A stretch of 64,000 bases of DNA, taken from the IMG/VR virus record IMGVR_UViG_3300048854_000273, positions 43,413-107,412 of that record. The stretch is one strand, 5' to 3'. Each line of letters begins with the position of its first letter. Position 1 is the stretch's first letter. Origin of the DNA: a virus (Duplodnaviria; Heunggongvirae; Uroviricota; Caudoviricetes). The translations under genes and the position numbers were made by a program. The notes below the pieces were generated by a model. The model made no database searches and had not been told where the DNA came from. It saw only the letters and a list, made by a program, of their open reading frames with translations. This document shows positions 1-64,000 of this stretch, one piece after another.

Positions 1-635
1 TCGTCATCCCCTTCGTCGACCACGTCGTCATCAAGGTCGCTGACGTCTTCCTCGTTATCTGGCAGATCGTCCAGCTCGCTCTCGTCGCGCTCCCGAAGTG
101 CCTCGATCTGCTCGGCCGTGAGTTCGCTGATGACCAGCTCCGGCATGCCGTCTTCATCCATGCCGTCGTCCTTGTCGAGACCCAGCACGGCCCAGCGCTC
201 CTCGCGCGCCTTTTTCAGCACGGTCATGGCCGCGTCGAGCGACTTCAGGTTGTTCAGGACGGTGGAAAATGCGTGTCCCGCGGCCTTCGCCTGCAGGATT
301 TCGTTCCAAGAGAGCTTCGCGAGGCCCGAGGCCATCTTGTAGTGCTCCTCCTTGGTCTCCTTTATCCGGGCGGCCAGCACTGTCGCGTCGTCGATCGCTG
401 CTTTTTTGACTTCCGCCTTCACGGCAGCCGCGTGTTCTTCCTTACGGCAGCCGCGAACGGTGCCTTTGGCCTTGAAGTGGGTCGAGAAAGCGGACTTGTG
501 CTTGCCAAAACGGGTGGCGAGATCAACGAGCGTGACTTCACCCGACTCCCATAGCGCCTCGGCCTCCGCCCATTGCTTCGGGGTGAGGCGGGCGTGCTTG
601 CTCTTGGGTGCTACTGGTGCCGGAGCCTTCGTCAC
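1..635 (-). CDS. partial CDS running off window start; HTH-like DNA-binding protein, GTG start (633-635) after AAGGA RBS
   Basis: minus-strand translation VTKAPAPVAPKSKHARLTPKQWAEAEALWESGEVTLVDLATRFGKHKSAF... then acidic C-tail; absent from ORF track because non-ATG start and truncated. Confidence 0.45.
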   Translation of the reverse strand, partial: MTKAPAPVAPKSKHARLTPKQWAEAEALWESGEVTLVDLATRFGKHKSAFSTHFKAKGTVRGCRKEEHAAAVKAEVKKAAIDDATVLAARIKETKEEHYKMASGLAKLSWNEILQAKAAGHAFSTVLNNLKSLDAAMTVLKKAREERWAVLGLDKDDGMDEDGMPELVISELTAEQIEALRERDESELDDLPDNEEDVSDLDDDVVDEGDD

Positions 636-661
636 TGCCAATCCTTCTGGTTCGTTTTTTC

Positions 662-690
662 AAAAAAAAAGGGCGCGGAGGTTGGCGCCC
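662..690 (-). terminator. rho-independent-type hairpin GGGCGC..GCGCCC followed by U9 on minus strand
   Basis: stem 671-676/685-690, A9 at 662-670 on plus strand (U-run on minus transcript); lies between motif 752-765 and GTG start at 635. Confidence 0.5.
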
Positions 691-751
691 ATTCGGAGAC
701 AGAAAAACGAATCAGGGCTCCAATGTAGCCGCGGCCGCGGCATTTGTCAAC

Positions 752-765
752 AGTCAGTTTTGACT
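752..765 (+). promoter_or_regulatory. motif AGTCAGTTTTGACT
   Basis: overlaps the stop codon of 754..1146; followed 62 bp downstream (minus sense) by hairpin 662-690. Confidence 0.6.
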
Positions 766-1146
766 GTCCTCTCGCACAGCAATAAGCAATGCCGTCGCGC
801 GGGCAAGGTTTTCGTCAGATTGCGCAGACGTCTCCCTGGGTGTGCCATCGAGTTCGAAGCGACACACCCATCCCCCGCCCGGTTCGGGCATCACAGAGTG
901 CGGGATTTCGCGCTTAGCGAGCGCTTCTAGCGTGAGAGTCTCGCGTTCGCTGAACCGGGGTGCTGTAACCCAGTTGGTTTCGTCGGGATGGATGCCATTT
1001 TCCCAGCACTTGATGAGACCATCCTGGATTTCGACGAGGTAGCCGAGCGCAACCGCGATGGCTGCATCGAGCCTCAGTCTGTCTCTATCCACGGGGTCAG
1101 CCCAAGTTGGGTCCGCCTCGCATTCCCGGTATTCTTTATCTTTCAT
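754..1146 (-). CDS. hypothetical protein (130 aa)
   Basis: ORF with coding-like composition; last gene of minus-strand operon. Confidence 0.45.
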   Translation of the reverse strand: MKDKEYRECEADPTWADPVDRDRLRLDAAIAVALGYLVEIQDGLIKCWENGIHPDETNWVTAPRFSERETLTLEALAKREIPHSVMPEPGGGWVCRFELDGTPRETSAQSDENLARATALLIAVREDSQN

Positions 1147-1216
1147 TCTTTGTTTCTTTATTACTTATTACTTAATCTATACGGGAACGACTTGGGAGCC
1201 CAAGTGCGGACCCAAG

Positions 1217-1543
1217 TCAGGAACCCTCGAAAATCTCGTCGAGGAGTGAGTCTTCTTCTGAAGCAATGAATGCCGGACCCGGAGATGTCACGGGCGAGAC
1301 GACATAGCCGCGGCCTTCCTTCGTGATCGAGATCAGCACCCGCTTGCGGTCCCGGCGCTTCTCGGCCCCAGTCTTCTCAATGAGCCCATGCTTGATGAGA
1401 GCGCGGATCGAAAACTGGATAGACGCCTTCGTGGTCTCGTAGTTGATTCGCTCGATGACCTGGTCGAGATCGCACGCGGAGCCATCCGGGTTAGCCGCGG
1501 TAATCACGCGCAGCAGCTCGATCTGTTTGGTGGTCAGGTGCAT
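1217..1543 (-). CDS. MarR-type winged-helix transcriptional regulator
   Basis: IQFSIRALIKHGLIEKTGAEKRRDRKRVLISITKEGRGY resembles MarR wHTH recognition helix and wing. Confidence 0.55.
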   Translation of the reverse strand: MHLTTKQIELLRVITAANPDGSACDLDQVIERINYETTKASIQFSIRALIKHGLIEKTGAEKRRDRKRVLISITKEGRGYVVSPVTSPGPAFIASEEDSLLDEIFEGS

Positions 1544-2465
1544 TAAACGGTCCCCGCGAGCTTTGAGAGGTCGAGCGGCGCGTCCACCGGCTGGTTGTCA
1601 TACGCGAGCAGCGGAACGCGAGCGGGCAGCTCCCGCGGTGCTCCGAGATCGACGTCATAGTCCGGGTTGAGGTAGACGCCGTAGAGCGGGCTGGCGAAGA
1701 CCAGTTGCTGAAGTTGCTTGAGCAGCCAGCCCACTTCCATACCCTCAATGCGCTCCTGGGCGTCAAAGCGCTTGTTGCCCGACTTCTCGCGGCTCGAGTT
1801 GCGGAAATAAAAGGCCCGCAGCTCAGCCACACACTTCCCGCGGATGTGCGCGGGCATGGCGTTGATTTCTTCCATCACGCCGACATAGTCGGACGGCACC
1901 GATTCGAACCAGCGCCGGAACAGTTCGAGGCCCGATTTGTATTTGGCACTGGGCCGCGGCCGCACAAACCGCACACCCGCCTTGGCCGCGAATGGGTTGA
2001 ACTTCGACATGGACGACTGGAACTCCACGATGCTCGAGCCCGACAGGCGCATCATGAGGTTCTGCATCCGGTAAGCGATGCCGGCCCCGCGATACATGGT
2101 GTCCAGCACCAGGCGGCTGTTCGTGCAGGCGTTGTCGTTCAGCCAGTTCATCCGATACTTGTTGATGAGCTTGGTGTCCATCCCGTTCTGGTTGGGGCGC
2201 AGATGCTTGAACACTTCGTTGCGGCCCGAGGACAGCGCGGAGGACACCGTCATGACGCCCACTCCGATGGTCTGGTCGCGCAGCACGCACCGATAGAAAT
2301 TCGGCCCGAACGGCAGGTTCTCGGCTTTGTAGTGCAGCTCATGCAGCAGATCCCAGTCCGCCTTGGTGCCGCGTTCGACGTAAATCTCGGGCAGCAGTGA
2401 CAGGCTCACGCGGCCGACGTCGTGCCGCTCGATCAGGACGTCGGGGTTGTCAACGACGATCGCCA
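1543..2465 (-). CDS. hypothetical protein (~307 aa; start taken at MAIVVDNPDV)
   Basis: long ORF; upstream in-frame extension is Arg-rich and overlaps the neighbouring membrane-protein gene. Confidence 0.45.
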
Positions 2466-2734
2466 TTGCGTTTGCTTTCCATAAACCGTTGATAGAACCA
2501 GATGCTGGTTGCGATGCCTGAGCAGCCGCCGGCAGCGCTCGCGAGAAACGCATAGAGCGATCCTGACGCTGCCGCGTGGGCAAAGGTGAACTGACCCACG
2601 CTGATCCCGAAGGACGTCACCACGGACGCGAAATAGCGCCCCTGATTGACGTTCTTCGACTGCACACCGAGAAGAAACACCGACCCGAATGATGCGGCGA
2701 AAAGAATGAGCAGCGTGAGCCAGGTCATTCGCAT
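2450..2734 (-). CDS. small membrane protein (2 predicted TM segments)
   Basis: MRMTWLTLLILFAASFGSVFLLG... hydrophobic; ORF-track version 2450..3040 carries a spurious Arg-rich N-terminal extension. Confidence 0.45.
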   Translation of the reverse strand: MRMTWLTLLILFAASFGSVFLLGVQSKNVNQGRYFASVVTSFGISVGQFTFAHAAASGSLYAFLASAAGGCSGIATSIWFYQRFMESKRNGDRR

Positions 2735-3063
2735 GCCCGCGCGGCGGCTGAGAGCTCGGCCATCGACACGGACGACGCCGCGGTGCTCGCCAGCGTCGTA
2801 GTGTTTATGCAGGTGGGGCCGCCGATTACGCCCGTGAAACCGCCGGGTGTGAGGCCGATACCGACACCTCGCAGGTAGCCGTCGGGGCTGACCATTAGCG
2901 AGTCCTGCACCGTCTTCGGTCGATCGGCGGCCGGCTGCTTCTGTGCCGGCGCTGCGCCCACCTGACTCAGCTTGTCCCGAAGCTGTTCGCGCACGTCCAT
3001 GTTGATATCGGCGCCGCCGTCGAGGAACCCTTCGAGCCACCAGATGAATTGTTCGGGCGTCAT
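2725..3063 (-). CDS. hypothetical protein (112 aa)
   Basis: MTPEQFIWWLEGFLDGGADINMDVREQLRDKL...; ATGA start/stop coupling with the upstream small ORF. Confidence 0.45.
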   Translation of the reverse strand: MTPEQFIWWLEGFLDGGADINMDVREQLRDKLSQVGAAPAQKQPAADRPKTVQDSLMVSPDGYLRGVGIGLTPGGFTGVIGGPTCINTTTLASTAASSVSMAELSAAARACE

Positions 3064-3236
3064 ACGGCGTTCACCAGGATCGTGGTTGCGTTGGCGATGT
3101 CCAGATCGGACACACCACCGGTCGGCGGCAGGTCGTCATCGTCCCGGCGGTCCTTGCTGTCGACCATCTTGACGATCAGCGCCCAGAAAGCGAGCAGGCC
3201 GATGATGATCAGAGGCAGGGTCAGGCAAAGGTCCAT
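3060..3236 (-). CDS. small membrane protein (58 aa), not in ORF track (<60 aa)
   Basis: MDLCLTLPLIIIGLLAFWALIVKMVDSKDRRDDDDLPPTGG...; stop TGA overlaps next ATG; start 2 nt after thioredoxin stop. Confidence 0.4.
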   Translation of the reverse strand: MDLCLTLPLIIIGLLAFWALIVKMVDSKDRRDDDDLPPTGGVSDLDIANATTILVNAV

Positions 3237-3237
3237 G

Positions 3238-3588
3238 TCAGAACTCCAGTTTGAGTGCGGACTCGCCGAGTCCGAGTTCGCCGAAATACTCTTTCAGCGC
3301 GGCTTCGGTGCGGTCGCCCGAGAAGCGGCCCTTGGGCAGCCCGCCGTCGAGGGTGATGACTGTCGGAACCGCGCGCACGCCAAAGAGACCGGCCAGTTCC
3401 GGCTGATCACCGGCATCGACCACGGCGAGCGTGAAGCCCCACTCGTCGGCGAGTTTCGCGAGCTTGGGCTTGAGCTGCCTGCACGGGCCGCACCACGAGG
3501 CCGTGAAAACCACGACCACGGGCTCCTGCTGCGACTTTTCAGTGACGAAGTGGTCGAACGTTTCCTTCGTCGGGTTAATGACCGGCAT
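3238..3588 (-). CDS. trx: thioredoxin
   Basis: WCGPC active-site motif (ASWCGPCRQLKP) and thioredoxin fold spacing; start taken at MPVINPTKE. Confidence 0.85.
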   Translation of the reverse strand: MPVINPTKETFDHFVTEKSQQEPVVVVFTASWCGPCRQLKPKLAKLADEWGFTLAVVDAGDQPELAGLFGVRAVPTVITLDGGLPKGRFSGDRTEAALKEYFGELGLGESALKLEF

Positions 3589-4237
3589 CTTTGTATCCTT
3601 CGGGGGTGTAGGCGACCTCGATCTTTTCGCGGTAGCGCTTCTCGATGTAGACGGAAGGCGCCAAGTCCGCGCGCAGGTCGAGGTGAGTGGTAGCGACAAG
3701 CAGCGTCGCGCCGGCGGTGCGGGCGACCTTCTGCATGTTGAAAGCAATGACGCGGGCAGTGTCCCGGTCGACCACGGCGAGAAACTCGTCGGCAACCCAG
3801 ACCTTGGCGTTCGCTTCGATCAGCTTGGCGAGACGGAACCGGTAGCGCTGCCCGTCCGACAGCTCGGCGGGCTTGCGAATGAACAGGTAGGCGTCGTTCA
3901 GGCCCGCGATCGACAGGTATTTCAGCGCGTCGTTGGTGTCGGTGCCGATCTGGTTGATGAGCGGGCAGTCCTGGAACTGGATCTCATCGATATCGCACAC
4001 GGCGTCGCCGGCGGCCTTCATCTGCGCCTTCAGCTCTCGCAGGACTGTGGACTTTCCCGAGCCGGACTGGCCGGTCACGTAGACCACATCTCCCTGCTCG
4101 ATATCGATTGCCTGGTTGTCGAAAACGACGAATTCCTTGTCGTCCAGACCCAGCCCGAACGCTTCGGCGATCTCCAGCACGCGGTCGGTGCGCTCAACCG
4201 TCGCCGTGAAGCGCTTGTTCACCATGTATTGAGTCAT
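3575..4237 (-). CDS. ABC-transporter-type ATP-binding domain protein (stand-alone NBD)
   Basis: Walker A GQSGSGKST, ABC signature LSDGQRYRFRLA, Walker B VWVADEF, H-loop TTHLD; start taken at MTQYMVNKRF. Confidence 0.65.
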   Translation of the reverse strand: MTQYMVNKRFTATVERTDRVLEIAEAFGLGLDDKEFVVFDNQAIDIEQGDVVYVTGQSGSGKSTVLRELKAQMKAAGDAVCDIDEIQFQDCPLINQIGTDTNDALKYLSIAGLNDAYLFIRKPAELSDGQRYRFRLAKLIEANAKVWVADEFLAVVDRDTARVIAFNMQKVARTAGATLLVATTHLDLRADLAPSVYIEKRYREKIEVAYTPEGYKDAGH

Positions 4238-4557
4238 GCCGCAGCCTGCCTGTTGATCGACACCCACCAGACCATCGCATTGGGGTTGTCCTGCCATAGC
4301 AAACAGAGGCCGCGGGCGCCGAACAGCGTGAAGTCCTCTTCGTCGTTCTCGTCGCCCAGATCGAAGTAGTAGTGGATCGCGTGCATGGCCTCGTGCAGGA
4401 ACGTGTCCGCGAGATTCTGTGCGGTCTGGTCCGGCGCCACACGAATCTTGTGGTTCATCGGGTTCATGTGGCCGAACGAGCGCGAGGCGGTTGAGTCGCC
4501 GGCGTCCTCGATCTCCACCGCAAAGCGGAAGTGGCCGATCTTCAGCGATTTGGGCAT
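4234..4557 (-). CDS. HExxH zinc-metallopeptidase-like small protein
   Basis: FLHEAMHAIHYY motif; start taken at MPKSLKIGHF; the upstream part of the ORF-track frame is low-complexity. Confidence 0.45.
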   Translation of the reverse strand: MPKSLKIGHFRFAVEIEDAGDSTASRSFGHMNPMNHKIRVAPDQTAQNLADTFLHEAMHAIHYYFDLGDENDEEDFTLFGARGLCLLWQDNPNAMVWWVSINRQAAA

Positions 4558-4583
4558 ACCCCTGTAGGGGTCGTCCGCGCGCT

Positions 4584-4721
4584 TCAGTCGTCCGGCGTGA
4601 GAATCAGCGCGAGCAACACCAGTTCGTCGGCCGTCAGCTCGACTGGCTCGCGACGCCACGCCCACACGGCCGCCAGAGCGGCCAGAACCAGAAGTGTCAC
4701 CAGCAGCATTGGAATCGTCAT
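4584..4721 (-). CDS. very small membrane protein (45 aa)
   Basis: MTIPMLLVTLLVLAALAAVWAWRREPVELTADELVLLALILTPDD; alternative frame inside ORF-track 4234..4764. Confidence 0.3.
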   Translation of the reverse strand: MTIPMLLVTLLVLAALAAVWAWRREPVELTADELVLLALILTPDD

Positions 4722-4760
4722 CGCGGTCCTCGATTACGGCTTTGGGGTGGGTAAAGGTCT

Positions 4761-5411
4761 TCATGCGCTTGTCACTTCCTTTGCGTGAGCAACCAGCGCG
4801 TCGGCGCCGGTCAAACCTGTCTGGGATTCGATCGTTGCCATGAAGCGCGCAAGGTGACGCTCATCGCGGCCCGCGATGCTCTTGAAGCCCAGCACCTTGT
4901 CGAGCCGCACATCACGCGAATCGGTTTCCTCGACTGCCTTGGTTGCCGACTGAGCCTGCTCACGCACGACCACGTTCAGATCCTCGACGAACGGTGCGTC
5001 GTTGATTTCGCCCAGGTCCGCGGTCATGAACTCCAGCTCCTTCGCGTCGAAGATGCCTTCGAGGCTGACTTCAAGCGAGGCCAGTTCTTCCTGAAGCAGG
5101 CGCGCGTCGATCTCCGAGATCGCAACGCGGTTGTCGGCCAGACGCAGCGCCTTGGCTTCTTCCTTCGAGAGGTCATCGCGGACCACGACCGGAACGTGCT
5201 TCAGCACAGGTTCAAGTAGCGATGCGAGGCGCCGGCCGTGACCCGCGATGATCGTGCCGTCGGCTTCCGTGACGATCGCCGTGGTCCAGCCGAACGTGTC
5301 GATGGACTTTCTGATCTTGGCGATCTGCGCGGCGTCGTGGATCTTCGCGTTGCCCGCGTAGGGCTTCAGGAAGTCGATCGGCTTCAGTTGTGGCTTGAAT
5401 TCTTGACTCAT
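4761..5411 (-). CDS. ParB-like nuclease domain protein
   Basis: ParB/Srx N-terminal motif TIIAGHGRRLA. Confidence 0.65.
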   Translation of the reverse strand: MSQEFKPQLKPIDFLKPYAGNAKIHDAAQIAKIRKSIDTFGWTTAIVTEADGTIIAGHGRRLASLLEPVLKHVPVVVRDDLSKEEAKALRLADNRVAISEIDARLLQEELASLEVSLEGIFDAKELEFMTADLGEINDAPFVEDLNVVVREQAQSATKAVEETDSRDVRLDKVLGFKSIAGRDERHLARFMATIESQTGLTGADALVAHAKEVTSA

Positions 5412-5599
5412 GCTGCGACGGGCTCCAACCAGATCGTGTCTTCGTTTTCGGCCTTGTCGATCGCCTGCAGCTTGCGCAGGTCTTCGTCATAGCCATCGTC
5501 TTCGCCGTTGTGCTCGTAGTTCGAGCCCTCGTCGCAAGTTCTGCACTGGAACGGGTCGTATTCCAGATTCAGGCAGGTTCGGCAGAAAGCGAATTTCAT
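5408..5599 (-). CDS. small Cys-rich (zinc-ribbon-like) protein
   Basis: CRTC...CRTC pairs. Confidence 0.4.
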   Translation of the reverse strand: MKFAFCRTCLNLEYDPFQCRTCDEGSNYEHNGEDDGYDEDLRKLQAIDKAENEDTIWLEPVAA

Positions 5600-5600
5600 G

Positions 5601-5987
5601 TCAGACGATCACCCAGTCTTCAGCCAGCATGTCGGTCTGAGTTGGCACCCACGGGACTAACTTGTCGTCGGTTGTCTTGATGCAGACCCAGGGCAGCTCC
5701 GGCAGCTCGCCACCCTTACTGCTCGTCAGCAAGCAGCCCTGTGGGTCAAAAATTTCGAGCCACATGCCCTTGCCGTTCCATCCCGCGCGCGCGACTCGCT
5801 GGTCTAGCTTCACCGCGTCAATCGCTAGTCCAAACGTGAGACCATCAGCGGCGCGATAGGCTTTGTGGAACGTGTCAGCAGGTGACCAGCTCATGTAGCC
5901 GTCCTCGTATTGAACGGTGTAACCGTCGACGCCCTCACGGGCCTGCGGCTGTGCCTGGACGATCTTTGTGCCGATATAGCGCTTCAT
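5601..5987 (-). CDS. DUF2829-like protein
   Basis: ARAGWNGKGMWLEI matches the conserved GWNGKGM core of the phage-associated DUF2829 family (from memory). Confidence 0.5.
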   Translation of the reverse strand: MKRYIGTKIVQAQPQAREGVDGYTVQYEDGYMSWSPADTFHKAYRAADGLTFGLAIDAVKLDQRVARAGWNGKGMWLEIFDPQGCLLTSSKGGELPELPWVCIKTTDDKLVPWVPTQTDMLAEDWVIV

Positions 5988-6004
5988 GCGTCTATCCTTT
6001 AACC

Positions 6005-6018
6005 AGTCAGTATTGACT
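6005..6018 (+). promoter_or_regulatory. motif AGTCAGTATTGACT
   Basis: 17 nt upstream of the ATG of 5601..5987. Confidence 0.6.
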
Positions 6019-6021
6019 GTT

Positions 6022-6669
6022 TTAATGCGTAAGCAGATGGACCAGCGCGTTGCCAGCGTTGGTCAGGGAGTCGTCTTCGGTGAACCGCTGGGCCTTCATC
6101 GTGGACTCGATCAACTCCGTGATGGTGCTGACGTCCTCGACCGGAACCTTGAAGCGCATCACCTGGTGGGTCTGAACCGCCTTCTCTTTCGGGAGAACGC
6201 TCGGGCTCCCGTCATCGTCCGGTATGTCTAAATCATCCAGCGCTATATTTACTGACGAGAAGATCGACGCGAAATCAGCGTCGGTGTAGGGCATGAAGCT
6301 CGCGAGGTCATCGGGTGAGCCCAGACCTTCCAGAAGCTCCGCCAGGCGCAACGTGTCGTCGTTGCCGTAGCGGCCGTTGTCGACCAGGCTGATCTCTTTT
6401 GCCCGCTTGTCGTCAATGCGACCGAGGTTCGTCACCGGCACCTGCGATAGCTTCAAACGGATCGCTGCATCGCGCCGGTGTGCGCCGCCCAGGATCTCCA
6501 GTGAGCCGTCATCCAGTTCGCGAACGATGATCGGCTTGAAGAGGCCCAGGCGCGTGATGGACGCGTCAATCTTGGCCTCGTTCTCGGGGCTGACCACGTT
6601 CGTGTTCCAGCCGTTGTGCTTCAATCGCTCGGGCGCGATCTGCACCGACTGGAATGGGGTTTTGCTCAT
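6022..6669 (-). CDS. ParB-like nuclease domain protein
   Basis: LEILGGAHRRDAAIRL ParB-type motif; AGGA RBS; motif 6690-6703 lies 20 nt upstream. Confidence 0.65.
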   Translation of the reverse strand: MSKTPFQSVQIAPERLKHNGWNTNVVSPENEAKIDASITRLGLFKPIIVRELDDGSLEILGGAHRRDAAIRLKLSQVPVTNLGRIDDKRAKEISLVDNGRYGNDDTLRLAELLEGLGSPDDLASFMPYTDADFASIFSSVNIALDDLDIPDDDGSPSVLPKEKAVQTHQVMRFKVPVEDVSTITELIESTMKAQRFTEDDSLTNAGNALVHLLTH

Positions 6670-6689
6670 GAGGTTCCTGATAATTTGAT

Positions 6690-6703
6690 AGTCAGTTTTG
6701 ACT
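6690..6703 (+). promoter_or_regulatory. motif AGTCAGTTTTGACT in divergent region
   Basis: 20 nt upstream of 6022..6669 start and 37 nt upstream of helicase ATG. Confidence 0.6.
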
Positions 6704-6740
6704 TATACTACGCCTAACTTATCGATATGGCAACCAAGCT

Positions 6741-8297
6741 ATGACACGCGTCACGATCGCTTACAACGCCACCACCGCAAAGCTCCATGAGCCGGATCGT
6801 GCGATCAAGCTCGAAGTCCAGCGGCTGATCTCCTACAAGGTGTCGGGGGCGGACAAGACCGACGCATTCAAGCGCGGCGGCTGGGATGGCCGCAGCTCGT
6901 TCTTCGACTTCAGGAAGGGCACCTTCCCCGCCGGCTTCGTGCATCTTGTGACGGCGGGTCTGCGGCGCGCGGGGCATGAGGTGCTGCATGCGGCACGACC
7001 CGCACCCGAGCCGCTCGGGCCGTCCAAGCCGAAGATCGACAGCTTTCCCGACGACCCCCGCTACGACTATCAGCCCGAAGTGGTCGAGCGGCTCGTCAAG
7101 CATCGCCAGATCATCGCGCAGATCGCAACCGGCGGCGGCAAGTCCCGGATCGCGCGGCTTGCCTTCGCCCGTATCCGCCGCCCCACCCTGTTTCTGACGA
7201 CGCGCTCGATCCTCATGTATCAGATGAAGGACGCATTCGAAGAGATGGGCGTGAAGTGCTCGGTGCTTGGCGACGGTCAGTTCGGAACGGTCTCAGTCGA
7301 TGCCGACGGTGTCGAACGTCATTCTGTGAAGATGATGAGCGTTGGCATGGTTCAGACGCTCGTCTCGCGTCTTGCAGAACCGTGCCCGGATGATGACGTC
7401 GAAAAGCAGAACGAGCAGACACGCATCAGGAACAAGACGATCGCGTTGCTGGAAAAGTTCGAGTTCGTGATCGGCGAGGAAGCTCACGAGGCTGGCGGCA
7501 ACAGCTATTACGAGATCCTGCGCCACTGCAAGAACGCGCATTACCGCCTGGCCCTGACAGCGACGCCTTTCATGAAGGACGACGAGGAGTCGAACATGCG
7601 CCTGATGGCCGCGTTCGGCCCGATCGGTATCAAGATCAGCGAGAAGATGCTGATCGACCGCGGCATCCTGGCCACCCCCTGCTTCAAATACATCGAATTG
7701 CAGAACAAGCCGGCCAAGCTGTTCCGTGGCACCACCTGGCAAGCCGCCTATCGTCTGGGCATCGTGGACAACGCCGAGCGCAACGCTCATACCGTCTACG
7801 AGGCTCGCCGGGCGGCTGCGTTGAAGCAGCCGGTGATGATCCTGGTGCAGCAGACGCGCCACGGTGAGCTTTTACGGGAACAACTCGCCGCAAAGGGCGT
7901 GCGCGTTGAGTTTCTGCAGGGCGAAAACAAGCCGAAAGAGCGTAAAACCGCACTTGGCAAGCTCGCGAATGGCGAAACCGAGGTTCTGATCGGCACCACC
8001 ATCCTGGACGTCGGCGTGGACGTGCCGGCCGTTGGTTTGGTGATTCTTGCCGGCGGTGGAAAAGCGGAAGTTGCGCTTCGCCAGCGCATCGGACGCGGTG
8101 CCCGAGCGAAAAAGAAAGGCCCAAACCGGTTTCTGGTTGTGGACTTCAATGATCCGTGGAACTCGCACACTAAGGAGCATGCCCTGCAGCGCCGCGCGAT
8201 CGTTGATTCGACGCCGGGTTTCGCGGAGAACGTGTTGCCGGCTGGCGCCGACTTCGACTTCGTCAAACTCGGGTTTGCGACTCGCAAGGCTGCCTGA
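6741..8297 (+). CDS. superfamily-2 DNA helicase (DEAH-type, UvsW-like)
   Basis: Walker A IATGGGKSRIA, DEAH-like GEEAHE, motif III LTATPF, motif V LIGTTILDVGVDVP, motif VI QRIGRGAR. Confidence 0.85.
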   Translation: MTRVTIAYNATTAKLHEPDRAIKLEVQRLISYKVSGADKTDAFKRGGWDGRSSFFDFRKGTFPAGFVHLVTAGLRRAGHEVLHAARPAPEPLGPSKPKIDSFPDDPRYDYQPEVVERLVKHRQIIAQIATGGGKSRIARLAFARIRRPTLFLTTRSILMYQMKDAFEEMGVKCSVLGDGQFGTVSVDADGVERHSVKMMSVGMVQTLVSRLAEPCPDDDVEKQNEQTRIRNKTIALLEKFEFVIGEEAHEAGGNSYYEILRHCKNAHYRLALTATPFMKDDEESNMRLMAAFGPIGIKISEKMLIDRGILATPCFKYIELQNKPAKLFRGTTWQAAYRLGIVDNAERNAHTVYEARRAAALKQPVMILVQQTRHGELLREQLAAKGVRVEFLQGENKPKERKTALGKLANGETEVLIGTTILDVGVDVPAVGLVILAGGGKAEVALRQRIGRGARAKKKGPNRFLVVDFNDPWNSHTKEHALQRRAIVDSTPGFAENVLPAGADFDFVKLGFATRKAA

Positions 8298-8313
8298 AAC
8301 GTGCTACTTTGAT

Positions 8314-8327
8314 AGTCATTACTGACT
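8314..8327 (+). promoter_or_regulatory. motif variant AGTCATTACTGACT
   Basis: 12 nt upstream of ATG 8340. Confidence 0.45.
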
Positions 8328-8339
8328 ATGGAGCATTCA

Positions 8340-8530
8340 TGAAGCACGCCCTGATCCTGAACGTGATGATCGTCCTGGCCGTGGTGCTGGCGATCGTCGT
8401 TTCGCGCAGCCCGGTGCCGCTATTCGCGCTGTTCATGCTGCGGGAGTTTCCGTATGCGCTGATGGTGCCGCAGCCGCAGGTAGCGACCGATGACGGCGAG
8501 CCCCGGATCGGATTCACCGCCGCCGTCTAG
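8340..8530 (+). CDS. small membrane protein
   Basis: MKHALILNVMIVLAVVLAIVVSRSP... with GGAG RBS; motif variant 12 nt upstream. Confidence 0.4.
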
Positions 8531-8593
8531 TTGACCTGATCTGACAAATGCTTTGCCGTAAAATGGGTGCCCCTCACGGGCACCCCACTTTCG

Positions 8594-8633
8594 TTAGAAG
8601 AAAAAACGTCGTGACTATAATTTGCATGCAAAT
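8594..8633 (+). promoter_or_regulatory. sigma70-like promoter TTAGAA-16-TATAAT overlapped by perfect palindrome ATTTGCATGCAAAT (8620-8633) and GCAAAT repeats
   Basis: -35 at 8594-8599, -10 at 8616-8621, GGAG RBS at 8654, ATG at 8666. Confidence 0.5.
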
Positions 8634-8665
8634 GCAAATGCACGTTTTTCAATGGAGCATTATAG

Positions 8666-8935
8666 ATGGATCAGGACAAACAAACGCGCTACACGGTCGT
8701 CGTCGGTAAGCTCGCGCAGTCGCGACTCGCATCGATCGCCAAGCAGTTCAAGATCAGCCAGGGCGCCGTCATGGAGGTGATGATCGAGAACGTGGATGTC
8801 CAGGCGCTCGAGGAGCAGTTCAAGGCCCGGCGCGAGCTAAAGGTCCAGAGTCGCGGCAGCAAAAGCGAACTGATGAACACTCTCAAGGCTCTCACGCCCG
8901 AGCAGCGGGCCTATCTGGAAAGCCTGAAGGGGTAA
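8666..8935 (+). CDS. hypothetical protein (89 aa)
   Basis: clean ORF behind the sigma70-like promoter and RBS. Confidence 0.5.
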   Translation: MDQDKQTRYTVVVGKLAQSRLASIAKQFKISQGAVMEVMIENVDVQALEEQFKARRELKVQSRGSKSELMNTLKALTPEQRAYLESLKG

Positions 8936-8938
8936 AGC

Positions 8939-9319
8939 GTGCGTGCGCTGGTCTGTGGAGGTCGCGACTTTGTCGACCAGACATTTTGTAACTGGGCGCT
9001 CGACGCAATTCACTCACGGCGACCCATCACGCTTCTGATGGAGGGCGGAGCCCGCGGCGGCGATCGCTGTGCCCGGAACTGGGCAATCTCCCGCGGCGTC
9101 ACATATCGCACCTTCGACGCGGACTGGACAAGATACCGGCATCGCGCCGGCCCCATCCGAAACCAGCAGATGCTCGATGAAGGCTGCCCCGATCTCACGA
9201 TCGCCTTGCCAGGCGGCAAGGGCACGACCGACATGGTGCTGAAGTCACGGGCGGCTGGCGTAACGGTCAAGACACTCTGGCACCTCTACGAGTCCTATAA
9301 GACCGCAATGATTGCCTGA
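8939..9319 (+). CDS. DUF2493 / SLOG-family (YspA-like) protein
   Basis: MRALVCGGRDF...GGARGGDRCARNWA...GPIRNQQML...ALPGGKGTTDMV matches the DUF2493 pattern (from memory). Confidence 0.55.
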   Translation: MRALVCGGRDFVDQTFCNWALDAIHSRRPITLLMEGGARGGDRCARNWAISRGVTYRTFDADWTRYRHRAGPIRNQQMLDEGCPDLTIALPGGKGTTDMVLKSRAAGVTVKTLWHLYESYKTAMIA

Positions 9320-9354
9320 CCGACGTATCCTAGAGCGACACACAGGAGGTCGCC

Positions 9355-9549
9355 ATGATGAACGACAAGGAGTGGCAGGAAAAGGTCGTCGAGCGCGCGG
9401 AGACGTTCTGCCCGGAGTGTGGCTCGACGAACCTGACGATGGGGGCCTGTGCGATCGGCGCATGGACGGTCCACCAGGAATACGTCTGCAACGCCTGCCA
9501 GTTCGAATTCAAGGCGCTGTTCGGTCTGATCGGCGCCTACCCCACCTGA
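9355..9549 (+). CDS. small zinc-ribbon protein
   Basis: CPECGS...CNACQFEF. Confidence 0.45.
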   Translation: MMNDKEWQEKVVERAETFCPECGSTNLTMGACAIGAWTVHQEYVCNACQFEFKALFGLIGAYPT

Positions 9550-9550
9550 C

Positions 9551-9995
9551 TCAGAACTGCTCGTTCAGAAACGGCGCGAAGTGGTTCTGCACGTCCGTGA
9601 TGCGATTAAAGCACGGCCAGTATGCCTGGCCCTGCCCGCCTGACGATGACGCATACATGCCCCGGCACACGCCTTCGAGGGTAATCGTCGCGCCTGCCCC
9701 TGCATCGAGGTAGGTCGCGCGGAACGACGCCTCGCCGGTATGTGCGGGCAGATAGGTCTCGACCGCCGTGTCATCGGAGCGGCGCACCCGCATATCCGAG
9801 TTCTGTTCGACAAAGACCTTTGTGAGGCGCCACGTCTTCGCACACGCCGCTGCATCGGTGCAGGTGATGGTTGCCCGCTTCTGGATCACGGCAAGCGCCT
9901 GCTCGGCGTCGGTGTAATCCTTCTCTGTTTTGGCTTGCTCCGCCGGCGACGCGCAGCCTATGAGTGCGAGCGCAGCGAGCCCGATGACGATGGTC
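9551..9995 (-). CDS. lipoprotein (148 aa)
   Basis: MKATIVIGLAALALIGCASP signal peptide with LIGC lipobox; start taken at internal Met. Confidence 0.55.
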
Positions 9996-10153
9996 GCTTT
10001 CATGGTGTCGTTCTCCCCCGTTTTTGACGGTCGGATTATAGACAGCCTCAGCGCCGAAATGGGCAAGGTGTAAGGATTGCCCAACACCTACCCAACTATG
10101 GGGCGCGAGCGATTCGGGGTGGCTGTCTATATTCATTCGGTTACGACTGAATA

Positions 10154-10658
10154 TGAGGGCAGCATGATCGAAGAATGGCGGGATGTGGTGGGCGCAGCGG
10201 GTCTTTACGAGGTGTCGAACCTTGGGCGAGTGCGGAAGGACGGCGGTCGCGTCATGGCGACTCAGCGGGTCTCCAAAGACGACGCTCATCGACGGGCGCG
10301 CCTGACCATTGCCGATAAGCGCGTGAAGCGACTGGTTCACGTTCTTGTTCTGGAAGCGTTTGTCGGGCCGCGGCCGCTCGGAATGGAAAGTTGTCATGAC
10401 GACGACGACCCCGAAAACAACGCTCTCTCGAACCTGCGATGGGACACCTCGCTCGGGAACAAGCAGGACGCTCAGCGGAACGGTCGCACGGCTCGGGGTG
10501 AGCGCATTGCACAATCAACCCTCACAGAGGCTCAGGTGCGAAAGATCAAGTCGGCGGCCGGCAAGAGCGAGCGTGAACTGGCTCGTGAATTCGGCGTCAC
10601 GCGCGGGGCAATTCAGGGCGTGAAGCGCGGCACCACGTGGGCGTGGCTGGAAGTATAA
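10154..10658 (+). CDS. HNH homing endonuclease (NUMOD4 + HNH + C-terminal HTH)
   Basis: YEVSNLGRVR (NUMOD4), CHDDDDPENNALSNLRWDT (HNH), ...LAREFGVTRGAIQ (HTH); GAGGG RBS. Confidence 0.75.
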
Positions 10659-10986
10659 GGAGAGGGGCTCCTGGGCGGCCTGGATCTGTAAGGATGCGTC
10701 CTGGGGACCGGAAGTTCCACAAGGGAGGGCCATCAGCTCGACCGGGATTTTCTAGGACTTCGACTCTCCCGGTGGACGCGAATCGTCCGCGTCCAGTCAG
10801 CGCACGACAGCGCGCGCTATCGTGTTGTGTGTCGTGCGGTTCGCAATGCGTTTGCAGTCACGCGAGACCGCTTGTAACGCGCTATCGTGCGCATATGAAT
10901 ACAGACACAGCAGACCGCATGCGATCAGCAACAGAGACACGATCAGCAACAAATCGAACATACAACCCTCTCGAATGAGAACTGAG

Positions 10987-11002
10987 CGTTTCACGTGAAA
11001 CA
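10987..11002. promoter_or_regulatory. canonical parS centromere-like site CGTTTCACGTGAAACA
   Basis: 15/16 match to the chromosomal parS consensus TGTTTCACGTGAAACA; perfect 14-bp palindrome GTTTCACGTGAAAC. Confidence 0.6.
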
Positions 11003-11015
11003 CTCAGTTTTGACT
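11002..11015 (+). promoter_or_regulatory. motif ACTCAGTTTTGACT abutting parS
   Basis: read directly. Confidence 0.55.
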
Positions 11016-11023
11016 ATCTCTAG

Positions 11024-11770
11024 TTACACAGAAAAGAGCGCTTGCACTTTCTTAGCTGCGTTCGACTCAGTGAGCGTGATTGAGTCGTCTTTACGACCCT
11101 TCACGACGTTGCAAATGTTCATAAAGCGCAACATTTGACGCGTGCTAGATGCTTGCGTGCTTGCGGTTGACGGTTCGCACATTTTGAAGCTGCGCACCGC
11201 TTCGGTTTGCATATCTTCACTAAAGACAACTTTATTTGAGAGCGAGATTTGCGAACCGCGATTAGACAGCGCTTGCAACTTCGTCAGATTACGCAGAATA
11301 GCGACCGTGTAACCGTCAAATACTGACGTCATACCGCATGCGAGAGCAAACACCGCTTTACGGATCTTTTGCGCTGCATAGATAGCGATGTAGTCGTGTG
11401 CGCGTGCATCGCTAATGGCGTATTGGCGCGACAGCGCTTCAAAGTCAATTTCAAGCTCAATGCAACGCTCAATAGCGATCAGAGCATTACGACCGCTCAA
11501 AGCGCTCAATTCAGCGTTCATGTTCTTTTTGAAGTTATCGGACGGTGCATTCACAATGCGCGTTTTGATCGATTCGAGAATCAGCGTTTGCATGCGAACC
11601 GCTTTATCTGCATTCGATTCAGTTTGAACCGGTGCAGCGCTTTCAATCGTCGTTTCGACTGCGAGCGCTTCAACCGTTTGCACTTCGTCTCGCGTGAGCG
11701 TTTCGACAGCTTGAACCGGTGCGTTCTTACGTGCGCGCTTTGCTTTCGTGACGTTTGCTTGTGCGTTCAT
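11024..11770 (-). CDS. hypothetical protein (248 aa) in a low-GC island
   Basis: ORF with distinctly lower GC than neighbours; flanked by parS (10987) and a half-parS TGTTTCACGTG (11783-11793). Confidence 0.5.
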   Translation of the reverse strand: MNAQANVTKAKRARKNAPVQAVETLTRDEVQTVEALAVETTIESAAPVQTESNADKAVRMQTLILESIKTRIVNAPSDNFKKNMNAELSALSGRNALIAIERCIELEIDFEALSRQYAISDARAHDYIAIYAAQKIRKAVFALACGMTSVFDGYTVAILRNLTKLQALSNRGSQISLSNKVVFSEDMQTEAVRSFKMCEPSTASTQASSTRQMLRFMNICNVVKGRKDDSITLTESNAAKKVQALFSV

Positions 11771-11800
11771 TTTTCGACTCTCAAAGTGTGTTGTGTTTCA

Positions 11801-11814
11801 CGTGTCAGACAGTC
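11801..11814 (+). promoter_or_regulatory. motif AGTCAGTTTTTACT
   Basis: 30 nt upstream of 11024..11770 start; preceded by half-parS. Confidence 0.55.
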
Positions 11815-11982
11815 AGTTTTTACTGTCTGTCTCGCTACAACGTTGCAGCGAGTAGAGACAGTATGACGACATATGAAACACATGTAAATATCTTTCGCAC
11901 GTATTTTCTAGAGTCGTTACTGGAGTTGTTTTTGCGCGGAACCGCTTGCAGGGCCGCTCGGGCGGGTGTAGTGGCGAGGGCT

Positions 11983-12058
11983 GGATGAGGACGCTCCTCA
12001 GTCAGGCGGGTGGATGAGGATGATCCTTGTCCTAGGGCGTGGATGAGGACGCTCCTCA
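11983..12058 (+). repeat. three direct repeats GGATGAGGA(CGCTCCTCA) at 11983, 12012, 12041 (exact 29-bp period)
   Basis: read directly; non-coding stretch that also contains CCTAGG x3. Confidence 0.6.
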
Positions 12059-12182
12059 CCCTGAGCCGCCCTAGGCCACGCCACGACCTCGGGTAACGGC
12101 CTAGGAGCTTCCCCAAGGGCGGCCTTAAAAATCCCGAAAGCGTGTCGGCGGCCTCTCCCGTTCCGACACCCTGGCCCTACCC

Positions 12183-12368
12183 TCAATACGCCTCCATCAC
12201 ACCCAGACGGCCGTTGGTGCGGATCTGGGCACGCAGGTGGTTGATCTCGGCCTCCTCCTGCTGCATCTCCAGCCAGTCGATCAACTGGTGCGGCTTCATT
12301 CCGCGGTATTGGGTGATCGACGGCTCGGCAGCTTCAGTGTGGATTTCGACAGGGCGGAGGTTCATGGT
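12183..12368 (-). CDS. small hypothetical protein (~61 aa)
   Basis: MRTTMNLRPVEIHTEAAEPSITQYRGMKPHQLIDWLEMQQEEAEINHLRAQIR; motif 11 nt upstream. Confidence 0.35.
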   Translation of the reverse strand, partial: TMNLRPVEIHTEAAEPSITQYRGMKPHQLIDWLEMQQEEAEINHLRAQIRTNGRLGVMEAY

Positions 12369-12379
12369 AGTTCTCATTT

Positions 12380-12393
12380 CAGGGTTTAAGTCA
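12380..12393 (+). promoter_or_regulatory. motif AGTCAGTTTTGACT
   Basis: 11 nt upstream of ATG 12368. Confidence 0.6.
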
Positions 12394-12554
12394 GTTTTGA
12401 CTGTATGTGGTGATACGGAATTAACGGGTAGCCATGCGGAAGATGCCGTAGGCCGTCTTGTAGGCTTCGCGGGGCGAAGCACCGGCCCGGCGAGCTCCGA
12501 GATACGCGTCACGCTCGATGGGTCGCAGCGAGCGAAAGGCAGCAGCAAGGGCGC

Positions 12555-12714
12555 TCATGCGTGCTCTCCCGGTGTGCGGTGTGCGTCACCCTGCACCCGT
12601 TTGATGACCCAGAGCAGCCCGTCGATTGCCTTGACCCAGGCGAAGGTGATCACGGCACCGGCGAGGATGACGAGAAGGAACGCGCAGATCCACTGCAGGA
12701 GGTCTTCGTTGTTC
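12555..12714 (-). CDS. small membrane protein (~53 aa)
   Basis: MNNEDLLQWICAFLLVILAGAVITFAWVKAIDGLLWVIKRV. Confidence 0.35.
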
Positions 12715-12735
12715 ATGGCGTGTGTTTCGCTGTTG

Positions 12736-12781
12736 TGTGAGCGATCAGTATCTCGACCGCTCACAGGGCTTGTGGTGGGTA
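12736..12781 (-). promoter_or_regulatory. hairpin TGTGAGCG-n14-CGCTCACA followed by CAGGGCTTGTGGTGGGTA (copy 1 of paired element)
   Basis: 8-bp perfect inverted repeat immediately 3' of the stop of 12783..13124. Confidence 0.5.
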
Positions 12782-12782
12782 G

Positions 12783-13124
12783 TTAAGCGGCGCTCAGTTC
12801 GGGGATCAGCATCGGCAGGCTGGTGACGCACTCGGGGTCGCATTGCAGGGCAAACGCGTCGGCAAGGGGCACACCGCGGCGACGAAAGGCGTTCAACGTG
12901 GCACTGACGCAGGCTTCGAGGTGCTGGGCATCGCGGTAGCGATCACAGACGGGCATAAAGGACTCGACCGTGAGGGCGCTACCGTCAAGCGTGAGCTTTC
13001 CAATGCGCTGGCCCTGCGCGTCATTGACGACGAGCACACAGGCACCGTTCGTGCGCTGATGCAGGCGGTAAAGACGGGTGCGGTGAGTGCGGTAGGCTGC
13101 GCGCTGTGCGGGGGTCGTTGTCAT
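12783..13124 (-). CDS. hypothetical protein (113 aa)
   Basis: ORF with coding-like composition. Confidence 0.45.
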   Translation of the reverse strand: MTTTPAQRAAYRTHRTRLYRLHQRTNGACVLVVNDAQGQRIGKLTLDGSALTVESFMPVCDRYRDAQHLEACVSATLNAFRRRGVPLADAFALQCDPECVTSLPMLIPELSAA

Positions 13125-13148
13125 CGTGTGTCTGCGTCGTTTGTTAAG

Positions 13149-13192
13149 TGAGATTGCAGTGTCGCAATCTCATACAGGGCATGTGGTGGGTA
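13149..13192 (-). promoter_or_regulatory. hairpin TGAGATTGC-n6-GCAATCTCA followed by CAGGGCATGTGGTGGGTA (copy 2 of paired element)
   Basis: 9-bp perfect inverted repeat immediately 3' of the stop of 13205..13399; 18-mer 17/18 identical to copy 1. Confidence 0.5.
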
Positions 13193-13204
13193 TCGGCTCG
13201 GCTC

Positions 13205-13399
13205 TCAGGCGAGGGCGTGCAACTGGACTTCGTAGCTGCGGCCGATCATGGCGACCGGGTCGTCGACGTCGGCTTCGAGCGGGATCAGGACGGCGGGGAT
13301 CGCAGCTTCGGAAGGCAGGTCAGCGGGGAACGGGTAGGTCACGTCGCACACGAAGGTGTCGGTGGAGATGTCGTAGTCTTTGATCTTGATGGTCAGCAT
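13205..13399 (-). CDS. small hypothetical protein (64 aa)
   Basis: ORF; motif 13441-13454 lies 41 nt upstream. Confidence 0.4.
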   Translation of the reverse strand: MLTIKIKDYDISTDTFVCDVTYPFPADLPSEAAIPAVLIPLEADVDDPVAMIGRSYEVQLHALA

Positions 13400-13440
13400 T
13401 TCTGTTCTCGGTTGCGTCGCACGTCGCGACAGACATCATT

Positions 13441-13454
13441 ATTCAGTTTTGACT
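13441..13454 (+). promoter_or_regulatory. motif ATTCAGTTTTGACT
   Basis: 41 nt upstream of ATG 13399. Confidence 0.5.
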
Positions 13455-13499
13455 GTGGCTTTACTGTGGGAATCGGCTCGGCGTTTCCCTAGCTCCCTC

Positions 13500-13730
13500 T
13501 CCGTCGGCCTAGGACGATCCCCTTGGCCAGCTCCTGCATTCCCTCACCCTGACACCCGAGCCGGCCTAGGCTCATCACCAAAGGGCGGCCTAGGTCACCT
13601 CCCGATCCGCCCTCGGAAACGTCATAAGGGTGTCGGCCGCGGCTCCCGTTGCCTTGGTGCTCGGCCTAGGGCGAACCCCGTGGAGTCTTCTGAAACTTGG
13701 GTAGGTGTGTCGGCGACGGCGCCCGTTCTT
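13500..13730. repeat. non-coding repeat cluster: CGGCCTAGG x4 (13508, 13565, 13589, 13665) plus GTGTCGGC..CTCCCGTT x2 (13630-13650, 13707-13727)
   Basis: read directly; no convincing ORF. Confidence 0.55.
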
Positions 13731-14016
13731 ATACTTCCCATACAGCTACAATTCGACTAATGAAGGGGTTGGGTTGAAGCTCAGCGCAGATGTAATGGAA
13801 GCAACGATCATCAGTAGCTAGGCTCTCAACTCCAGTGGCCCCTCACTGTCTCCAGGCTCATCACCCGTCAACCCTTTCTCGCTACGTTCATGCCTTCCGT
13901 TCTGTCCGTCAGGCAACCGGCCCCCTTCAATGCCGGCATCGCTTCTGTCCTGTTTTCTTCCCGACGACCCAGGCAGGGGTCTCATAGTCTTGGAGCGGGG
14001 AGTGCTCTTGCAGCGG

Positions 14017-14030
14017 TAGGGATCATACTC
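14017..14030 (+). promoter_or_regulatory. motif ACTCAGTTTTGACT
   Basis: in the non-coding region 13760-14190. Confidence 0.5.
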
Positions 14031-14195
14031 AGTTTTGACTGTTGTCGTCAATGCAGGTTGGGAGGCAATGTGTAAGTGTTGGCGGGCGCGCAACGATTTT
14101 CGTCGCTGTATAGCTATACCGCCTCCCCTCTCCCCGCACCTTTACGTCTTATCCTTTCCATACCGTAAGCCGCACCCCTTGCCGGAGCCACTGCT

Positions 14196-14540
14196 ATGGA
14201 CTGGATATACATCTCCTACGTCGTCATGATCGCCGGCTTACTGGGGCTGATCTGGTCTACGTGGCAGCGTAGGGTGCGCTTTGCGGTTTATCACAGCATT
14301 CCTCCCCACCCGAATAAGGTGCCCAAGTCAGATGAGCTTGCCGATCTGAAACCCGAGCTGGCGGGGTCGCCTACTGTCGGGGATCGCGGAACAATTGCGA
14401 TGAGGATCTTCCTGACGGTCCTGGTAGCCATCGCCGCTCTCTACGGTATCTTCCTCGCCCACGATAGTGACCCTGCTGTAAAGGAATGGTCCTTCGGGGC
14501 TATCGGCACTCTGCTCGGCTTCTGGCTTAGACGGGATTGA
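14196..14540 (+). CDS. membrane protein (114 aa)
   Basis: two or three hydrophobic segments, high GC3. Confidence 0.4.
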   Translation: MDWIYISYVVMIAGLLGLIWSTWQRRVRFAVYHSIPPHPNKVPKSDELADLKPELAGSPTVGDRGTIAMRIFLTVLVAIAALYGIFLAHDSDPAVKEWSFGAIGTLLGFWLRRD

Positions 14541-14544
14541 GCGC

Positions 14545-14805
14545 TTACCAGCTCCCCTCACACCCTGTGGGTTCGTCCAGCCCCGGATCGAGGTATCTGA
14601 TCAGGCTGAAGTCGAATGGCTCGAACCCTGTGCCGATGATCATCTCGTCTGTCCAGTCTCGGTTCTCCAGTCCAGTGCCCCTGCGAAAGTCTCGGTCCCT
14701 TACCCAGCCTTCTGCCCAGTCCTTCCCTCTGCGGCTCCACTGGATCTCGAACCACTCAGCATTCTTGCGGCCGGTAACGCGGATCTTCACTGTGTTGCCC
14801 ATCAC
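14545..14805 (-). CDS. hypothetical protein (86 aa), C-terminus ...CEGSW
   Basis: ORF; ATGA overlap with the upstream gene. Confidence 0.45.
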   Translation of the reverse strand: MMGNTVKIRVTGRKNAEWFEIQWSRRGKDWAEGWVRDRDFRRGTGLENRDWTDEMIIGTGFEPFDFSLIRYLDPGLDEPTGCEGSW

Positions 14806-15047
14806 CAGGTCTCGCCGGCTGACTGCGGAATGTCCTTCGCGCCTGACTTGATCAATACGGCTCGGGAGACGTCGCTCATCCGGTGCCGGGTTCGACCTTC
14901 CATACTGTCGTCGCGGGAGCCTACGCGGACGTGGAATCCCTCGATCCGCATTTCTTCGCCTTCGGTGGTGTCGGGGTCGCCGTCGTATGCCATGACGATG
15001 TATTCGTCCTCGTTGCTGTCGTAACCGATGATCTCGATTGTTGCCAT
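14802..15047 (-). CDS. hypothetical acidic protein (81 aa), C-terminus ...AGETW
   Basis: ORF. Confidence 0.45.
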   Translation of the reverse strand: MATIEIIGYDSNEDEYIVMAYDGDPDTTEGEEMRIEGFHVRVGSRDDSMEGRTRHRMSDVSRAVLIKSGAKDIPQSAGETW

Positions 15048-15392
15048 TGGATTGCTCTCGCTATGTGTTGTCTGATTCTCTCGCGCGACTCATGGAATGT
15101 CTTCGGGGACCGGGATGGCTTCGACGCGTTTAAAGACGTTTTGAGCGGTCGGGCTCTTTAGATGCGCAGAGTCACGTCGAGCGTCTTTGTCGCGGTTTCT
15201 GACGCGTTCTAGACGGTTCCTGACGTGCTTTGTCTTGTTCGGTTCAGTGCTGCGATGCTTACTCAACCGGGCGTTGAGGTAGCTTATACATCGGGGCGGG
15301 TTGGCCTTATAGGGCGAGCCACGGTTTGTTGTTTACATTCAAAGACTTAGATCGTGCGGCCTAGGGCTCACGCCTTGGACGGCTAATTCAAC

Positions 15393-15415
15393 AAAAAGGC
15401 GCCATTTCTGGCGCC
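15393..15415 (-). terminator. rho-independent terminator GGCGCCA-tttc-TGGCGCC plus U5 (minus strand) after mazF
   Basis: perfect 7-bp stem; A5 on the plus strand precedes the stem. Confidence 0.6.
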
Positions 15416-15422
15416 CTTCGAA

Positions 15423-15761
15423 TCACAGATCGAGGATCATTTTCACCGCAAATTTAGCGGCATCAAGTTCTTCCTCTGTAGCCCGCTCCCCGTTGAACTT
15501 GAACTCCCTCGCCTTGAAGGAAAGCGTGGTTATCTGGTCGACAAGGGCAACGCCTGGACGTGCGAGACTGGACAGCGGAATCTCCGTCTCCCACCCGCGC
15601 ACCGTGGAGGTGATTGGCAGCCCAATGATCCGGCCGGTCAGTTCGTTTATGTCCTGCGGACTGAGCACTACAACGGCTCGATACCCGTCCTGTTCGTTAC
15701 CCTTGCTCGGCCCGATGTAGAGCCGAATAATGTCGCCAGCTTCCGGTATTCCGTTTTGCAT
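15423..15761 (-). CDS. mazF: MazF/PemK-family endoribonuclease toxin
   Basis: GDIIRLYIGPSKGNEQDGYRAVVVLSP...GVALVDQITTLSFKAR aligns with E. coli MazF (DLIWVDFDPTKGSEQAGHRPAVVLSP...GVALADQVKSIAWRAR). Confidence 0.8.
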   Translation of the reverse strand: MQNGIPEAGDIIRLYIGPSKGNEQDGYRAVVVLSPQDINELTGRIIGLPITSTVRGWETEIPLSSLARPGVALVDQITTLSFKAREFKFNGERATEEELDAAKFAVKMILDL

Positions 15762-15767
15762 TCGTAT

Positions 15768-16055
15768 TTACCATTTGTCGAATCGCGTTGGATCGTCGGA
15801 ACCCCCGAGTTCCGAACCCTGCGGCTCGCCAAAGTCGATCGTCTCATGCGGCACAAGCTGGCGATCACGGAGCTGCTGCAAATACCGCTCGCGTGAGAAC
15901 CTCCTAATTGCCTTGTGCGGACGGATCAATACCTTCCCGTCCTGCACTTCGACGTCTACCTCCTGACCCTCCGAGAACGCCACCTCACCGGCGACGCTCG
16001 CGGGAATCCGAACCGCAAGGCTATTACCCCAACGCTTCAGGGTTTGAATAGCCAT
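15768..16055 (-). CDS. mazE: MazE-type antitoxin (AbrB/SpoVT fold)
   Basis: MAIQTLKRWGNSLAVRIPASVA vs E. coli MazE VKRWGNSPAVRIPATLM; C-terminus DFGEPQ...RFDKW vs DWGEPKDKEVW. Confidence 0.75.
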   Translation of the reverse strand: MAIQTLKRWGNSLAVRIPASVAGEVAFSEGQEVDVEVQDGKVLIRPHKAIRRFSRERYLQQLRDRQLVPHETIDFGEPQGSELGGSDDPTRFDKW

Positions 16056-16166
16056 CAAACTCTCTCCATCAGTGACGCGACCGGGAGGAGCCCGGTTCCC
16101 CTTCGTCTTCGATCCCTCAGCACACACGTAAGGAAGCTACGTGTCATTTTTTTATGTTTATACATC

Positions 16167-16222
16167 GTTGATACAAGACCGATCATATACTTCGTTCGCA
16201 GGCGTGTCAACGTTGTATCAAC
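16167..16222 (-). promoter_or_regulatory. AT-rich mazEF promoter/operator region with inverted repeat GTTGATACAA ... TTGTATCAAC
   Basis: 10-bp arms at 16167-16176 and 16213-16222, upstream of mazE. Confidence 0.45.
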
Positions 16223-16281
16223 ATTGCCCAGGCGCCACCCTTCCCCTAGGCTACCACTGTATATCCATACAGCCCTAAGCC

Positions 16282-16557
16282 ATGCCCCTACCCAACTACT
16301 CCACCCCAACCATCAACGAGTTGCGGGCCTTGTGGCGCCTCCACGACGACCACGACATTCGTCGGCTCATTCTCGAAATCCAGCACCTGCGCGAGGTCCA
16401 GGAGGAAATCGAGTATCTGCGCTCTGTAACCGAGCGCGCGTGGAAGGCTGAGAACCTCGGCACGCTGGTCGCGCTTGAAAAGCTCCGCGTGCTGATGCAG
16501 TCGGAGCGTTCGAGACTGGGCATCCTGTCCGGGTTGCCGCCGACGCCGAAAGAATGA
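16282..16557 (+). CDS. hypothetical coiled-coil protein (91 aa)
   Basis: high GC3, non-repetitive sequence. Confidence 0.4.
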   Translation: MPLPNYSTPTINELRALWRLHDDHDIRRLILEIQHLREVQEEIEYLRSVTERAWKAENLGTLVALEKLRVLMQSERSRLGILSGLPPTPKE

Positions 16558-16558
16558 G

Positions 16559-16828
16559 CTACCACGTGCCGGCGTCCGGGTATCCAGCCGGCAACTCGAT
16601 CCTCTGCCTGGCGGTCGTGTAGAGCGCGTCAGCGACAGTCGAGCGGATTGCCGCGGATTCGCCATCCAGCTCCGCACAGACAAACCGCCGGGTTGCATAC
16701 AGGGACAGCTCCCTGCCTTCGCTGTCGAGCCATGCATTGAAGCGGTCGATCATTTCGTCGGTGATCCCGTCGAACTCGTCCATCACCAGCTCCCCAGGTC
16801 CGGGTAGCGCGGCGGGCGGGGCGGGCAC
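16559..16828 (-). CDS. hypothetical protein, C-terminus ...YPDAGTW
   Basis: ORF; C-terminal tail paralogous to the next gene. Confidence 0.4.
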   Translation of the reverse strand: MPAPPAALPGPGELVMDEFDGITDEMIDRFNAWLDSEGRELSLYATRRFVCAELDGESAAIRSTVADALYTTARQRIELPAGYPDAGTW

Positions 16829-17001
16829 AGCGACGACATGAGGCTGTAGGCCACGTTGTCGATCATCACGTAGCTCTCGCCTTCCATCTGCCTGCGCACA
16901 TAGTCGCGGGCCGCATCCATCACGTTTGCCCGTAGGTGGCGCCGGCGATGCTGCTCATAGCCATCGATCATGCTTTCGGCGATTTCCTCCCATTCAGTCA
17001 T
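16783..17001 (-). CDS. hypothetical protein, C-terminus ...YPDLGSW
   Basis: ORF. Confidence 0.45.
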   Translation of the reverse strand: MTEWEEIAESMIDGYEQHRRRHLRANVMDAARDYVRRQMEGESYVMIDNVAYSLMSSLCPPRPPRYPDLGSW

Positions 17002-17345
17002 GGCTTGTGCTCTGAGATCGAGTCGATTCGGTGGCTGACACTGACGGGCAACTCGGCCATCGTTGTCGCCTTCTTGCGGCCGCGCGGTTTAGGCGACTGC
17101 TTTTCTGGCATCGCCATGCTCACCGCGACACGCGCCTCAAGTGCTTTCGACCTGTGATAGTCCCGCGCGCCGTCATGGTCGTAAGGGAACAGGGTGTAGA
17201 GCGTGTTCGGGTCCGGCAGCAGGGCGACGTCGAGGACTAGGGTCATCGAGCCGTTCTCGTTGCACCAGAGTGCGCCGATCTTGCCCGAGCGCGCTTCCGT
17301 CACCTTGTTGAGCGCTTTGAGGATGAAGTCGGGGCTGCGGCTCAC
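16998..17345 (-). CDS. hypothetical protein (115 aa)
   Basis: ORF. Confidence 0.45.
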   Translation of the reverse strand: MSRSPDFILKALNKVTEARSGKIGALWCNENGSMTLVLDVALLPDPNTLYTLFPYDHDGARDYHRSKALEARVAVSMAMPEKQSPKPRGRKKATTMAELPVSVSHRIDSISEHKP

Positions 17346-17599
17346 AGCTTCGGCTCCCGCGCACGCATCATGGCGTCCGCCATCCGGTAGGCGAGCGCCG
17401 CGTATTCATCGACGTTCAGGGCGCTTCCCGGCAGCGTTCCGGTGATTGCCGCAATCGCGAACTTGTCGCGCAGCTTCTGGCGGGCGTCGAGCAGGTCACG
17501 AGTGGCGTGCATGTTCTCGCGCACGTATTCCACCGCGTCGCGGGTGTTGCAGCCGGCATTAATCAGCAGGTTCTTGACCTGAGTGTGGTCGAGTGGCAT
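17342..17599 (-). CDS. hypothetical protein (start taken at MPLDHTQ)
   Basis: ORF; N-terminal extension in the track is Gly/Arg-rich. Confidence 0.4.
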   Translation of the reverse strand: MPLDHTQVKNLLINAGCNTRDAVEYVRENMHATRDLLDARQKLRDKFAIAAITGTLPGSALNVDEYAALAYRMADAMMRAREPKL

Positions 17600-17904
17600 C
17601 AGTCCTCTCCCCGGTTTTTGCGATCCTCGTCGTCCAGGTCCACGTCCAGCACATTCCACAGTTCGACCGAGCACTCCTCGATCTCTAAACCCGCCGGCGA
17701 TACTCCAGGGTCCAGCAGTTGCTGGATGCAGTTTTCGAAATTGGGGCTACCATCTTCTTCCGTCAGATCCTCGCGCGCCGCTGGCTCATTCACGTAGAAC
17801 GGCCGACCATCGGGCCCAGGCAGCATCGCGCTTGCGACGGCCGCCTCCAGCATTGCCTTCTCGTCGACCACCTTGACGGTCATCGTTATGTCGAACGTCC
17901 GCAT
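17599..17904 (-). CDS. hypothetical acidic protein (101 aa)
   Basis: ORF. Confidence 0.45.
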   Translation of the reverse strand: MRTFDITMTVKVVDEKAMLEAAVASAMLPGPDGRPFYVNEPAAREDLTEEDGSPNFENCIQQLLDPGVSPAGLEIEECSVELWNVLDVDLDDEDRKNRGED

Positions 17905-17922
17905 TCACTCCTCCATTGAAAA

Positions 17923-17991
17923 CTCATGGCTGGCGTCTACCGTTTCGCCACCGACAGACGCCAGCCATGAGGGCACTGCCGAAGCAGTGCC
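17923..17991 (-). promoter_or_regulatory. tandem hairpins: 16-bp stem CTCATGGCTGGCGTCT/AGACGCCAGCCATGAG then GGCACTG/CAGTGCC
   Basis: between genes 18001..18519 and 17599..17904; on the minus transcript the large hairpin is followed by UUUU. Confidence 0.45.
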
Positions 17992-18000
17992 GGTCCCGAG

Positions 18001-18519
18001 TTAGTGAGTGGTCGGATGGGTCTTGCCCGCGTGCTCGCGGATCGCGTTGAAGATCGCCTCAGCGAACTCTTCCGGGCTGGCATCGGCCCGCATGCTGATG
18101 CTGCCGATCGGCACGAACTTGAAGCCAAGCGTTTCGTGCGAGCTTGCCGGCTGCTCGGCCATGCCCTTCAGTTCCGCGAAGCCGGCCTCGTCGCGCTGCT
18201 CGGAGAATGAGCGCACGGCCGCCTCCTGGTTAGCGCGACGCTCGTTGAGGAATTCCTGGATGGTCTGCGGGCTCGGCGCGGGATTGACTGGCTCGCGGCT
18301 AGTCATCTCCAGGCGTTCGACTTCGATGCCCAACGCCTCACGCACGGATGCATCAATAGTGCCCACCCCTTCAGCCAGCATGGCGATGTGTTGGAGCGAC
18401 AGCGTGGCCTTGCCAGTCATCACGGCTTCGAGCGCGAGCGACGCAACGACGCCGTTCAGGCTTTTCGTGGCTACGCTCAGGTTCGTCAGGATGGGCGCGT
18501 TCGAGATCGTTTTGCTCAT
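18001..18519 (-). CDS. hypothetical protein (172 aa)
   Basis: ORF. Confidence 0.5.
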   Translation of the reverse strand: MSKTISNAPILTNLSVATKSLNGVVASLALEAVMTGKATLSLQHIAMLAEGVGTIDASVREALGIEVERLEMTSREPVNPAPSPQTIQEFLNERRANQEAAVRSFSEQRDEAGFAELKGMAEQPASSHETLGFKFVPIGSISMRADASPEEFAEAIFNAIREHAGKTHPTTH

Positions 18520-18605
18520 GTGGTGGTGCTCCTTGTAAGTTGCGCTTCGTTGCGCGGTTTCGATATGTGTATTGTCGCGAGCAGTTCGCGGGGTTAGTCG
18601 GTGGG

Positions 18606-18803
18606 TTAGTCGGTTCCCGACGCGTTACCCTTGCTCGACGGCGACAGGACGTAGCCGCCTCGCCGATCCTTTGCCTCCATAGCTTCTGCAAGGCTGGCGA
18701 ACCGCTCGACGCAGGCGTGGTGATCCAGGCCATCCTCGACGAGCGTCCACTTCGTTTCGTGCCAGAGCCGGACAGGCGCCTGTTGCTGGTGCCAAGTGCT
18801 CAT
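18606..18803 (-). CDS. small hypothetical protein (start taken at MSTWHQQQ)
   Basis: ORF. Confidence 0.35.
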   Translation of the reverse strand: MSTWHQQQAPVRLWHETKWTLVEDGLDHHACVERFASLAEAMEAKDRRGGYVLSPSSKGNASGTD

Positions 18804-19087
18804 TGCGCCGCCATGAAGACCCACCAGTTGCCTTCTTCCTTCGTGATGCCGTAGGCAGTGGCGTCCTGGATATTGCTGAAGGGGCCGATGACCTCAAAGC
18901 CTTCGAGGATGGGATCGCCGCGCAGCAGGAAGGCGCGGCCGTCGCGGTCCTCGATGCCGCCTTCCGGCGTGGCGATTTCAATGACCTCCGGGCCATCGAT
19001 CCCGTCCTTCTCGGCGTGGGCGATCGGCCCAGTGATGGTGAAGCCGCCGCTGAAGGTGCCTTCAACGATTAGGTAAAGTTTTTCCAT
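18800..19087 (-). CDS. hypothetical protein (95 aa)
   Basis: ORF. Confidence 0.45.
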   Translation of the reverse strand: MEKLYLIVEGTFSGGFTITGPIAHAEKDGIDGPEVIEIATPEGGIEDRDGRAFLLRGDPILEGFEVIGPFSNIQDATAYGITKEEGNWWVFMAAQ

Positions 19088-19182
19088 GACTGCCTCTGTT
19101 ATTCATCAAACCACTCGATCTGACACCACAGGACTTCCGCCAAAGTGATGAACACCACCTCGTCAGTCTCCCGCCCGCGTTC

Positions 19183-19347
19183 CTAGACGACCAGCCCAAT
19201 GCCGCCGTCGACCAACGCCGTTGCGTGGTCGCTCAACACGGTGCCCACGATCTTGCGACCGTAGCGGATGGTGACATTCAAGCAGAACGCCCGGTCGGCG
19301 TTGCCTTCACGCTCCGTATGCCGCAAGGCGGCGAGGACTGCGCTCAT
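19183..19347 (-). CDS. small protein (54 aa), not in ORF track
   Basis: MSAVLAALRHTEREGNADRAFCLNVTIRYGRKIVGTVLSDHATALVDGGIGLVV; GAGGT RBS 5 nt upstream. Confidence 0.35.
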   Translation of the reverse strand: MSAVLAALRHTEREGNADRAFCLNVTIRYGRKIVGTVLSDHATALVDGGIGLVV

Positions 19348-19417
19348 TTCTACCTCTACGTGTTATTTTCGACATATTTATTTGTCGTAACGAATGTGGA
19401 ATGGATGCGGGAATAAT

Positions 19418-19431
19418 ACTCAGTTTTTACT
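19418..19431 (+). promoter_or_regulatory. motif ACTCAGTTTTTACT
   Basis: AT-rich divergent region 19350-19630. Confidence 0.5.
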
Positions 19432-19540
19432 ATTCTTAGCAAGAGCATAGGCCATCTTATCTTTCGAAATCATGCAGTTTTGTTGCCTTTAAGCTGAACA
19501 CCGTGGTCCCGCTTGGTGCGACGATCTTCGCACGCTAGTG

Positions 19541-19554
19541 TGTCAGTATTGACT
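19541..19554 (+). promoter_or_regulatory. motif TGTCAGTATTGACT
   Basis: 76 nt upstream of the (+) ATG at 19631. Confidence 0.5.
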
Positions 19555-19630
19555 GATCGATAATTTGCGCATACCGATCATTCTGTGATACGTCCTCCCT
19601 GCTACACTTCGGTTTTCCGAGGAGGATGTA

Positions 19631-19942
19631 ATGAGCTGGAACATTTATAAGATTGCACGGCCGTCCAACGAGCTTAATTGGCTGCGCACGTCGACAGAGG
19701 TGATTGAACGCGCAGCCGCGGATCGCGATTTTCTGGTTGCGATTGTTGAGGCTGAGTTGGATGCAGCATTTGCTGCTGCTAAAGAGGCAGGTTGGGACGG
19801 ACAAATGGACGAGGAGCCTCACGCCTTCGTGCTTCCCGCGTCGGACGAGTTCAGGTTTGGTTTTGTATGGACCTGCACAGATATCGAGCGACCGCTGATC
19901 GTGGCTTCGCCACTCCCCCTTCCCTGGCTGGAGAATCTCTAA
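19631..19942 (+). CDS. hypothetical protein (103 aa); paralog of next gene
   Basis: MSWNIYKIARP... vs MAWHIYRMPLG...; GAGGAGGA RBS. Confidence 0.5.
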   Translation: MSWNIYKIARPSNELNWLRTSTEVIERAAADRDFLVAIVEAELDAAFAAAKEAGWDGQMDEEPHAFVLPASDEFRFGFVWTCTDIERPLIVASPLPLPWLENL

Positions 19943-20235
19943 TGGCGTGGCACATTTATCGCATGCCATTGGGCGCGTTCACGCAGGTTGTGGGCGCTTA
20001 TCAAGGCGCCTGGTCGCCGCCCCTGCAGGATACGTTTGAGCAGGCCATTGTCGCGGCGTCGCACCACCACGTGGAAGTTGATCCGAGTGCCAACGCGCAG
20101 ATCGTTCCAGTGGTTGATCTGGATGACAGCCGATTGACCATGTTTGTCACGACCGACACCAAGGGTCGCCAAGTCATGATGTCGGAGAACGATTTGCCCT
20201 CTTTCGCTGCTTTCAAGGTTGGCGTGTCGTTCTGA
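19942..20235 (+). CDS. hypothetical protein (97 aa); TAATG coupling to previous gene
   Basis: start taken at MAWHIYRM. Confidence 0.5.
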   Translation: MAWHIYRMPLGAFTQVVGAYQGAWSPPLQDTFEQAIVAASHHHVEVDPSANAQIVPVVDLDDSRLTMFVTTDTKGRQVMMSENDLPSFAAFKVGVSF

Positions 20236-20253
20236 CCTAGGCCGGCGCTGTGC

Positions 20254-20281
20254 AAAAAAAAAGGGGCGACCGAAGTCGCCC
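20254..20281 (-). terminator. hairpin GGGCGAC-cgaa-GTCGCCC with A9/U9 run (minus-strand terminator)
   Basis: A9 at 20254-20262 then stem 20264-20281. Confidence 0.5.
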
Positions 20282-20346
20282 TAAACGTAAAACACACACT
20301 TCGGAGTTGCAACCTGCGGACGCCAACTCCTACGCCTTATGTCCTG

Positions 20347-20688
20347 TTACCAGCGCACACCCGTCGGCGTGCTGGGTTTGTCACCACCCACAACCGCAAC
20401 CGCCTCCGGGGTAAGCAGGCTCGGCGCCACGCGCCACTTTGCCGTCTCAAGCTGATTGCCGTCCGGGCCAATCTCGGTGCAGTTGGCGGTTTTGACGTTG
20501 ATCTTGTCCACGACCACCATCACCTTGCGGCCGTTGCGATTCACGAACCAGGCCTTGCCACCGATCCGCAGCCGTGAGCCCGCCTCCATCTGCTTCTGGG
20601 ACTGGCGGTAGCGCAACACGGACACGATGTGGGTATTCATGTCGCGAAGGGTTTCGGTCGAGAGGGCGTTGAGTTTCGAAAGATCCAT
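20347..20688 (-). CDS. hypothetical protein (start taken at MDLSKLNAL)
   Basis: ORF; direct repeat CCGGCTGTCA x2 at 20723-20746 upstream. Confidence 0.45.
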   Translation of the reverse strand: MDLSKLNALSTETLRDMNTHIVSVLRYRQSQKQMEAGSRLRIGGKAWFVNRNGRKVMVVVDKINVKTANCTEIGPDGNQLETAKWRVAPSLLTPEAVAVVGGDKPSTPTGVRW

Positions 20689-20781
20689 GATTGCCTCGAA
20701 AAGCGATTGTTCAATATGGAAGCCGGCTGTCAACAACCGGCTGTCAGATTGAGGGAGGGCTTGCGCCCTCCACCCACCGCA

Positions 20782-21747
20782 TTAGAGGCCGAGTTCCAAC
20801 TTCGCCTTTGCGAGAATCAGGCTGTCCGGGTTCGCGATCATGCGGCCCTTCTCGCGCTTGGTGACCCGCAGCATCGGCAGGAGCATGAACATCTGGTTGG
20901 CTTGCGAGGCAGCCGTGCCCTTGCTATACGGCTTGGCAAGCAGGTTCTGCTGCAGGTTGCCCTTCTCACCCGACGTGATCTCTCCGTCCTTCGCCAGCAC
21001 CTCGAACGTGCGCTTCATCACCTCGTTAAGCGATCCGCCGTTCTTCAGCCAGCCGAACAGTTGCACGGCCTTCTCCGACACCTTCTTGGCGAGACCGTCG
21101 ATCTCGGCAAGCACCGCGTCCTGCTTCGCCTTCAGTGCTGCTTCGTCGAGCTCCGCGTCGGCCAGCTCCAGCACCAAGAACTCGCTGGCCTTCTCGCCCA
21201 GCTTCGAGGCAACCTTCTGCGACTTGGAGAGCACGACGTGACGCTCGCTCGGGTCAGCTTTCGGGCGGCCTTTGCCCTTCTTTTCGCCCGCCTCGCTGGC
21301 TTCGCTCGGCTTGTCGGCTTCGCTGCCCGACGCATGAGCGCCCTGTTCCGCATACGCTTTCGCGGTGGCTTCGGCAATCGCCGCTTGAAGCGCGACGTCA
21401 TCGAAGTCGGCATCCGGGATCGGGCGGTGCTTCACTGGCGCGGCGTCGACCGGGGTGGCGTCAGTCGGCGCGACTTCTACCGGCAGCTCGGCAAGCGCCG
21501 CGTCCAGCTCGGCTTCAACGGCAATCTCTGCGGCTGCGGCTTCGACGACAGGCTCGATGGCGGCTTCAATTGCCGGCTCGATGATCGCCTCTTCCAGAAT
21601 CTCGTCGGGTGCTGCGCCGATCGTCACTTCACCGCCGTCGTCCAGCTCCAGCAGCAGATCGTTCAGAACTGCGTTTTCATCCACCGTGCCGGCGCTCAGC
21701 GCTTCCACGACCGTTGCCATCTTCACTGCATTGGTTTTGCGTGCCAT
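20782..21747 (-). CDS. hypothetical protein with Ala/Glu-rich acidic N-terminal half (start taken at MARKTNAVKM)
   Basis: ORF. Confidence 0.5.
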   Translation of the reverse strand: MARKTNAVKMATVVEALSAGTVDENAVLNDLLLELDDGGEVTIGAAPDEILEEAIIEPAIEAAIEPVVEAAAAEIAVEAELDAALAELPVEVAPTDATPVDAAPVKHRPIPDADFDDVALQAAIAEATAKAYAEQGAHASGSEADKPSEASEAGEKKGKGRPKADPSERHVVLSKSQKVASKLGEKASEFLVLELADAELDEAALKAKQDAVLAEIDGLAKKVSEKAVQLFGWLKNGGSLNEVMKRTFEVLAKDGEITSGEKGNLQQNLLAKPYSKGTAASQANQMFMLLPMLRVTKREKGRMIANPDSLILAKAKLELGL

Positions 21748-22048
21748 TTTTGAATCTCCGAATGTATGAAAAAAGTGTGTTATCGCTGCAACGTTTCTAA
21801 TGCTACGGATCAATCAGAGGATTTAAAACTGACTGCTTAAAAGTTCCCGCTGACCGTCTTTTGCTGCTGTCTCGCGTTCGTTGCTGCGATGTATGAATAT
21901 TAAAGATTGACTGTTGGAGTCGTGGTGGGCAACGGCAAGGAAATGCAGGCGCTTTTCGGTGAATGAGCGAGCGCGTGCGGCGCGCGCGAATAGCACGCGT
22001 GGTGAGGGGTGTGGTCAGGCTAGAATGGGCGCTTTTAAGGAGACCAAG

Positions 22049-22279
22049 ATGAAATACAACTACACCTTTTTCCTTCGGAAGAACCCCGGAGTCGATCAAG
22101 AGATTTGCTCAGTTGACACGCCGGCGCCGCTGCCTCATTTGGCGGTGGGTCAAAAGGTTCTGATCGGGCCGGACGACGTCAATCTGGGTTTCTACATGGT
22201 TCGAGAAATCATGACGGTCACCTACCCCGGCGCCGACGCTATTGGCGCTAGCGTAATGGTCGACGAGGCGTTGAAATAA
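22049..22279 (+). CDS. small protein in a low-GC island (76 aa)
   Basis: AAGGAG RBS; followed by a terminator-like hairpin. Confidence 0.5.
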   Translation: MKYNYTFFLRKNPGVDQEICSVDTPAPLPHLAVGQKVLIGPDDVNLGFYMVREIMTVTYPGADAIGASVMVDEALK

Positions 22280-22302
22280 AAAAGCGCCCGAAGGCGCCTT
22301 TA
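22277..22302 (+). terminator. hairpin GCGCC-cgaa-GGCGC flanked by an A-run and CTTT
   Basis: read directly. Confidence 0.45.
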
Positions 22303-22303
22303 G

Positions 22304-23218
22304 TTACTGCAGCCCGATCGCCTTTCGGTAGGCGATCAGATCGAGGGGTTTGCGGCCAACGTCCTTGGCCTTCTCGTAGCGCAGGTCCGGGTTCTTGAGC
22401 CACGCCTCGACGACGCCCAGGACCACGTCACGGATTTTCTTCTGTGACGTGCCGTTACCCCAGCCGTCCTGCTTCATCACCAGCAGCCACTGCGCGAGCC
22501 CTTCGACCGCGTCATAGCCGCTCTCGCCCTTGGTGCCGCGGCCCTCGACGAACGCTCGCCAGAACCCAAGCACCGGCTCGCCATGCTTGCGATACGTGAT
22601 CAGGAAGATGGACGTAACCGGGTTGATAAACTGCGTGCGCTTCACGTCCAGCTCGTCCAGCGCCATTAGCTCCGTCGCCCAGAAGCCTGCGCGCTCACCT
22701 CGGTCGGTGATGGCCGCGGGTGTGATCGGCGTGAGTGCGGCCGAGAACCGCATGTCCTTGCAGTAGCTGGACTGGAACTCGAGCCCGAGCATGCGGCACG
22801 CGCCATAGACCTTGTCCGTTACAGTCTCCACAGCTGCCGCGCTGTCGTAGAACGAGTAGAGGGTGCGGGCGTGGGCCAGGTTCTCCACTTTGTGGACCGT
22901 GACTAGCAGCTTGTCTGGTGCCGGCGCGCGTCCCTCACGCCAGAGCAGATCGCGGCTGTGGCCGTTGATCTTGACGAGCGATCCGTCCGGCAGGCGTGCG
23001 GCGTGGACCTCGCGGTGCGGCGAAGCGTAGGTCTGCATGTGCCTCTCGATCCGACCTGCATGCTTCTCTGTGTCACGCTGGACGTCGATCGCCGCGACGG
23101 TTGCCCATTCGGCGGGCGTCATCAGCAGGATTTCCAGATCCTCGGGGATCGCATTACTGTGGAGTTTTACGCCAGCCGACGTCGGCTGCACTGAAACTAG
23201 GGTGTGCTTAATGTTCAT
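22304..23218 (-). CDS. hypothetical protein (304 aa)
   Basis: ORF with coding-like composition. Confidence 0.5.
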   Translation of the reverse strand: MNIKHTLVSVQPTSAGVKLHSNAIPEDLEILLMTPAEWATVAAIDVQRDTEKHAGRIERHMQTYASPHREVHAARLPDGSLVKINGHSRDLLWREGRAPAPDKLLVTVHKVENLAHARTLYSFYDSAAAVETVTDKVYGACRMLGLEFQSSYCKDMRFSAALTPITPAAITDRGERAGFWATELMALDELDVKRTQFINPVTSIFLITYRKHGEPVLGFWRAFVEGRGTKGESGYDAVEGLAQWLLVMKQDGWGNGTSQKKIRDVVLGVVEAWLKNPDLRYEKAKDVGRKPLDLIAYRKAIGLQ

Positions 23219-23374
23219 TGGATAGTCCTCAAATGGCCTAATCGGCCTGCACGCGCGGCCGCATAGAAAGTGTAGTGGCCTTGGGATTTAAGACTACCAG
23301 GATCGTGGCACAAAGGCACGCCATACAAAGGGAAAAGGCCGAGGGGTAACGCCAAGGACGGCCGAGGGAGCAGC

Positions 23375-23412
23375 CTTAAAACCCGATAGAAGTGTCGGCC
23401 GCCGCTCCCGTT
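23375..23412. repeat. copy of CCTTAAAA..GTGTCGGCCGCCGCTCCCGTT element (compare 12123-12162)
   Basis: read directly; non-coding stretch 23220-23430. Confidence 0.5.
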
Positions 23413-23431
23413 TCCAGGAGCAGCGTTGACA

Positions 23432-23620
23432 TTATCCTTCCGACTTCATGTGGCCGTTCTCGATCAGCCACTCTTCAATGTCGCCCTCCGCCGTCGAACA
23501 GGCGCGCCGATAGGAGGCGAACGAGTCGTCTCCAAAGCGGCGCGTGTGCATCAGATTGCTCTTGAGCCGCTTCAGGAGCTCGACGGCGCTTTTTTTGAGT
23601 TCGTCGTCCGGCATCACCAA
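23432..23620 (-). CDS. small hypothetical protein
   Basis: ORF. Confidence 0.4.
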   Translation of the reverse strand: MVMPDDELKKSAVELLKRLKSNLMHTRRFGDDSFASYRRACSTAEGDIEEWLIENGHMKSEG

Positions 23621-24063
23621 GCTCCTACATCGTCGTCCACTTCAGTGGTCGGCCGGTTCGGGTCATCCGGCACCGCCGGCACCAAGACGTTGCCCTCCTC
23701 GACCAGCTCCTCCTCGCCGGTGACGCCGTTCGTCTCCATGTGGCTTTCGGTCCAGTCGACGAGGAACTTCTCGTATGCCTTCAGCGCTTCGCTCTCTTCC
23801 GAGAACGTCTTGCCGTGCATGATCGGGTCTTCACGCGTGACGCCTGAGCTGTCGTAGTTCCAGACACTGATCATGAAAAGTGCCCACGTGTCGCGCCACG
23901 AATTAGTCGGGTCCGTGACACGGCCAGTCCATTCCAGCGTCACGCGCACGCTGCCGTTGTCGAACTCCTTGAGCATCGTGTAGGCCGCGTCTGCACGCTT
24001 TGCCTTCCACAGATCCTTCGAAATCGCGTCGCCTTCGCGATCGTAGTAGCCAATCTTTGCCAT
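23614..24063 (-). CDS. hypothetical protein, C-terminus ...DDDVGAW
   Basis: ORF. Confidence 0.45.
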   Translation of the reverse strand: MAKIGYYDREGDAISKDLWKAKRADAAYTMLKEFDNGSVRVTLEWTGRVTDPTNSWRDTWALFMISVWNYDSSGVTREDPIMHGKTFSEESEALKAYEKFLVDWTESHMETNGVTGEEELVEEGNVLVPAVPDDPNRPTTEVDDDVGAW

Positions 24064-24064
24064 C

Positions 24065-24379
24065 TCAGTCCTGTTCCTTTAGCCAGTTAAATCGCGTCGG
24101 CTTGCCGGCCAGAATCGCCTCGAATTCGCCAATGTCATCCCACCAGGAATGCATCGAGCCAACCTTTCCGGCATGCTGCCGCATCATCTTCGTGGCTGCC
24201 TTCAACGCGTTCTGCAGGCGCAGCACGTGGTCGTAGGCCGCGACGCGTTCAAGCGGCAGATCGTGGCGTTCCAGCAGCACGCGGGCGCGGCGCACCTGAT
24301 CCGCGTGGTTCGCCTTCCAATGATCGCGCTCCTTTATGAGCGAAACGACCCGCTGCTCTAGCTCCTCGATCCGGTTCAT
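24065..24379 (-). CDS. hypothetical protein (start taken at MNRIEELEQ)
   Basis: ORF. Confidence 0.45.
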   Translation of the reverse strand: MNRIEELEQRVVSLIKERDHWKANHADQVRRARVLLERHDLPLERVAAYDHVLRLQNALKAATKMMRQHAGKVGSMHSWWDDIGEFEAILAGKPTRFNWLKEQD

Positions 24380-24469
24380 CACTCCACCCCAAGATACTGG
24401 GCCGACAGGCGGAGGACTTCCTCCGTTGACAGTTCCGTGTGCTGCATGCAGGCGTCCGCAGGCGCTTCG
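24380..24469 (-). CDS. possible tiny Cys-containing ORF (coordinates approximate)
   Basis: MFFEAPADACMQHTELSTEEVLRLSAQYLGVE; TGATG coupling to the downstream gene; weak RBS. Confidence 0.2.
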
Positions 24470-24548
24470 AAGAACATTTCGCAATGTCCCGGCTCCGCCT
24501 GTCTCGCGCGGCGATAGCCACACGTGCTGCAATTATTTGGATTGGTTT

Positions 24549-24770
24549 TCAAATGACCTCCACTGTTGCTACTGCTGTTTTTTGAATAAAGACCTGTCGC
24601 GCTTTGCCGCCGCCGACGGTCGTGCAGGCGACTTCCATCATCAGGCAGTCACCGCAGTCCTGTTCGAGCTTGCCGAGCAGCTTTTCGCCGCTGAACAGTT
24701 GGATATGCAGGCGGGGCTTCTGCCCGACCGGCACGCGGGCATACCGGAGCGCGAGGCTGACTGCGTTCAA
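24549..24770 (-). CDS. small hypothetical protein
   Basis: ORF. Confidence 0.4.
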   Translation of the reverse strand: MNAVSLALRYARVPVGQKPRLHIQLFSGEKLLGKLEQDCGDCLMMEVACTTVGGGKARQVFIQKTAVATVEVI

Positions 24771-25162
24771 AGCCCCTCCTCGCTGATTGCGGCGTTGATC
24801 GCGGCCGCATACCCACCGCTTGCGATGACAAGCGCCGCGTCCTTGCGGAATCCGCCGCGCGGAACCACAGGAGCCGCAGTCGGCGCCTCGATCACTTCGA
24901 ACTCGTGCGCCGCCGTGCTTCCTTCATTCGAGCGGAAGCGGGTGAGGCTGATCACACGCAGGGTCTGCCGGTAATAGCCGAGCGGCAGCGCCTCGAGCCA
25001 GGCTTCAATCTGCTCCTCAGTGGCACTGGTGCGCGCCGCGTTGAGGACCGGGTTCATGATCCGGTCCATCGTTCTGAAAAGATCCTCGCGCTCCTCAAAG
25101 GACTTGAACTGGAGCTGCTCGGTCGAGAGATGGACGACACGGAGTTGCGGAAGCGTCAGCAT
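24767..25162 (-). CDS. hypothetical protein (start taken at MLTLPQL)
   Basis: ORF. Confidence 0.45.
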   Translation of the reverse strand: MLTLPQLRVVHLSTEQLQFKSFEEREDLFRTMDRIMNPVLNAARTSATEEQIEAWLEALPLGYYRQTLRVISLTRFRSNEGSTAAHEFEVIEAPTAAPVVPRGGFRKDAALVIASGGYAAAINAAISEEGL

Positions 25163-25164
25163 GC

Positions 25165-25635
25165 TCACTCCCCCGAGACCGGAAAATGCCACGCGCCAGA
25201 GTGTTCGGTGGCGGGATTCGGGTAGTTCTTCGTGGTCAGCAGTTTGCGCATCCGGTCGGCGAACTCGTCAAGGCTACGAGCGCCGCACCCCAAGCCAGAA
25301 AGGTGGTCGAAATCGCTCTGGATCACACGGGCAAGACCCGGTTCCAGTCCGGTCATGGCGTGGAAATTCTCGCGTCCGATAACTCGCGCCAAGTCAGCGG
25401 TATCGCCGCCTAGCTTGCGACGCGATGCAACATGGTCCAGTTGCTCGTCCGTGAAGAAAGTGCCGATTGCGCACATGCAGGAAGTGCCGTCCCGGCGCTT
25501 GCAGCGATATGTGGCATGTGCAGCCGCACTGATCCGACCGGTGTCCAGATCCTGCAGGATCTTTTTGATGGCGTCGTGCTTCGTGGCCGGCACGATGTGA
25601 CCGTTGATGTTGATGACGTTGTAAGCGCGGGGCAT
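25165..25635 (-). CDS. hypothetical protein (start taken at MPRAYNV)
   Basis: ORF. Confidence 0.45.
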   Translation of the reverse strand: MPRAYNVININGHIVPATKHDAIKKILQDLDTGRISAAAHATYRCKRRDGTSCMCAIGTFFTDEQLDHVASRRKLGGDTADLARVIGRENFHAMTGLEPGLARVIQSDFDHLSGLGCGARSLDEFADRMRKLLTTKNYPNPATEHSGAWHFPVSGE

Positions 25636-25859
25636 GTGCCTCTCCGTGTTTGATTGCGTTGATGTAATTGTCTCGACCCGACGATGGGGAAACTGCGGGA
25701 ACACGCGCTCCCGGAATGGGTTGCCGCTTACTGCAATCTGTTCGTGTAGCGAGCGATCGACAGGTCGTTTTGGGTCTTCATGTCGGCGATCGGATCGGAG
25801 ATCACCAGCGAGCCATCTGAGGGGCGCACCATCAGGTTTGCGCTGTGAATGTCCAACGC

Positions 25860-26369
25860 TCAGCCAGCATCGATCCTGTGGACGAAGTCGTGCAGATCGC
25901 CAAAGGCGAATTGCAGTGAATCAGGCAGGCTCTCGTCCTGCGACAGCTCCTCGATTGCAAGACACAGAGCTTGGCGCGTGCTGACGCCACCGAATGAGCG
26001 GGTCATCATGTGATGTGACGTATGCTTCGTGGTGCGCTTGGCAATTTTTCGGGCAAGGCTGCGCAGCTCTCCCGTTTTCGGCAGCTTCTCCAGCTTCTCG
26101 CACTCGAACAGATAAAGCGGCTCGCCCCAGACCTCGCCCACCTCACCGTGGTTGTAGACCATGCGGGTGAAGTGATCGCCCTTCAGCCCCATCACGACGT
26201 CGCAGGCCATCGAATAGGCGTGCTTGTCGAGCGTGAGCTTGAGGACGGTTTTGTCGTTGTCGAATACAGCCGAAAATGCACCGCGCGCCATGACCTTTTT
26301 ACCGATGATTGCTTCGTGTTGGCGGGCAGCCTTGACGCCCGCATCGCTCAAACGTAGAGCCTTAAACAT
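25860..26369 (-). CDS. hypothetical protein (169 aa)
   Basis: GGAGGTG RBS; motif 27 nt upstream. Confidence 0.5.
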   Translation of the reverse strand: MFKALRLSDAGVKAARQHEAIIGKKVMARGAFSAVFDNDKTVLKLTLDKHAYSMACDVVMGLKGDHFTRMVYNHGEVGEVWGEPLYLFECEKLEKLPKTGELRSLARKIAKRTTKHTSHHMMTRSFGGVSTRQALCLAIEELSQDESLPDSLQFAFGDLHDFVHRIDAG

Positions 26370-26396
26370 TGCACCTCCAGAACGACTTGCTTAGAT

Positions 26397-26410
26397 AGTC
26401 AATTGTGACT
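26397..26410 (+). promoter_or_regulatory. motif AGTCAATTGTGACT
   Basis: 27 nt upstream of ATG 26369. Confidence 0.55.
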
Positions 26411-26429
26411 GTCTGAGTCTGGATAGTAT

Positions 26430-26443
26430 AGTCAGTTTTTACT
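26430..26443 (+). promoter_or_regulatory. motif AGTCAGTTTTTACT
   Basis: second copy in the same divergent region. Confidence 0.55.
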
Positions 26444-26581
26444 ATCATTAAACACGGTTTTTCGCGCGCCGTTGCTCTGCTGCGACTACTGACGTCAACC
26501 GCTTGATGTGGCGGGCTTAGAACGCGCTATGATCGCGCTCCAGAGACCGTGAAATTATCAAAACAGAGCATCGGGGAAAAT

Positions 26582-26959
26582 ATGAGAAAGATCGCTTTGG
26601 CAATGGCATTGCTGACTAGTGCTGCGACGGCGAGCGCTACGGATTGGACACTCCTAGGTAGGAGCGACAACAGCGTTCTCTACGTCGCGATGGACAAGCT
26701 CGAATATCGAGGCAACACGGTCGTATTTTGGGACAAGCAGATATATGGAAAACCCGTAACTATCGGCCCTTACACGTATCTATATTCAGTCGCAAAGGAA
26801 GAACTTTCATGCACCGAGAGTAAATTTCGGTCCCTGACGACTTCCATCTATTCGGCGGCTGGCGAAGTTCAGAGCACGTTTAATACAACCAACTGGTTCG
26901 ACATTCCGCCAGACACAATGATGGAAAAGGTTGCCACTACCCTGTGTCGGCCACAGTAA
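26582..26959 (+). CDS. secreted protein (signal peptide), paralog A, low GC
   Basis: MRKIALAMALLTSAATASATDWTLL... Confidence 0.55.
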   Translation: MRKIALAMALLTSAATASATDWTLLGRSDNSVLYVAMDKLEYRGNTVVFWDKQIYGKPVTIGPYTYLYSVAKEELSCTESKFRSLTTSIYSAAGEVQSTFNTTNWFDIPPDTMMEKVATTLCRPQ

Positions 26960-26970
26960 GGAGGGGGGTG

Positions 26971-27354
26971 ATGAAAAGGCAAGCTCTCGGGCTAGCGTTG
27001 CTTGGCTTTGTTGGGTTCGCCCATGCGACCGACTGGATGCTTTATGCCAAGACCGACAATGTGTCGGTATTCGTGGCCGCCGATCGAATTACTCGCGAAG
27101 ACAAATACGCGGAAACATGGCAAAAATGGGTCTTTAATAAGCCGCAAAGCTATAACGGCAAGGCCTACAACTATTCCATAGAGCAAGTCAGCGTCTACTG
27201 TGACGCGGCTGGCTACTCAACTCGCGTTCATGCCGTGACTACCTATAAAACGAAAGGGCAGCCCGTCGCTTCTGCTACTGCGGCTGGCGAATGGACAACA
27301 GTGATCCCGGATTCCATCGGCGAGGCGGTGGCTATGGCTATCTGCAAGCAATAA
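26971..27354 (+). CDS. secreted protein (signal peptide), paralog B, low GC
   Basis: MKRQALGLALLGFVGFAHATDWMLY...; AAGGAGGGGGG RBS. Confidence 0.55.
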   Translation: MKRQALGLALLGFVGFAHATDWMLYAKTDNVSVFVAADRITREDKYAETWQKWVFNKPQSYNGKAYNYSIEQVSVYCDAAGYSTRVHAVTTYKTKGQPVASATAAGEWTTVIPDSIGEAVAMAICKQ

Positions 27355-27383
27355 AAAAGAAGGGCGACTCATCGTTCGCCCTT
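27353..27383 (+). terminator. hairpin GGGCGA..TCGCCC with A-run before and TTT after (bidirectional-type)
   Basis: read directly after the paralog pair. Confidence 0.5.
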
Positions 27384-27420
27384 TAAACACACGCCGTCTT
27401 GCGACAGCGTCCAGCTTTCT

Positions 27421-27618
27421 TCACTTCGGCAGACAGACCGCCTTGACGCGAGGAATATGGAGTAGGCCTTCCTCTTTTGCCTGCTCGATGATCGCGTTGC
27501 GCGCTTCCTGCCCCGCCTTCATACACGTCAGGAAAGACCCGAATTCTTGCATCTTGGTCGTTGAACGAATGTCGGGCGTCAAACATAGCACGGTCAGAAT
27601 CAGGACGTAGGCTTGCAT
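27421..27618 (-). CDS. small hypothetical protein (start taken at MQAYVLIL)
   Basis: ORF. Confidence 0.35.
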   Translation of the reverse strand: MQAYVLILTVLCLTPDIRSTTKMQEFGSFLTCMKAGQEARNAIIEQAKEEGLLHIPRVKAVCLPK

Positions 27619-27884
27619 TGCGCCTCCAGCTCGGCGATCCGCGCCTTCAACTGCTCGTTTTCCTTCTTGAGGTTCGTCACGTAGTTGCCGTAGCCGCCTG
27701 TGACGCGGCCGCACTCAGGGCTGCCGCAGATGAAGTCGCAGGTTTCCCACAACGTGCCGTTCGTCTGCACTTCCTTGCTGCGCAAATCCTTCTTCGAGAA
27801 CTGACGCCAGAGTCTGCTCGGCGCCGTGATGATGGTTTGCACCATGATCCGGCCTTCCGAACCGCAGTGAGGGCATTTAAGCAT
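27600..27884 (-). CDS. zinc-ribbon protein with C-terminal coiled coil
   Basis: MLKCPHCGSEG...CDFICGSPEC...LKKENEQLKARIAELEAQ. Confidence 0.45.
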   Translation of the reverse strand: MLKCPHCGSEGRIMVQTIITAPSRLWRQFSKKDLRSKEVQTNGTLWETCDFICGSPECGRVTGGYGNYVTNLKKENEQLKARIAELEAQCKPTS

Positions 27885-28083
27885 CCGCCCCTCCACGCTT
27901 GCTATAGCCGAATGCGAAGCACCACTTGCCGACAATCAAACGCCAGAAGGACTCGCCCTGCCCGTTGACGACACGTGCGAGGCCAAACGCGTGATACTGT
28001 CGGCTGCACGCGCCATCTTTCGGGCTGACTTTGCGGTCATACCACCGTCGTGCGCCACCGTGTCCGTGTGCCTTCCTGATGAT
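27877..28083 (-). CDS. small hypothetical protein (ATGA coupling)
   Basis: MIIRKAHGHGGARRWYDRKVSPKDGACSRQYHAF... Confidence 0.4.
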   Translation of the reverse strand: MIRKAHGHGGARRWYDRKVSPKDGACSRQYHAFGLARVVNGQGESFWRLIVGKWCFAFGYSKRGGADA

Positions 28084-28502
28084 CATTGGACACCGCCCTT
28101 CGCGACCAGGAAAACGGCCAGCAGAAGCGCGAACGATAGGGCAGCCGACAGATCCACTCGCTTCGCCCATAGCCGAGCCTTCAGCTTCCTGATTTCCGAC
28201 TCCTTGATGGCGAACCACTGCTCGCGGGTTGCCAGGTAGCCGCAGTCGTCCGGTGTTGCTCGGCGAAACGTGCCGACATTTAGGGAGCTTCCCAGCCCGA
28301 CGCGGGCGGACTCACCCGGCCGGTTGTTCAGCGATACACCACCTACAAAGTCACCGATGTGCGGGTTATTGACCATCAGCAGATCGCCAACGTGCTGCGA
28401 TTGCTTATCCGGGGCATGCCGGAAAAAGGCGATTTCCGTTGCGACGATCTGGTCGCCCGCTTTCAATTCGCGTCGCAATGCTTCGCCGTCCGTTTTGCTC
28501 AT
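28083..28502 (-). CDS. hypothetical protein with C-terminal TM segment (start taken at MSKTDGE)
   Basis: ORF; ORF-track N-terminal extension is Arg/Gln-rich. Confidence 0.45.
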   Translation of the reverse strand: MSKTDGEALRRELKAGDQIVATEIAFFRHAPDKQSQHVGDLLMVNNPHIGDFVGGVSLNNRPGESARVGLGSSLNVGTFRRATPDDCGYLATREQWFAIKESEIRKLKARLWAKRVDLSAALSFALLLAVFLVAKGGVQ

Positions 28503-28717
28503 TGCGAGACCTCCTTGAGTGGAATGCCGAAGAACGCGGACGCCTGCTCCGCAGTCCAGCGGTTGCGATCTTCGCGACCTTCGAGCTTCTTCCTGTCGTT
28601 CTCGCAAGCGTGGTAGATCTTCGTGGCGAGATTGATCTTGCCGTCGACCAGAGCCTGGTGCATCTGGCTGCCGGGCGCGGCCCACGTGTCCTTGAACTTG
28701 ATGGATTTGCTGTTCAT
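28499..28717 (-). CDS. small hypothetical protein (start taken at MNSKSIKF)
   Basis: ORF. Confidence 0.45.
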   Translation of the reverse strand: MNSKSIKFKDTWAAPGSQMHQALVDGKINLATKIYHACENDRKKLEGREDRNRWTAEQASAFFGIPLKEVSQ

Positions 28718-29088
28718 GCCAGCACCTTTTCGACCAACGCTGACGCTGCATCGTAGCTCTCGTCCGACACGTAGCTCAGTTCGCCATAGCCGCTGACCGA
28801 GTAGCCGATCAGTTGCGCGAACTGAGCCCGGTCCTCGTCCGTGAAGTCCTGCATGCCGATCTGGCTGAGGTTGATGCCGCCATTGTCGAGCAGGTAGCGC
28901 ACGATCGGGTTCGCCTTGAAACGGACGGCGCCGTGTTCGTCCTTGACAACTGGCTGCATCGGCAGCGGCGGCACCGCACCGCGGCGTTCCCAACCGTCAC
29001 CGAATGCCGCACGTAGCACCGTCGAACCGTAAAGACCGTCCTTGCGTAGGTCGGCGACCCACTGTTCAATCGCTTCGTCTTTGGTCAT
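28714..29088 (-). CDS. hypothetical protein (124 aa)
   Basis: ORF. Confidence 0.45.
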   Translation of the reverse strand: MTKDEAIEQWVADLRKDGLYGSTVLRAAFGDGWERRGAVPPLPMQPVVKDEHGAVRFKANPIVRYLLDNGGINLSQIGMQDFTDEDRAQFAQLIGYSVSGYGELSYVSDESYDAASALVEKVLA

Positions 29089-29498
29089 GACCTTCCCTTC
29101 GCGCTTAACGGCGCCGCCGGCGCGTCTTGCCAGTGCGTGACAAAGCTCTCACGCGTGCCGTGAACTCGCCAGAAGCGCTTTTCGTGGTCGTAGAAGCCAA
29201 GACGGATACCCCAACCGCCGCCCTTTCGTGCTTCGTTGTCGAGCAGCCCGCAGTGACCGTTGAGGAACACAATGACTTCACGCTCGTCGTTCGGCACCTC
29301 GACGTCCGCGTCGGTCCAGCCCTCCTTCGGCGCGGCGGGAGTGCCAATCAAAGCGCGCGATTGCTCCTTCGCCAGCTCGAACACCTTCTTCAGCATGTCC
29401 GAGTCGAACATGGTCCGCTCCTTCACGTGCATGATGAGGAAGGTCGGATCGCAGCGCTCGATGAACTCCAGCTCCTTGCGTTGTTCGGGCGTCATCAT
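29085..29498 (-). CDS. hypothetical protein (137 aa)
   Basis: ORF. Confidence 0.45.
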   Translation of the reverse strand: MMTPEQRKELEFIERCDPTFLIMHVKERTMFDSDMLKKVFELAKEQSRALIGTPAAPKEGWTDADVEVPNDEREVIVFLNGHCGLLDNEARKGGGWGIRLGFYDHEKRFWRVHGTRESFVTHWQDAPAAPLSAKGRS

Positions 29499-29926
29499 GT
29501 CGGCTCTCCTTCCGGCGTCGGCACGAAAAGCGGGTCGGCACCGATGTAGCAGTCGTCAGGCGCGTCGGGCCACTCGCGGCGACACGCTTCGAAGTTGCCT
29601 TCGTTCCAGCATTCGAGGAATTGCAAACCGTCGTCGCCATGACCCGCATCGATCGCATATTGGATCGCTGCGACGGCGGGGTTCGTCTGCGCCTCCGCAC
29701 TGAGCATCTCCAGCGCTTCGTCCATAGCCTTCTTCGCCATGCACGTGTCCACCGTCGCGGCGACGGTGTGCTGCTTGCTTCCGAGTCGAACCGCGGCCGC
29801 TTCCAGCATCGTGCGGGCATGACCACCGACACCGTGCGGAACTAGCGCGCCCTTCGCGTCCAGATCGAGCAGCGCTGCGATAGCGCTGATCAGTTTGGCG
29901 TTGTCGCCCTTGAATTGATCTTTCAT
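29495..29926 (-). CDS. hypothetical protein (143 aa)
   Basis: ORF. Confidence 0.45.
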   Translation of the reverse strand: MKDQFKGDNAKLISAIAALLDLDAKGALVPHGVGGHARTMLEAAAVRLGSKQHTVAATVDTCMAKKAMDEALEMLSAEAQTNPAVAAIQYAIDAGHGDDGLQFLECWNEGNFEACRREWPDAPDDCYIGADPLFVPTPEGEPT

Positions 29927-29935
29927 CCTCGCCTC

Positions 29936-30034
29936 TTACGGAATGCATAAATCGTGACCGCCATCGTCGCTACCGCTCCAACAATGACGCCGGTGAAAAA
30001 GACCTCGACCACGTGGCCGAGCGTGCAAAACATC
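29936..30034 (-). CDS. possible tiny membrane peptide (32 aa)
   Basis: MFCTLGHVVEVFFTGVIVGAVATMAVTIYAFR. Confidence 0.25.
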   Translation of the reverse strand, partial: DVLHARPRGRGLFHRRHCWSGSDDGGHDLCIP

Positions 30035-30039
30035 GTCAA

Positions 30040-30399
30040 TTACTGTTCCTCGAATCGTTGCCAGCCAGTGAGACAGACCTTTCCCAAACTCGGGTCGCCG
30101 TCCTGAATGATCTTTTGCAGCCCCTCGATATCCTCGACGCCCGCGATCGGACGCTCCCGCAACATTGCGACCCATCCGCTACCGTTCCGGGTGGGACTGG
30201 AGAACGAATAGGAGACGAAATAAAGCGTGCGCGTCTCGCTCTCGACCGGCGTCTCTGCGCCCTGAACGCCCTTGAGGTGTTTCCACGCCTCGTAGGCAAA
30301 CGTCCGCGAGTATTCAGTGCCGCCCGATCGCATGAACTGCCCGTGATCGAGCCACCACTTATCGAAGTCGGGCAGATCGGTTTTCGTCCAGCCGCTCAC
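30040..30399 (-). CDS. hypothetical protein (119 aa)
   Basis: ORF. Confidence 0.45.
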   Translation of the reverse strand: MSGWTKTDLPDFDKWWLDHGQFMRSGGTEYSRTFAYEAWKHLKGVQGAETPVESETRTLYFVSYSFSSPTRNGSGWVAMLRERPIAGVEDIEGLQKIIQDGDPSLGKVCLTGWQRFEEQ

Positions 30400-30977
30400 G
30401 CTGCCAGTCCCATCGCACTCACGCGATCACGGAACGCTTCGGGCAGCACCCAGACACCGCGCTTCAGCGCCTCGAAGAAACAGGCCATCATCCGTTCGAC
30501 GTCATACTCGGCTGCGTGAGCGGCCGCCAGGTCATACGGAATGCCGAGTGCGAAGCAAAGCTCGCCAAGACGCGGGTATTTGCCGTCAGGACAGGCCCAA
30601 CGCGACTCGCTCATGGTGTCCCAGCCATCGACGTCGGGAATCGGCACACCGGCCTCCGTGAACTCAGAGATCAGAAACTCCAGATCGAACGCGATGTTGT
30701 GGGCGATGATCAGGTGGCTCTCGCTCACGCGGCGATGCACTTCCGGCGCGATATCGCGGAATTTGGGCTTGCCAACGAGGTCCGAGTAGGCGATGCCGTG
30801 AACCTCCTGGGCGCCGGCACTGATCGCGCGCTCCGGGTCCACGCGCTCGACGTATTTGTCGACCAGCCTGGCCGTCGCGAAGTCGTAGGTCAGCAGAGCG
30901 ATTTCGATGATCTTGTCGCCCCTCTCCACGCTCACGCCTGTGGTCTCGGTGTCGAAGCCCGTAACGAGAATGGTCAT
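30396..30977 (-). CDS. DnaQ-like 3'-5' exonuclease (DEDDh proofreading family)
   Basis: Exo I FDTETTG, Exo II HNIAFDLEFL, Exo III HAAEYDVE. Confidence 0.8.
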   Translation of the reverse strand: MTILVTGFDTETTGVSVERGDKIIEIALLTYDFATARLVDKYVERVDPERAISAGAQEVHGIAYSDLVGKPKFRDIAPEVHRRVSESHLIIAHNIAFDLEFLISEFTEAGVPIPDVDGWDTMSESRWACPDGKYPRLGELCFALGIPYDLAAAHAAEYDVERMMACFFEALKRGVWVLPEAFRDRVSAMGLAA

Positions 30978-31366
30978 GCCGCCACCGCTTTCGCTTTCGC
31001 GATTTCTGCCTGCAACTTCAGGACGTAATCCTTCACCTGACCGCCGTCGTGCTCCTCTTTCTGCCCCAAGTTCAGCAGATAGGCGCCTTCCGGCAGCTCG
31101 CGTCGATTGACGAGATCCTGGAATGCGATGCTCGGTCGGATCAGGCCGGTGATCGCGGACAACTCGTCTTGCAGCTCCTTCGCCTCCAGCTCCGACAGAT
31201 CACCCTGCACGAAGCGACCCACTTGCTTGAGCGATTCCTGTCCACGACCCGCGACCGCGAGATACAGGCCTTCCTTCTTGTGGACCTTGCGCAGCAACGC
31301 CTCGACGTCATCGATCTGCACCTGTAAAGCCTTGACCACCTTCGTTTCGATCAGCAACGTTGCCAT
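30974..31366 (-). CDS. hypothetical protein (start at MATLLIETK with AAGGAG RBS)
   Basis: ORF; 30-bp perfect inverted repeat containing the motif lies 43 nt upstream. Confidence 0.5.
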   Translation of the reverse strand: MATLLIETKVVKALQVQIDDVEALLRKVHKKEGLYLAVAGRGQESLKQVGRFVQGDLSELEAKELQDELSAITGLIRPSIAFQDLVNRRELPEGAYLLNLGQKEEHDGGQVKDYVLKLQAEIAKAKAVAA

Positions 31367-31400
31367 CGATTTCTCCTTCAACGGGTTGAACACTTAAACT

Positions 31401-31430
31401 AGATACATAGTCAGTTTTGACTATGTATCT
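31401..31430 (+). promoter_or_regulatory. motif AGTCAGTTTTGACT (31409-31422) embedded in a 13-bp-arm perfect inverted repeat AGATACATAGTCA/TGACTATGTATCT
   Basis: read directly; 43 nt upstream of ATG 31366. Confidence 0.65.
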
Positions 31431-31462
31431 ATGTTAAAAGCTCAACACTGGAATGTGTTCGG

Positions 31463-32290
31463 CTACTTGATGTTCAGCATCGTGTTGCCACTCTGGCCGA
31501 TCACCATCGTGCAATGCTCGTTCGAGGCACACGACTGCAACGCGAGGTTGTATTCGTGCTGAAGGAATGCGGGCGTCAACGTTTTCTGGAGCTGGTCGTT
31601 GGCATTCGCCTGGCCCTCTGCGCGAATCTTGGCGATCTCGGCGTCCTTGTGCGCGACCTGGGCCTGGTTTTCCTTCTGCGCCAGTTGCTGCTGGGCGAGC
31701 ACGGTCTGCTGGATAGCCTGGTCGATGGTCGGGTCCGTCTGGATCTTTCGCACGACCACGCGAGTGACAACGAAGGTGCCCTTCACGGATGGATCGGCAT
31801 CGAGCGCGGCCTGTGTGGCGGCCTTAATATCGACTTCCAGATCGGCGCGCTTCTGGTTCAGGTCCAGGCTGTCGAACTTGGGCACCGCGTCGTAGATCGC
31901 CGCTTTGGCAAGGTTGGACACGAGGTTGTAGCCGGGTCGATAAAAGTTCTCGCCCTCGATGCCGATCGACTGGCCCGCGTGGGTCGACACATATTTCGCC
32001 ACGGTGCCGGGAACGGCGCGGTAATAGACCGTGACTTCCAGATCCTTCAGCAAGAGCTTGTCCTTCGCGCGCGGCATCAGGTCGTTCAGGTCGATGGACG
32101 TTTCCTTGACCGTGTAGTGGTCGACGTGACTGAACACCGCGACGTAGACGCCCTGACCTTCTTCCTGCTGGCTGACGTCGCCCATCGTGGTGCGCACGCC
32201 GACTTCGCCCGTGTTGATCACGCCACCGCAACCCGAGAGGCCCATCGTCAGTGCCAGCGCCGTGATGGCGCCGAGAAGCAATCGTTTCAT
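31463..32290 (-). CDS. SPFH/band-7 (HflC/prohibitin-like) domain lipoprotein
   Basis: MKRLLLGAITALALTMGLSGCGG lipobox; band-7 core then Gln/Ala-rich coiled coil. Confidence 0.65.
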   Translation of the reverse strand: MKRLLLGAITALALTMGLSGCGGVINTGEVGVRTTMGDVSQQEEGQGVYVAVFSHVDHYTVKETSIDLNDLMPRAKDKLLLKDLEVTVYYRAVPGTVAKYVSTHAGQSIGIEGENFYRPGYNLVSNLAKAAIYDAVPKFDSLDLNQKRADLEVDIKAATQAALDADPSVKGTFVVTRVVVRKIQTDPTIDQAIQQTVLAQQQLAQKENQAQVAHKDAEIAKIRAEGQANANDQLQKTLTPAFLQHEYNLALQSCASNEHCTMVIGQSGNTMLNIK

Positions 32291-32304
32291 GTGTGTCGTT
32301 CCTT

Positions 32305-32502
32305 TTAATGTCGTTCGACCGTAATTGCGAGTGCCAGAATCGTCACGGTCAGACCGATCGAGGCAAGAGCGAGGAAAGCTCTCAAAAGAATTCGACGCAC
32401 CCGCTCGCGGCTCTTGAAGAACGGTGTCGAGGTAGCAAGCCACCCGATGCCGTAGAGCCCGCACGCGAGCAGAAGCGCCACGAAGAAGGCGCGGGCGAGC
32501 AT
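32305..32502 (-). CDS. small membrane protein upstream of the SPFH gene (NfeD-like partner?)
   Basis: two hydrophobic helices; overlaps the SPFH gene start. Confidence 0.4.
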   Translation of the reverse strand: MLARAFFVALLLACGLYGIGWLATSTPFFKSRERVRRILLRAFLALASIGLTVTILALAITVERH

Positions 32503-32505
32503 GGC

Positions 32506-32862
32506 TTACTGGACGGTGACCGGCGGCTGAGCGAGATCAGCAGCCAGTTGCTGAGCCTTTTCTGCGCCAAGCGCTTCCGTCAGGTCCGCGACGAATCCAT
32601 CTGGGTCCGACTTGGCACGTTGCGGCAGAATCGCGCGCAGTTCGTCGGCGTTGTCGAGCAGGAATGCCGCCAGCGTCGCCACCGTGACTTCATCCAGATA
32701 GGCGAGGTGCGGGTTCGGATCGCTCGTGGAGAAGGCTTCGGTGATCAGGTTTTGCAGATCGCTCAAGCGGTCCACGTGCTTCTGATGCTGGTGCGCGGCC
32801 TTCTTGTCGGTGAACACCTGGCCATCGGTGGTTTCGTAGGACGCAACGCGCTTGATCTTCAT
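32506..32862 (-). CDS. hypothetical protein (118 aa)
   Basis: ORF; motif 27 nt upstream. Confidence 0.45.
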   Translation of the reverse strand: MKIKRVASYETTDGQVFTDKKAAHQHQKHVDRLSDLQNLITEAFSTSDPNPHLAYLDEVTVATLAAFLLDNADELRAILPQRAKSDPDGFVADLTEALGAEKAQQLAADLAQPPVTVQ

Positions 32863-32889
32863 GAAAAACTCCTTCGTTTGTTGAATGCT

Positions 32890-32903
32890 AGTCAGTTTTG
32901 ACT
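32890..32903 (+). promoter_or_regulatory. motif AGTCAGTTTTGACT
   Basis: 27 nt upstream of ATG 32862. Confidence 0.6.
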
Positions 32904-32932
32904 GACGCTATTAAAACAAGAAAAAGCAGGGG

Positions 32933-33310
32933 TTACAGCAGAGTTGCAGCGGCGGATTTGACATCGCCGAACTCGATCCGGTTGATATGTGCGAGCGGCA
33001 CATAAAAGCGGCAGCTCGACTTGATCAGATGGCCATTCACCGTTACAGGCGCTTCGCGACCACACAGGACAACGGCGACTTCGTGCTGTGCAGGATCAGC
33101 CGTGCGCTTGACGTTGTAGGTGTCGATCTTGATCACGGCGCCTGCCGGAATGGTGACGTCGTGTGTGGGCTGGTCGTAATAGTCCTTCGTTGCCCGCAGC
33201 TTCAACGCGTTGGACAGCGCCTTGCAGTGCCAGTCCTGCTTGAACGTCAGGTTCCAGTCTGCCGCGAGCGTGAGGCGGGTGCCCGTCGCGGGTATGAAAA
33301 GTCGTGTCAT
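32933..33310 (-). CDS. hypothetical protein (start taken at MTRLFIP)
   Basis: ORF. Confidence 0.45.
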   Translation of the reverse strand: MTRLFIPATGTRLTLAADWNLTFKQDWHCKALSNALKLRATKDYYDQPTHDVTIPAGAVIKIDTYNVKRTADPAQHEVAVVLCGREAPVTVNGHLIKSSCRFYVPLAHINRIEFGDVKSAAATLL

Positions 33311-33750
33311 TGAATTACCACTCCATTGTCCATTGCTGCCTTGATGTTTTCCTCGTAGGCCACGCGCTCGAATGCCTTCTTCATGGCCTTGAGTTGCGTG
33401 AGCGTCGGCTTCACCTTTGCGTTGTGATAGGCGATGCCGTCTAGCCAAGAGCGCAAACGCTTCTCGTCCATTGCGTCGCGGATTCGCGGCGTCATCTTGA
33501 CGAGTTGCAGCCCGTAGCTGCGGCCAACTTCACGCCCATCGGCGCGCCGGAATCGCATTTCCCGGTTGTAATCCGTCTTGCCAATGATCTGCGTGCTCGT
33601 CAGGCGCTCCACCGTGAACAATGTATAGTCGGCATTGCCCGTGATGACCGCGCCCTGTCCCGGTTGCAGTGAGCGCAGCCAAAGGTTGTATTCGCTGCGC
33701 TCTCGCTCCTGTCTTTCGAAATAAGTTTCTTCCATCACCAGCTCCCCCAT
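33307..33750 (-). CDS. hypothetical protein (147 aa)
   Basis: ORF. Confidence 0.45.
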   Translation of the reverse strand: MGELVMEETYFERQERERSEYNLWLRSLQPGQGAVITGNADYTLFTVERLTSTQIIGKTDYNREMRFRRADGREVGRSYGLQLVKMTPRIRDAMDEKRLRSWLDGIAYHNAKVKPTLTQLKAMKKAFERVAYEENIKAAMDNGVVIQ

Positions 33751-34379
33751 CCGTTATCGGTCAGCACTTCCGTGCGTTGCGCGTCCATGCGCTCCTGCTC
33801 GGTCTTCGCGAATTCGGCATCGTCGCGCTCCTTGCGGTGCTCGGGCGTCTCGTTCAGCACCATGTTCGCGGGCTGGAAGTTACCCACAAAGCTCGGGTAA
33901 TAGTCGTCGGTGTTGGAGGTGCCGAACTCGATCACGGTCTTGCCCGTCACCTCATCCACCAGCTCAACGAGGTCGCTTTTGTAATACCCCGCCTCTCCCC
34001 TCCTGCCAGTCACTTTCACCGGCAAGAAGCGGTTCGTGATCTTGGTGCCCTTCGTCAGAGCCAGTCTGTTCAGCGAGGATCTATAGCCATCGCTCGGGTC
34101 TTCGATCGCCGTGTAGCAGTTGCCGTTCAGCACAAACGAGAAGTGGGTGGACTCCTCGCCGGACCCGTAACTAGTCTTCAGACGGACCTGTTCCTGCCCC
34201 ACGCCCGTCAGCTCGAACGTCTTGCCGACAAACCAGTCCAGATCCACCTCGCCTGTGTCTTCGCCCGAGAACGCCGACCGGACTTCGACCTCGTCGTCGA
34301 CCTCCTGCAGCAGTTCAGGTAGTTTCACCTCCGTCAACGTCAGCTTCTTTCCCATTTCCTCATCCATATCGCGCGGCAT
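33735..34379 (-). CDS. hypothetical acidic protein (214 aa), C-terminus ...DNGWGSW
   Basis: ORF. Confidence 0.45.
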   Translation of the reverse strand: MPRDMDEEMGKKLTLTEVKLPELLQEVDDEVEVRSAFSGEDTGEVDLDWFVGKTFELTGVGQEQVRLKTSYGSGEESTHFSFVLNGNCYTAIEDPSDGYRSSLNRLALTKGTKITNRFLPVKVTGRRGEAGYYKSDLVELVDEVTGKTVIEFGTSNTDDYYPSFVGNFQPANMVLNETPEHRKERDDAEFAKTEQERMDAQRTEVLTDNGWGSW

Positions 34380-34391
34380 TACTGTTCACCA

Positions 34392-34814
34392 TCAAAATGG
34401 AGTCAGATCGTCCTCGTCGTTGACGAGCACTGAGTTCGCCGCGTAGACAGCCTTGAACGCTCTGCAAGCAGCCCCGCACGCACGTCCAAACCTGCCAAGT
34501 CGCATCGCTAGCGCTATCTGCCGACGGCGAGCCCATCGCACGATTGCGTAGCTCGAAAGCTGATACTCAATCCATGCAATGGTGTCCTCGTATTCGATGC
34601 CTCCCAAACCTCGCGGCAATTCGCCGGCCCAGATGATCGTGGCCGGGAAAGTGTCTTTCGTGTAGTGGACGAGCAGCGAGCCATCCGTCAGCGTGAAGTC
34701 CCAGGAGCCGTTGATGACGTGCCCGGTGATCTCGCGCCCTTTGACGTTTCGCACTTCACACAACAGGCTGACGTTCTTACCCTTGCCGATCGCGAAGTAG
34801 TCGCCGCGAATCAT
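34392..34814 (-). CDS. hypothetical protein (140 aa)
   Basis: ORF. Confidence 0.45.
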   Translation of the reverse strand: MIRGDYFAIGKGKNVSLLCEVRNVKGREITGHVINGSWDFTLTDGSLLVHYTKDTFPATIIWAGELPRGLGGIEYEDTIAWIEYQLSSYAIVRWARRRQIALAMRLGRFGRACGAACRAFKAVYAANSVLVNDEDDLTPF

Positions 34815-34816
34815 GA

Positions 34817-35440
34817 TTAGGCGACGGCTACCAGACCACCCGAGACAGGCGCACTCTTGATTACGCCGACCTTGATGCCCGCAGCCTTCAGTGCAGCGTT
34901 CAAATCACCCACCGGCAAAGCCGGGAGCATCGGCTTCGGCGCGGTGACTTCAGCCGGCAGGAACCCTTCGACCTCAGGCCACATGTCGATCAGCTTATTG
35001 AGGGACGTGGTCGAGTAGACGGTTCGCTTAAGGCTTGCCTTCAAGTCGCCGACCTTGTTGTCGAGCACGACCTTGTCTTCCATGATTTCTCGGTATTCCG
35101 CGTGGAGCGCGTCGTTGTCGATTGTCAGGCTGCTGCTGCGTCCCGGAAACGGCACAACCCGCGACAGATCCATCGAACTCAGCGAGTCACGGTAATAGCC
35201 AGTCTTCGGATCTTTGAAGGTGATGTGACAAACGTTCGACAGATTCAGGAACTCGTCCGGCGCCAAACGCGCGGCCTTTTCCTGCGCCGGAGACACGACG
35301 AAGCGATAGCACTTGTCGGCCAGCTTTACGAGGCGTTTCTTGTGCTGCTGAAATTCTTTCTCGAAAGCCCCTTTCATGGCGTTTTCGGTGATTTTGTCTC
35401 GCATAAAGTTGGACAGCTTTACATTACTCGTCATAGTCAA
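34817..35440 (-). CDS. hypothetical protein (207 aa)
   Basis: ORF. Confidence 0.45.
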   Translation of the reverse strand: MTMTSNVKLSNFMRDKITENAMKGAFEKEFQQHKKRLVKLADKCYRFVVSPAQEKAARLAPDEFLNLSNVCHITFKDPKTGYYRDSLSSMDLSRVVPFPGRSSSLTIDNDALHAEYREIMEDKVVLDNKVGDLKASLKRTVYSTTSLNKLIDMWPEVEGFLPAEVTAPKPMLPALPVGDLNAALKAAGIKVGVIKSAPVSGGLVAVA

Positions 35441-35871
35441 AACTCCTTGTAGCCGTTTGCCTGCAACGCGCGAGGCACGGCGGTTGAAAAGAATTCCTGG
35501 GCCTTCTTCGTCGAGTCGAGGGTCTTGTCATGGCGCTTTCCGCTCTTGAGAAACGTAATCGCCACATCCTCCTGACCGACGATCCACTCCGCCGTGACCA
35601 GGCGGTCATCGTCCTTATGCGCAAACACGCGCTTGAGAACCAGCGGCTCTTTCGGGCACTGCTCCTGCGCCGCGGTGATCAGGTCGATAAAGTCCTTCTT
35701 CAGCAGGCCCGATACGGTCATGAACAGGACGTCGATGCCGACGCTGAACTGGTCCGCCGTCATGCGTCCCTGATCGACCGAGTAGCACAGCCACTCCAGC
35801 GTTTCGAACGCTTTACGGTCGATCTCTTCCTGGAGGGTTGGAACGTCAGTTTTGACTATCGCAGCACGCAT
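35437..35871 (-). CDS. hypothetical protein (144 aa); motif copy encodes residues IVKTD near the N-terminus
   Basis: AAGAGG RBS 8 nt before the ATG at 35871; alternative start MTADQ at 35763. Confidence 0.4.
   Translation of the reverse strand: MRAAIVKTDVPTLQEEIDRKAFETLEWLCYSVDQGRMTADQFSVGIDVLFMTVSGLLKKDFIDLITAAQEQCPKEPLVLKRVFAHKDDDRLVTAEWIVGQEDVAITFLKSGKRHDKTLDSTKKAQEFFSTAVPRALQANGYKEF
35844..35857 (+). promoter_or_regulatory. motif CGTCAGTTTTGACT (inside the first codons of 35437..35871)
   Basis: read directly. Confidence 0.45.
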
Positions 35872-35943
35872 GCCGAAAACCTCTTAAATGCTCGCGCAAC
35901 GTTGCGCTCAGAAAGAATCTTATAGATTGTCGTCAGGGAAAAC

Positions 35944-35957
35944 AATCAGTTTTGACT
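35944..35957 (+). promoter_or_regulatory. motif AATCAGTTTTGACT
   Basis: 72 nt upstream of ATG 35871. Confidence 0.5.
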
Positions 35958-35980
35958 GTTCCCTGACGATTTACCACAAC

Positions 35981-36610
35981 TCAGTGCAACATCGCACCCG
36001 CTTCGACTTCCGCGTGCATCAGTTGCAGCGTGCGAGCCTCGCCCCGCTTCACCGCATACTCGACCGCCTCGATCCGCTCCTTTAGACCCGTCATCTTGCG
36101 CGGGATGTAGAAGTGGATCGGCTTGACCCTCTCATCCACTGTGAAGCCGAGGATGAGCGAATTCAAATGCTCGATGTAGGCAGCATTTGCGACCGCCTTG
36201 CCCTCCGCCGCGATGATCGGAATACCGGGCTGCACCAGCATCAGAATCCCGAAGCGCCGGTTGGTCACGTCGATGCACTTCTGAACGTAACGCGCAAAGC
36301 GCCCCTGGTCTTCCTCCGCAACTCGGTCGTTGATCGCTTCGGCCATCGTGTAGGCGATCATGTCCAGCGGTGTGCGGTCGGTGATGACGTCCTCACCCGC
36401 ATGCTCACCGTAAATGCGGTCGATACGTTCCAGAATCTTCTCCTGGTGAGCCAACCGCTCGGCGAACGTGTGCTCCCTCGTCAGATCAAAGCCAAGATCG
36501 CGGTTGATGGCGCTGACCGACGTTTCGAGGAACGTGCTGCCGGACTTCAACGCGTAGCCCTTCGCCAGCGTTGTCTTCCCAGTCCGGTGGGCGCCACACA
36601 GACCGATCAT
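35981..36610 (-). CDS. P-loop NTPase, putative (d)NMP/nucleoside kinase-like
   Basis: Walker A GAHRTGKTTLA; start taken at MIGLCGAH; the track's N-terminal extension is Arg-rich. Confidence 0.55.
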   Translation of the reverse strand: MIGLCGAHRTGKTTLAKGYALKSGSTFLETSVSAINRDLGFDLTREHTFAERLAHQEKILERIDRIYGEHAGEDVITDRTPLDMIAYTMAEAINDRVAEEDQGRFARYVQKCIDVTNRRFGILMLVQPGIPIIAAEGKAVANAAYIEHLNSLILGFTVDERVKPIHFYIPRKMTGLKERIEAVEYAVKRGEARTLQLMHAEVEAGAMLH

Positions 36611-37284
36611 TACGCCACCGCTTCCTGAGCCGCGCCTTCTTCCAGCAGCACGCGCTCGGCGACGACGTCGCGATTGACCGCCGCATTCGGGTCGAACGCG
36701 CCTTTCTGATAGCGGCCTGCCTTTTTGTCGTTCAGCTTGTTGATGTTGGCGAAATTGCACTGCTCGCGGGTGTAGCCGAGCACGTCGAGCGCGACCTCGC
36801 CATACCACGACGAGTCGCCCTGTTCTTCCAGCAGGTTGACCTTGTCCACCTGCTGACCCAGTAGCGTCGGCACGATGCCCTCGATGAATTCGCCAGCTTC
36901 AGTGAATTGGCCGATCGCTGCGTGCAGCAGGCGCAGGTCCACGCCGTCCGCGCTGAGACTCTTCGCCACCTCTTCCGGCAGGTTCTGCATGAAGAAGTGA
37001 ACGTCCTGCGGATCGCGGTAGCGACCAGTGCTGACCGGGAATTTCAGCGACTCGGCGGTTGCCTGCACGACGGCGATCGCTTCGAGCATTTTCTTCTGGT
37101 CCATGTCGCGACCGTAGTAGATGGCGCGCTTGACCTGATCGAGCGCTGTGCTTGCGGCGATTGCCATGTTCAGCGCAACCAGCAAGGTGGCCGGGCCGAA
37201 GTTCAGGGCTGTCGGCCGGCTTTCGGTCGAGAGAACGGCGGTGCGGTAGTCGGCGTTGTTCAGGGTGGTTTGTGCTTGCGTCAT
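36610..37284 (-). CDS. MazG-like nucleoside-triphosphate pyrophosphohydrolase
   Basis: AIGQFTEAGEFIEGIV and LLEEQGDSSWYG match the MazG/HisE EExxE and EExGDxxWY motifs (from memory). Confidence 0.55.
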   Translation of the reverse strand: MTQAQTTLNNADYRTAVLSTESRPTALNFGPATLLVALNMAIAASTALDQVKRAIYYGRDMDQKKMLEAIAVVQATAESLKFPVSTGRYRDPQDVHFFMQNLPEEVAKSLSADGVDLRLLHAAIGQFTEAGEFIEGIVPTLLGQQVDKVNLLEEQGDSSWYGEVALDVLGYTREQCNFANINKLNDKKAGRYQKGAFDPNAAVNRDVVAERVLLEEGAAQEAVA

Positions 37285-37304
37285 GTAGTGATACTCCTTC
37301 GGTG

Positions 37305-37637
37305 TTACAGAATGGGTGAAAAGAAATGCGCCAGAAGCGCGGCAATGGCAAAAGAACTGATCGCCGGCATAACTACGTCCAGCACCATGTAGGCTTCCCA
37401 CTGCCAGGGGAACCAGCCCACGGTCCAGGAATCGACGTGACTCTCATCAGCAGCGAGGAAGGCGATTTCCGCTTCCAGCTTCTTGCGGCTCCAATACCAG
37501 ACCACTACCGCCAGCGCTCCGAACCAGAAGCTCTGGCTCAGAAGCGTGACGGGCGTCTGGATCAGGAGCCCCTCAAAGCAGTGCGAGAGGGACATGCGCC
37601 AGCGAGCGCCCTTGATCCAGTTCAGGATCGAATTCAT
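37305..37637 (-). CDS. membrane protein (110 aa)
   Basis: multiple Trp-rich hydrophobic segments. Confidence 0.45.
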   Translation of the reverse strand: MNSILNWIKGARWRMSLSHCFEGLLIQTPVTLLSQSFWFGALAVVVWYWSRKKLEAEIAFLAADESHVDSWTVGWFPWQWEAYMVLDVVMPAISSFAIAALLAHFFSPIL

Positions 37638-37936
37638 GCGGCGAGTCGGACCGGATCAGCAGGAGCTTCGGGTGCCGGCACGGGCGCTTCGGACGGCGTG
37701 CCAACGACTGCGGCGAGCTTGTCGGCAATATCGCTTGCGCGCTGGGCTTCAGCTTCCGAGGCAGCAGCCATTTCGCTGTGCGCCTCGACAGCGGCCTTGT
37801 GTTCGTCGGCCTTCAGTGAGTGATGCTCGGCCACATCCTTCAGCTTCGCGATCGTGTCGTGGAATGCCGACATAACGCCGTCGACGGTCTTGGTCAGGGT
37901 GGGTTCGTTGCCCAGAATGTTCGAAAAGAAGCTCAT
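37634..37936 (-). CDS. hypothetical protein (100 aa)
   Basis: ORF. Confidence 0.45.
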   Translation of the reverse strand: MSFFSNILGNEPTLTKTVDGVMSAFHDTIAKLKDVAEHHSLKADEHKAAVEAHSEMAAASEAEAQRASDIADKLAAVVGTPSEAPVPAPEAPADPVRLAA

Positions 37937-37963
37937 GCCTTTCTCCTTCAGTGTGTGATTGGT

Positions 37964-38140
37964 TCAACCGAAAGTGGCGCGGGTGACGACGCCATTTTCA
38001 ATAGTCAGGTTGCAGCGGTGAAACACGACGTCGGCGGTGATCAGCCCCGCTTTTCCGTCCTGGCTCACGATGCGATAGGTCTTGCCGGCCTGCCGCAATG
38101 CCTTGATCGCTTCCTTCTCGGTCAGCCCGACGAGCTTCAT
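37964..38140 (-). CDS. small hypothetical protein (start taken at MKLVGLTEKE)
   Basis: ORF; ATGA overlap with the thyX stop. Confidence 0.4.
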   Translation of the reverse strand: MKLVGLTEKEAIKALRQAGKTYRIVSQDGKAGLITADVVFHRCNLTIENGVVTRATFG

Positions 38141-39036
38141 GCGGCCGCCTCGAATTCGACGCGTTCGCGGAACTGGCGCCAACCGAAGAAGTTCTTCGAC
38201 TGCGCGGCCGCATGGGCCATCGGATACGCCTGATGCTCTGTCGGCGATGCGTGCAGCGGGCGCGAACCCACCAATCGGTCGTAAAGCTCCAGATCCTTCT
38301 CGATCTGCGGAGCTTGGCCGTCGTGCGTCAGGTAGCTCACGCGGGCGCAGCGGGCCACCGACAGCTTCGCCGCGATCTCCGGCTCCTGCATGTAAATGAG
38401 GCGCTCGTTGTCGCTCACATACGGCAGGTGCCAGTTGAATGCGTCAGTGCGGTCCAGCTTGCGCTGCTCGGGCAAACTGCGGCCCATTGCGGCACTCATT
38501 TGCATCGCAAGTTCGTGGATCTCCGGCTGTGCATCTTCGTGGGCGCGCAGCTCGAAGAAGTTATCCCACTCCGTCGCCGTCACGATGGTCTGCATCCACT
38601 GGAATGGCTCGAGGAGACGGTTGACGACCTGCTTGTGGTAGCCCGCCTTGTTCATGGCTTCCGCCACTTCCGCTGCGCGGTGCGCCGCTTCGATCCACGC
38701 TTCCTGAATCGTGAACTGCTGATCGAAGCCGGTGAACAGGTTGTCGGTCGGCGCGTCCACATTGGCGTATTCGAACAACATGACGGGAGCGTCATGCTCC
38801 TCGCGCGCCTGCATGCCCGGCTGGTTCTTACCCCAGTGGACCGGCATCGCAGGGTCGTTGCGCACCTGCTCGATCATCTTGGCGACCGGAATTGCGCGGC
38901 TCGAGCTGGCATTGCGGCTGAAGACCCGGTGCGTCATCACTTCGCCGTGAATGAATCGCGGATACTTCAACTGGAACGTCGTCAGGCGCTTGCCGGCCGG
39001 GCTGATCGAGTCCTCGATGACTTTTGCGCTGATCAT
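38137..39036 (-). CDS. thyX: FAD-dependent thymidylate synthase ThyX
   Basis: ThyX signature RHRx7S: MTHRVFSRNASSSRAIP. Confidence 0.85.
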   Translation of the reverse strand: MISAKVIEDSISPAGKRLTTFQLKYPRFIHGEVMTHRVFSRNASSSRAIPVAKMIEQVRNDPAMPVHWGKNQPGMQAREEHDAPVMLFEYANVDAPTDNLFTGFDQQFTIQEAWIEAAHRAAEVAEAMNKAGYHKQVVNRLLEPFQWMQTIVTATEWDNFFELRAHEDAQPEIHELAMQMSAAMGRSLPEQRKLDRTDAFNWHLPYVSDNERLIYMQEPEIAAKLSVARCARVSYLTHDGQAPQIEKDLELYDRLVGSRPLHASPTEHQAYPMAHAAAQSKNFFGWRQFRERVEFEAAA

Positions 39037-39584
39037 TACCGGCGTCCTCCAAAGCTCGAACGGCTGCTGTAGCTGCTGCTCGAATAGGAGCTGCGGCTGC
39101 TGTAGCTGCCCGAGTAGGAGGTCGACGGGCGCGACGTGTAGCCCGAATAGGCTGCGCGGCTCGTCGTGCTGCTGTAGGCCGGTGCGGAGTAGCTCGGGCG
39201 GGGCGCGACGACTGGAGCGGCAGCCGTCGTGTTCACCGTCTTGTTGATCGTCACGTTCTTGGTGACGTTCTGAACCACGTTGCGCTGCGGTGTCGGCGCG
39301 CTGTTGATGTAGTGGTGCTCGACGCGCGAGGAACCGCCACCGCTCATCAGGTGACCCATCAGCATGCCGGTCAGGAAACCGTCATGCGCGGGTGCTGCCT
39401 GAACCACGACAGCCGGCGGCGCCGCGTAGATGGGTGCGACGCCTTGAGCCACCATCGGTGCGGCTACTTGCGCCGGCTGCTGCACGTAGGCGACGTCGTC
39501 GTGGCGACTGCACGAAGCAATCACACACAGAACAGCGAATCCACCCAGCGAAGCAATGGCGATGCGTTTCATTTTGGTGTTCAT
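39036..39584 (-). CDS. lipoprotein with Ser/Tyr-rich low-complexity C-terminus
   Basis: MNTKMKRIAIASLGGFAVLCVIASCS lipobox; AGAGGAAA RBS; leader hairpin 39613-39630 between motif and RBS. Confidence 0.5.
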   Translation of the reverse strand: MNTKMKRIAIASLGGFAVLCVIASCSRHDDVAYVQQPAQVAAPMVAQGVAPIYAAPPAVVVQAAPAHDGFLTGMLMGHLMSGGGSSRVEHHYINSAPTPQRNVVQNVTKNVTINKTVNTTAAAPVVAPRPSYSAPAYSSTTSRAAYSGYTSRPSTSYSGSYSSRSSYSSSSYSSRSSFGGRR

Positions 39585-39657
39585 GTTTCCTCTAACGTAA
39601 GGATCGAAACTGCCCCGGTAGCGACCGGGGCTTAGTTACTGCTGACAAATAAATTAT

Positions 39658-39671
39658 AGTCAGTTTTTACT
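39658..39671 (+). promoter_or_regulatory. motif AGTCAGTTTTTACT
   Basis: between the nrdB stop and the lipoprotein gene; followed by leader hairpin 39613-39630. Confidence 0.55.
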
Positions 39672-39699
39672 ATCATTCGACGACAAAATAAACCGGGCT

Positions 39700-40695
39700 T
39701 CAGTCTTCCCAGTCGTCAAGCGTGCCGACGGCGTAATCGCCCACTTTCGCTTCAAAAAAGTTGGACTCTTCGCCTTCGCTGAACTTCTTGAACCACGGCA
39801 CTGGCGACTTCACGCCAGGGAACAGTTCCGGCAACCCGATTTCGTGCGCGTGCTCGTTGGCCGTCGCCTGCAGAAAGCCCGTCACAATTGGCGCGGTGAG
39901 CCCCAGCATGCCCTTGCTGACGCTGTAGGCGCCCCACTTCGCTTCCAGGTCAACGGCGTCGCGCAGCAGGAACTCCGCGTCCCTCCAGAACTGTGCGTCG
40001 TAGAGCTCCGGTCGCTCCCGCCGGTTCGTCTGGTGCATCAGCTTGAACAGCTTCAGGTGGTTCCGCTCGTCCCGGTGAATCAGCTTCACACTGTCAGCGC
40101 TGCCAGTCATTTTTCCGTTACGTGCGAGTGCATAGAACACGAGGAACGCGCTGTAGAAGTAGATCCCCTCCAGAGCGACGTTTGCGACAAGTGAGCGCGC
40201 AAACTGCGCGGGCGTCTGTTCGCCGGCGAGGACGCGCGACTGCTTGAGGATATGTTCGTTCTTGGCCGCCAGCATGCCGTCGCGTTCAAAGCGCATGTAG
40301 ACCGCCATCGGATCAGCCGACACCGTCTCCACCATTTCGCTGTAGGCATCCACGTGCAGCGCCTCCTCGTAGCGCTGGCGCATGATGCACATTTCCACTT
40401 CTGGCGACGTGATGCACGACTCGATGTTCGCGAGGCTGTGGAGCTGGATGCCGTCGAGGTTGGAAGCGAACGACAGGGCGCTGTCGTAGGCGAAACGCTC
40501 ACCCTCGGTCAGGCGGGTGCGGTAGCAGGGGCCGTCCTCGGTCAGATCGGTCTCGTGGAGATCCCAATTGGCCGCCTTCATGGTCTTCCACATGTCGCGC
40601 GCCCACTTGTGCTTGGCGGGCGAGATCGCCATTAGATCCGATCTGGGTCCGAAAGCGAGCCGGCGGTCGTTAATAATCTGGGCGTGGTTACTCAT
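39700..40695 (-). CDS. nrdB: ribonucleotide reductase class I small subunit (R2/NrdB-like)
   Basis: ferritin-like di-iron motifs EEALHVDAYSE, VALEGIYFYSAF, IHRDERNH. Confidence 0.85.
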   Translation of the reverse strand: MSNHAQIINDRRLAFGPRSDLMAISPAKHKWARDMWKTMKAANWDLHETDLTEDGPCYRTRLTEGERFAYDSALSFASNLDGIQLHSLANIESCITSPEVEMCIMRQRYEEALHVDAYSEMVETVSADPMAVYMRFERDGMLAAKNEHILKQSRVLAGEQTPAQFARSLVANVALEGIYFYSAFLVFYALARNGKMTGSADSVKLIHRDERNHLKLFKLMHQTNRRERPELYDAQFWRDAEFLLRDAVDLEAKWGAYSVSKGMLGLTAPIVTGFLQATANEHAHEIGLPELFPGVKSPVPWFKKFSEGEESNFFEAKVGDYAVGTLDDWED

Positions 40696-40982
40696 GCTGC
40701 AGCTCCTGGCTGTGGGGTAATGGCGATCATGGCGTCACGTGCGCGAGCCCCGTGATCAAAGCCCTGATCAGCATAAAAGACGAGGGCGTCACCCATACGC
40801 TGCAACACGCTCATGGGCAGCGTCACGCGCGGATCGCGGATCAGGGGCTCGCCTTTCGGGATAATCTGCTCGCCGCGGGCCGGCGGCTGGGGCGCAGCAG
40901 GGGCGCCGCTATCGAGCGCTTGTGGGTGGCGATCTTCGGCCCTCATCGCGCGCGGCGGGAAGCTCAATACTTTGGCTGACAC
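40692..40982 (-). CDS. hypothetical protein (96 aa), apparent GTG start
   Basis: ORF between nrdA and nrdB; preceded by terminator-like hairpin 40995-41013 and motif 41024-41037. Confidence 0.35.
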   Translation of the reverse strand: MSAKVLSFPPRAMRAEDRHPQALDSGAPAAPQPPARGEQIIPKGEPLIRDPRVTLPMSVLQRMGDALVFYADQGFDHGARARDAMIAITPQPGAAA

Positions 40983-40994
40983 TGTATTCTCCGG

Positions 40995-41013
40995 AAAAAG
41001 CCCCGCACGGGGC
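40995..41013 (-). terminator. hairpin GCCCCG-ca-CGGGGC followed by U5 on the minus strand (downstream of nrdA)
   Basis: read directly; possible attenuator between nrdA and downstream genes. Confidence 0.45.
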
Positions 41014-41023
41014 GGGGGTTTAT

Positions 41024-41037
41024 ACTCAGTTTTGACT
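41024..41037 (+). promoter_or_regulatory. motif ACTCAGTTTTGACT
   Basis: 7 nt after the nrdA stop; followed by hairpin+U5 40995-41013. Confidence 0.55.
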
Positions 41038-41043
41038 GTTTTA

Positions 41044-43305
41044 CTACTGACAGCTTTCGCAGTTGGGGTTGTCGATGGAGCAAAGCGTGACTTCCTGCTC
41101 CATGACGTCCACGACCGGCGTTGCTGCCTGCGGCGCGGTTTCTTCTTTCATCTGGACCGACTCGGTGCGCAGGTAGTAGGTCGTTTTCAGACCTTCCTTC
41201 CACGCCATAATGTAGAGCGCCGAGAGCGCTTTACCCTTGGTGCCGGCCTTGATCCATATGTTGGTCGACTGCGCCTGGTCGATCCACTTCTGACGACGCG
41301 CGGCTGCCTTGACGATCCACTCGGGCGCGACCTCAAAGACCGTCTTGACCTTGTAGCCGGGCGCCGCATGACGCAGGCTCGGTGCGATCACCAGGAACTT
41401 GCCACCCATGTTCTTCTTCGAGTGATGCAGTTCGAAGTTCGGCTCGATGCAGGGCGACACGCCGATGATGTTGCTGATCGTGGCGGTGGGTGCAATCGCC
41501 ATCGTGTTGCTGTTGCGCATGCCGTAGGTCATCACGCGGTGACGCAATTCGTCCCACTGCGAGCCAAGCGTGGTCGACCGATCGCGGGCTGTGTCGATCG
41601 GCAGGATGCCCAGCGACCATTTGGACCCAGCGAACGTGCTGTAGGCGCCACGATCACGTGCCAGGTCGCACGACGCGTGGATCGCCTCATACGAGAGGCG
41701 TTCTAGCAGCAGGTCATTCAGCACGAGACACGATTCTGATTCCCAATCGATGCCCTTTTGCGCCATCAGGTCGCTCAGACCCATTAGACCCAGGCCCACC
41801 GGGCGGTGACGCATGTTGGCGGCCTTTGCGCGGTCGCTCGGGTAGAAGTTAATGTCGATCACATTGTCCAGCATGCGCATCGCCGTTTTCACCACACGGC
41901 TGAACCGTGCCCGTTCATCGAACGGGTTCACCTTGGCGACGTTCACCGAGCCGAGATTGCACACGAACGTTTCCTCGGGCGAGTTGTTCAACGCGATCTC
42001 GGTGCACAGGTTGGTGTTGTGGATCACACCGACATGGCTTTGCGGATTGCGCCGGTTCATTTCGTCCTTGAAGCAGATCCACGGATTGCCTGTTTCGAAC
42101 AGGGCAACCAGCATCTTGCGCCACAGCTCGACCGCCGGGATTTCAGCCACATACTGGCCGGCAGCTTCCAGCTCCTCGTAGCGCTTCTTGAACGCCTCGC
42201 CATAGAGTTCATGCAGTTCCGGGTAGGCGTGCGGATCGAACAGGCGCCACATGCCCTTCTGCTCGACGCGCTCCATGAACAGGTCGGGAATCCAGTTGTT
42301 CGGGAAAATGTCCGGCGTGCGTTCGTGGTCGTCGCCCGTGTTTTTCTTCAGGTCCAGGAACGCGAGGATATCCGGGTGCCAGGTCTCGAGATTCGGCGAG
42401 AACGAGCCCTTGCGCTTGCCACCCTGATTCACTGCCACCGCGGTGTCGTTGTAGACCTTCAGATACGGCACGACGCCCGAACTCTGGCCGTTGGTGCCCT
42501 TGATGTGTGCGCCCTTGCCTCGCACCGGCGTCCAGTCGGTGCCGATGCCGCCCGCGTATTTGGAGAGCAGCGCGCACTCGGTGATCGCGCCATAGATCGA
42601 GTCGAAGGGGTGGTCGCCCGGTTCCGCCACGATCTGGTCGCCCACCATGTTTCCGTAGCAGGACGACATTTGCTGGTGCAGCGTGCCCGAGTTGAACAGC
42701 GTCGGCGTCGAGGACATGAATTCGAACTGCGACAGGACGTTGTAGAACTCGATGGCGCGCAGCGTTGGGTTATCTTCGCGCAGCGCGAGGCCCATCGCGA
42801 CCCGCATGAAGAAGTGCTGCGGCATTTCCATGATGCGGCCGTCCGGCGTCTCACGGATGAAATACCGGTCAGCCAGCGTCTGCAAGCCCAGATAGTCGAA
42901 CTGGTCGTCGCGCTCGGGTTGGATCGCACCTTCAAGTATCCACAGGTCAAATCGCCCGTCGACCAACTCCGGCGTGAGCTTGTCGTAGGCGACCGCATCG
43001 GCGAGGTAGACGTGCAGCGGCGGGTAGTCGATCGAGCCGACCGACTCCTTGAACATCTGCTGTTTAAGCAGGCGCGCGGCGACGTATGTGTAGTCCGGCG
43101 ATTCGAGACTGATCAGGCCGCCCGCCGCGAGGATCGTGGCGCGGTGGATCTGTTCGGTGCTCATGCCGTCGAACAGCATGTCGCCGACACTGGTTTCAAG
43201 TTCGGACTGAGCGACGTCCAGGCCGGAGCAGGCCCAGGCGACACACTTCTGGATTTTGGCGATATCGAGCGGTGCGCGCGATCCGTCGCGCTTTGTGACT
43301 TGCAT
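41044..43305 (-). CDS. nrdA: ribonucleotide reductase class I large subunit (NrdA) with N-terminal ATP-cone
   Basis: ATP-cone MQVTKRDGSRAPLDIAKIQ...; 753 aa; C-terminal CESCQ Cys pair. Confidence 0.9.
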   Translation of the reverse strand: MQVTKRDGSRAPLDIAKIQKCVAWACSGLDVAQSELETSVGDMLFDGMSTEQIHRATILAAGGLISLESPDYTYVAARLLKQQMFKESVGSIDYPPLHVYLADAVAYDKLTPELVDGRFDLWILEGAIQPERDDQFDYLGLQTLADRYFIRETPDGRIMEMPQHFFMRVAMGLALREDNPTLRAIEFYNVLSQFEFMSSTPTLFNSGTLHQQMSSCYGNMVGDQIVAEPGDHPFDSIYGAITECALLSKYAGGIGTDWTPVRGKGAHIKGTNGQSSGVVPYLKVYNDTAVAVNQGGKRKGSFSPNLETWHPDILAFLDLKKNTGDDHERTPDIFPNNWIPDLFMERVEQKGMWRLFDPHAYPELHELYGEAFKKRYEELEAAGQYVAEIPAVELWRKMLVALFETGNPWICFKDEMNRRNPQSHVGVIHNTNLCTEIALNNSPEETFVCNLGSVNVAKVNPFDERARFSRVVKTAMRMLDNVIDINFYPSDRAKAANMRHRPVGLGLMGLSDLMAQKGIDWESESCLVLNDLLLERLSYEAIHASCDLARDRGAYSTFAGSKWSLGILPIDTARDRSTTLGSQWDELRHRVMTYGMRNSNTMAIAPTATISNIIGVSPCIEPNFELHHSKKNMGGKFLVIAPSLRHAAPGYKVKTVFEVAPEWIVKAAARRQKWIDQAQSTNIWIKAGTKGKALSALYIMAWKEGLKTTYYLRTESVQMKEETAPQAATPVVDVMEQEVTLCSIDNPNCESCQ

Positions 43306-43345
43306 GTAATGCCCTTCTGGTTCGGTTGGCGGGGTGAGGATAATA

Positions 43346-43359
43346 AATCAGTTTTGACT
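43346..43359 (+). promoter_or_regulatory. motif AATCAGTTTTGACT
   Basis: 40 nt upstream of the nrdA ATG. Confidence 0.55.
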
Positions 43360-43380
43360 GTTACTCTATATGAGCCGAAA

Positions 43381-43914
43381 TTACCAGGCGTCGCCGGCAG
43401 CAGTCACGGGCTGGTCGCGATTGATCGGTGATGTGCTGACGGGCGCAGGGGACGGCTGCGTCATGTATTGGCTCTGGAAGTCTTCCGGCGACAGATAGCG
43501 CATCGCGTCGGCATCGTGGTTGTGCCAGTCAGTCCAGTCATGGGGCCGGCCCGTCGAGGCGGGATTAGGCACGGCGATCATCTTGACCATGCCGTCCAGA
43601 CCCTTGACCTCTTTCCAGCGCAGCGTGGGCCGCTCCTCATGCGGGCAGGCTTTGGGCGTGGCACACGACGCGTCGAGCGTCGTTTCCATGGTCGCCATGG
43701 AGACATGACGGTCGAGCTTGATCTTGCCGCATTCAACGCAGTCGGCGCAGCCTGCACTGAGCAATGCATCGGCGACTCTCTGCATCTCGCGGCGCTCGCG
43801 CGCAAGGGCGGTTAATCCCAAGGTCTCAACTTGGCTGATCGGCATGCGAAAGCGCGTGTTTTTGAGCAGGGTCTTTTTGCGTTCAGCAATAGAATGATCG
43901 GCGAAGGCGCCCAT
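43381..43914 (-). CDS. hypothetical Cys-rich protein (177 aa)
   Basis: ORF; motif 39 nt upstream. Confidence 0.45.
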   Translation of the reverse strand: MGAFADHSIAERKKTLLKNTRFRMPISQVETLGLTALARERREMQRVADALLSAGCADCVECGKIKLDRHVSMATMETTLDASCATPKACPHEERPTLRWKEVKGLDGMVKMIAVPNPASTGRPHDWTDWHNHDADAMRYLSPEDFQSQYMTQPSPAPVSTSPINRDQPVTAAGDAW

Positions 43915-43953
43915 GAAACTCTCCAGGAAACGAACTGACTACACGCTAAGTAT

Positions 43954-43967
43954 AGTCAGTTTTTACT
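43954..43967 (+). promoter_or_regulatory. motif AGTCAGTTTTTACT
   Basis: 39 nt upstream of ATG 43914. Confidence 0.55.
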
Positions 43968-43987
43968 ATCCTAATAGCTACGGGAAC

Positions 43988-44572
43988 TTAGGCGGCCGCC
44001 CGAAGACCCCGCATTAACGCAATGGCCTGCTTGAGTTGATCCGTTTTCAGGCCAGCCTCGATTGCGCCGATCGCATCTGCCAGATGCTCGTTGGCCGCAA
44101 CCGGCACCATCTGCCCGGCCCGTTTCGTGAGCAGCCAGTTGGCAGTCGGAAACTTATTCATCGCCCACTCGATCATTTCGTCTTTTGTGCCCGACTTGTA
44201 GCCGGTGCCGGCGAGCTTCACCTCCGACGGCGTGACCTGGATGAGCGGGATGGGACATGCCGCCAGGACGCCCACACAGACCCCATACGAGGCCATTGCG
44301 CGCGCCGACTGCGACCCCACGGGAACTTCAGCGATCGCCAGGGTTGCGCCTTTGCAGGCCTCGATCATGCCTTCGTAGAGGGCGCGGGCGCGCTCAAGAT
44401 CCTCCGAGTTCTTGCGCACCGTCTTTTTGAGCTTCTTGTCCTTCTCGTTCTCGGTTTTCACCAGCACCAGCTCGTCCACCATGTAAAGCATGGTGGCGGG
44501 GTCGAGGGTGGCTTTGGCGAAGCCGAAGTTCGAGAGGCTCGGGTCCATACCGATGATTTTCAGGCCGTTCAT
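43988..44572 (-). CDS. RuvC-like Holliday junction resolvase (RNase H fold)
   Basis: LKIIGMDPSLSNFGFA resembles RuvC ILGIDPGSRVTGYGV; start taken at MNGLKII. Confidence 0.5.
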   Translation of the reverse strand: MNGLKIIGMDPSLSNFGFAKATLDPATMLYMVDELVLVKTENEKDKKLKKTVRKNSEDLERARALYEGMIEACKGATLAIAEVPVGSQSARAMASYGVCVGVLAACPIPLIQVTPSEVKLAGTGYKSGTKDEMIEWAMNKFPTANWLLTKRAGQMVPVAANEHLADAIGAIEAGLKTDQLKQAIALMRGLRAAA

Positions 44573-44811
44573 TTGTCCGCATACCCCCAAAGTTCATACA
44601 CTGCCGCGTTGTAGAGTTGCACCTGCCAACCGCGGCCCCGGTAAATGTCCACACCCAGCACCGTGCGGCGCGGGCGTCCTATGCCGACGAGGAAGGAGCG
44701 CTCAACCACGTTGATCGTTACGGCGCCGAACGGAGCCTCGACCAGCACGCATTCCTTGTCGTATTGCGAGGCCTTCCAACCTTCAGGGAGTTCGATCGGG
44801 AGCTTCACCAT
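44569..44811 (-). CDS. hypothetical protein (80 aa)
   Basis: ORF. Confidence 0.4.
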   Translation of the reverse strand: MVKLPIELPEGWKASQYDKECVLVEAPFGAVTINVVERSFLVGIGRPRRTVLGVDIYRGRGWQVQLYNAAVYELWGYADK

Positions 44812-45572
44812 GATCCAAACCCCTCGTATAGCTTCATTGCGCCGGCATTGCGCGCTATTTCGTTCTGCCGTGATGCCTGCGCGGCCAGCTCCTCCTTCTG
44901 CTCGAGGACGTCTTTCAACGTTTCACGCAAATAGGTCGTAAAGCCAGCCCCGAACACTTTCGCGCACTGCTTCTCCGGCACTTCGAGGTATTCGAAGTCG
45001 CTCGGATCGGTCGGCCTGAGCATGATTAGCGTCTGCCCTTTCTTGCCGATATACGCGCTCGATGGCCGGAAATCCTCACCGCCGATGAACGCGGTGTTCC
45101 GATATTCCTTGCCCTTCTTCGTGATCAGCTTCATCGGGGCGGTAAGACTGAACGCCTGCGGCGACTGGGCAAACGCATCGCCGTATTGCGCGACAAGGTC
45201 CGCGAGTTGCGCGTCCATGTCAGTGCCCGCTGGTGCTTCCATGTAGTCCTCCATCTGTTTTGGGGTGAGAGGGGTGTGGGTGTATTGCCGGATCGGATTT
45301 GCGATCGGCTTGGGCTTGCCGTATTTCGGCGGCTTACCCTGCTTGACCAGCAACTCGTCGACGTAGCCTTCATGGCCGCCACCGTGCCGACTCGCGTCCT
45401 CGCTGTTGTAGCCGGTGATCATGAGATCAGCCATCGACGACTTGCCAGCGCGCCGCGGTGTCAAGATCACCTTCTCAATGAGACGCCCCGACGTGTCGTA
45501 GCGGCTTGCGCCGGCGCTCTCGATCAGCTTTTCGAGAACACCAGGCGTCGAGTAGGGCAGCTTAGAAGCCAC
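44805..45572 (-). CDS. hypothetical protein (255 aa), C-terminus ...YEGFGSW
   Basis: ORF. Confidence 0.45.
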   Translation of the reverse strand: MASKLPYSTPGVLEKLIESAGASRYDTSGRLIEKVILTPRRAGKSSMADLMITGYNSEDASRHGGGHEGYVDELLVKQGKPPKYGKPKPIANPIRQYTHTPLTPKQMEDYMEAPAGTDMDAQLADLVAQYGDAFAQSPQAFSLTAPMKLITKKGKEYRNTAFIGGEDFRPSSAYIGKKGQTLIMLRPTDPSDFEYLEVPEKQCAKVFGAGFTTYLRETLKDVLEQKEELAAQASRQNEIARNAGAMKLYEGFGSW

Positions 45573-47508
45573 GTTCCGTCGCTCCGCTGACCTTCGTGAT
45601 GCCGCCGGCCTTCTCGGCCACGATCACGTTGTCAATCCAATCCCCGAGCGCGTTATGGCTGATCACCAGCACCGTGCCGCGCTCGCGTGCCTTGCGTTCA
45701 AGAATAGTCATCAGACGCTCCAGACCGGCGTCATCAAGCGCGTGGTCGATCTCGTCACCGATCCACAGGTTGATCGGCTTCGACGCGCGGGTCGCCACCA
45801 TGTCCTGCAGTGCCATCGACGATGCGACGCGCGCCTTGCGCTTTTCACCGCCCGACAGACCGGCGAAGGACTTCGCGCCCTTGTCGTTCGTGACCTCGAT
45901 GTTGAACTTCTCCTTCAGTTCGCCCTTCGCGGTCTTGGCAAGCGTGTTCCAGGTCGCGTGAATGTTCCCGTCTGCCAGCACGCCCAGGTAATCGCTCGTC
46001 TGGTCGTTCAGGATCGGCGTCACAGTGTCGAGAATGTGGGCGCGCACACCGGCGGGGCCGAACACCTTCACCGCGAGATCGGCCAGCTCCTTCGCCTTGT
46101 CAGACTGGAACAACGCGTCCTCTGCATCGCCGACGCGCTTTTCCACCTTCTCGCGCTTCTCGCGCCGGTCGGCTTCGATCTTGACCCAGGGGTTCTCCGC
46201 TTCCAGGTGGGCCTTCGCCGCCTTCTTCAGCGCGTCGATCTGTGCGGTCAGCGTCGATTGCTGCCGCTTGTATGCGCGAACCGTGTTCAGGGTGGCGTTC
46301 GTCGCGGTCACGTCGCGCGCCACTTCAGATACGTCAGTCATTGACGCTTTGTAAGTTGCGGCGCTCTCTTGCAGCGTTTTGAGTTCTTCCTGTTTTGCGC
46401 GAATCCGACCGACGAGCGGCACCAGTTCGGCCTTCGTTTCGCCGAGTCGCTTGGTGCGGGCCGTCTTCGCCGCTTCGAGGTCGTGTTCGCAATACGCCTT
46501 CCCACACTCGCCACACGGTTTGCCGATCTGCGACTCGATCTCGGCGAGACCCTTCTGCTGCACTTCCAGGTTCCGTTTGCCCGCCGCGAGCGTTGCCATG
46601 TCGGAGGCGATCTCGCGCTCCTTTGCCGACACAGCGGAGTTGCGCACGTCGAGGATCTTCTGCTCGCCCTTTTGCGCATCCAGCTTCGTCTGGAGACCGG
46701 CAATCTTGGTTACGAGGTCCGCCTCGTCCGGTTCGGCACCCAGCAGCGCCCCGACCTTCGCAAGTTCCGCCGTGATCGGAGGCACTTTTGCCAGTTCGGT
46801 GCGCGCTTTGTCCTTGCGTTGCGACTCGAACAGCGCCTTCTGTTCCTCAGCCGCCTTCAGCTCATCCTCACTCGCCGTGAGCGCGGTCTTAGCGTTCGTC
46901 AGCTCGTTGGCCGCGATGTTGCGTGCGCTGTCGGCGTCGAGGGCACGTTTGCGGGCTTCTGCATAGGCTTCGGACAGCACTTCGACGCCGGCCGCTTCCT
47001 CGATCAAGAGCTTGAGTTGCTTGTCGGTCATGCCGGGCAGGTCGGGCATCTTTTCCTGTCCCGCATAGACGGCAGCCGTGAACACCTCCTTTGACGAGCC
47101 GATGATCTTCTCGACCACCTTCTGCGTCTCCTTGTCGGTGCCCTTCGTCAGGTCCAGATTGCCGGTCGGCAGGATCTGCTTGGCGATCAGCGCGTTCTTG
47201 ATCTCCTTCGACTTTCGGCCGCGCGAGATTTCGAACAGATCGGCGCCGTCTTCCACCGTCACGCTCACGTGACAGTCTTTGCCGACCGTTTCGTTGATCA
47301 CGTCGTCGCCTGACACGCCACGTGCGGTTTCGCCGTAAAGCACCCAGAACAGTGCGTCGACGATGGAAGACTTTCCGGCGCCGTTGCTCTTGGCAGAGGG
47401 GTCGTCGTTGTTCACGCCCTGGATGAGAATCAGACCGCGGCTGTCGAGGTCGATCTGCGCCTCACCGATCGTGAGGAAATTCCTGATTGAAAGTCGTTTA
47501 AAGTCCAT
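45562..47508 (-). CDS. sbcC: SbcC/Rad50-like ATPase (T4 gp46-like)
   Basis: Walker A NGAGKSSIVDAL, long coiled coil with zinc-hook CGECGKAYCEHD, signature LSGGEKRKARVA, D-loop LWIGDEIDHALD. Confidence 0.85.
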   Translation of the reverse strand: MDFKRLSIRNFLTIGEAQIDLDSRGLILIQGVNNDDPSAKSNGAGKSSIVDALFWVLYGETARGVSGDDVINETVGKDCHVSVTVEDGADLFEISRGRKSKEIKNALIAKQILPTGNLDLTKGTDKETQKVVEKIIGSSKEVFTAAVYAGQEKMPDLPGMTDKQLKLLIEEAAGVEVLSEAYAEARKRALDADSARNIAANELTNAKTALTASEDELKAAEEQKALFESQRKDKARTELAKVPPITAELAKVGALLGAEPDEADLVTKIAGLQTKLDAQKGEQKILDVRNSAVSAKEREIASDMATLAAGKRNLEVQQKGLAEIESQIGKPCGECGKAYCEHDLEAAKTARTKRLGETKAELVPLVGRIRAKQEELKTLQESAATYKASMTDVSEVARDVTATNATLNTVRAYKRQQSTLTAQIDALKKAAKAHLEAENPWVKIEADRREKREKVEKRVGDAEDALFQSDKAKELADLAVKVFGPAGVRAHILDTVTPILNDQTSDYLGVLADGNIHATWNTLAKTAKGELKEKFNIEVTNDKGAKSFAGLSGGEKRKARVASSMALQDMVATRASKPINLWIGDEIDHALDDAGLERLMTILERKARERGTVLVISHNALGDWIDNVIVAEKAGGITKVSGATERGF

Positions 47509-48573
47509 TTATGCCTCCACCGCACGAACTGAATCGAGGATTGCCTGACATGCCTTCGCGACTTCGGCTTCGCGTGCATGCCCTAGCGTCTTGACGTAAT
47601 CACCCACCGAAGCGTCGAGCGTCGCGCCTGACTTGATTGCCGCTGCTCCGCCACGCGTCGGTGCCGTGGTGTTCTTCTGGACGTTCAACACGACGCCTTT
47701 CGCGCCGGCCTCGATCAGGAACTCGCGCAGCGCGGCGACTTCTTCCATCTTTGCCGTGTGGATGGACGCACGCACGTAATTTCCGTCCACGATCAGCGGC
47801 ACTTCGCTCGGATCGGTCGAACCGTCGATCTCCACGAACTCCGGTGCGTGCGACTTCATCCAGCGCACGTCCGTGTCCGACACGATCAGGAAGCCCGACT
47901 TCGCGCCCACGTCCGACCAGGTCTGCGGGGTAAGCGAGCCGATGCTGTAGACGCCGCCACCGAAGTCCTTGTTATGGTGATAGTGGCCGCAGAAGATGCG
48001 CCGGAAGCCGAGCGACTGGAGATAGCCCGCGTCGAGTCCGTGCGGCGGGATGCCCGCGATCACACCGTCAACCGGCGCGTGAAGCATCAGATCGCAGGCA
48101 CCGCGGTCTGCCGAGTCGATAGACTCGATCTGCTTTTTCAGCCCATCGATCGACGGGTTCCAGGGGATCATGGCAACGTCATCCGACGCAGCGAGTCCGC
48201 CAAAGTTGAAATCGTTGATCACCTTGCAGCCGATGCCTTCGAGCGCTGTAATGGCACTCGACACGCGGTTCGCTTCCTTCGATTCAAGGTCGTGGTTGCC
48301 GGCGAGGATCACGATACGCACGCCGCTGTCGATGATCTTCTTGTAGGTGTCGATCGTCGGATTTAGGACCGACGGCGCGATAGAGCCGCGCACGTGGAAC
48401 AGGTCGCCGCAGTGGTAGATCGTGTCGCCGCCGAGCGTCTGCACGGTAGCCGCGCAACGCAGCGTCTCGTCGAGGATCATCTGCAGACGGGTGTTGATCC
48501 CGCGCTCATTGGTCGTCGCGAACGCGCTCCAATTGTGGTGATGGGTGTCACTGATAATGCCATACGGCTTCAT
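47509..48573 (-). CDS. sbcD: SbcD/Mre11-like nuclease (T4 gp47-like)
   Basis: calcineurin-like phosphoesterase motifs GDLFHVRG, GNHD, GHYHHN; GGAGGAA RBS. Confidence 0.85.
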   Translation of the reverse strand: MKPYGIISDTHHHNWSAFATTNERGINTRLQMILDETLRCAATVQTLGGDTIYHCGDLFHVRGSIAPSVLNPTIDTYKKIIDSGVRIVILAGNHDLESKEANRVSSAITALEGIGCKVINDFNFGGLAASDDVAMIPWNPSIDGLKKQIESIDSADRGACDLMLHAPVDGVIAGIPPHGLDAGYLQSLGFRRIFCGHYHHNKDFGGGVYSIGSLTPQTWSDVGAKSGFLIVSDTDVRWMKSHAPEFVEIDGSTDPSEVPLIVDGNYVRASIHTAKMEEVAALREFLIEAGAKGVVLNVQKNTTAPTRGGAAAIKSGATLDASVGDYVKTLGHAREAEVAKACQAILDSVRAVEA

Positions 48574-48582
48574 GATTCCTCC

Positions 48583-48596
48583 AGTCAGTTTTGACT
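48583..48596 (+). promoter_or_regulatory. motif AGTCAGTTTTGACT forming the whole spacer between the SleB-like stop and the sbcD RBS
   Basis: minus-sense read: TAG-TGTAGAT-AGTCAAAACTGACT-GGAGGAATC-ATG. Confidence 0.65.
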
Positions 48597-48603
48597 ATCT
48601 ACA

Positions 48604-49008
48604 CTATTTGAAAAAGACGTGGTTTCCTGTTGCGTAGACCCGCGTCATGTCCTTGTCCCACACCGGATGCACCCACTTCGTGTGGTAGTAGGTCGCACCC
48701 TGCGTAAAGTCCTGCGCCTTCCCCTTCAGGGTCACATACGCGACCGCGCGGGCCAGTCGCCATGCGTTCTCGTCGCGGGGCAGCGCCTGGTTCGTGATCG
48801 TCCAGCCGTGCTTGTGGCGTTTGACGAGGCCGTTTGTCCATGAGAACTGCTTGGGCGCCATTACTACTCCGCAAACCTTTTTCTGGTCGCCTTCTGCGCG
48901 GTTCATCGTCGTCATTGCGACCGCCAGTTGCCCGGCGACCGGTTCGCCGCGAGCTTCGTGGAAAACGTTTAGTGCGAGACACAGAAAGGCGCTTGCTAGT
49001 AGCATCAA
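48604..49008 (-). CDS. SleB-family cell-wall hydrolase (secreted)
   Basis: signal peptide then ALNVFHEARGEPVAGQLAVAMTTMNR and YYHTKWVHPVW, typical of SleB/Hydrolase_2. Confidence 0.6.
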   Translation of the reverse strand: MMLLASAFLCLALNVFHEARGEPVAGQLAVAMTTMNRAEGDQKKVCGVVMAPKQFSWTNGLVKRHKHGWTITNQALPRDENAWRLARAVAYVTLKGKAQDFTQGATYYHTKWVHPVWDKDMTRVYATGNHVFFK

Positions 49009-49049
49009 AACTCCATCAATTCACTCACAATTGTCATTATACAATCATC

Positions 49050-49063
49050 AGTCAGGGATGACT
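49050..49063 (+). promoter_or_regulatory. motif spacer variant AGTCAGGGATGACT
   Basis: half-sites kept, spacer changed; 41 nt upstream of the SleB-like ATG. Confidence 0.5.
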
Positions 49064-49064
49064 G

Positions 49065-49445
49065 TTATTTCAGTTTCATCGCCGAAGCGATTCCCTTCGT
49101 TGTCTTGCCAGGATTGTGGCGAAAACGAATCAGCGGAAGTCCTCTTTGTCGCGTGTCGCCCCAGTGAGGAAACGAATGAGGATCATCAAAGAAATCTTCA
49201 ACAAGTGTGAGATACAACCTCCACGACTTACCGGTCGTTTTGACGCCGATATACTTGATCCCCTTCAGCCGGCATTCTTCGAGCGTCGCCACGTCGATGC
49301 ACCACGCATTCATCTTGTGGTAAATCTCGCGCGACTTTCGTGAAGCGATGTAGCAGGCGCGGCCACTGTCGAGGTAGTGCCACCACCCATAAAATTTGCC
49401 ATTGCGACTGTGGATGTAGCGGTTCGTCATCAGAAGCCGCCCCAC
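49065..49445 (-). CDS. hypothetical protein (126 aa)
   Basis: ORF. Confidence 0.4.
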   Translation of the reverse strand: MGRLLMTNRYIHSRNGKFYGWWHYLDSGRACYIASRKSREIYHKMNAWCIDVATLEECRLKGIKYIGVKTTGKSWRLYLTLVEDFFDDPHSFPHWGDTRQRGLPLIRFRHNPGKTTKGIASAMKLK

Positions 49446-49762
49446 TCGCCATACTGCTCGGTCTTGTGGACGTCCTCGAGTTCCTCCTCTACCTGCCGGA
49501 GGGTTGCCTCAACACGCTCCTGCCGGCGCGCGCGCTTCGCTGCCTTGCCGACCAGCCTGTCGCGGCGCTTCGTCGCGCCCTTCTCACGCTGCTCCGGTTG
49601 CTCGATATCCTTCTGACCGCCCTTTCCATTGAGCATTCGACCATATCCGGCTTCATAGAAATCCCAACCAGCCCACTCAGATGCCGGAGCCTTCATTGCA
49701 GCGTCCCGCTCACCGCTGATTCGATCCCAGCGATTCCGTTCACGTGAATAGTCTTGACGCAT
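49430..49762 (-). CDS. hypothetical basic protein, C-terminus ...YGEWGGF
   Basis: ORF. Confidence 0.4.
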   Translation of the reverse strand: MRQDYSRERNRWDRISGERDAAMKAPASEWAGWDFYEAGYGRMLNGKGGQKDIEQPEQREKGATKRRDRLVGKAAKRARRQERVEATLRQVEEELEDVHKTEQYGEWGGF

Positions 49763-50121
49763 CAGAACGCTCCCCAGCCCGAATCACTGTAGAGCGCCTC
49801 GCGCTGTGCTTGCTCTTGTTCACGTGCGCGTTTCTCGGCACGCTTCTCTGCGGTGTATTCGTCCGGCAGCAGGTAGGAATAGCGCTCAAGCTCGGGCAGG
49901 TCGATGATCTTGTCGAGAATCGCCGTCATCAGAGGCGCCGAAAAGTTGACGCGGACAGGTCGTTGCGGGTGGTCCGCCACTTCCTTATCGAGCAGCCACA
50001 CGAGGTAGCCGGGCTGCTTTTCCAGCAGATAGGCGACATCCCTTCCCTTGTTCTTGCCGAACGGCACGAAGGAGTCGAGATCGAGGTTGTAGGTCGCGAA
50101 CTTGGTCAAAACGCACCCCAC
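49762..50121 (-). CDS. DUF3820-like (ExoX C-terminal-type KGxxL..YLxWL) protein, C-terminus ...SGWGAF
   Basis: FGKNKGRDVAYLLEKQPGYLVWLL. Confidence 0.5.
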   Translation of the reverse strand: MGCVLTKFATYNLDLDSFVPFGKNKGRDVAYLLEKQPGYLVWLLDKEVADHPQRPVRVNFSAPLMTAILDKIIDLPELERYSYLLPDEYTAEKRAEKRAREQEQAQREALYSDSGWGAF

Positions 50122-50462
50122 TCGCTACCGTAGCCGGCGAATGCGACGGTTGTGGCCTGGGCCATGACCGCTTCGGTAACGACCGCGGCTTCCTCGATCT
50201 GGATCTTGGCTTCGCGCTTCATGGCGGCAAAGTCAGGCGGCGTCTTCGTCCAGTTGCGATACCGGCCGCTACCGTCCTTCTGCACCCAGCGGTCAAGCGC
50301 ATCATTCACGTCCTGATCGAAGAACGCCTGCCGCTTGGTTTTGAGCGTCTCGTCGCGTAGCCAACAAAGGTAGCCAGGCTCGACCGTAATCAGCCGCCCG
50401 ATCTCCTTGTCTTTGTGCTTGCCGAAGTTCAGCTTGTCGCTGCGGCCATTCCCTTCATTCAT
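50106..50462 (-). CDS. DUF3820-like protein (tandem paralog), C-terminus ...SEWGAF
   Basis: FGKHKDKEIGRLITVEPGYLCWL. Confidence 0.5.
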   Translation of the reverse strand: MNEGNGRSDKLNFGKHKDKEIGRLITVEPGYLCWLRDETLKTKRQAFFDQDVNDALDRWVQKDGSGRYRNWTKTPPDFAAMKREAKIQIEEAAVVTEAVMAQATTVAFAGYGSEWGAF

Positions 50463-50809
50463 TCAAGCCTCCGTAGGTAAATCACGGTCGTTTTCTTCGT
50501 GGGCGTCGCAATATGCGGCCCGTTGATCTTTTGCAGCAGCGCATACAGCCGGTCTGCGTTCTGCCCATCCGGCGAGTCCAGCTCCGTATGGTTCGACGCG
50601 GCGTGCTGCGCACACATTTCGGCGAGTCGGCCCACTTCGACCTTCTCGACAACTGCTTTGCCAAACACCTCACGAGCCTTCGAGTCCATCAGGAAGACCT
50701 GCTCGCCCTGTGTCAGGTGCTTGGCGTAGAAGCCGCCAATTCGAAACGTGTTGAATGAACCTTCTGTGCCGACGATCGGCGGGATGAAATCAATAACGCG
50801 CGTAGCCAT
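50459..50809 (-). CDS. hypothetical protein (116 aa)
   Basis: ORF. Confidence 0.45.
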   Translation of the reverse strand: MATRVIDFIPPIVGTEGSFNTFRIGGFYAKHLTQGEQVFLMDSKAREVFGKAVVEKVEVGRLAEMCAQHAASNHTELDSPDGQNADRLYALLQKINGPHIATPTKKTTVIYLRRLE

Positions 50810-50866
50810 CTGAACCCCCTTCTGTTGACGTGTAAGTCAAGTATAGAAAGGGGCCAGAAAGGGCTA

Positions 50867-51943
50867 TCAGGCGGCTGCCGCTACGGGAGCGATGGGTGTT
50901 TCGAACTCGGTTTCGATCGCCTTCGACGGCAGGAACTTCAGCAGTTCGGCGCGGGTGCCTTCTGCATTGATCTTTGCTGCGAGCACCTTCGGCTGATACT
51001 TCTTGCCGTCGATCCAAGTCACCCACGACTTGTCGCCCGTGATCAGCTTGTTCTCGATCAGGAATTCCAGCGTGCTGTATGCCGGGTCGAAGCGGGCCAC
51101 GTCGTTCTCGTCAAACATCATGCGCAGCGCGGCCTTCTTAAAGGGCTTGGTGAGCTTCGACTTGACCACGTGAATCTTCACGTTCTGGCCGATGAACTCC
51201 TTGCCGCCCTTCACTTCGGCCATGATTTTCTCGCGGGCGAGGGACAGACGGGCCGTCGCGTAGAACTCCATCGCGGAACCGCCAGGCGTTGTCGTCGGAT
51301 CGCCGAACATCACGCCGATCTTGGTGCGGATCTGGTTCAGGTAGACCAGCGTCGCGTTGGTATCTTCCGCGTGCTGCGCCATCACCTTGAGCGTCGTGGA
51401 CGTCACGCGCGAGAGCGCCGACGTGTCGTTCATGGTCAGCTCGTCAATGCCGCGTTCCTTGCCCTTGCTGTCGACCAGCATCGACTTTGGGATGGCGGAG
51501 GCGATCGAGTCGGAGATCACGAGGATCGGTGCGTCGGCGGGGATCGCACCCGACGAGCGGATCGCGTGAATCGCCTTCGCGGCGATGGTGTTGCCTTCTT
51601 CCCAGGTGCGCGGCTTAACGTAGATCCAGAAGGGCCGGTCGGTCTTGAGACCAAACTGTTGGGCCAGGCCCACGTCGAAGGAGCGCTCATAGTCAACGAA
51701 GATGGCGCAGCCGCCCATACGCTGGGCTTGCACCATCCATTCGGTCGCCATCGCGGTCTTGCCCGACGAGGAACCGCCGAACACTTCAACCATCCGGCCA
51801 TACGGCAGACCGCCGTCGTAGCGACCCGAGATCGCGTGGTTCAGCGGCGGGTAGCCGGTATCGATGAACTGGGTCACCGCTTGGTCGGCGTGGTTCTCGC
51901 CGATTGCCTTGTCGAGTGCGTCACACAAATCGGCAATGCTCAT
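50867..51943 (-). CDS. recA: RecA-family recombinase (UvsX/RecA-like)
   Basis: Walker A GGSSSGKTAMA; LVYLNQIRTKIGVMFGDPTTTPGGSAMEFYATARLSL aligns with E. coli RecA [37 protein letters not shown]. Confidence 0.85.
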   Translation of the reverse strand: MSIADLCDALDKAIGENHADQAVTQFIDTGYPPLNHAISGRYDGGLPYGRMVEVFGGSSSGKTAMATEWMVQAQRMGGCAIFVDYERSFDVGLAQQFGLKTDRPFWIYVKPRTWEEGNTIAAKAIHAIRSSGAIPADAPILVISDSIASAIPKSMLVDSKGKERGIDELTMNDTSALSRVTSTTLKVMAQHAEDTNATLVYLNQIRTKIGVMFGDPTTTPGGSAMEFYATARLSLAREKIMAEVKGGKEFIGQNVKIHVVKSKLTKPFKKAALRMMFDENDVARFDPAYSTLEFLIENKLITGDKSWVTWIDGKKYQPKVLAAKINAEGTRAELLKFLPSKAIETEFETPIAPVAAAA

Positions 51944-51960
51944 GATGTTTTCCTTGAGAA

Positions 51961-51974
51961 CGTCAGTTTTGACT
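51961..51974 (+). promoter_or_regulatory. motif CGTCAGTTTTGACT
   Basis: 17 nt upstream of the recA ATG. Confidence 0.55.
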
Positions 51975-52027
51975 GTTGCTATGTCTATTGAAACATAACG
52001 ACGAAGGGGTTAAAACGGTGGCTGCTG

Positions 52028-52984
52028 CTATGCCCGAAACGGAGCAGTCCAAGCACGCATGTCGCGCAGGATGCTGAAGAACGAGAGCTCCTCGCAGACC
52101 TCAACGAACTTGTCCTCGTCGAACTTGCCGACGATGACTCGCATGTCCTCGCGCTGCGGCTTCTCAACTTTCAGGAGTTGCATCAGCTTCAGGTTACGGG
52201 CGAAAATCTTGCGGCCTTCAGGCGACGCGAGATTCTTGTGATACTTATATTTCGGGACGAAGTCGCCGCTGTCGACGCGCTTCCAGAAGTTGCGAACCGA
52301 TCCGAACTCGGCAATGAACTCCGGCGCGCGCCCGTCACCGATCCCACCCACGCCGCTGATCACGTCGGACGTATCGCCCACGAGACACTTGCCTTCGAGG
52401 AACGCATACGGTGTCGGGTAGCCGGTCTTGTCCATCAGGTTGGCGAGCGTGAAGCGCTTGTCGTCGTCCCGGTGGTCCTGCCACTCGACGTTGCGGCGAA
52501 CCAGTTGCGCCCAGTCCTCGTCGCCCGTCAGCAGTTCGATCTCATTCTCGGGGTTCTTGGACAGCTCGCCAACGAAGTAGCCCGCCATGTCGTCGGCTTC
52601 GTGCTTCATTGCCGTCACCTGACGAACGCCCAAGTGCTGCAGGGCGCGTTCGATGTAGGGGCGCTGCTTCTTGTAGGACTCGCGCTCGATCACCTTCTTG
52701 GCATCGTTCTCGCGGTTGGACTTATAGAGCGGGTGCAACGCGAAGCGCCATTCCGCACGGCCATCCCACAGCGTCATCGGTGTGTAGTTGGGCCGGCGAC
52801 GAATGGCGTTACGCACCGAGCGGATCGTGCCGAAGATAGCTTGGGTTTCGAGTTCGCCAGAGCGTAGCTTGGTGCCGCGGTGTGCCGCATGCCCCACGCT
52901 ATTGCCGTCGATCAAAAGGGTCTTGCTCACTTCTCTCTCCACGTGGACGAAAAAAGGGCTGGCACCCGAGAGCGCCAGCCCCAA
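52028..52984 (-). CDS. 5'-3' exonuclease / flap endonuclease (Pol I 5'-nuclease, T4 RNase H-like)
   Basis: N-terminal LLIDGNSVGHAAHRG like the Pol I 5'-nuclease domain; acidic metal-binding clusters. Confidence 0.75.
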   Translation of the reverse strand: MGLALSGASPFFVHVEREVSKTLLIDGNSVGHAAHRGTKLRSGELETQAIFGTIRSVRNAIRRRPNYTPMTLWDGRAEWRFALHPLYKSNRENDAKKVIERESYKKQRPYIERALQHLGVRQVTAMKHEADDMAGYFVGELSKNPENEIELLTGDEDWAQLVRRNVEWQDHRDDDKRFTLANLMDKTGYPTPYAFLEGKCLVGDTSDVISGVGGIGDGRAPEFIAEFGSVRNFWKRVDSGDFVPKYKYHKNLASPEGRKIFARNLKLMQLLKVEKPQREDMRVIVGKFDEDKFVEVCEELSFFSILRDMRAWTAPFRA

Positions 52985-53000
52985 GCGGGCCGGTTACTGC

Positions 53001-53840
53001 TTACGTGCCGGTCGCTTCGAGGTCGCCCAACAGATCGTCGAGTTCCTCGTTCAGTGCGACGCTTGCGCCTGCCGGCGTTGCGTCCACCTTCGCGCTGCGT
53101 AGTTCCAGCTCACGCAGTTCGTCATCGCCGTCCAGCTCCGGTGCTGCGAGCGACTTCGGCTTGTCTGCGGACGACGTTGCAGCCGGCAGCAGTCCTGCGA
53201 CCGAGCTGATCGCGGAGATCGCGCGACGGGTTTGCTCCTCGTTTTCCTGGGTGACATACTCATCCAGGTTGTGGAGCTTGCCAGCCGTTCCCGCCGGCAG
53301 CGTGTAGGTCTTCGGCGAAACCTGAACGGTGTATTTCGTGTTCAAGCCCTTGCCGTCACGCTGGATCACCACGATCTGCGGCGCCACCGGATCGAACAGC
53401 TTTTCGCCCCACTCCTCGATCGTGTCCACAAGTTGCGTGAACGCCGACTTGCCGAGTTCGTAGATGACCGGGTCCGCGCCGGTCGGGCCGTCGATATCGA
53501 TGACGTTCAGGACGAAGCCCTGCTTCGACTTCGCACCCTTCAGCAGCTCCACCGTTTCGTCGTCGCTCGTCACGCGCATCGCCTTGTTCAGCGATTCACA
53601 TGCCGCGCACGGTTTGCCGAACGTGGCTTCAGCACACGGAATCACCGCCTGGATTTCGCCGGCGGAATTCTTGATGAAGTGCTGACCCCACTCGTGGAAG
53701 AACTGCTGCTCCTCGCCCTTGCGCCAACCGCCGAGAACAACGATCTTGTTCGTGCCGGGACGCGGCTTGACCGTCTTTTCCTTCGGTTTGAGCGCAGCCT
53801 TCTTGGCTTTCATCAGGCTCATCAGTTTGCTTGTATCCAT
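53001..53840 (-). CDS. T4 gp32-like single-stranded DNA-binding protein (alternative GTG start at 53918)
   Basis: basic N-terminus; zinc ligands H..C-x8-C-x2-C (HEWGQHFIKNSAGEIQAVIPCAEATFGKPCAAC); acidic C-tail LDGDDELRELEL...; AAGGA RBS before the ATG at 53840. Confidence 0.6.
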   Translation of the reverse strand: MDTSKLMSLMKAKKAALKPKEKTVKPRPGTNKIVVLGGWRKGEEQQFFHEWGQHFIKNSAGEIQAVIPCAEATFGKPCAACESLNKAMRVTSDDETVELLKGAKSKQGFVLNVIDIDGPTGADPVIYELGKSAFTQLVDTIEEWGEKLFDPVAPQIVVIQRDGKGLNTKYTVQVSPKTYTLPAGTAGKLHNLDEYVTQENEEQTRRAISAISSVAGLLPAATSSADKPKSLAAPELDGDDELRELELRSAKVDATPAGASVALNEELDDLLGDLEATGT

Positions 53841-53947
53841 CTTTTTTCCTTTTTCCAGTTTTCTTTTGATCGTAGAGAGATGCCTTTTAGACAACGCGGT
53901 GTGGTGCTGATGCTTCACCGCGTCATCGTTTCAGCAAGAAAGATTAT

Positions 53948-53961
53948 AGTCAGTTTTGACT
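53948..53961 (+). promoter_or_regulatory. motif AGTCAGTTTTGACT
   Basis: 29 nt upstream of the GTG at 53918 (107 nt upstream of ATG 53840) of the SSB gene. Confidence 0.6.
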
Positions 53962-53979
53962 ATCCTTCGACAGGCAAAA

Positions 53980-55014
53980 TTACCCGTTTGATACTCGTGC
54001 AGCGTTCACAGCCCGATTTGCCAGATTTTCGCGTTCGGCCTGGGCCGCCATGATGCGTGCCTGTCCCTTGCTCTCGTCGCGGCGATCGGCACCCAACTGG
54101 ATGATCATGTCGCGGCGATCCGACAGCGCGAACACGCAGGACTTCGCCACCGCGGCGATCGATTCAGCCTCGATCACAAGCTGCTTGCCTGCAATCCAGC
54201 GCGGGTCGATCTTGACCATGTTCTCGACAGCCTTCTCGGTCACCTTCTCGCCCGACGTCACGAGCGCCTTGCGATGCTCGTCGTAGATTTTTGCCTCGCG
54301 CACTTCAAAGCGGGTCTTGATGCTTGAGGCCTGCGCTTCCGCACGTGCGGCACGTGCACCGTAAAAAGCACGCAAACTGGCTTGCTGCATCATGCAATCG
54401 TCCAGATTGTTTTCCGTGACCTGCATGTCTGCTTTAAAGCTGTCCACGTCGATGTAGTAGTCGAGCGCAGCCGCTGCTTTCTTCGCCTTCGCGATGGCTG
54501 CGACTTCCTCTTCCTCTATCGATGACTTCGTCGGGGCCGGTGCGGGTGCGGGTGCTACAGGCTCAAGTTCTTCTGCGGGCGGGTGCGGCATCGTCAAGGT
54601 CTCGGCCGGTTCGGTCGATTCTTCGTCCCACGGTGGCGTGGCGGGCGGTGCGACTGTGCCCGATTCGATCTCCGCTTCGAGCGCCGCGAGTTCGTCGTCC
54701 ACGTTCGATTCGTCAGCGACCGGTGCTGCCAGCGGAGTCGGTGCGGGAGCCGCCAGCACGACCGTCGTGCCCTCTTCTTCCAGAACGATCAGATCCTCAT
54801 CCGACAGCGTCAGATCGGCTTCAACCGGGGTAGATGCCGGTGCCTCATCAAGTTCGTCCAGACCTTCCAGCTCGTCACTGGTCGGCTCGGGTGTGGCAAC
54901 GACGGGGGTCTTCTTTGGCGCGGGGGCTGCGGCCGGCACCCCGGTCGCTTCTTCCAGCTCCAGCATCAACGAATCGAGTTCATCATCCGGCACCGGGATT
55001 TCGGGGGTTGTCAT
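53980..55014 (-). CDS. hypothetical protein, acidic Pro/Ala-rich N-terminal half plus conserved C-terminal domain (possible recombination mediator)
   Basis: ORF; GAGGAG RBS; sits between the SSB and dnaE genes. Confidence 0.45.
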   Translation of the reverse strand: MTTPEIPVPDDELDSLMLELEEATGVPAAAPAPKKTPVVATPEPTSDELEGLDELDEAPASTPVEADLTLSDEDLIVLEEEGTTVVLAAPAPTPLAAPVADESNVDDELAALEAEIESGTVAPPATPPWDEESTEPAETLTMPHPPAEELEPVAPAPAPAPTKSSIEEEEVAAIAKAKKAAAALDYYIDVDSFKADMQVTENNLDDCMMQQASLRAFYGARAARAEAQASSIKTRFEVREAKIYDEHRKALVTSGEKVTEKAVENMVKIDPRWIAGKQLVIEAESIAAVAKSCVFALSDRRDMIIQLGADRRDESKGQARIMAAQAERENLANRAVNAARVSNG

Positions 55015-55078
55015 GTCTGCTCCTCAGTAAGAACTGTTCTTCACGCGTCGAGTATAGCGACGCGCGACAGGGTTTTGC

Positions 55079-55092
55079 ACTCAGTTTTGACT
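55079..55092 (+). promoter_or_regulatory. motif ACTCAGTTTTGACT
   Basis: 6 nt after the dnaE stop; followed by hairpin 55044-55064 then GAGGAG RBS of 53980..55014. Confidence 0.55.
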
Positions 55093-55098
55093 ATTGCC

Positions 55099-58000
55099 TC
55101 AGTTAAGACAATCAGCCACCTTTTCAAATACGGCTGCCAGGATCTCGGCCTTCGATGTGTCGAACAGGATCTGCTGCGCGTTAATGCCGCACACGATGCT
55201 CGCGTCCAACGTCTTGTCGAAGATCACCTTGCCGGCGAGTTCGGCCGTGCCGCCCTTGATGCCCGGCACGAAGTGCTTGATCGACGCCGAGCCAAGCGCC
55301 ACGATCACCGCGGGCTTGATCAGCTCCAGCTCGCGCTGAAGGAAGCCCTTGCAGCCGTTGATCTGGGCGTTCGAGAGGAACTTGTCGCTCTTTTTCGCCT
55401 TGACCAGCGACGTGTAATAGCCCTCTGCCGGATTGAGTCCCGCCTGCTTGATCGCTTCCTTGATGAAGTCGGCCGCATCCCCTTCAAGCATCTTGTCGGC
55501 CTTCTCCTCCTGCCAGCTCGGACAGTCGGACACGACCATGAACTTAACCGTGTGCTTGGCTCGCACAGTCGGGTGTGGCTGACCCGCCAGATCGCAGCCC
55601 TCGCAGTTCTTGTATTCCTGCACGAGGCTGATCACCTTTGCACGCAGGAACGTTTCTTTCAGGTCTGTCGTGCGATCGGCCTTCACGCTGTCGATGATGA
55701 GGCCGCCCATCAGTTCGGTCTGTTCACGGCGTCGGTCCGGGTGTCGCGCAGGTTTTGCCCCTGGTTGCAGCGGCACGAGGGCGCCGACTTTATCCAGCCC
55801 ATCGCGGACCTTGCTGTTGACCTTCGAGCCCTTTGCTTCCGTGATGTTCAGGAACTCATCCATGTCCTTGAACGTGCCGCCGTTCTGGCGCCGCAGCTCC
55901 ACAATGCGCAGTGCCGTGTTCTCGGAGATACCCTTCACGGCCGAGAACGGCGCGAGCAGGTGGTTGTCGTCGGGAATCGTGAAGCGCTCGCGCGACAGGT
56001 TGATATCGGGCGGCAGCACTTCGATGCCGAACTCACGCGCTTCCTCAACGAGACTCGGCAGCTTTTCTTCCTTCACGATCGACATGCAGGCGGCGAAGTA
56101 TTCCGCCGGGTAGCGCACGCGCACCCACATCGTCCAGTAGGAGATGAGCGAATACTCCACCGCGTGCGAGCGGTTGAAACCGTAGCCTGCAAAGGCTTCG
56201 ATCTTGTCGAACAGCTTGCCGGCGGGGATTTCGTCCATGCCCGACTTGGCGAGACAGCCGTCGACCCACTTCTGTCGCATTTCGGCCATCTTGTCCTTGT
56301 CCTTCTTGCCCATCGCTTTGCGCAGGTGATCCGCTTCAGCGCGCGTAAAGCCCGCCAGATCGACCGCCACCTGCATGACCTGTTCCTGATAGACGATGAC
56401 GCCGTAGGTGTCCTTTAGCGCCGCCTCCATGTTCGGATGATCGTAGTAGACAGACTTGGCACCTTGCTTGATCTGGATGAAGTCGTCCATCAGCCCCGAG
56501 TCCATTGGACCTGGCCGGTAAAGCGCGGTCGCGGCGGTTACGTCCTCGAACGTGAGCAGCCCACCCATCGCGAGATTGCGCAGCAGTGCCTTCATGCCGC
56601 CCGAGTCGAACTGGAACACGCCGGTTGTGTCACCCTTGCCGAACGCAGCCATAATGTCTGGCTCCTCCAGCGGCAAGTCCAGGTAGTCGATTTTCTTGCC
56701 GTGCCGCTCCCCGATGTAGGTCTTGGCAATCTCCAGCACGTCGAGCGTGGAGAGCCCCAGAATATCCATCTTGACCAGGCCCCAGTCCTCGACGACGCGC
56801 TTGTCCCAGTTCACGACCGGCGACTCGCCGCGCGTTTCAACGACTGCCCGGTTGATCAGCGGCTCGCCTGCGACAACCACACCGGCTGCGTGCTGCCCGA
56901 ACGAACGCATGGCCCCTTCGAGCTTGAGCGCATGGCCCCAGACCTCCGGGTGGGTGTCACGGAACTTCTCCAGGTCAGCAACCGCCTTCGCCGCTTCGGT
57001 GAGCGTGAAGGAGTTGCCGTGCTCTTTCGGCACGAGCTTGGTCGCGGCCAGGTCCAGGTTCGACAGACCCCACACGCGCCCCGTGTCGCGCAGCGCCGAT
57101 GCAGAGGCGAGCGTCGAGAAATTGGAGATGCCGGCGACGCGGTCGGCGCCGTATTTGCCGGTCAGATATTCAATCACCAGATGGCGCTTGCTCGACATGA
57201 AGTCCAGGTCAGCATCGGGCAAATCCAGACGCTCGGGATTGATGAAGCGCTCGAACAGGAGGTTGAAGCGGATCGGATCCACGTCCGTGATGCCGAGCAG
57301 ATACGCAACGAGCGAGCCGCCGACCGAACCGCGGCCTGGCCCGACGATAATGTCGTTCGCCTTCGCCCACATGACAAGGTCTTCGACCAGCAGGAAGTAG
57401 CCGGCGAAGCCCATTTTCTTGAGCACGCCCAACTCATACTGGAGCCGCGTCTTGTATTCAGGCATGAGCGACACGGGCGGCAGATAGCCGAGCACCGGAT
57501 ACGTGAAGCGCCGCTTCCAGCCCTCAATGCACTTCCTGCCAAGCGTGACGAACTCGTTCTCGGCCATTGCGGGCAGCGAGACCGGGTGTTTCTTGAACTC
57601 GTAGCCGCACTTCGCCGCGAGCTTCTCGACGTTGGTCAAGCCAGCCAGCCACAGATGTGGCTCATGCACGCCGTAGAACCGCTTCACGCGTGTGGCGGCC
57701 GCCTTCAGCCGCTCGATGACGTGCTTGGGCTCGGCGAAACCAAAGTCGCGCACGTGCTGGATGGGTCGATACGAGACGTCCATCTTCGTGTTCGACGTCA
57801 CTGCGCCCAGCACGTCCAGGCTGTCCGCGTCGGTGTTCTCGCGATAGAGCGTCGGATAGTTGACGATCGTCTGGACTTCGTGGACGCGCGCGGCCTTCAG
57901 CGCTTCGGCGTTCAGAGTGTCGAATAGCGGCGTGTTGATCGGGACGAGCTCCACCAAAAAGTCGTCCCTGAACGTCATGTTCAGCCGTAGCGCGATATCG

Positions 58001-58464
58001 AACGCTTCCGGGTGGTGGAACAGGTTGAAGAAGTCGCCCGTTGTCACCACGACGCCTTCGAGCTTCAACACGTCCTCGAGCCCGACGCGCGACACGTAGT
58101 AGAAGTAGTCCGGCGAGTTCGCTTTCGACAGCAGCTTGATCAGTCCGGCGACACCGCGCTCGTCCTTCGCATACACCTTCAGGGTGTAGCCGCGGTTCGG
58201 CTTTTCCTTCTCGCCCGACGCCTTCGGCGGCTTGCGGTAGGTGGGATCGTCGACCACGCGCACCGCACATCCGATGATCGGCTTGATGCCGGCTTTCTTC
58301 GCGCGCTGCGAGAAATCGACCATCGCGTGCAGGCTCATTTCATCGACGAGGGCGACGGACTCGTAGCCCAGCTCCTTCGCCTTGCTGACGATATGGTCGA
58401 CCTGCAAGAGTGACTTGCCGATCGAAAAGTCGGAGCGCACCGCGAGGGCATGTCCGAGATTCAT
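55099..58464 (-). CDS. dnaE: DNA polymerase III alpha subunit (DnaE-type, PHP + Pol-beta-like palm)
   Basis: 1121 aa; N-terminal PHP domain; conserved DnaE blocks (GPGRGS, LLFERF, YRPGPM). Confidence 0.9.
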   Translation of the reverse strand: MNLGHALAVRSDFSIGKSLLQVDHIVSKAKELGYESVALVDEMSLHAMVDFSQRAKKAGIKPIIGCAVRVVDDPTYRKPPKASGEKEKPNRGYTLKVYAKDERGVAGLIKLLSKANSPDYFYYVSRVGLEDVLKLEGVVVTTGDFFNLFHHPEAFDIALRLNMTFRDDFLVELVPINTPLFDTLNAEALKAARVHEVQTIVNYPTLYRENTDADSLDVLGAVTSNTKMDVSYRPIQHVRDFGFAEPKHVIERLKAAATRVKRFYGVHEPHLWLAGLTNVEKLAAKCGYEFKKHPVSLPAMAENEFVTLGRKCIEGWKRRFTYPVLGYLPPVSLMPEYKTRLQYELGVLKKMGFAGYFLLVEDLVMWAKANDIIVGPGRGSVGGSLVAYLLGITDVDPIRFNLLFERFINPERLDLPDADLDFMSSKRHLVIEYLTGKYGADRVAGISNFSTLASASALRDTGRVWGLSNLDLAATKLVPKEHGNSFTLTEAAKAVADLEKFRDTHPEVWGHALKLEGAMRSFGQHAAGVVVAGEPLINRAVVETRGESPVVNWDKRVVEDWGLVKMDILGLSTLDVLEIAKTYIGERHGKKIDYLDLPLEEPDIMAAFGKGDTTGVFQFDSGGMKALLRNLAMGGLLTFEDVTAATALYRPGPMDSGLMDDFIQIKQGAKSVYYDHPNMEAALKDTYGVIVYQEQVMQVAVDLAGFTRAEADHLRKAMGKKDKDKMAEMRQKWVDGCLAKSGMDEIPAGKLFDKIEAFAGYGFNRSHAVEYSLISYWTMWVRVRYPAEYFAACMSIVKEEKLPSLVEEAREFGIEVLPPDINLSRERFTIPDDNHLLAPFSAVKGISENTALRIVELRRQNGGTFKDMDEFLNITEAKGSKVNSKVRDGLDKVGALVPLQPGAKPARHPDRRREQTELMGGLIIDSVKADRTTDLKETFLRAKVISLVQEYKNCEGCDLAGQPHPTVRAKHTVKFMVVSDCPSWQEEKADKMLEGDAADFIKEAIKQAGLNPAEGYYTSLVKAKKSDKFLSNAQINGCKGFLQRELELIKPAVIVALGSASIKHFVPGIKGGTAELAGKVIFDKTLDASIVCGINAQQILFDTSKAEILAAVFEKVADCLN

Positions 58465-58501
58465 CGTTTCTCCTTGTGTGATTCGATCAGCGTCTATTGT
58501 T

Positions 58502-59218
58502 TCAAGCAGACGCAGGGGTTAGCGTCAGGACACCGTCGTTTTCGACGGCAATCTCGAAGCGCGTGAAAATCGGCCAAGCCATGCCCACGTGGGACGCGGC
58601 GGTCGAGTCGCCCCAGTCAAGCGCGTTGACCAGGCACTGCTTCAGAGCGCTTCTAGTCGTGCCACCCGCGATGAGTGCGTCACAGATAACGCGCATGAAT
58701 TCTGGCTTGATCTGAGCGAACGGATTCACGCCGGCCGGTAGCTCTTTGCGCATTGCGTCTAGCAAACCGTGCTTGATAAAGCGCAGCGCGTGTTCGGCGG
58801 ATTTCTTCGGCAGGGTCGCGATCAGGGTGGCCTCCGCCTCGCTCACGCCGAAGGTGACGGTCTCCACCTTCGTGCGGCGCTGGACCTGCGCGGGGACGAC
58901 CGGCCTGGCCGGCTGGGCCGCCACCACCTCGTCATCTTCCTGGGCGGCCATCTGTTCGGCCACCGATGGTGAGGTTGTCTGTGCAGCCGGCGTCGTGCGT
59001 TGGATCACCTGCTTCTTGCGGGCGGCCTCGTGCCGACGCAGCAGGTCGCTCACGTTGATCGTGGCCTGGATTGCTTCAAGGGTCTTCACCGAAGCGCCAG
59101 CACAGTCACCAAAGGCGCCACACTGCTGGCACACGCCAGAGTCGTGGCTGAATACGCTAGCAGCAGCAAAGCAGGCCGGTGCGGCGGCAGGTGCGGTGAC
59201 GTTCTCAAACAACTGCAT
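58502..59218 (-). CDS. hypothetical protein with N-terminal H-x4-C-x2-C cluster (possible zinc anti-sigma-like partner)
   Basis: SHDSGVCQQCGAFGDC; immediately downstream of the sigma-factor gene. Confidence 0.4.
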   Translation of the reverse strand: MQLFENVTAPAAAPACFAAASVFSHDSGVCQQCGAFGDCAGASVKTLEAIQATINVSDLLRRHEAARKKQVIQRTTPAAQTTSPSVAEQMAAQEDDEVVAAQPARPVVPAQVQRRTKVETVTFGVSEAEATLIATLPKKSAEHALRFIKHGLLDAMRKELPAGVNPFAQIKPEFMRVICDALIAGGTTRSALKQCLVNALDWGDSTAASHVGMAWPIFTRFEIAVENDGVLTLTPASA

Positions 59219-59227
59219 GGTGATTCC

Positions 59228-59875
59228 TCAAAGAGTGTCGATAATGCGGCGCACTTCCTGGGCCGCTGCTGCCATGTCGCGCGTGCCGACGTCCTTCTTC
59301 ACCAGGCGAATGAACTTGCAGATGAAGCCGATGTTGACGCCGGCGGCGCACCGCGTGCGAATGCCGATGCTGCGGCTGTAATCGCAGTGCGCCTGGTTCT
59401 TCCTGATCTCCTCCAGCAGCGCGGCCGGTGGGCTCACGATCCACTCTACGATCAGCGCCGCGAGCGGGCTCATGCCCTGCACCGCCTTCTCGATCTGGAG
59501 CGCGCACTGTTGCCGGTCCAGAATTTCCTCCGGCGTCATCGCATCGCTCGGGACGGTTTCTAGAAGGTTGGAGCTTTCGTCGTCGCCCATGCCCTCGATG
59601 CTGAACACGCCGTTCTCGCGCTCCTCCTCACTGCTCTCAGCCTTGCGGTTGATGCGGTTGTAGGCTGCGGTGCCGAAATATGTGGTGAAGGCGAAGCCCT
59701 TGCTCGGGTCAAACTTCGCGTGCGCCAGCAGGAAGGCTTCACGAACGTCGGCGAACACGTCGTCGTATTGGGTGGAAGCCTCCAGGTCCAGGAGACGCCC
59801 ATAGCACTTGCGTGCTATCTGGTGGACGAATCCCAGATTCCCCTGGTAGCACTCGACAATGTCGGCGCTATACAT
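59228..59875 (-). CDS. RNA polymerase sigma-70-family factor (regions 2 and 4; ECF-like size)
   Basis: region 2: YQGNLGFVHQIARKCYG...FDPSKGFAFTTYFGTAAYNRINR; C-terminal HTH-like region; 215 aa. Confidence 0.65.
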   Translation of the reverse strand: MYSADIVECYQGNLGFVHQIARKCYGRLLDLEASTQYDDVFADVREAFLLAHAKFDPSKGFAFTTYFGTAAYNRINRKAESSEEERENGVFSIEGMGDDESSNLLETVPSDAMTPEEILDRQQCALQIEKAVQGMSPLAALIVEWIVSPPAALLEEIRKNQAHCDYSRSIGIRTRCAAGVNIGFICKFIRLVKKDVGTRDMAAAAQEVRRIIDTL

Positions 59876-59881
59876 GGTCGA

Positions 59882-61066
59882 TTAAGCCCCGAAGATGCGT
59901 TGCGAGAGGCCGTCGCAGACTTCGCGATCCACTTTCGACAGCTTGTTGATGAAGGACAGTTGCAGCCCCTGGCGCCACGAACCGCGCTTCATGCCAATCT
60001 TTGCCGCATAGATCAGCGTGCGCGGCGAGATCACGTCCGAAATCTTCGCGCCGTCGTAGGCTTCACGAACCAGCGAGGCGAAGTCGACCAGCTTGTCGGC
60101 GTCGTCCGAGTGGAGACCCACACGCTTCTGCAGGATCAGGCTCTCGAAATTTTTCTTCATGTATTGCTTGTGGATGACCATGCCGAAGCGGTCATAGTTG
60201 GCGCTGTTCTGGAGTGACGTGCCCTGATAGAGGCCCGTTTCGTCGCCCGAACCATTGGTGTTGCCGGTCGCGACGAAGCGGAAGTTCGCGTGCGGCTTGA
60301 TGATCCGGTTGGCAGCGTCCGCTTCCTTGATGATCAGCGGCTTGCCTTCGAGAACGGCCTGATACACCGACAGCACAGACGGCAGCGCGAAGTCGTATTC
60401 GTCGGCGGCATAAACCCAGCCGTGCTTCATGGCGAGCGGCAACGGTCCCAGCTCGAACTGGGTCGAGCCATCTTTCACCGTCCACTGCCCCACGATGTGA
60501 CTTTCTTCGGTGTTGACGGTGTGCTGGACGCGCATCGTGGCGCGACCGGTGCGGGCGCAAATCTGGTCATAGAGCTCCGACTTGCCCGATCCCTTGTGGC
60601 CCCAGACATAGCACGGGATGGACATTTCGAGCGCGAGGATCACGTTCTTCAGCTCGTCCACGTCATAAACGTAGTCGTCCGAGATCACCGGCACCATGTC
60701 GGGATCAGCCGGCGTGGCAATCACGCTGATCGGAATCGGCTCTTTCTTCGAGGACAGGGCGGCAGCGACCTTGCCCAGACCAAACACTTCATGGAACGGC
60801 GCCTTCGTCACCGTGCCGGCGGGCATCAGGGCGGTCACGCTGGCAACCGCGGTGCCTGCCATTGCAACGGGGGCGGGGGCAGCCGCCGCGCGCTCTTGAC
60901 GCTTGCGTTCGAGCTGGGCGAGCGCGAGGTCCGAGAGCAACGGCGCAGCGGGGTATTGCGCCTTGTAATCATCCACCGAAACTTCAGGGTGATCGTCCTT
61001 CAGATGCTTCTGCATCACGTGGACCTGCGCACCGCAAATTTCGCACTTGATCTTGGCATCGCTCAT
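59882..61066 (-). CDS. CobS/MoxR-like AAA+ ATPase (AAA_5) with N-terminal zinc finger
   Basis: Walker A GHKGSGKS, Walker B VYAADEYD; N-terminal CEICGAQVHVMQKHLKDDH. Confidence 0.65.
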   Translation of the reverse strand: MSDAKIKCEICGAQVHVMQKHLKDDHPEVSVDDYKAQYPAAPLLSDLALAQLERKRQERAAAAPAPVAMAGTAVASVTALMPAGTVTKAPFHEVFGLGKVAAALSSKKEPIPISVIATPADPDMVPVISDDYVYDVDELKNVILALEMSIPCYVWGHKGSGKSELYDQICARTGRATMRVQHTVNTEESHIVGQWTVKDGSTQFELGPLPLAMKHGWVYAADEYDFALPSVLSVYQAVLEGKPLIIKEADAANRIIKPHANFRFVATGNTNGSGDETGLYQGTSLQNSANYDRFGMVIHKQYMKKNFESLILQKRVGLHSDDADKLVDFASLVREAYDGAKISDVISPRTLIYAAKIGMKRGSWRQGLQLSFINKLSKVDREVCDGLSQRIFGA

Positions 61067-61152
61067 GTTTTTCTCTCCGAGAGTGAGTTATTACTGACTG
61101 CAGCAACGTTGCTGCGATATGAGAATGATAAAGAAGACCGCTCGGGAATACT

Positions 61153-61166
61153 ACTCAGTTTTTACT
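61153..61166 (+). promoter_or_regulatory. motif ACTCAGTTTTTACT
   Basis: between the cobT-like stop and the cobS-like start. Confidence 0.5.
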
Positions 61167-61189
61167 GTTCTCAAGCGGCAAAAAAAATG

Positions 61190-63202
61190 TCAGCCAATCA
61201 GCAGCGAGCGCAACTCCTTCATCACGCGTGAGGGCAGCTCCGACACGTTGTTAATGATCATGTGGCGCTTGTAGAACTGTTTAACGGCCTCAGACTGGAT
61301 GCCAATGCCGACGACGCGCACCCCTGCCTTCTCGATGTTCACCACCGTGTCCTTCAGGTGCTGGAATACCGCCGCACCGCCGCCATCACAGGCGGGTGCG
61401 CCATCGGACAGGACGATCATGATCTTGCCCGCCTCGCGACGCTGCATGAGGCGTCGGGCGGCAATCTCGATGCACTCGCCATCGACGTTATTGCGCAACG
61501 TGTTGCAGTTCGGCAGCCAGCCAAAGCGATTGCGCACTTCGGTGGACTGCATGCGCTCGTTGAAGGATTTCAGGATCGGCATGTAGAGGCTTTCCGTTCG
61601 GCTGAACCGCTTGCCAAGACGCTTCTCCTCCTTCTCCATCTTTTCTTCATCCACGATGTTGCCAGTGGTGAAGCAGATGGTCTCGGACTTGATGTTCAGG
61701 CGATCGAGGACCGAGGCGAGCGCATATCCCGCCTGCGCCGCCGTGTGGATCTTGCTACCCCACATCGAGCCCGACATGTCGATCACCAGCTCCACCGCAA
61801 CATCCTTGCTGGTTGACTCATGCTTTTTTCGGAACACACGCGCGTCGCCTACTGCCAGCCGTGACAGGTTGCCACTGTGCAGACGTCCGGAGCGGCGGCC
61901 GTTCTCCCAGACAGAGAGCGAACGCGCACTGATGGCACGCTCCAGATCCTTCTGGAGTGGCGCGACCATGTGGTCGACCTCGTCACTGAGCTTCTTGGTC
62001 ATTTCTGGCTTGAAGCCGGAACCCAAGTGCAGCGGCTCGATGACGTCGTTGTCCTTCGTGTAGACCAGGTATTGCGCCCCTTTCGCCGCCTCGATCGCGT
62101 CGTTGGTGATCAGACGTGACATGGTTTCGTCAAAGCCGTTGGCGGTTTCCTTGTCGAGAGCGGCGAGAAAACCCGACGAATCACCGGTGTTGACGTCCTC
62201 GTCATCCTCCCCCGACGGCTCATCGTCGTCGGATTCCGACTCAGCATCGTCCTCACCGTCCTCACCTTCTTCATCTTCCTCGCCGGATTTGGCTTCTTCA
62301 CCTTCCCCGCCGGCCCCGCCGCTTTCCTCGCCCTCGCCCTCGCCCTCGCCCTCGCCCTCGCCTTCTTCGGAGCCTGAGCCGGACTTGCCACCCGGCAGAC
62401 CTGCGCCGGATTCCTCCTCGCTCTCCTCGTCGCTTTCTTCCTCCGACTCCGGCTTTGGCCCGCTCTTTCCCATCGACGGCTTGCCGGAGCTTGCCTTCGA
62501 CCGGGATTTGGCTTTCTTAGGCTTCGGAGGCGCGGCACCGCCGCCAGCCCCACCGCTCGTCGCACGACCGAGCGCGGTCATCACTTCCTGTGCGAGCGTC
62601 ACGGCGTCGCCTGTGGTCGGGCAGTTTGCAATCTTGGACGCGAGGTGCTCGATCTTGTCGACCTCGTCGGCGATCGCTTCCTGCATGTCCGGGTGATCAG
62701 TGAGCCACTGCTTGAAAATGTGCTGTCCGGCCATCGCTCGCAGCGCCGGCACCATCACCAATGCCTTGACGCCGTTCACGTCGCCCTTCTTGGCAGCTTC
62801 GCGAATCTGCGGCTTGACGTATTTGTCTAGGAAGAACTGGCCCGTCACGGCAATGTTGTGACCCGAACCCTGGAAGCGCTTGGCCATCTCCCGCTCGATA
62901 CGGGTGTCCTCGATGATGTTGACCATGTTGTGCAGGCTCGGGTCGCGAATCGCGTTCATCGCCTTGAAGTCGGTGAACAGGATATGTGCGACCTCATGGT
63001 CGAGAAAGCCCTGAATTGCCGCGCATAGCTCATCGCTGGCGTTATCCGGCAGATACGGCAGATTGACGTGCGCGGGTTCACCGTTGGCCCCAGGCTGGAC
63101 GTATGCGCTGATGCCGCGCTGCGTGACCGTGATGCCCTTGCCCGCCAGCATCTGCGTAATCGTGACTACCGCCTCACGCAGAACAAATACTCGTTCGTTC
63201 AT
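61190..63202 (-). CDS. CobT-like von Willebrand factor A domain protein with internal acidic (EGEGEG) region
   Basis: C-terminal VWA MIDAS VIDMSGSMWGS; central poly-acidic block; paired with the upstream AAA+ gene. Confidence 0.65.
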   Translation of the reverse strand: MNERVFVLREAVVTITQMLAGKGITVTQRGISAYVQPGANGEPAHVNLPYLPDNASDELCAAIQGFLDHEVAHILFTDFKAMNAIRDPSLHNMVNIIEDTRIEREMAKRFQGSGHNIAVTGQFFLDKYVKPQIREAAKKGDVNGVKALVMVPALRAMAGQHIFKQWLTDHPDMQEAIADEVDKIEHLASKIANCPTTGDAVTLAQEVMTALGRATSGGAGGGAAPPKPKKAKSRSKASSGKPSMGKSGPKPESEEESDEESEEESGAGLPGGKSGSGSEEGEGEGEGEGEGEESGGAGGEGEEAKSGEEDEEGEDGEDDAESESDDDEPSGEDDEDVNTGDSSGFLAALDKETANGFDETMSRLITNDAIEAAKGAQYLVYTKDNDVIEPLHLGSGFKPEMTKKLSDEVDHMVAPLQKDLERAISARSLSVWENGRRSGRLHSGNLSRLAVGDARVFRKKHESTSKDVAVELVIDMSGSMWGSKIHTAAQAGYALASVLDRLNIKSETICFTTGNIVDEEKMEKEEKRLGKRFSRTESLYMPILKSFNERMQSTEVRNRFGWLPNCNTLRNNVDGECIEIAARRLMQRREAGKIMIVLSDGAPACDGGGAAVFQHLKDTVVNIEKAGVRVVGIGIQSEAVKQFYKRHMIINNVSELPSRVMKELRSLLIG

Positions 63203-63220
63203 CCTTGCACCTCACTATGT

Positions 63221-63234
63221 AGTCAAAATTGACT
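63221..63234 (-). promoter_or_regulatory. motif in reverse orientation AGTCAAAATTGACT
   Basis: 18 nt upstream of the cobT-like ATG (63202). Confidence 0.55.
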
Positions 63235-63274
63235 GAATAAGTGAATCATAAACGCGCGCTCACGGGAGCGCAAT

Positions 63275-63288
63275 AGTCAGTTTTGACT
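63275..63288 (+). promoter_or_regulatory. motif AGTCAGTTTTGACT
   Basis: preceded by hairpin GCGCTC-acgg-GAGCGC (63255-63272). Confidence 0.55.
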
Positions 63289-63347
63289 TATCTAAGTGGC
63301 GATAAAAAAGGGCGACTTTCGTCACCCTTTCTCAGGGGCAGCAGGAG

Positions 63348-63575
63348 CTAAGAGAGCATTGCCGCAGTGATGATTACCGCTCCTCCACCGTCAGTGTTGA
63401 CCATCATCAACACCCCGAGAACAGGGTGAATCACTTTACTGATTGATGCTGAGCCCAGATCGATCGCGCCGACCGTCTCGCCTTCGCCGAGGACTTCTGA
63501 AAAGCGATCCAAGTCGACCATCTCACCGAATGCATGTTGTTTTGCACTATTGGCCATAGAACCCACCGTCACCAT
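63348..63575 (-). CDS. small hypothetical protein
   Basis: ORF, weak. Confidence 0.3.
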   Translation of the reverse strand: MVTVGSMANSAKQHAFGEMVDLDRFSEVLGEGETVGAIDLGSASISKVIHPVLGVLMMVNTDGGGAVIITAAMLS

Positions 63576-63626
63576 CTGATTCTCCAGAAACGTCGAACAC
63601 GTTATGTTGTCTTACGCACACATTAT

Positions 63627-63640
63627 AGTCAGTGTTGACT
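63627..63640 (+). promoter_or_regulatory. motif AGTCAGTGTTGACT
   Basis: read directly. Confidence 0.5.
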
Positions 63641-63728
63641 ATCGAAAGCAAATAGCCGAAACCGCTAGACGTCCCGCACCCGGTCGGGCGAGAGTCCTTT
63701 GCCTGCGGCGTAGCTCTTCAAACCATAT

Positions 63729-63742
63729 TGTCAAAATTGACT
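63729..63742 (-). promoter_or_regulatory. motif reverse-orientation variant TGTCAAAATTGACT
   Basis: read directly. Confidence 0.45.
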
Positions 63743-63774
63743 GTTACCCAAGTAATTGGTAGTCTGCGCGTGAC

Positions 63775-63788
63775 AGTCAAGTTTTACT
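63775..63788 (+). promoter_or_regulatory. motif variant AGTCAAGTTTTACT
   Basis: read directly; 75 nt upstream of the (+) gene ATG. Confidence 0.4.
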
Positions 63789-63793
63789 GATTG

Positions 63794-63838
63794 GCGTCTA
63801 TAATCGACGCAAGAAATCAATTGCGGGACGTCCCGCAA
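63794..63838 (+). promoter_or_regulatory. inverted repeat GCGTC-TATAAT-c-GACGC (63794-63810) and 18-bp perfect palindrome TTGCGGGACGTCCCGCAA (63821-63838) upstream of the (+) gene
   Basis: TATAAT at 63799-63804; half-repeat GACGTCCCGCA also at 63668-63678. Confidence 0.5.
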
Positions 63839-63862
63839 GACCCAAACAAGGAGGTTTATAAA

Positions 63863-64000
63863 ATGGTAAAGAAAGATACCGCCATGTCGGTGGCAGACTA
63901 CTTCTCGAATCAGGTCGCAGCCAATCAGAAAACTCTTGCCGGCCTAAGCAATGACATCGGTGGCGCACTCCGACCCAATGTTCTGTCGATGATCTCCAAC
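63863..64000 (+). CDS. partial CDS running off window end (MVKKDTAMSVADYFSNQVAANQ...)
   Basis: strong RBS AAGGAGG 8 nt upstream. Confidence 0.5.
   Translation, partial: MVKKDTAMSVADYFSNQVAANQKTLAGLSNDIGGALRPNVLSMISN

Follow-up and report, generated by a model that had tools for sequence, protein, structure and literature searches.

A putative host-type parS site fused to a promoter-like motif in a phage related to prophages of Burkholderiales

Introduction

The biology of parS sites, of ParB and of its CTP-dependent clamps is well understood on chromosomes and plasmids. Partition sites are also found on phage genomes, namely those of the plasmid-prophages P1 and P7 (parS) and N15 (sop-type centromeres), the latter being scattered between phage genes and close to promoters. 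P1, P7 and N15 encode their own cognate ParA/ParB (SopA/SopB) proteins, to which the sites are specific. Proteins of the ParB family can furthermore act on transcription, as exemplified by KorB, which represses adjacent genes of RK2 from the OB operators, i.e. palindromes in promoter regions. Finally, T4-type phages possess promoter-stem-loop cassette boundaries (PeSLs), in which a repeated promoter motif together with a stem-loop flanks small early genes.

The use of a partition system encoded elsewhere was shown experimentally for SGI1, which exploits the parABS of its IncC helper plasmid (PMC10954446). A precedent for regulation comes from P. aeruginosa, in which the native ParB represses promoters beside the intergenic sites parS3 and parS4 (PMC5521831). 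In B. cenocepacia, parSc1 reads exactly TGTTTCACGTGAAACA, and all symmetrical changes of parS abolished ParB-c1 binding save those at positions 1/16 and 5/12 (PMC5450999). However, searches of the full-text literature found no report of a phage that has the chromosomal centromere of its host but no cognate partition system.

Here we analysed 64,000 nucleotides (hereafter the window) of a 156.7-kb contig of a Caudoviricetes phage. On balance, we favour the view that a 16-mer in this window is a functional copy of the host-chromosome centromere on a Burkholderiales phage, a cognate canonical parAB being absent from the 64 kb. It is the same 16-bp palindrome as in chromosomal parS (B. subtilis-type TGTTNCACGTGAAACA; B. 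cenocepacia parSc1), present in one or two copies per phage. In contrast to the chromosomal sites, it lies on a phage genome instead of near oriC, has no canonical parA or parB in the window, is fused to a promoter-like motif and is embedded in a longer covarying palindrome. Unlike in P1, P7 and N15, the site is apparently that of the host, and the ParB-fold proteins of the phage have no DNA-binding domain. The locus resembles PeSLs in that the hairpins are replaced in a patchy manner and the site is duplicated around a gene insertion (L010, L034), which is reminiscent of cassette shuffling, but the phage family and the motif are different and the PeSL stem-loops are not host centromeres. Compared with parSc1, the variation among the phage sites falls mostly on 1/16 and 5/12, which ParB-c1 tolerates (PMC5450999). 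As in SGI1 (PMC10954446), a mobile element would have the cis site only and use a partition system encoded elsewhere, the presumed provider being here the host chromosome and not a plasmid. Moreover, P. aeruginosa parS3/parS4 (PMC5521831) and KorB-OB of RK2 represent self-regulation, whereas here a phage promoter would be under the control of a host protein.

The parS core and its surroundings

The 16-mer CGTTTCACGTGAAACA at 10987-11002 agrees with the parS consensus TGTTTCACGTGAAACA at 15 of 16 positions, which reproduces both the position and the match count given in the preliminary description of this DNA. Read on the minus strand, like the adjacent genes, the core is TGTTTCACGTGAAACG, and its deviation from the perfect site is A16G. 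The same 15/16 was obtained with tGTTNCACGTGNAACa, the 16-bp palindrome of chromosomal-type parS. No other site with at most one mismatch exists in the 64 kb, for which the base composition predicts 2.7e-4 such sites. A functionless chance match could be defended with the arguments that it is a lone short motif and that many windows were screened. However, in addition to the low expectation per window, the site is conserved in at least nine lineages and recurs in another phage clade (see below), by which this explanation is effectively refuted; we assign it a probability close to nil.

The core occupies the middle of a 30-bp palindrome (10980-11009), the 15-nt arms of which pair at 14 of 15 positions. 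If transcribed, it is predicted to form a hairpin of 12-13 bp, and the surrounding 71-nt segment folds with -22 kcal/mol (z = -2.7). The palindrome is situated between two early genes, in the leader of a gene for a small membrane protein of 54 aa (10797-10961, minus strand); this gene has the ribosome-binding site GAGAGGG and is also conserved among relatives. An intrinsic (Rho-independent) terminator was considered and rejected: CTCATTCGAG, the sequence behind the stem on the minus strand, has no U-tract, and the terminator scan was blank at 10980-11009. Scans of the window with Rfam at gathering thresholds and for tRNAs gave no matches; the exact 30-mer palindrome does not occur in IMG/VR, and the parS locus found no match in a nucleotide search of the phage collection.

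The phage motif, which is also given as AGTCAAAACTGA, exists in 27 copies on the minus strand and one on the plus strand, all of them intergenic. One copy (11004-11019, minus strand, AGATAGTCAAAACTGA) is directly bordered by the parS site, as had been described before, and is also overlapped by it; the left arm of the palindrome is formed by the 3' end of this copy, and the core takes the place of the -10-like part of the motif. The second copy of interest (11813-11828, minus strand, AGACAGTAAAAACTGA) is located 43 nt upstream of the start of a 248-aa gene. The motif was rejected as a standard sigma-70 promoter: a -10-like TATAAT follows only some copies, a conserved -35 is missing at the appropriate distance, and 11 nt separate the end of one copy from a start codon. 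We call it promoter-like or regulatory and infer a promoter role.

Full site and half-site flank the 248-aa gene (11024-11770, minus strand), which lies, consistent with its earlier characterization as a low-GC gene, in the kilobase of lowest GC content in the window (0.49 versus approximately 0.60). The half-site in the 5' leader of this gene also exists, but the position initially given for it (11783-11793) had to be corrected to 11794-11804. It reads TGTTTCACGTG on the plus and CACGTGAAACA on the minus strand and lies 9 nt after a motif copy. The three occurrences of the 10-mer CACGTGAAAC, compared to an expectation of 0.18, are confined to the parS and half-site loci; heptamer half-sites are not enriched across the window (7 observed, 8.1 expected). 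Among the relatives, GTGAAACAC is retained at the half-site in L001, L012, L033 and L037. Absent from the preliminary description were the covarying, hairpin-forming palindrome around the 16-mer and the fusion to the promoter-like motif.

Conservation among related phages

A parS site with at most one mismatch was found at the same spot, immediately behind the stop codon of the homologue of the 248-aa gene, in 9 of 13 related lineages, mostly as perfect TGTTTCACGTGAAACA (L001, L002, L006/7, L010/11, L034/L045 and L037). In L010 and L034/L045, another perfect copy follows at a distance of 680-820 bp. The protein encoded next to the site shows only 55-91% identity across the parS-bearing lineages, and the core is the best-conserved stretch, with a mean pairwise identity of 0.96 and 13/16 invariant columns if the decayed site of L012 is excluded (0.93 and 12/16 if it is included), compared to 0.79 for the flanking motif and 0.76 for the right arm. 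One-mismatch sites carry T5C in a Paraburkholderia MAG (L003/L032), A16G in the window and G11T in L035/36, whereas the site of L012 has 3 mismatches. Of the four lineages in which the site is changed, three have a change at 1/16 or 5/12; A16G and the T5C of L003 fit the positions reported to be tolerated by ParB-c1, but G11T, at a position whose changes abolished binding in the published assay, and the L012 site are exceptions, which we read as probable decay.

The parS site is dispensable, because it is changed, or another hairpin stands in its position, in several lineages and in distant relatives. Another hairpin occupies the position in 4 of the 13 close lineages (L033, L014, L015 and L004/5/13), a different one in all distant relatives, and every family member has some hairpin there. 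Scans of nickie (60-110 kb), of B1VFA (1-50 kb) and of parts of the Cupriavidus prophage and L046 revealed no parS.

These observations can also be explained by a structural hairpin only, i.e. an mRNA 3' or 5' stem-loop, a processing site or an attenuator between the 248-aa gene and the next gene, whose identity with parS is a coincidence frozen by descent. All relatives, including those with 35-46% identity and 44-63% GC, have a strong hairpin of unrelated sequence after the gene, some of them with U-tracts, and the close lineages without parS have their hairpin behind the same motif. Moreover, the outer stem covaries (GC in 8 and CG in 4 cases at one pair; CG, AU and GC at another), A16G preserves a U-G pair, and the low folding energy mentioned above points in the same direction. 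Nevertheless, we regard this explanation as unlikely. An 8-bp arm of random sequence would be identical to the parS half-site with a probability of 1.5e-5, and the 8 inner pairs, which form the core, show no compensatory changes while the outer pairs do. T5C and G11T disrupt pairs, with T5C retaining a sequence that ParB tolerates. Furthermore, the second sites of L010 and L034 have imperfect outer palindromes, the sites in Stenotrophomonas phages are not part of an extended palindrome, and the stem in the window has no U-tract on the transcribed strand, nor was a terminator called. Under our preferred reading as a host centromere, the palindrome would exceed 16 bp and covary because a hairpin is present here in all members of the family, an older role that the parS sequence would also have kept. 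Hairpin role and ParB role are separable by a symmetric point mutant.

Host and probable recognition by ParB

The DnaE protein of the phage is 90% identical to a homologue in a Paraburkholderia MAG and 81% to one in Ralstonia pickettii (1.7-Mb contig); identities of 67-70% were found to sequences on large contigs of Undibacterium, Herbaspirillum and Cupriavidus, and an integrase borders the Cupriavidus copy. Prophages of Burkholderiales are the closest relatives, and in these bacteria the centromere of chromosome 1 is the perfect parS 16-mer. Host ParB probably binds the phage DNA at parS. The earlier suggestion that a host-type parS could recruit host ParB receives indirect support from the conserved site, from the changes at ParB-tolerated positions, from the Burkholderiales relatives and from the second clade treated below. 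Since extra parSc1 copies delay the growth of B. cenocepacia (PMC5450999), a prophage-borne parS could be costly. The host is tractable and the system directly testable, because Burkholderia ParB-c1 reagents and binding rules exist.

The two ParB-like proteins

Both ParB-like ORFs of the preliminary description are real. The first (6022-6669, minus strand) matches Pfam ParB_N with 33 bits (cut-off 26.3) and phrog_723 (E = 9e-65); the second (4761-5411, minus strand) matches phrog_930 (E = 2e-74) and has no Pfam or NCBIfam ParB match. They display an N-terminal ParB/Srx CTPase fold with the box II-like motifs GGAHRR and AGHGRR. However, TIGR00180 scored only 33.5 bits, below its cut-off of 58.45, covering profile positions 22-98 of 186, and did not match the second protein at all, PDB matches to ParB/Noc comprise only residues about 30-100, the PDB and TIGR00180 matches together being confined to the N-terminal fold (residues about 24-100), and no HTH parS-binding domain was matched in either protein.

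It is conceivable that these proteins bind or cut parS, either as a self-encoded partition system or because parS is a nuclease target, as had been considered initially. Their genes lie 4.4-6 kb from parS, and the relative B1VFA has a ParA-family gene beside a helicase. Apart from the restriction to the N-terminal fold, several findings speak against it. The homologues are core genes of the phage superfamily, also in relatives without parS, and belong to the core set of SSU5-type, Klebsiella and E. coli phages as well; to our knowledge, the enterobacterial hosts of the latter have no chromosomal parS. They are situated in the terminase/packaging module, beside an ATPase and shortly before the terminase and portal genes. 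No deviant Walker-A / KGGxGK[ST] motif of ParA and no canonical ParB were detected in the 64-kb window of the 156.7-kb contig, and neither integrase nor ParA was found in ten further ORFs of the window. The 64 kb hence lack a partition cassette of the P1/N15 type (ParA plus cognate DNA-binding ParB); in its place, close prophage relatives possess an integrase. The ParA-interaction motif of the ParB N-terminus, (L/F/I)G(K/R)G(L/F/I) (PMC12704722), is absent from both translations, and phage ParB-fold proteins usually miss the DNA-binding domain and may have other roles (PMC12704722, PMC13229309). We judge both proteins as not linked to parS and abandon their use of the site as highly improbable. 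The annotation of phage proteins as ParB-like nucleases should not be tied to partition.

Recurrence in other phages

The 109 kb of the Stenotrophomonas phage BUCTxx99, a distant relative, contain a single perfect TGTTCCACGTGGAACA, a variant that corresponds to P. aeruginosa parS2/3 (PMC4368675). At the same place, ANB28 carries TGTTCCACGTGAAACA, the sole difference being at position 12, and neither site lies within an extended palindrome. Canonical parS is carried independently by a second phage clade with another host. Furthermore, exact parS was found in at least 120 IMG/VR contigs, whereas two matched control palindromes occurred in 8 and 23 contigs, which corresponds to a 5- to 15-fold or greater excess; in some contigs, 4-5 parS copies form arrays that lack a ParA or ParB motif in their vicinity. 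This excess and the arrays may indicate that an orphan-parS strategy is widespread and undescribed.

Proposed mode of action

In our best reading, the site is a predicted host-ParB loading site, which would gate the adjacent promoter or position the phage DNA. In a first step, a dimer of the chromosome-1-type host ParB would recognise the palindrome, and CTP-bound sliding clamps would be loaded onto the adjacent phage DNA, as at any parS. Because the core overlaps the motif within the leader of the membrane-protein gene and the half-site has the same offset behind the motif of the upstream gene, the first-order effect would be an occlusion or roadblock of transcription, according to ParB occupancy and hence to phage copy number. 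Alternatively or additionally, ParB-parS could couple non-integrated phage DNA to host ParA/SMC and thereby contribute to its positioning or inheritance; parS is located 220-390 bp from a DNA element repeated throughout the family, which is maybe an origin.

More tentatively, it is possible that phages of ParABS hosts commonly carry orphan host centromeres onto which host ParB is loaded, and that a site at a promoter serves as a copy-number timer. While phage genomes multiply, ParB would be titrated, its occupancy at the phage promoter would fall and the membrane-protein gene would be timed; the same site could let unintegrated genomes hitch-hike on host ParA/SMC. If host ParB is indeed loaded, this would represent a new kind of host-factor co-option, be it for transcription gating, genome positioning, SMC loading or ParB titration, and the over-representation of parS 16-mers in viral contigs would be explained.

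The 248-aa gene and neighbouring elements

The 248-aa protein (phrog_9272/4202) has a predicted fold with a winged helix-turn-helix domain. Its gene is preceded by a sigma-70-type promoter (11860-11888, minus strand, TTTACA-17-CATACT), and the homologues in relatives by TTGCAC-17-CATA(C/A)T; this conserved promoter points to an early gene transcribed by the host RNAP. The site could be an operator of this protein, which would control its own gene via the half-site in the leader and the downstream gene via the full palindrome. The flanking of the gene by both sites would fit, as would the restriction of parS in the Burkholderiales clade to phages in which the homologue is at least 55% identical. 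Yet, several lineages have the gene (71-85% identity) without the site, and BUCTxx99 and ANB28 have canonical parS while tblastn of the 248-aa protein against their phage collection gave no match. An operator would also not explain why the site is exactly that of the host centromere and why the tolerated changes follow a pattern specific to ParB, and we hold it for very unlikely. A Rep-type initiator found no support other than a generic winged helix-turn-helix, and repeats within the gene are too irregular to be taken as iterons.

The family-wide conserved non-coding element near parS (10600-10768, minus strand) is composed of GAAGTCCTAG, a CCCTTCCTCGTTCCAG-like block and two TCCTTA(C/T)A boxes approximately 35 bp apart. 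No consensus RNA fold was found for it across the family, and it may be an origin or a protein-binding array. In the non-coding DNA upstream of the 248-aa gene, three iteron-like repeats TGGATGAGGACGCTCCTCA follow each other with a 29-bp period (11977-12058); among the relatives, L001 has 3 and L006 has 5 copies.

A single host-type parS site joined to a promoter-like phage motif

On the + strand, the stretch 10980-11015 reads ...GAACTGAG CGTTTCACGTGAAACA CTCAGTTTTGAC..., and its 16-mer at 10987-11002 is identical to the parS consensus TGTTTCACGTGAAACA in 15 of 16 positions, as the preliminary description of this DNA had reported. It is the sole site with at most one mismatch to parS in the 64-kb window, whereas 2.7e-4 such sites are expected from composition; the possibility that parS-like 16-mers occur at random frequency, raised in the same description, does not hold for the window. 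The only further match with at most three mismatches in the window is the half-site TGTTTCACGTG. Its existence had been noted before, but 11 bases too low, since it is situated at 11794-11804. Full site and half-site indeed bracket the low-GC 248-aa gene (11024-11770, - strand), which lies in the window's lowest-GC kilobase (GC 0.49). Heptamer half-sites show no overall enrichment in the window (7 observed versus 8.1 expected); the 10-mer CACGTGAAAC, with an expectation of 0.18, has three occurrences, all at the core and half-site loci. Furthermore, the parS 16-mer sits in the middle of a longer palindrome of 30 bp (10980-11009), whose arms match in 14/15 positions.

The majority of the window genes are located on the - strand, as are 27 copies of a phage motif, A(C/T)AGT(C/A)AAAACTGA(C/G)T, of which a single further copy lies on the + strand (63221). 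Every copy (for example 11004-11019, 11813-11828, 41026-41041 and 53950-53965) is intergenic with a start codon 11-90 nt downstream, approximately half of them are part of a larger 18-bp palindrome whose ends covary (ATAGTCA-AAAC-TGACTAT or ACAGTCA-AAAC-TGACTGT), and several are followed by TATAAT. Strand bias, intergenic placing, palindrome and TATAAT together argue for a regulatory, promoter-like element that is strand-specific and does not resemble a plain sigma-70 promoter. A phage-encoded transcription factor probably uses it as binding site or promoter element, at middle or late promoters.

Read along the - strand, a sigma-70-like promoter (TTTACA-17-CATACT, 11888-11860) upstream of the 248-aa gene is followed by the hairpin CTCGCTGCAACGTTGTAGCGAG, a motif copy (11828-11813) and, 8 nt after it, the half-site CACGTGAAACAC ahead of the gene. 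The final bases AACTGAG of another motif copy (11019-11004) form the left arm of the parS palindrome; then come the parS core, the right arm CTCAGTT, the ribosome-binding site GAGAGGG and, last, the gene (10961-10797) of a 54-aa membrane protein. Other motif copies thus bear TATAAT-like bases at the place that the parS core takes here.

Conservation of the core and of the hairpin

Homologues of the 248-aa protein are encoded on many phage-sized metagenomic contigs (105-119 kb), and an identical protein was found on a 156.7-kb JGI contig. We compared the flanks in 13 lineages with at least 55% identity to this protein (L numbers denote contigs or loci of relatives or of other viruses). Where present, the site lies immediately 3' of the stop codon, joined in constant register to the motif. 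Its sequence is a perfect TGTTTCACGTGAAACA in L001, L002, L006/7, L010/11, L034/L045 and L037, TGTTCCACGTGAAACA (T5C) in L003/L032 from a Paraburkholderia MAG, TGTTTCACGTGAAACG (A16G) in the window and TGTTTCACGTTAAACA (G11T) in L035/36, and has decayed to three mismatches in L012; L033, L014, L015 and L004/5/13 bear an unrelated hairpin behind the same motif. The site is thus dispensable, since about a third of the close lineages have lost it. L010 and L034/L045 contain a second perfect parS 680-820 bp further on; it precedes the motif and, beyond an inserted gene, belongs to the leader of the small membrane-protein gene. Among the ten first sites without the decayed one, the 16-nt core has a mean pairwise identity of 0.96 with 13/16 invariant columns (0.93 and 12/16 with L012 counted), compared to 0.79 for the motif, 0.76 for the right arm and about 0.3 for segments further out.

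In L003 (10679-10725), inverted parS half-sites flank the motif (GTGGAACA-GTCAAAACTGAC-TGTTCCAC) and the full site follows, an arrangement that permits either of two hairpins but not both at once; sequence is shared between the motif arm ACAGTCA and the parS flank ACA|GTCA.

The main rival explanation is that the palindrome serves purely as a hairpin. In all distant relatives (35-46% identity, GC 44-63%), the gene is immediately followed by a strong hairpin whose sequence is unrelated, in some cases with U-tracts, and hence a hairpin at this place is ancestral to the family. Moreover, the outer stem covaries: over 12 sites, pair 7-24 is GC in eight, CG in four and never unpaired, and pair 3-28 is CG, AU or GC. 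The eight core pairs of the same 12 sites show no two-sided change, just U-G (two sites) or pair-breaking changes. The pair counts separate two superimposed constraints, a covarying outer stem and the core. In B. cenocepacia, the ParB-c1 site parSc1 is exactly TGTTTCACGTGAAACA (PMC5450999); A16G and T5C fall on positions tolerated by ParB-c1, the core substitutions fit the published binding rules (PMC5450999), and T5C persists although it breaks a hairpin pair. We consider a pure hairpin role unlikely. In one clade, parS makes up the hairpin stem, and the core there is held by sequence and not by pairing.

Recurrence in other viral genomes

The complete genome of Stenotrophomonas phage BUCTxx99 (OR529408.1, L038; 109,117 bp) has one site only within two mismatches of TGTTNCACGTGNAACA, a perfect TGTTCCACGTGGAACA at 19276-19291, the variant known as parS2/3 of P. 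aeruginosa (PMC4368675). It is preceded by a terminator and starts a 690-bp non-coding gap in the early region, with the half-sites GTGAAACA and GTGGAACA approximately 90 nt downstream; the annotation lists no integrase, ParA or canonical ParB. Phage ANB28 (L043, 1544-1559) has TGTTCCACGTGAAACA at the equivalent place, differing at position 12 only. The two half-sites about 90 nt downstream are conserved, and in both phages parS starts a long non-coding gap. No extended palindrome surrounds either site, an argument for selection on the 16-mer as such. Scans of nickie (60-110 kb), B1VFA (1-50 kb), the Cupriavidus prophage locus and contig L046 detected no parS, so the site recurs without being universal.

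In IMG/VR, at least 120 contigs (L047-L166) contain exact TGTTTCACGTGAAACA, compared to 8 and 23 contigs for two composition-matched control palindromes. Among the 120 matches listed, 27 loci have two to five copies, with five in 800 bp in L067, five in 900 bp in L107 and four in L052 and L066. Within about 7 kb of these listed sites, a crude motif search yielded no ParA and two ParB motifs. Just 3/120 listed loci showed a weak protein match to the phage family of the window, the contigs being largely unrelated.

The phage ParB-like proteins

Both ParB-like ORFs (6022-6669 and 4761-5411, - strand) encode an N-terminal ParB/Srx fold, and matches to ParB/Noc structures in the PDB and to TIGR00180 are restricted to residues of about 24-100. 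TIGR00180 reached 33.5 bits against a cut-off of 58.45 (profile positions 22-98 of 186) and did not match the second protein at all; a ParA-interaction motif is absent from both. Homologues of 6022-6669 are core genes throughout the superfamily, including SSU5, Klebsiella and E. coli phage-plasmids. To our knowledge, the hosts of these phage-plasmids have no chromosomal ParABS/parS. The ParB-like pair, together with an ABC/AAA ATPase, is encoded a short way upstream of terminase/portal in BUCTxx99, the Cupriavidus prophage, L045 and L046. Phage ParB-fold proteins mostly have no HTH, and one class activates a thymine dioxygenase (PMC12704722, PMC13229309). The partial fold, the missing ParA motif and the status as packaging-side core genes therefore lend no support to the earlier proposal that the phage ParB homologues use or cut parS. 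Between both genes, 5601-5987 (-) encodes a Tad2-like (Thoeris anti-defence 2) domain protein (Pfam PF11195, 2.8e-23), which is also present in this module of L045 and L046.

Hosts and possible functions of the site

The nearest database relatives of the window's Pol III alpha belong to Burkholderiales: a Paraburkholderia MAG (90% identity, 450-kb contig), Ralstonia pickettii (81%, 1.7-Mb contig), Undibacterium (70%, 4.7-Mb contig), Herbaspirillum (70%) and Cupriavidus campinensis (67%). The Cupriavidus copy ends with a tyrosine integrase adjoining a host gene, so the group comprises temperate phages of Burkholderiales. Cultured relatives are more distant (37-45%): Rhizobium phages B1VFA and RHEph10, Stenotrophomonas phage BUCTxx99, Pseudomonas phage nickie and SSU5-type phage-plasmids. 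The tested window ORFs revealed neither an integrase nor a ParA-type Walker A motif.

The best-supported reading is a host-type centromere that would load host ParB onto phage DNA, and we regard it as rather probable that the site is functional for host ParB. The host-type nature proposed in the preliminary description thus gains support from conservation, substitutions and recurrence. Bound host ParB may then gate the adjacent phage promoter. In favour of this outcome, parS and motif are fused in 12/12 clade sites, and the site was duplicated upon gene insertion; the half-site, which trails the upstream motif at an equal distance, likewise suggests promoter gating, and P. aeruginosa parS3/parS4 offer a direct precedent (PMC5521831). 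Alternatively, as the other canonical outcome, the site may link non-integrated phage genomes to host ParA/SMC and so serve their positioning or inheritance, analogous to SGI1, which uses the IncC parABS (PMC10954446). Extra parSc1 copies slow the growth of B. cenocepacia (PMC5450999); together with the dispensability of the site, this makes the benefit for the phage probably conditional. On this reading, the phage carries an orphan host centromere that at the same time serves as a structural hairpin beside a phage promoter. Interest in the site comes from its conservation and recurrence, and from the fact that it can be tested directly.

Several relatives, namely L012 (125-757), L033 (1-10) and L045 (18298-18927), encode MazE/PemK toxin-antitoxin pairs a few kb upstream of the locus, and in B1VFA the ParA-family gene B1VFA_070 adjoins the helicase, which hints at plasmid-like maintenance functions in the superfamily. 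The window's Pol III alpha-type replicase (55099-58464, -) has an N-terminal family-4 uracil-DNA glycosylase domain (PF03167), a fusion likewise present in nearly all homologues listed.

Further elements around the 248-aa gene

All family members share a non-coding element downstream of the small membrane-protein gene (10600-10768, -, in the window). Its components are GAAGTCCTAG, a CCCTTCCTCGTTCCAG-like block and, spaced by about 35 bp, two or three TCCTTATAC boxes; it recurs in L004, L006, L012, L016-L019, L022, L025, L027-L031, L033, L034, L037 and L046, and persists at protein identities down to 35% and GC of 44-63%. No consensus RNA fold was obtained for it. Possible roles are those of an origin, a pac site or another protein-binding array; in the first case, parS would be origin-proximal, as on chromosomes.

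Upstream of the 248-aa gene's promoter, a roughly 500-bp non-coding region contains three iteron-like direct repeats TGGATGAGGACGCTCCTCA (11977-12058, 29-bp period), each an internal inverted repeat. L001 has three (2715-2801) and L006 five (3650-3794); L003, L010 and L012 have 81-91-bp repeats instead. The palindrome core GCAACGTTGC recurs at two places, inside CTCGCTGCAACGTTGCAGCGAG, a conserved 5' hairpin in the transcript of the 248-aa gene (11831-11852; likewise in L001, L005, L012 and L033) and inside GCAGCAACGTTGCTGC downstream of motif copy 61155-61170, and may be another operator or an RNA stem-loop. Members of the 248-aa protein family vary over the first 50 or so residues, a disordered region, and the 308-aa homologue of L002 (2750-3030) has an expanded N-terminal tandem repeat of ESAAPSN/ESAAPTI units.

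Follow-up and report, generated by a model that had tools for sequence, protein, structure and literature searches.

The locus examined here raises the question of what two sets of short repeats on either side of a cluster of small genes are doing in a large phage genome, and whether they form one system. The window (the whole 64,000-nt stretch of DNA that was analysed) comes from a phage of ~112 kb that is related to the ~110-kb DnaE-encoding phage-plasmid lineage (PMC7969092) and whose host is probably Paraburkholderia. A first-pass annotation of the window had described three repeat families in two non-coding stretches (11880-12180 in region A and 13480-13760 in region B) and had taken them together as one iteron-like array typical of an origin, packaging region or partition site. 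Every one of these repeats was recovered where it had been placed, and the repeats are real, conserved, non-coding control DNA of the early region of this phage. The iteron-like interpretation is supported in part: the GGATGAGGA trio does form a regular 29-bp array beside AT-rich DNA, but CGGCCTAGG and GTGTCGGC..CTCCCGTT, counted as two further families, belong together as opposite ends of one dispersed, strand-specific unit of ~78 nt, here termed M1-M2. The trio is an element separate from that unit. Both large non-coding regions, with ~2 units each, are kept among relatives (related loci are given L numbers below) even where the 248-aa protein encoded next to region A is only 55% identical.

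Read on the minus strand, the M1-M2 unit consists of (T)GAAACGGGAG-N6-CCGACAC (M1, 21 nt, made up of 8 nt, 6 variable nt and 7 nt), a gap of 9-11 nt, TTTT, 20-30 variable nt, and CCTAGGCCG(A/T)T-CCCC-nn-GG (M2), the 3' part of which was also seen as CCCnnGG after CCTAGGCCG. An alignment of 24 copies places both blocks in a fixed order and at a fixed distance, indicating that they are one unit. A profile HMM built from relatives only, with the window excluded, recovered four full units in the window, at three loci, and no others (66-78 nt, E values from 1e-16 to 1e-9; Table 1). The count of GTGTCGGC..CTCCCGTT copies is likewise exactly four (minus-strand starts at 12162, 13650, 13727, and 23412), with 0-3 mismatches to the consensus as against 5-6 for the next-best match in the window, and the CCTTAAAA prefix described as common to 12123 and 23375 is real. 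In unit A, the M1 core AACGGGAGAGGCCGCCGACAC runs from 12162 to 12142 and is followed by the T-run and by CCTAGGCCG from 12105 to 12097; the unit begins 20 nt past the stop codon of a 60-aa gene (12183-12365, minus strand) and has orthologous copies in L001, L002, L041, L042, and L043. The GTGTCGG..CCGACAC hairpin that had been proposed here does fold, and its 5' arm is present in the window and in the same five loci and absent in L008 and L009. Unit B1 begins ~12 nt past the 3' closing helix of a structured RNA candidate, its core is identical in the orthologs of L001 and L002, and unit B2 lies 77 nt downstream of it. Unit C begins 19 nt past the stop of a gene at 23432-23620 (minus strand), lies 175 nt upstream of a 304-aa gene (22304-23218, minus strand), and has orthologous copies in L059, L035, and L038. 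A 113-kb relative carries about 6 M1-M2 copies at about four loci.

Table 1. Positions of the repeat units and neighbouring features in the window.
Feature	Coordinates	Strand	Details
Canonical parS	10988-11001		Conserved; 20 nt downstream of the 248-aa gene; ~1 kb from the array
Gene for 248-aa winged-helix DNA-binding protein	11024-11770	-	49% GC; directly downstream of region A
Gene-start motif AGT(C/A)AAAACTGA	11813-11824	-	Upstream of the 248-aa gene
Conserved 22-bp palindrome CTCGCTGCAACGTTG(T/C)AGCGAG	11831-11852	.	Abuts the gene-start motif of the 248-aa gene; invariant alignment columns; -14 kcal/mol
AT-rich stretch	11860-11940	.	40% GC; 40-nt minimum of 27.5% GC from 11871; window 59%
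Tandem array, three 29-bp units	11982-12058	.	Each unit is an imperfect palindrome of 21 bp, GGATGAGGA-nnn-TCCTCATCC (the two arms shown are complementary)
Further CCTAGG modules, region A	12028-12078	.	12031-12036 interleaved with the palindrome array; 12070-12075 in opposite orientation
Unit A (full)	12087-12164	-	nhmmer, relatives-only profile, E = 1.8e-16
Hairpin GTGTCGG-loop-CCGACAC	12142-12169	-	Encloses the unit A M1 core; -18.2 kcal/mol
Small-gene cluster, 5 genes (60, 45, 53, 113, 64 aa)	12183-13399	-	Between both repeat regions; independent gene calls in L040
Two M2-only modules	13504-13581	-	CCTAGGCCG from 13513 to 13505 and from 13570 to 13562, CCnnGG-type motifs after each
Unit B2 (full)	13585-13650	-	M1 = AACGGGAGCCGCGGCCGACAC, the consensus (0 mismatches); nhmmer E = 1.4e-9
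Unit B1 (full)	13652-13728	-	M1 = AACGGGCGCCGTCGCCGACAC; nhmmer E = 6e-11
Structured RNA candidate, ~265 nt	13740-14005	-	Between a sigma70-like promoter (14051-14022) and unit B1
Unit C (full)	23338-23414	-	nhmmer E = 3.6e-14; M2 is a CCTCGG/CCTTGGCGTTACCCC variant

The CCTAGG hexamer occurs 11 times in the window rather than nine times as had been counted, and its mostly non-coding placement (at least 10 of the 11 sites) stands. Shuffled sequences held 4.6 +/- 2.1 sites, and 11 were reached in none of 100 shuffles. Seven of the 11 sites lie within the two flagged stretches and three more in other intergenic gaps (15360, 16245, and 20236), and the site at 26653 is inside a doubtful ORF. CGGCCTAGG occurs four times in 13480-13760, as claimed. 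The stretch 11880-12180 does contain three CCTAGG sites, but only two are of the GGCCTAGG form, one per strand, and the third is TCCTAGGG.

All four window copies of M1-M2, and every copy in the relatives (46, from the clade and related loci), are oriented in the sense of the flanking genes, and the unit is always the first element past the end of a transcription unit, be it a stop codon or the 3' end of the structured RNA. At seven loci (window units A and C, and L004, L006, L008, L035, and L038), M1 starts 0-26 nt past a stop codon, and it sometimes overlaps the stop codon, with TGA directly followed by AAC. Units are often in tandem, with an irregular spacing of 37-167 nt between copies. 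Dispersed, irregular, oriented with transcription, and located at 3' boundaries, M1-M2 therefore does not show the layout of an origin, packaging site, or centromere. Packaging at this locus is unlikely also from the position of the terminase gene, which by synteny with the 107-kb Acinetobacter phage-plasmid NZ_CP035046.1 falls outside the window on its left side, no less than 11 kb from here; the occurrence of the repeats at three loci or more, as opposed to a single terminase-adjacent site, is a further point against pac/cos.

The distribution of the unit is narrow. Viral scans returned M1-M2 matches confined to this clade, bar one probable chance match, and a search of 185,579 species genomes (596 Gb) with the core motif returned 25 single matches in unrelated phyla, with no genome holding two, which is about the number expected by chance and argues that the unit is not a REP element of the host. 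The first-pass annotation had itself raised generic host REP repeats as the finding that would speak against it, and these 25 chance-level matches give no sign of them; a REP/BIME-type repeat was rejected since no scanned genome carried multiple copies. The range of the unit thus comprises one phage clade and a few Burkholderiaceae mobile elements. Its variable copy number and its presence in unrelated mobile elements could be taken to mean that M1-M2 is a decaying, small, non-autonomous mobile element or a set of junction scars with no function of its own, and the alternation of CCTAGG with CCTATAAGG and CCCTATAGGG variants might then represent TA-target footprints. Such decay is highly improbable, however, given that the M1 boxes are invariant while their flanks diverge and the proteins of the relatives fall to 55% identity, that neither the two positions of the units nor their orientation changes from one relative to another, that they have no terminal inverted repeats, and that no transposase was detected in the window among the best 25 of 46 Pfam families.

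An intrinsic terminator was rejected for M1-M2: the T-run starts 9-11 nt past the core and is not abutted by a GC hairpin. Terminators composed of a hairpin plus T-run are found at the ends of other transcription units in the same region (15416-15390, 20281-20264, and 22301-22280), and a promoter and terminator scan reported canonical terminators elsewhere and no match in the M1-M2 units. Nor was a conserved RNA fold detected for the unit, with RNAalifold returning only 3 invariant pairs, and M1 showed no excess complementarity to its flanks (mean z ~0). Rfam gave no match at the gathering score across the window and six loci, and at E <= 5 only a spurious one to TCV_H5. In ~60% of copies the 5' GAAAC could pair with the 3' GTTTT, and two covarying cases (CAAAC/GTTTG and CAAAAC/GTTTTG) were noted, by eye only.

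A structured RNA is predicted directly upstream of unit B1, where the ~265-nt candidate shows strong covariation, with 68 pairs, 95% of cells paired, and 15 covarying pairs as compared with 5.5 +/- 1.7 in shuffles. It has no match in Rfam and would represent a previously undescribed RNA, and as such a new RNA family that can be tested. The sigma70-like promoter ahead of it reads through it into region B, and this, together with the strict co-orientation of the units with transcription and their many GGA/GGGAG motifs, would suit a role of the arrays as RNA, in which 3' or 5' untranslated regions carry units that govern processing or stability or that titrate an RNA-binding protein, with the palindromes as tandem stem-loops. 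Stems of 6-9 bp with loops of 3 nt are possible for the palindromes, and a compensatory change, GAGAA/TTCTC, is present in one L002 copy. Such a role is nevertheless improbable: besides the lack of a consensus fold and of excess pairing with the flanks, at the non-Watson-Crick positions of the palindromes A-C outnumbers G-U by 33 to 9 on the transcribed strand, a poor fit to minus-strand RNA hairpins (though the count is biased by the anchoring of the copies), and the repeats are merely 60-85% alike.

The explanation that best accounts for the locus overall, to which a probability of about 0.4 is assigned, is that M1-M2 is a protein-read boundary of transcription units that also serves as a cassette joint, and that the GGATGAGGA trio provides multiple sites for a dimeric DNA-binding protein, either to control the promoter of the winged-helix gene or to serve as a lambda-style origin itself. 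A factor specific to the mobile-element clade would recognise M1-M2 as an asymmetric linear sequence with two boxes, and the unit could block elongation or terminate transcription in an orientation-dependent way, or could signal where the transcript ends or is processed. Since the usual signatures of a promoter, terminator, or hairpin are all missing from the unit, the factor that reads it is probably new. M1-M2 may in addition be a joint at which cassettes are swapped by homologous recombination, because identical copies of it flank variable early genes. The gene content between the arrays, in the small-gene cluster at 12183-13399, differs among relatives, and two unrelated cassettes of ~280 nt share the same slot just 5' of M1. 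A Paraburkholderia ginsengisoli locus and a 354-kb metagenome contig become homologous exactly at the M1 5' edge; this contig has mazEF in common with the phage, at 64-70% amino-acid identity.

Several observations speak against a boundary, among them a copy number far below that of stoperators (see below) and the potential pairing of GAAAC with GTTTT noted above. In addition, the 304-aa gene that follows unit C has no recognisable promoter motif of its own and would be silenced by a strong terminator at that position, such that M1 could be a promoter or a leaky signal. The 3' part CACTGATAGGGAG in some relatives also resembles the initiation region of T7-type promoters. M1 could accordingly be a promoter for some RNA polymerase or sigma factor, with transcription starting at the GGGAG after M1 and with the units as tandem promoters for downstream genes or short RNAs. 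Unit C does precede the 304-aa gene, which is without the AGTCAAAACTGA motif, CACTGATAGGGAG in L008 and L009 is similar to the T7-type CACTATAGGGAG, several relatives have a GTATAAG -10-like element ahead of unit B1, and homology between L029 and L092 starts exactly at the M1 5' edge, as it would at the start of a transcription unit. Even so, a promoter at M1 is quite unlikely. No single-subunit RNA polymerase or sigma factor was present among the best 25 of 46 Pfam families for the 99 window ORFs, the spacing misfits the ECF, sigma28, sigma32, and sigma54 geometries (compared by eye with textbook consensus sequences), and the window copies conserve the initiation-like part poorly (CACGCTTTCGGGA and CACACCTACCCAAG). 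Moreover, M1 overlaps stop codons and in L006 is directly upstream of a regular promoter motif. Gene starts in this phage have a repeated motif of their own, with further copies in the locus at 12391-12402, 13443-13454, and 14029-14040 and ~30 copies window-wide, in every case on the minus strand.

The second half of the preferred explanation, the trio as a protein-binding array, concerns region A. The trio had been reported at an exact 29-bp period, and this is confirmed: TGGATGAGGACGCTCCTCA is identical at 11982-12000 and 12040-12058, with a 79% copy at 12011-12029. The palindrome TGAGGAnnnTCCTCA, allowing up to 2 mismatches, has 6 matches in the window as against 2.2 +/- 1.3 expected, 3 of them in the array, and the exact 9-mer TCCTCATCC has three minus-strand occurrences, all inside the array. 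The exact period is kept in L001 (3 copies), L042 (4), and L043 (2-3), and relatives also share particular copy variants, for example GGACAAGGA. After the array come DNA of 27-35% GC and the 22-bp palindrome, and the AT-rich stretch of the relatives has ACGTGCAAA/TTTGCACGT boxes. In L008 and L009 the slot of the array is occupied by another repeat family, and their 248-aa protein is ~66-69% identical; in L043, where this protein is 55% identical, the TCCTCATCC palindrome type is kept. The palindrome type does not track the divergence of the 248-aa protein, which may thus not be the protein that binds it. The combined layout of array, AT-rich stretch, and palindrome would suit an origin or a centromere as well as an operator array.

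A lambda-like phage or plasmid origin in region A, at which an initiator binds the iterons and the AT-rich DNA melts, with M1 and M2 being accessory or unrelated, is doubtful but has several features in its favour. These include 3-4 regularly spaced, dyad-symmetric repeats with an exactly conserved period, the lowest-GC 40 nt of the region (27.5%) at ~50-110 bp from the array, the adjoining 22-bp palindrome, a position directly upstream of the winged-helix gene with helicase, ParB-like, and parS features near, the kinship of the lineage with ~110-kb phage-plasmids, and the other repeat family in the L008/L009 slot, as expected of specificity pairs of initiator and iteron. Against it, plasmid iterons are usually ~22 or 33 bp apart, whereas the array has a period of 29 bp, which does not correspond to a whole number of helical turns. 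For the 248-aa protein, no Rep/O family appeared among the best 25 of 46 Pfam families and no global fold match was obtained; its gene is also a conserved part of the phage core in Acinetobacter phage-plasmids, which do not have such arrays. A DnaA-box consensus is not conserved either, the resemblance of TCATCCAC being lost in L043 (TCATCCT), and the same layout would be shown by a regulated promoter. The GC-skew check suggested by the first-pass annotation gave a cumulative maximum at ~13.3 kb, not an origin-like minimum, and no inflection at 11.9 kb, in a curve on which gene orientation and the incompleteness of the genome both have a confounding effect.

That the palindrome array is instead a partition centromere for plasmid-like maintenance, in the manner of sopC of F, is very unlikely. 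It would agree with the presence of an inverted repeat in every tandem unit, a ParB_N protein encoded at 6022-6669 (5 kb away), the conserved canonical parS, the phage-plasmid kinship, and a weak TubR fold resemblance of the 248-aa protein, one among many winged-helix matches. Yet no ParA, ParM, or TubZ NTPase gene adjoining the arrays was found in a search of the window that included the best 25 of 46 Pfam families, the array is missing in L008, L009, and the Acinetobacter relatives, and the canonical parS, outside the flagged repeats, already provides a centromere candidate.

A more ambitious combination of these elements, considered unlikely, would be a control hub of a new kind in a phage-plasmid-like genome, in which M1 is a hairpin-independent, sequence-specific end or gate of transcription, read by a factor shared by Burkholderiaceae mobile elements, and works with the new ~265-nt structured RNA directly upstream of the first unit and with the 29-bp palindrome array doubling as replication origin. 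Oriented, dispersed intergenic repeats such as M1-M2 offer a rare sequence-level handle on early transcription and on the swapping of early genes in large, poorly known phages. Conservation of the unit extends throughout a clade of ~110-120-kb Paraburkholderia phages, which it ties to genomic islands with the same mazEF module, while the palindrome array, the AT-rich stretch, and parS are concrete origin or centromere candidates for a lineage whose replication and partition modules are poorly defined.

Known systems provide partial parallels for both elements. In the lambda origin, four 19-bp iterons with dyad symmetry are accompanied by an AT-rich region and a palindrome, and the trio resembles this origin in having dyad repeats, an AT-rich stretch, and a palindrome in the same order beside the gene of a DNA-binding protein. 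It differs from the lambda and iteron origins in its 29-bp period, in the absence of a recognisable Rep/O homologue, and in the position of the array upstream of the gene rather than inside it. The sopC centromere of the F plasmid consists of tandem 43-bp units with an inverted repeat in each; the trio shares the tandem units with inverted repeats and the affiliation to a lineage related to phage-plasmids but has only 3-4 units of 29 bp, no adjoining partition operon, and a separate canonical parS.

Stoperators, known from cluster A mycobacteriophages, lie in short intergenic spaces as asymmetric, bipartite sites whose orientation strictly follows transcription; bound by a two-domain monomer, they block elongation (PMC9283540). 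Like these sites of L5 gp71-type repressors, M1 is asymmetric, two-box, intergenic, adjacent to stop codons, and co-oriented with transcription. It is longer (21 nt versus 13 nt) and adds a T-run and a second module, M2. Stoperators number more than 20 and are genome-wide, whereas M1-M2 is far scarcer (4 in the 64-kb window, about 6 in the 113-kb relative) and lies in tandem clusters in two large non-coding regions; stoperators include a site at the early lytic promoter, whereas no M1 copy overlaps a recognised promoter; and stoperators are bound by their gp71-type repressor, whereas M1 would be read by a putative factor of its clade. PeSLs (promoter-early stem-loops) of T4-type phages are composite intergenic cassettes in variable early regions, which flank small genes without known function and are points of homologous exchange between unrelated cassettes (PMC4122927, PMC2839356). 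M1-M2 is similarly a short, conserved, composite cassette that flanks variable early genes and marks the breakpoints of indels and replacements. A PeSL combines a terminator stem-loop with a sigma70 early promoter, whereas M1-M2 has neither a conserved stem-loop nor a promoter consensus, and, unlike in a PeSL, the repeated gene-start motif of this phage stands as a separate element. M1-M2 would belong to neither family and yet appears to behave like both stoperators and PeSLs.

All of the repeats listed in the first-pass annotation are present in the window, each in excess of chance. CCTAGG occurs 11 times (4.6 ± 2.1 expected) rather than the nine times counted there, and the statement that these sites are mostly non-coding holds for at least 10 of the 11; of three GGCCTAGG sites reported from the first non-coding stretch, two were recovered as described and one reads TCCTAGGG. 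The palindrome array supplies three of the six window matches to its own palindrome, versus 2.2 expected, and the long motif is found in four window copies at 0-3 mismatches, with the next-best match at 5-6 mismatches. The observation itself is thus confirmed, while its interpretation as an origin, packaging region or partition site is supported in part.

The M1 and M2 repeats are one ~78-nt unit and not two repeat families. An alignment of 24 copies from the window and its relatives places two conserved blocks within one unit: M1, (T)GAAACGGGAG-N6-CCGACAC followed 9-11 nt later by TTT(T), and M2, C(T/C)(T/A)(G/A)GGC(C)G(A/T)T.CCCC-nn-GG, which in most window copies takes the form CCTAGGCCG. 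The interval between M1 and M2 is variable (20-30 nt), and M2-like modules are also found alone. With a profile built from relatives only, the window yields four units and no more, each of them on the minus strand (E 1e-16 to 1e-9).

Features of the locus, in the order of the transcribed (minus) strand, followed by features elsewhere in the window
Feature	Position	Strand	Remark
sigma70-like promoter	14051-14022	-	TTGACG-18-TATGAT; first in locus order
Conserved non-coding element, ~265 nt	14005-13740	-	After the promoter
Unit B1	13728-13652	-	After the ~265-nt element
Unit B2	13650-13585	-	After B1; then two M2-only modules
Gene-start motif AGTCAAAACTGA	13454	-	Precedes five small genes
Five small genes	13399-12183	-	Between region B and unit A
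Unit A	12164-12087	-	Core within hairpin; CCTAGG modules follow
Three 29-bp palindrome units	12058-11982		After CCTAGG modules
AT-rich stretch	11940-11860		After palindrome units
22-bp palindrome	11852-11831		After AT-rich stretch
Gene-start motif copy	11824	-	Precedes 248-aa gene
248-aa gene	11770-11024	-	Then parS
parS	11001-10988		Downstream of 248-aa gene
Unit C (fourth unit)	23414-23338	-	After 62-aa gene stop, before 304-aa gene
Other gene-start motif copies (examples)	6692-6703, 11004-11015, 14029-14040, 31411-22, 41026-37, 53950-61	-	

Every copy of the unit is oriented with transcription. In units A and C and in five loci of relatives (L004, L006, L008, L035, and L038), M1 starts 0-26 nt past a stop codon; in four of these seven loci, (T)GAAAC itself supplies that codon as its TGA or TAA. 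B1 starts ~12 nt past the helix that closes the structured element described below. From this boundary position, we infer that the unit blocks or ends transcription. A canonical hairpin-plus-U terminator was rejected for the unit; such terminators exist at other transcription-unit ends nearby. The unit may instead be a promoter. Among known promoter classes, the spacing and invariant bases misfit those of ECF, sigma28, sigma32, and sigma54 in a by-eye check, a resemblance to T7-type promoters is seen in just two relatives, and a single-subunit RNA polymerase is absent from the best 25 of the 46 Pfam families matched by window ORFs.

Other identities were also rejected. The unit matches no tRNA or Rfam family and has no conserved RNA fold: RNAalifold yields only three invariant pairs, and in RNAduplex the pairing of M1 with its flanks shows no excess over shuffles (mean z ~0). 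A pseudoknot (GGGAG with CTCC(T), CGGCC with GGCCG) is compatible with just 4 of ~16 units and also requires a 1-nt loop spanning a 5-bp stem. Integron attC sites, Xer/dif sites, CRISPR mini-arrays, and type III antitoxin repeats were rejected on sequence logic.

Two scans of IMG/VR found the unit confined to the clade of the window, plus one probable chance match, and a metagenome scan added further members (L056, L058, L059, L072, L075, and L076) amid chance hits. The first-pass annotation had envisaged that the repeats could prove to be generic REP elements of the host chromosome. A one-genome-per-species scan returned 25 scattered single hits in unrelated phyla, which equals the chance expectation for 18 fixed bases, and the REP explanation therefore fails. 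The real bacterial relatives number two, Paraburkholderia ginsengisoli (L029) and a 354-kb contig (L092), and these have in common a ~207-nt block that starts exactly at M1. The latter, a mobile element, carries ParB-like genes and one for a serine recombinase, and its mazEF pair (9208-9845) is 64-70% identical to the phage pair at 15423-16127 (-). The phage pair comprises a MazE_antitoxin and a PemK toxin, and the bacterial mobile element carrying its match also bears M1-led sequence. A ParB-like protein as the factor common to the phage and this element was rejected on marginal similarity (E = 0.018).

Among relatives down to 55% protein identity, both large non-coding regions are kept, with about two units each, while unit copy number, unit spacing (37-167 nt), and the gene content between the arrays vary. 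The slot 5' of B1 is filled by either of two unrelated ~280-nt cassettes. In the window, this is the conserved ~265-nt element, whose secondary structure is strongly supported (12 helices, 68 pairs, 95% of cells paired). Pairs that change on both sides number 15, whereas shuffles give 5.5 ± 1.7 and slid controls 0-5. Because many of the pairs are G-U, the structure is specific to the minus strand. A sigma70-like promoter immediately precedes the element, which has five known homologues (the window, L041, L042, L043, and L075) and matches no Rfam family. The element is a candidate for a new family of RNAs. In four other relatives (L001:1436-1700, L002:3817-4070, L009, and L039), the same slot holds the unrelated non-coding cassette of ~260-280 nt, which is internally duplicated (GGGGGACTTGGTTCTT..) and is predicted to have some structure.

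The GGATGAGGA trio is a tandem array of 29-bp units, each containing an imperfect palindrome of 21 bp. L001, L042, L043, and L076 keep its period exactly, down to the variants of single copies; other repeats occupy the slot in L008 and L009. Beyond the trio come the stretch of lowest GC in the region, a conserved palindrome, and the gene for the 248-aa protein, which is confidently modeled (pLDDT 88) with a winged-helix domain but matches no Rep family and, globally, no structure. The trio could equally well be an operator array or a lambda-like origin, and GC skew, proposed earlier as a check for an origin, does not decide between them. DnaA boxes were rejected: TCATCCAC agrees with TTATCCACA at 7 of 9 positions, yet L043 reads TCATCCT. 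Mismatches in the palindromes (33 A-C versus 9 G-U) were dropped as a strand test, since one-arm anchoring biases the count and the copies are orthologous. As regards composition, the 248-aa gene has 49% GC in a 59% GC genome, and GC is likewise low (52-56%) at 26.4-27.6 kb, where no gene was called with confidence. The coding strand of the five small genes is C-rich (plus-strand GC skew +0.05 to +0.26), opposite to nearly all remaining minus-strand genes, resulting in a local cumulative-skew peak at ~13.3 kb.

The parS site, a perfect canonical palindrome of the chromosomal type (GTTTCACGTGAAAC), follows the 248-aa gene after 20 nt, and its position is conserved in L001, L002, L008, L040, and L042. 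The 5' leader of the same gene contains a parS half-site, CACGTGAAAC (11795-11808), and the gene for a ParB_N protein occupies 6022-6669 (-). The gene-start motif, (A/C)(T/A)AGTCAAAACTGA(C/G)TAT, is an imperfect palindrome with ~30 window copies, 17 of them exact 12-mers, all on the minus strand upstream of gene starts. Some copies lie inside the spacer of a sigma70-like promoter (14051-14022) and others merely 11-19 nt from an ATG (48596, 51974); two readings fit the motif, a phage promoter or operator and a sequence associated with starts.

The window is a 59% GC piece of a large tailed phage with almost every gene on the minus strand, and it encodes a DnaE-type polymerase, RNR, UvsX, SbcCD, CobT/S-like proteins, a helicase, the ParB_N protein, Tad2, and mazEF. 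The Tad2-like (Thoeris anti-defence) protein and, on the other strand, a gene of the HNH/NUMOD4 homing-endonuclease-like type are encoded at 5601-5987 (-) and 10077-10658 (+), respectively. Elsewhere, the window encodes an Nmad5 nucleotide-modification domain and ThyX; these are a hint of modified DNA and so are relevant to the suggested AvrII digestion. Known phage or plasmid DNA was rejected as an identity, since neither the flagged DNA nor the 248-aa protein has a match in the INPHARED collection. By DnaE, the nearest deposited phages are Rhizobium RHEph10/B1VFA, Stenotrophomonas phages, Pseudomonas nickie, and SSU5, at no more than 45% amino acid identity. Relatives of 111-119 kb were found in metagenomes. 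One relative, L043, is located inside a Paraburkholderia sp. assembly, so the host is probably Paraburkholderia. Homologues of the 248-aa gene, ~29% identical, occur in ~107-kb Acinetobacter phage-plasmids, with synteny conserved up to the terminase; this lineage has been described as kin of RHEph10, nickie, and SSU5 (PMC7969092). The homologous Acinetobacter region holds no comparable arrays, and a different palindrome, TTGACTTGTAACAAGTCAA, fills the role of the gene-start motif there.

Like stoperators (PMC9283540), the M1-M2 unit is an asymmetric, intergenic two-box sequence that lies beside stop codons and points the way of transcription, but it does not match their number of sites or their promoter copy. 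Like PeSLs (PMC4122927), which are repeated regulatory cassettes flanking variable early genes, it marks points of exchange, but it lacks their defining stem-loop plus promoter. Because a defining feature of each family is missed, the unit is assigned to neither, and we file it as an element that would work in the manner of both.
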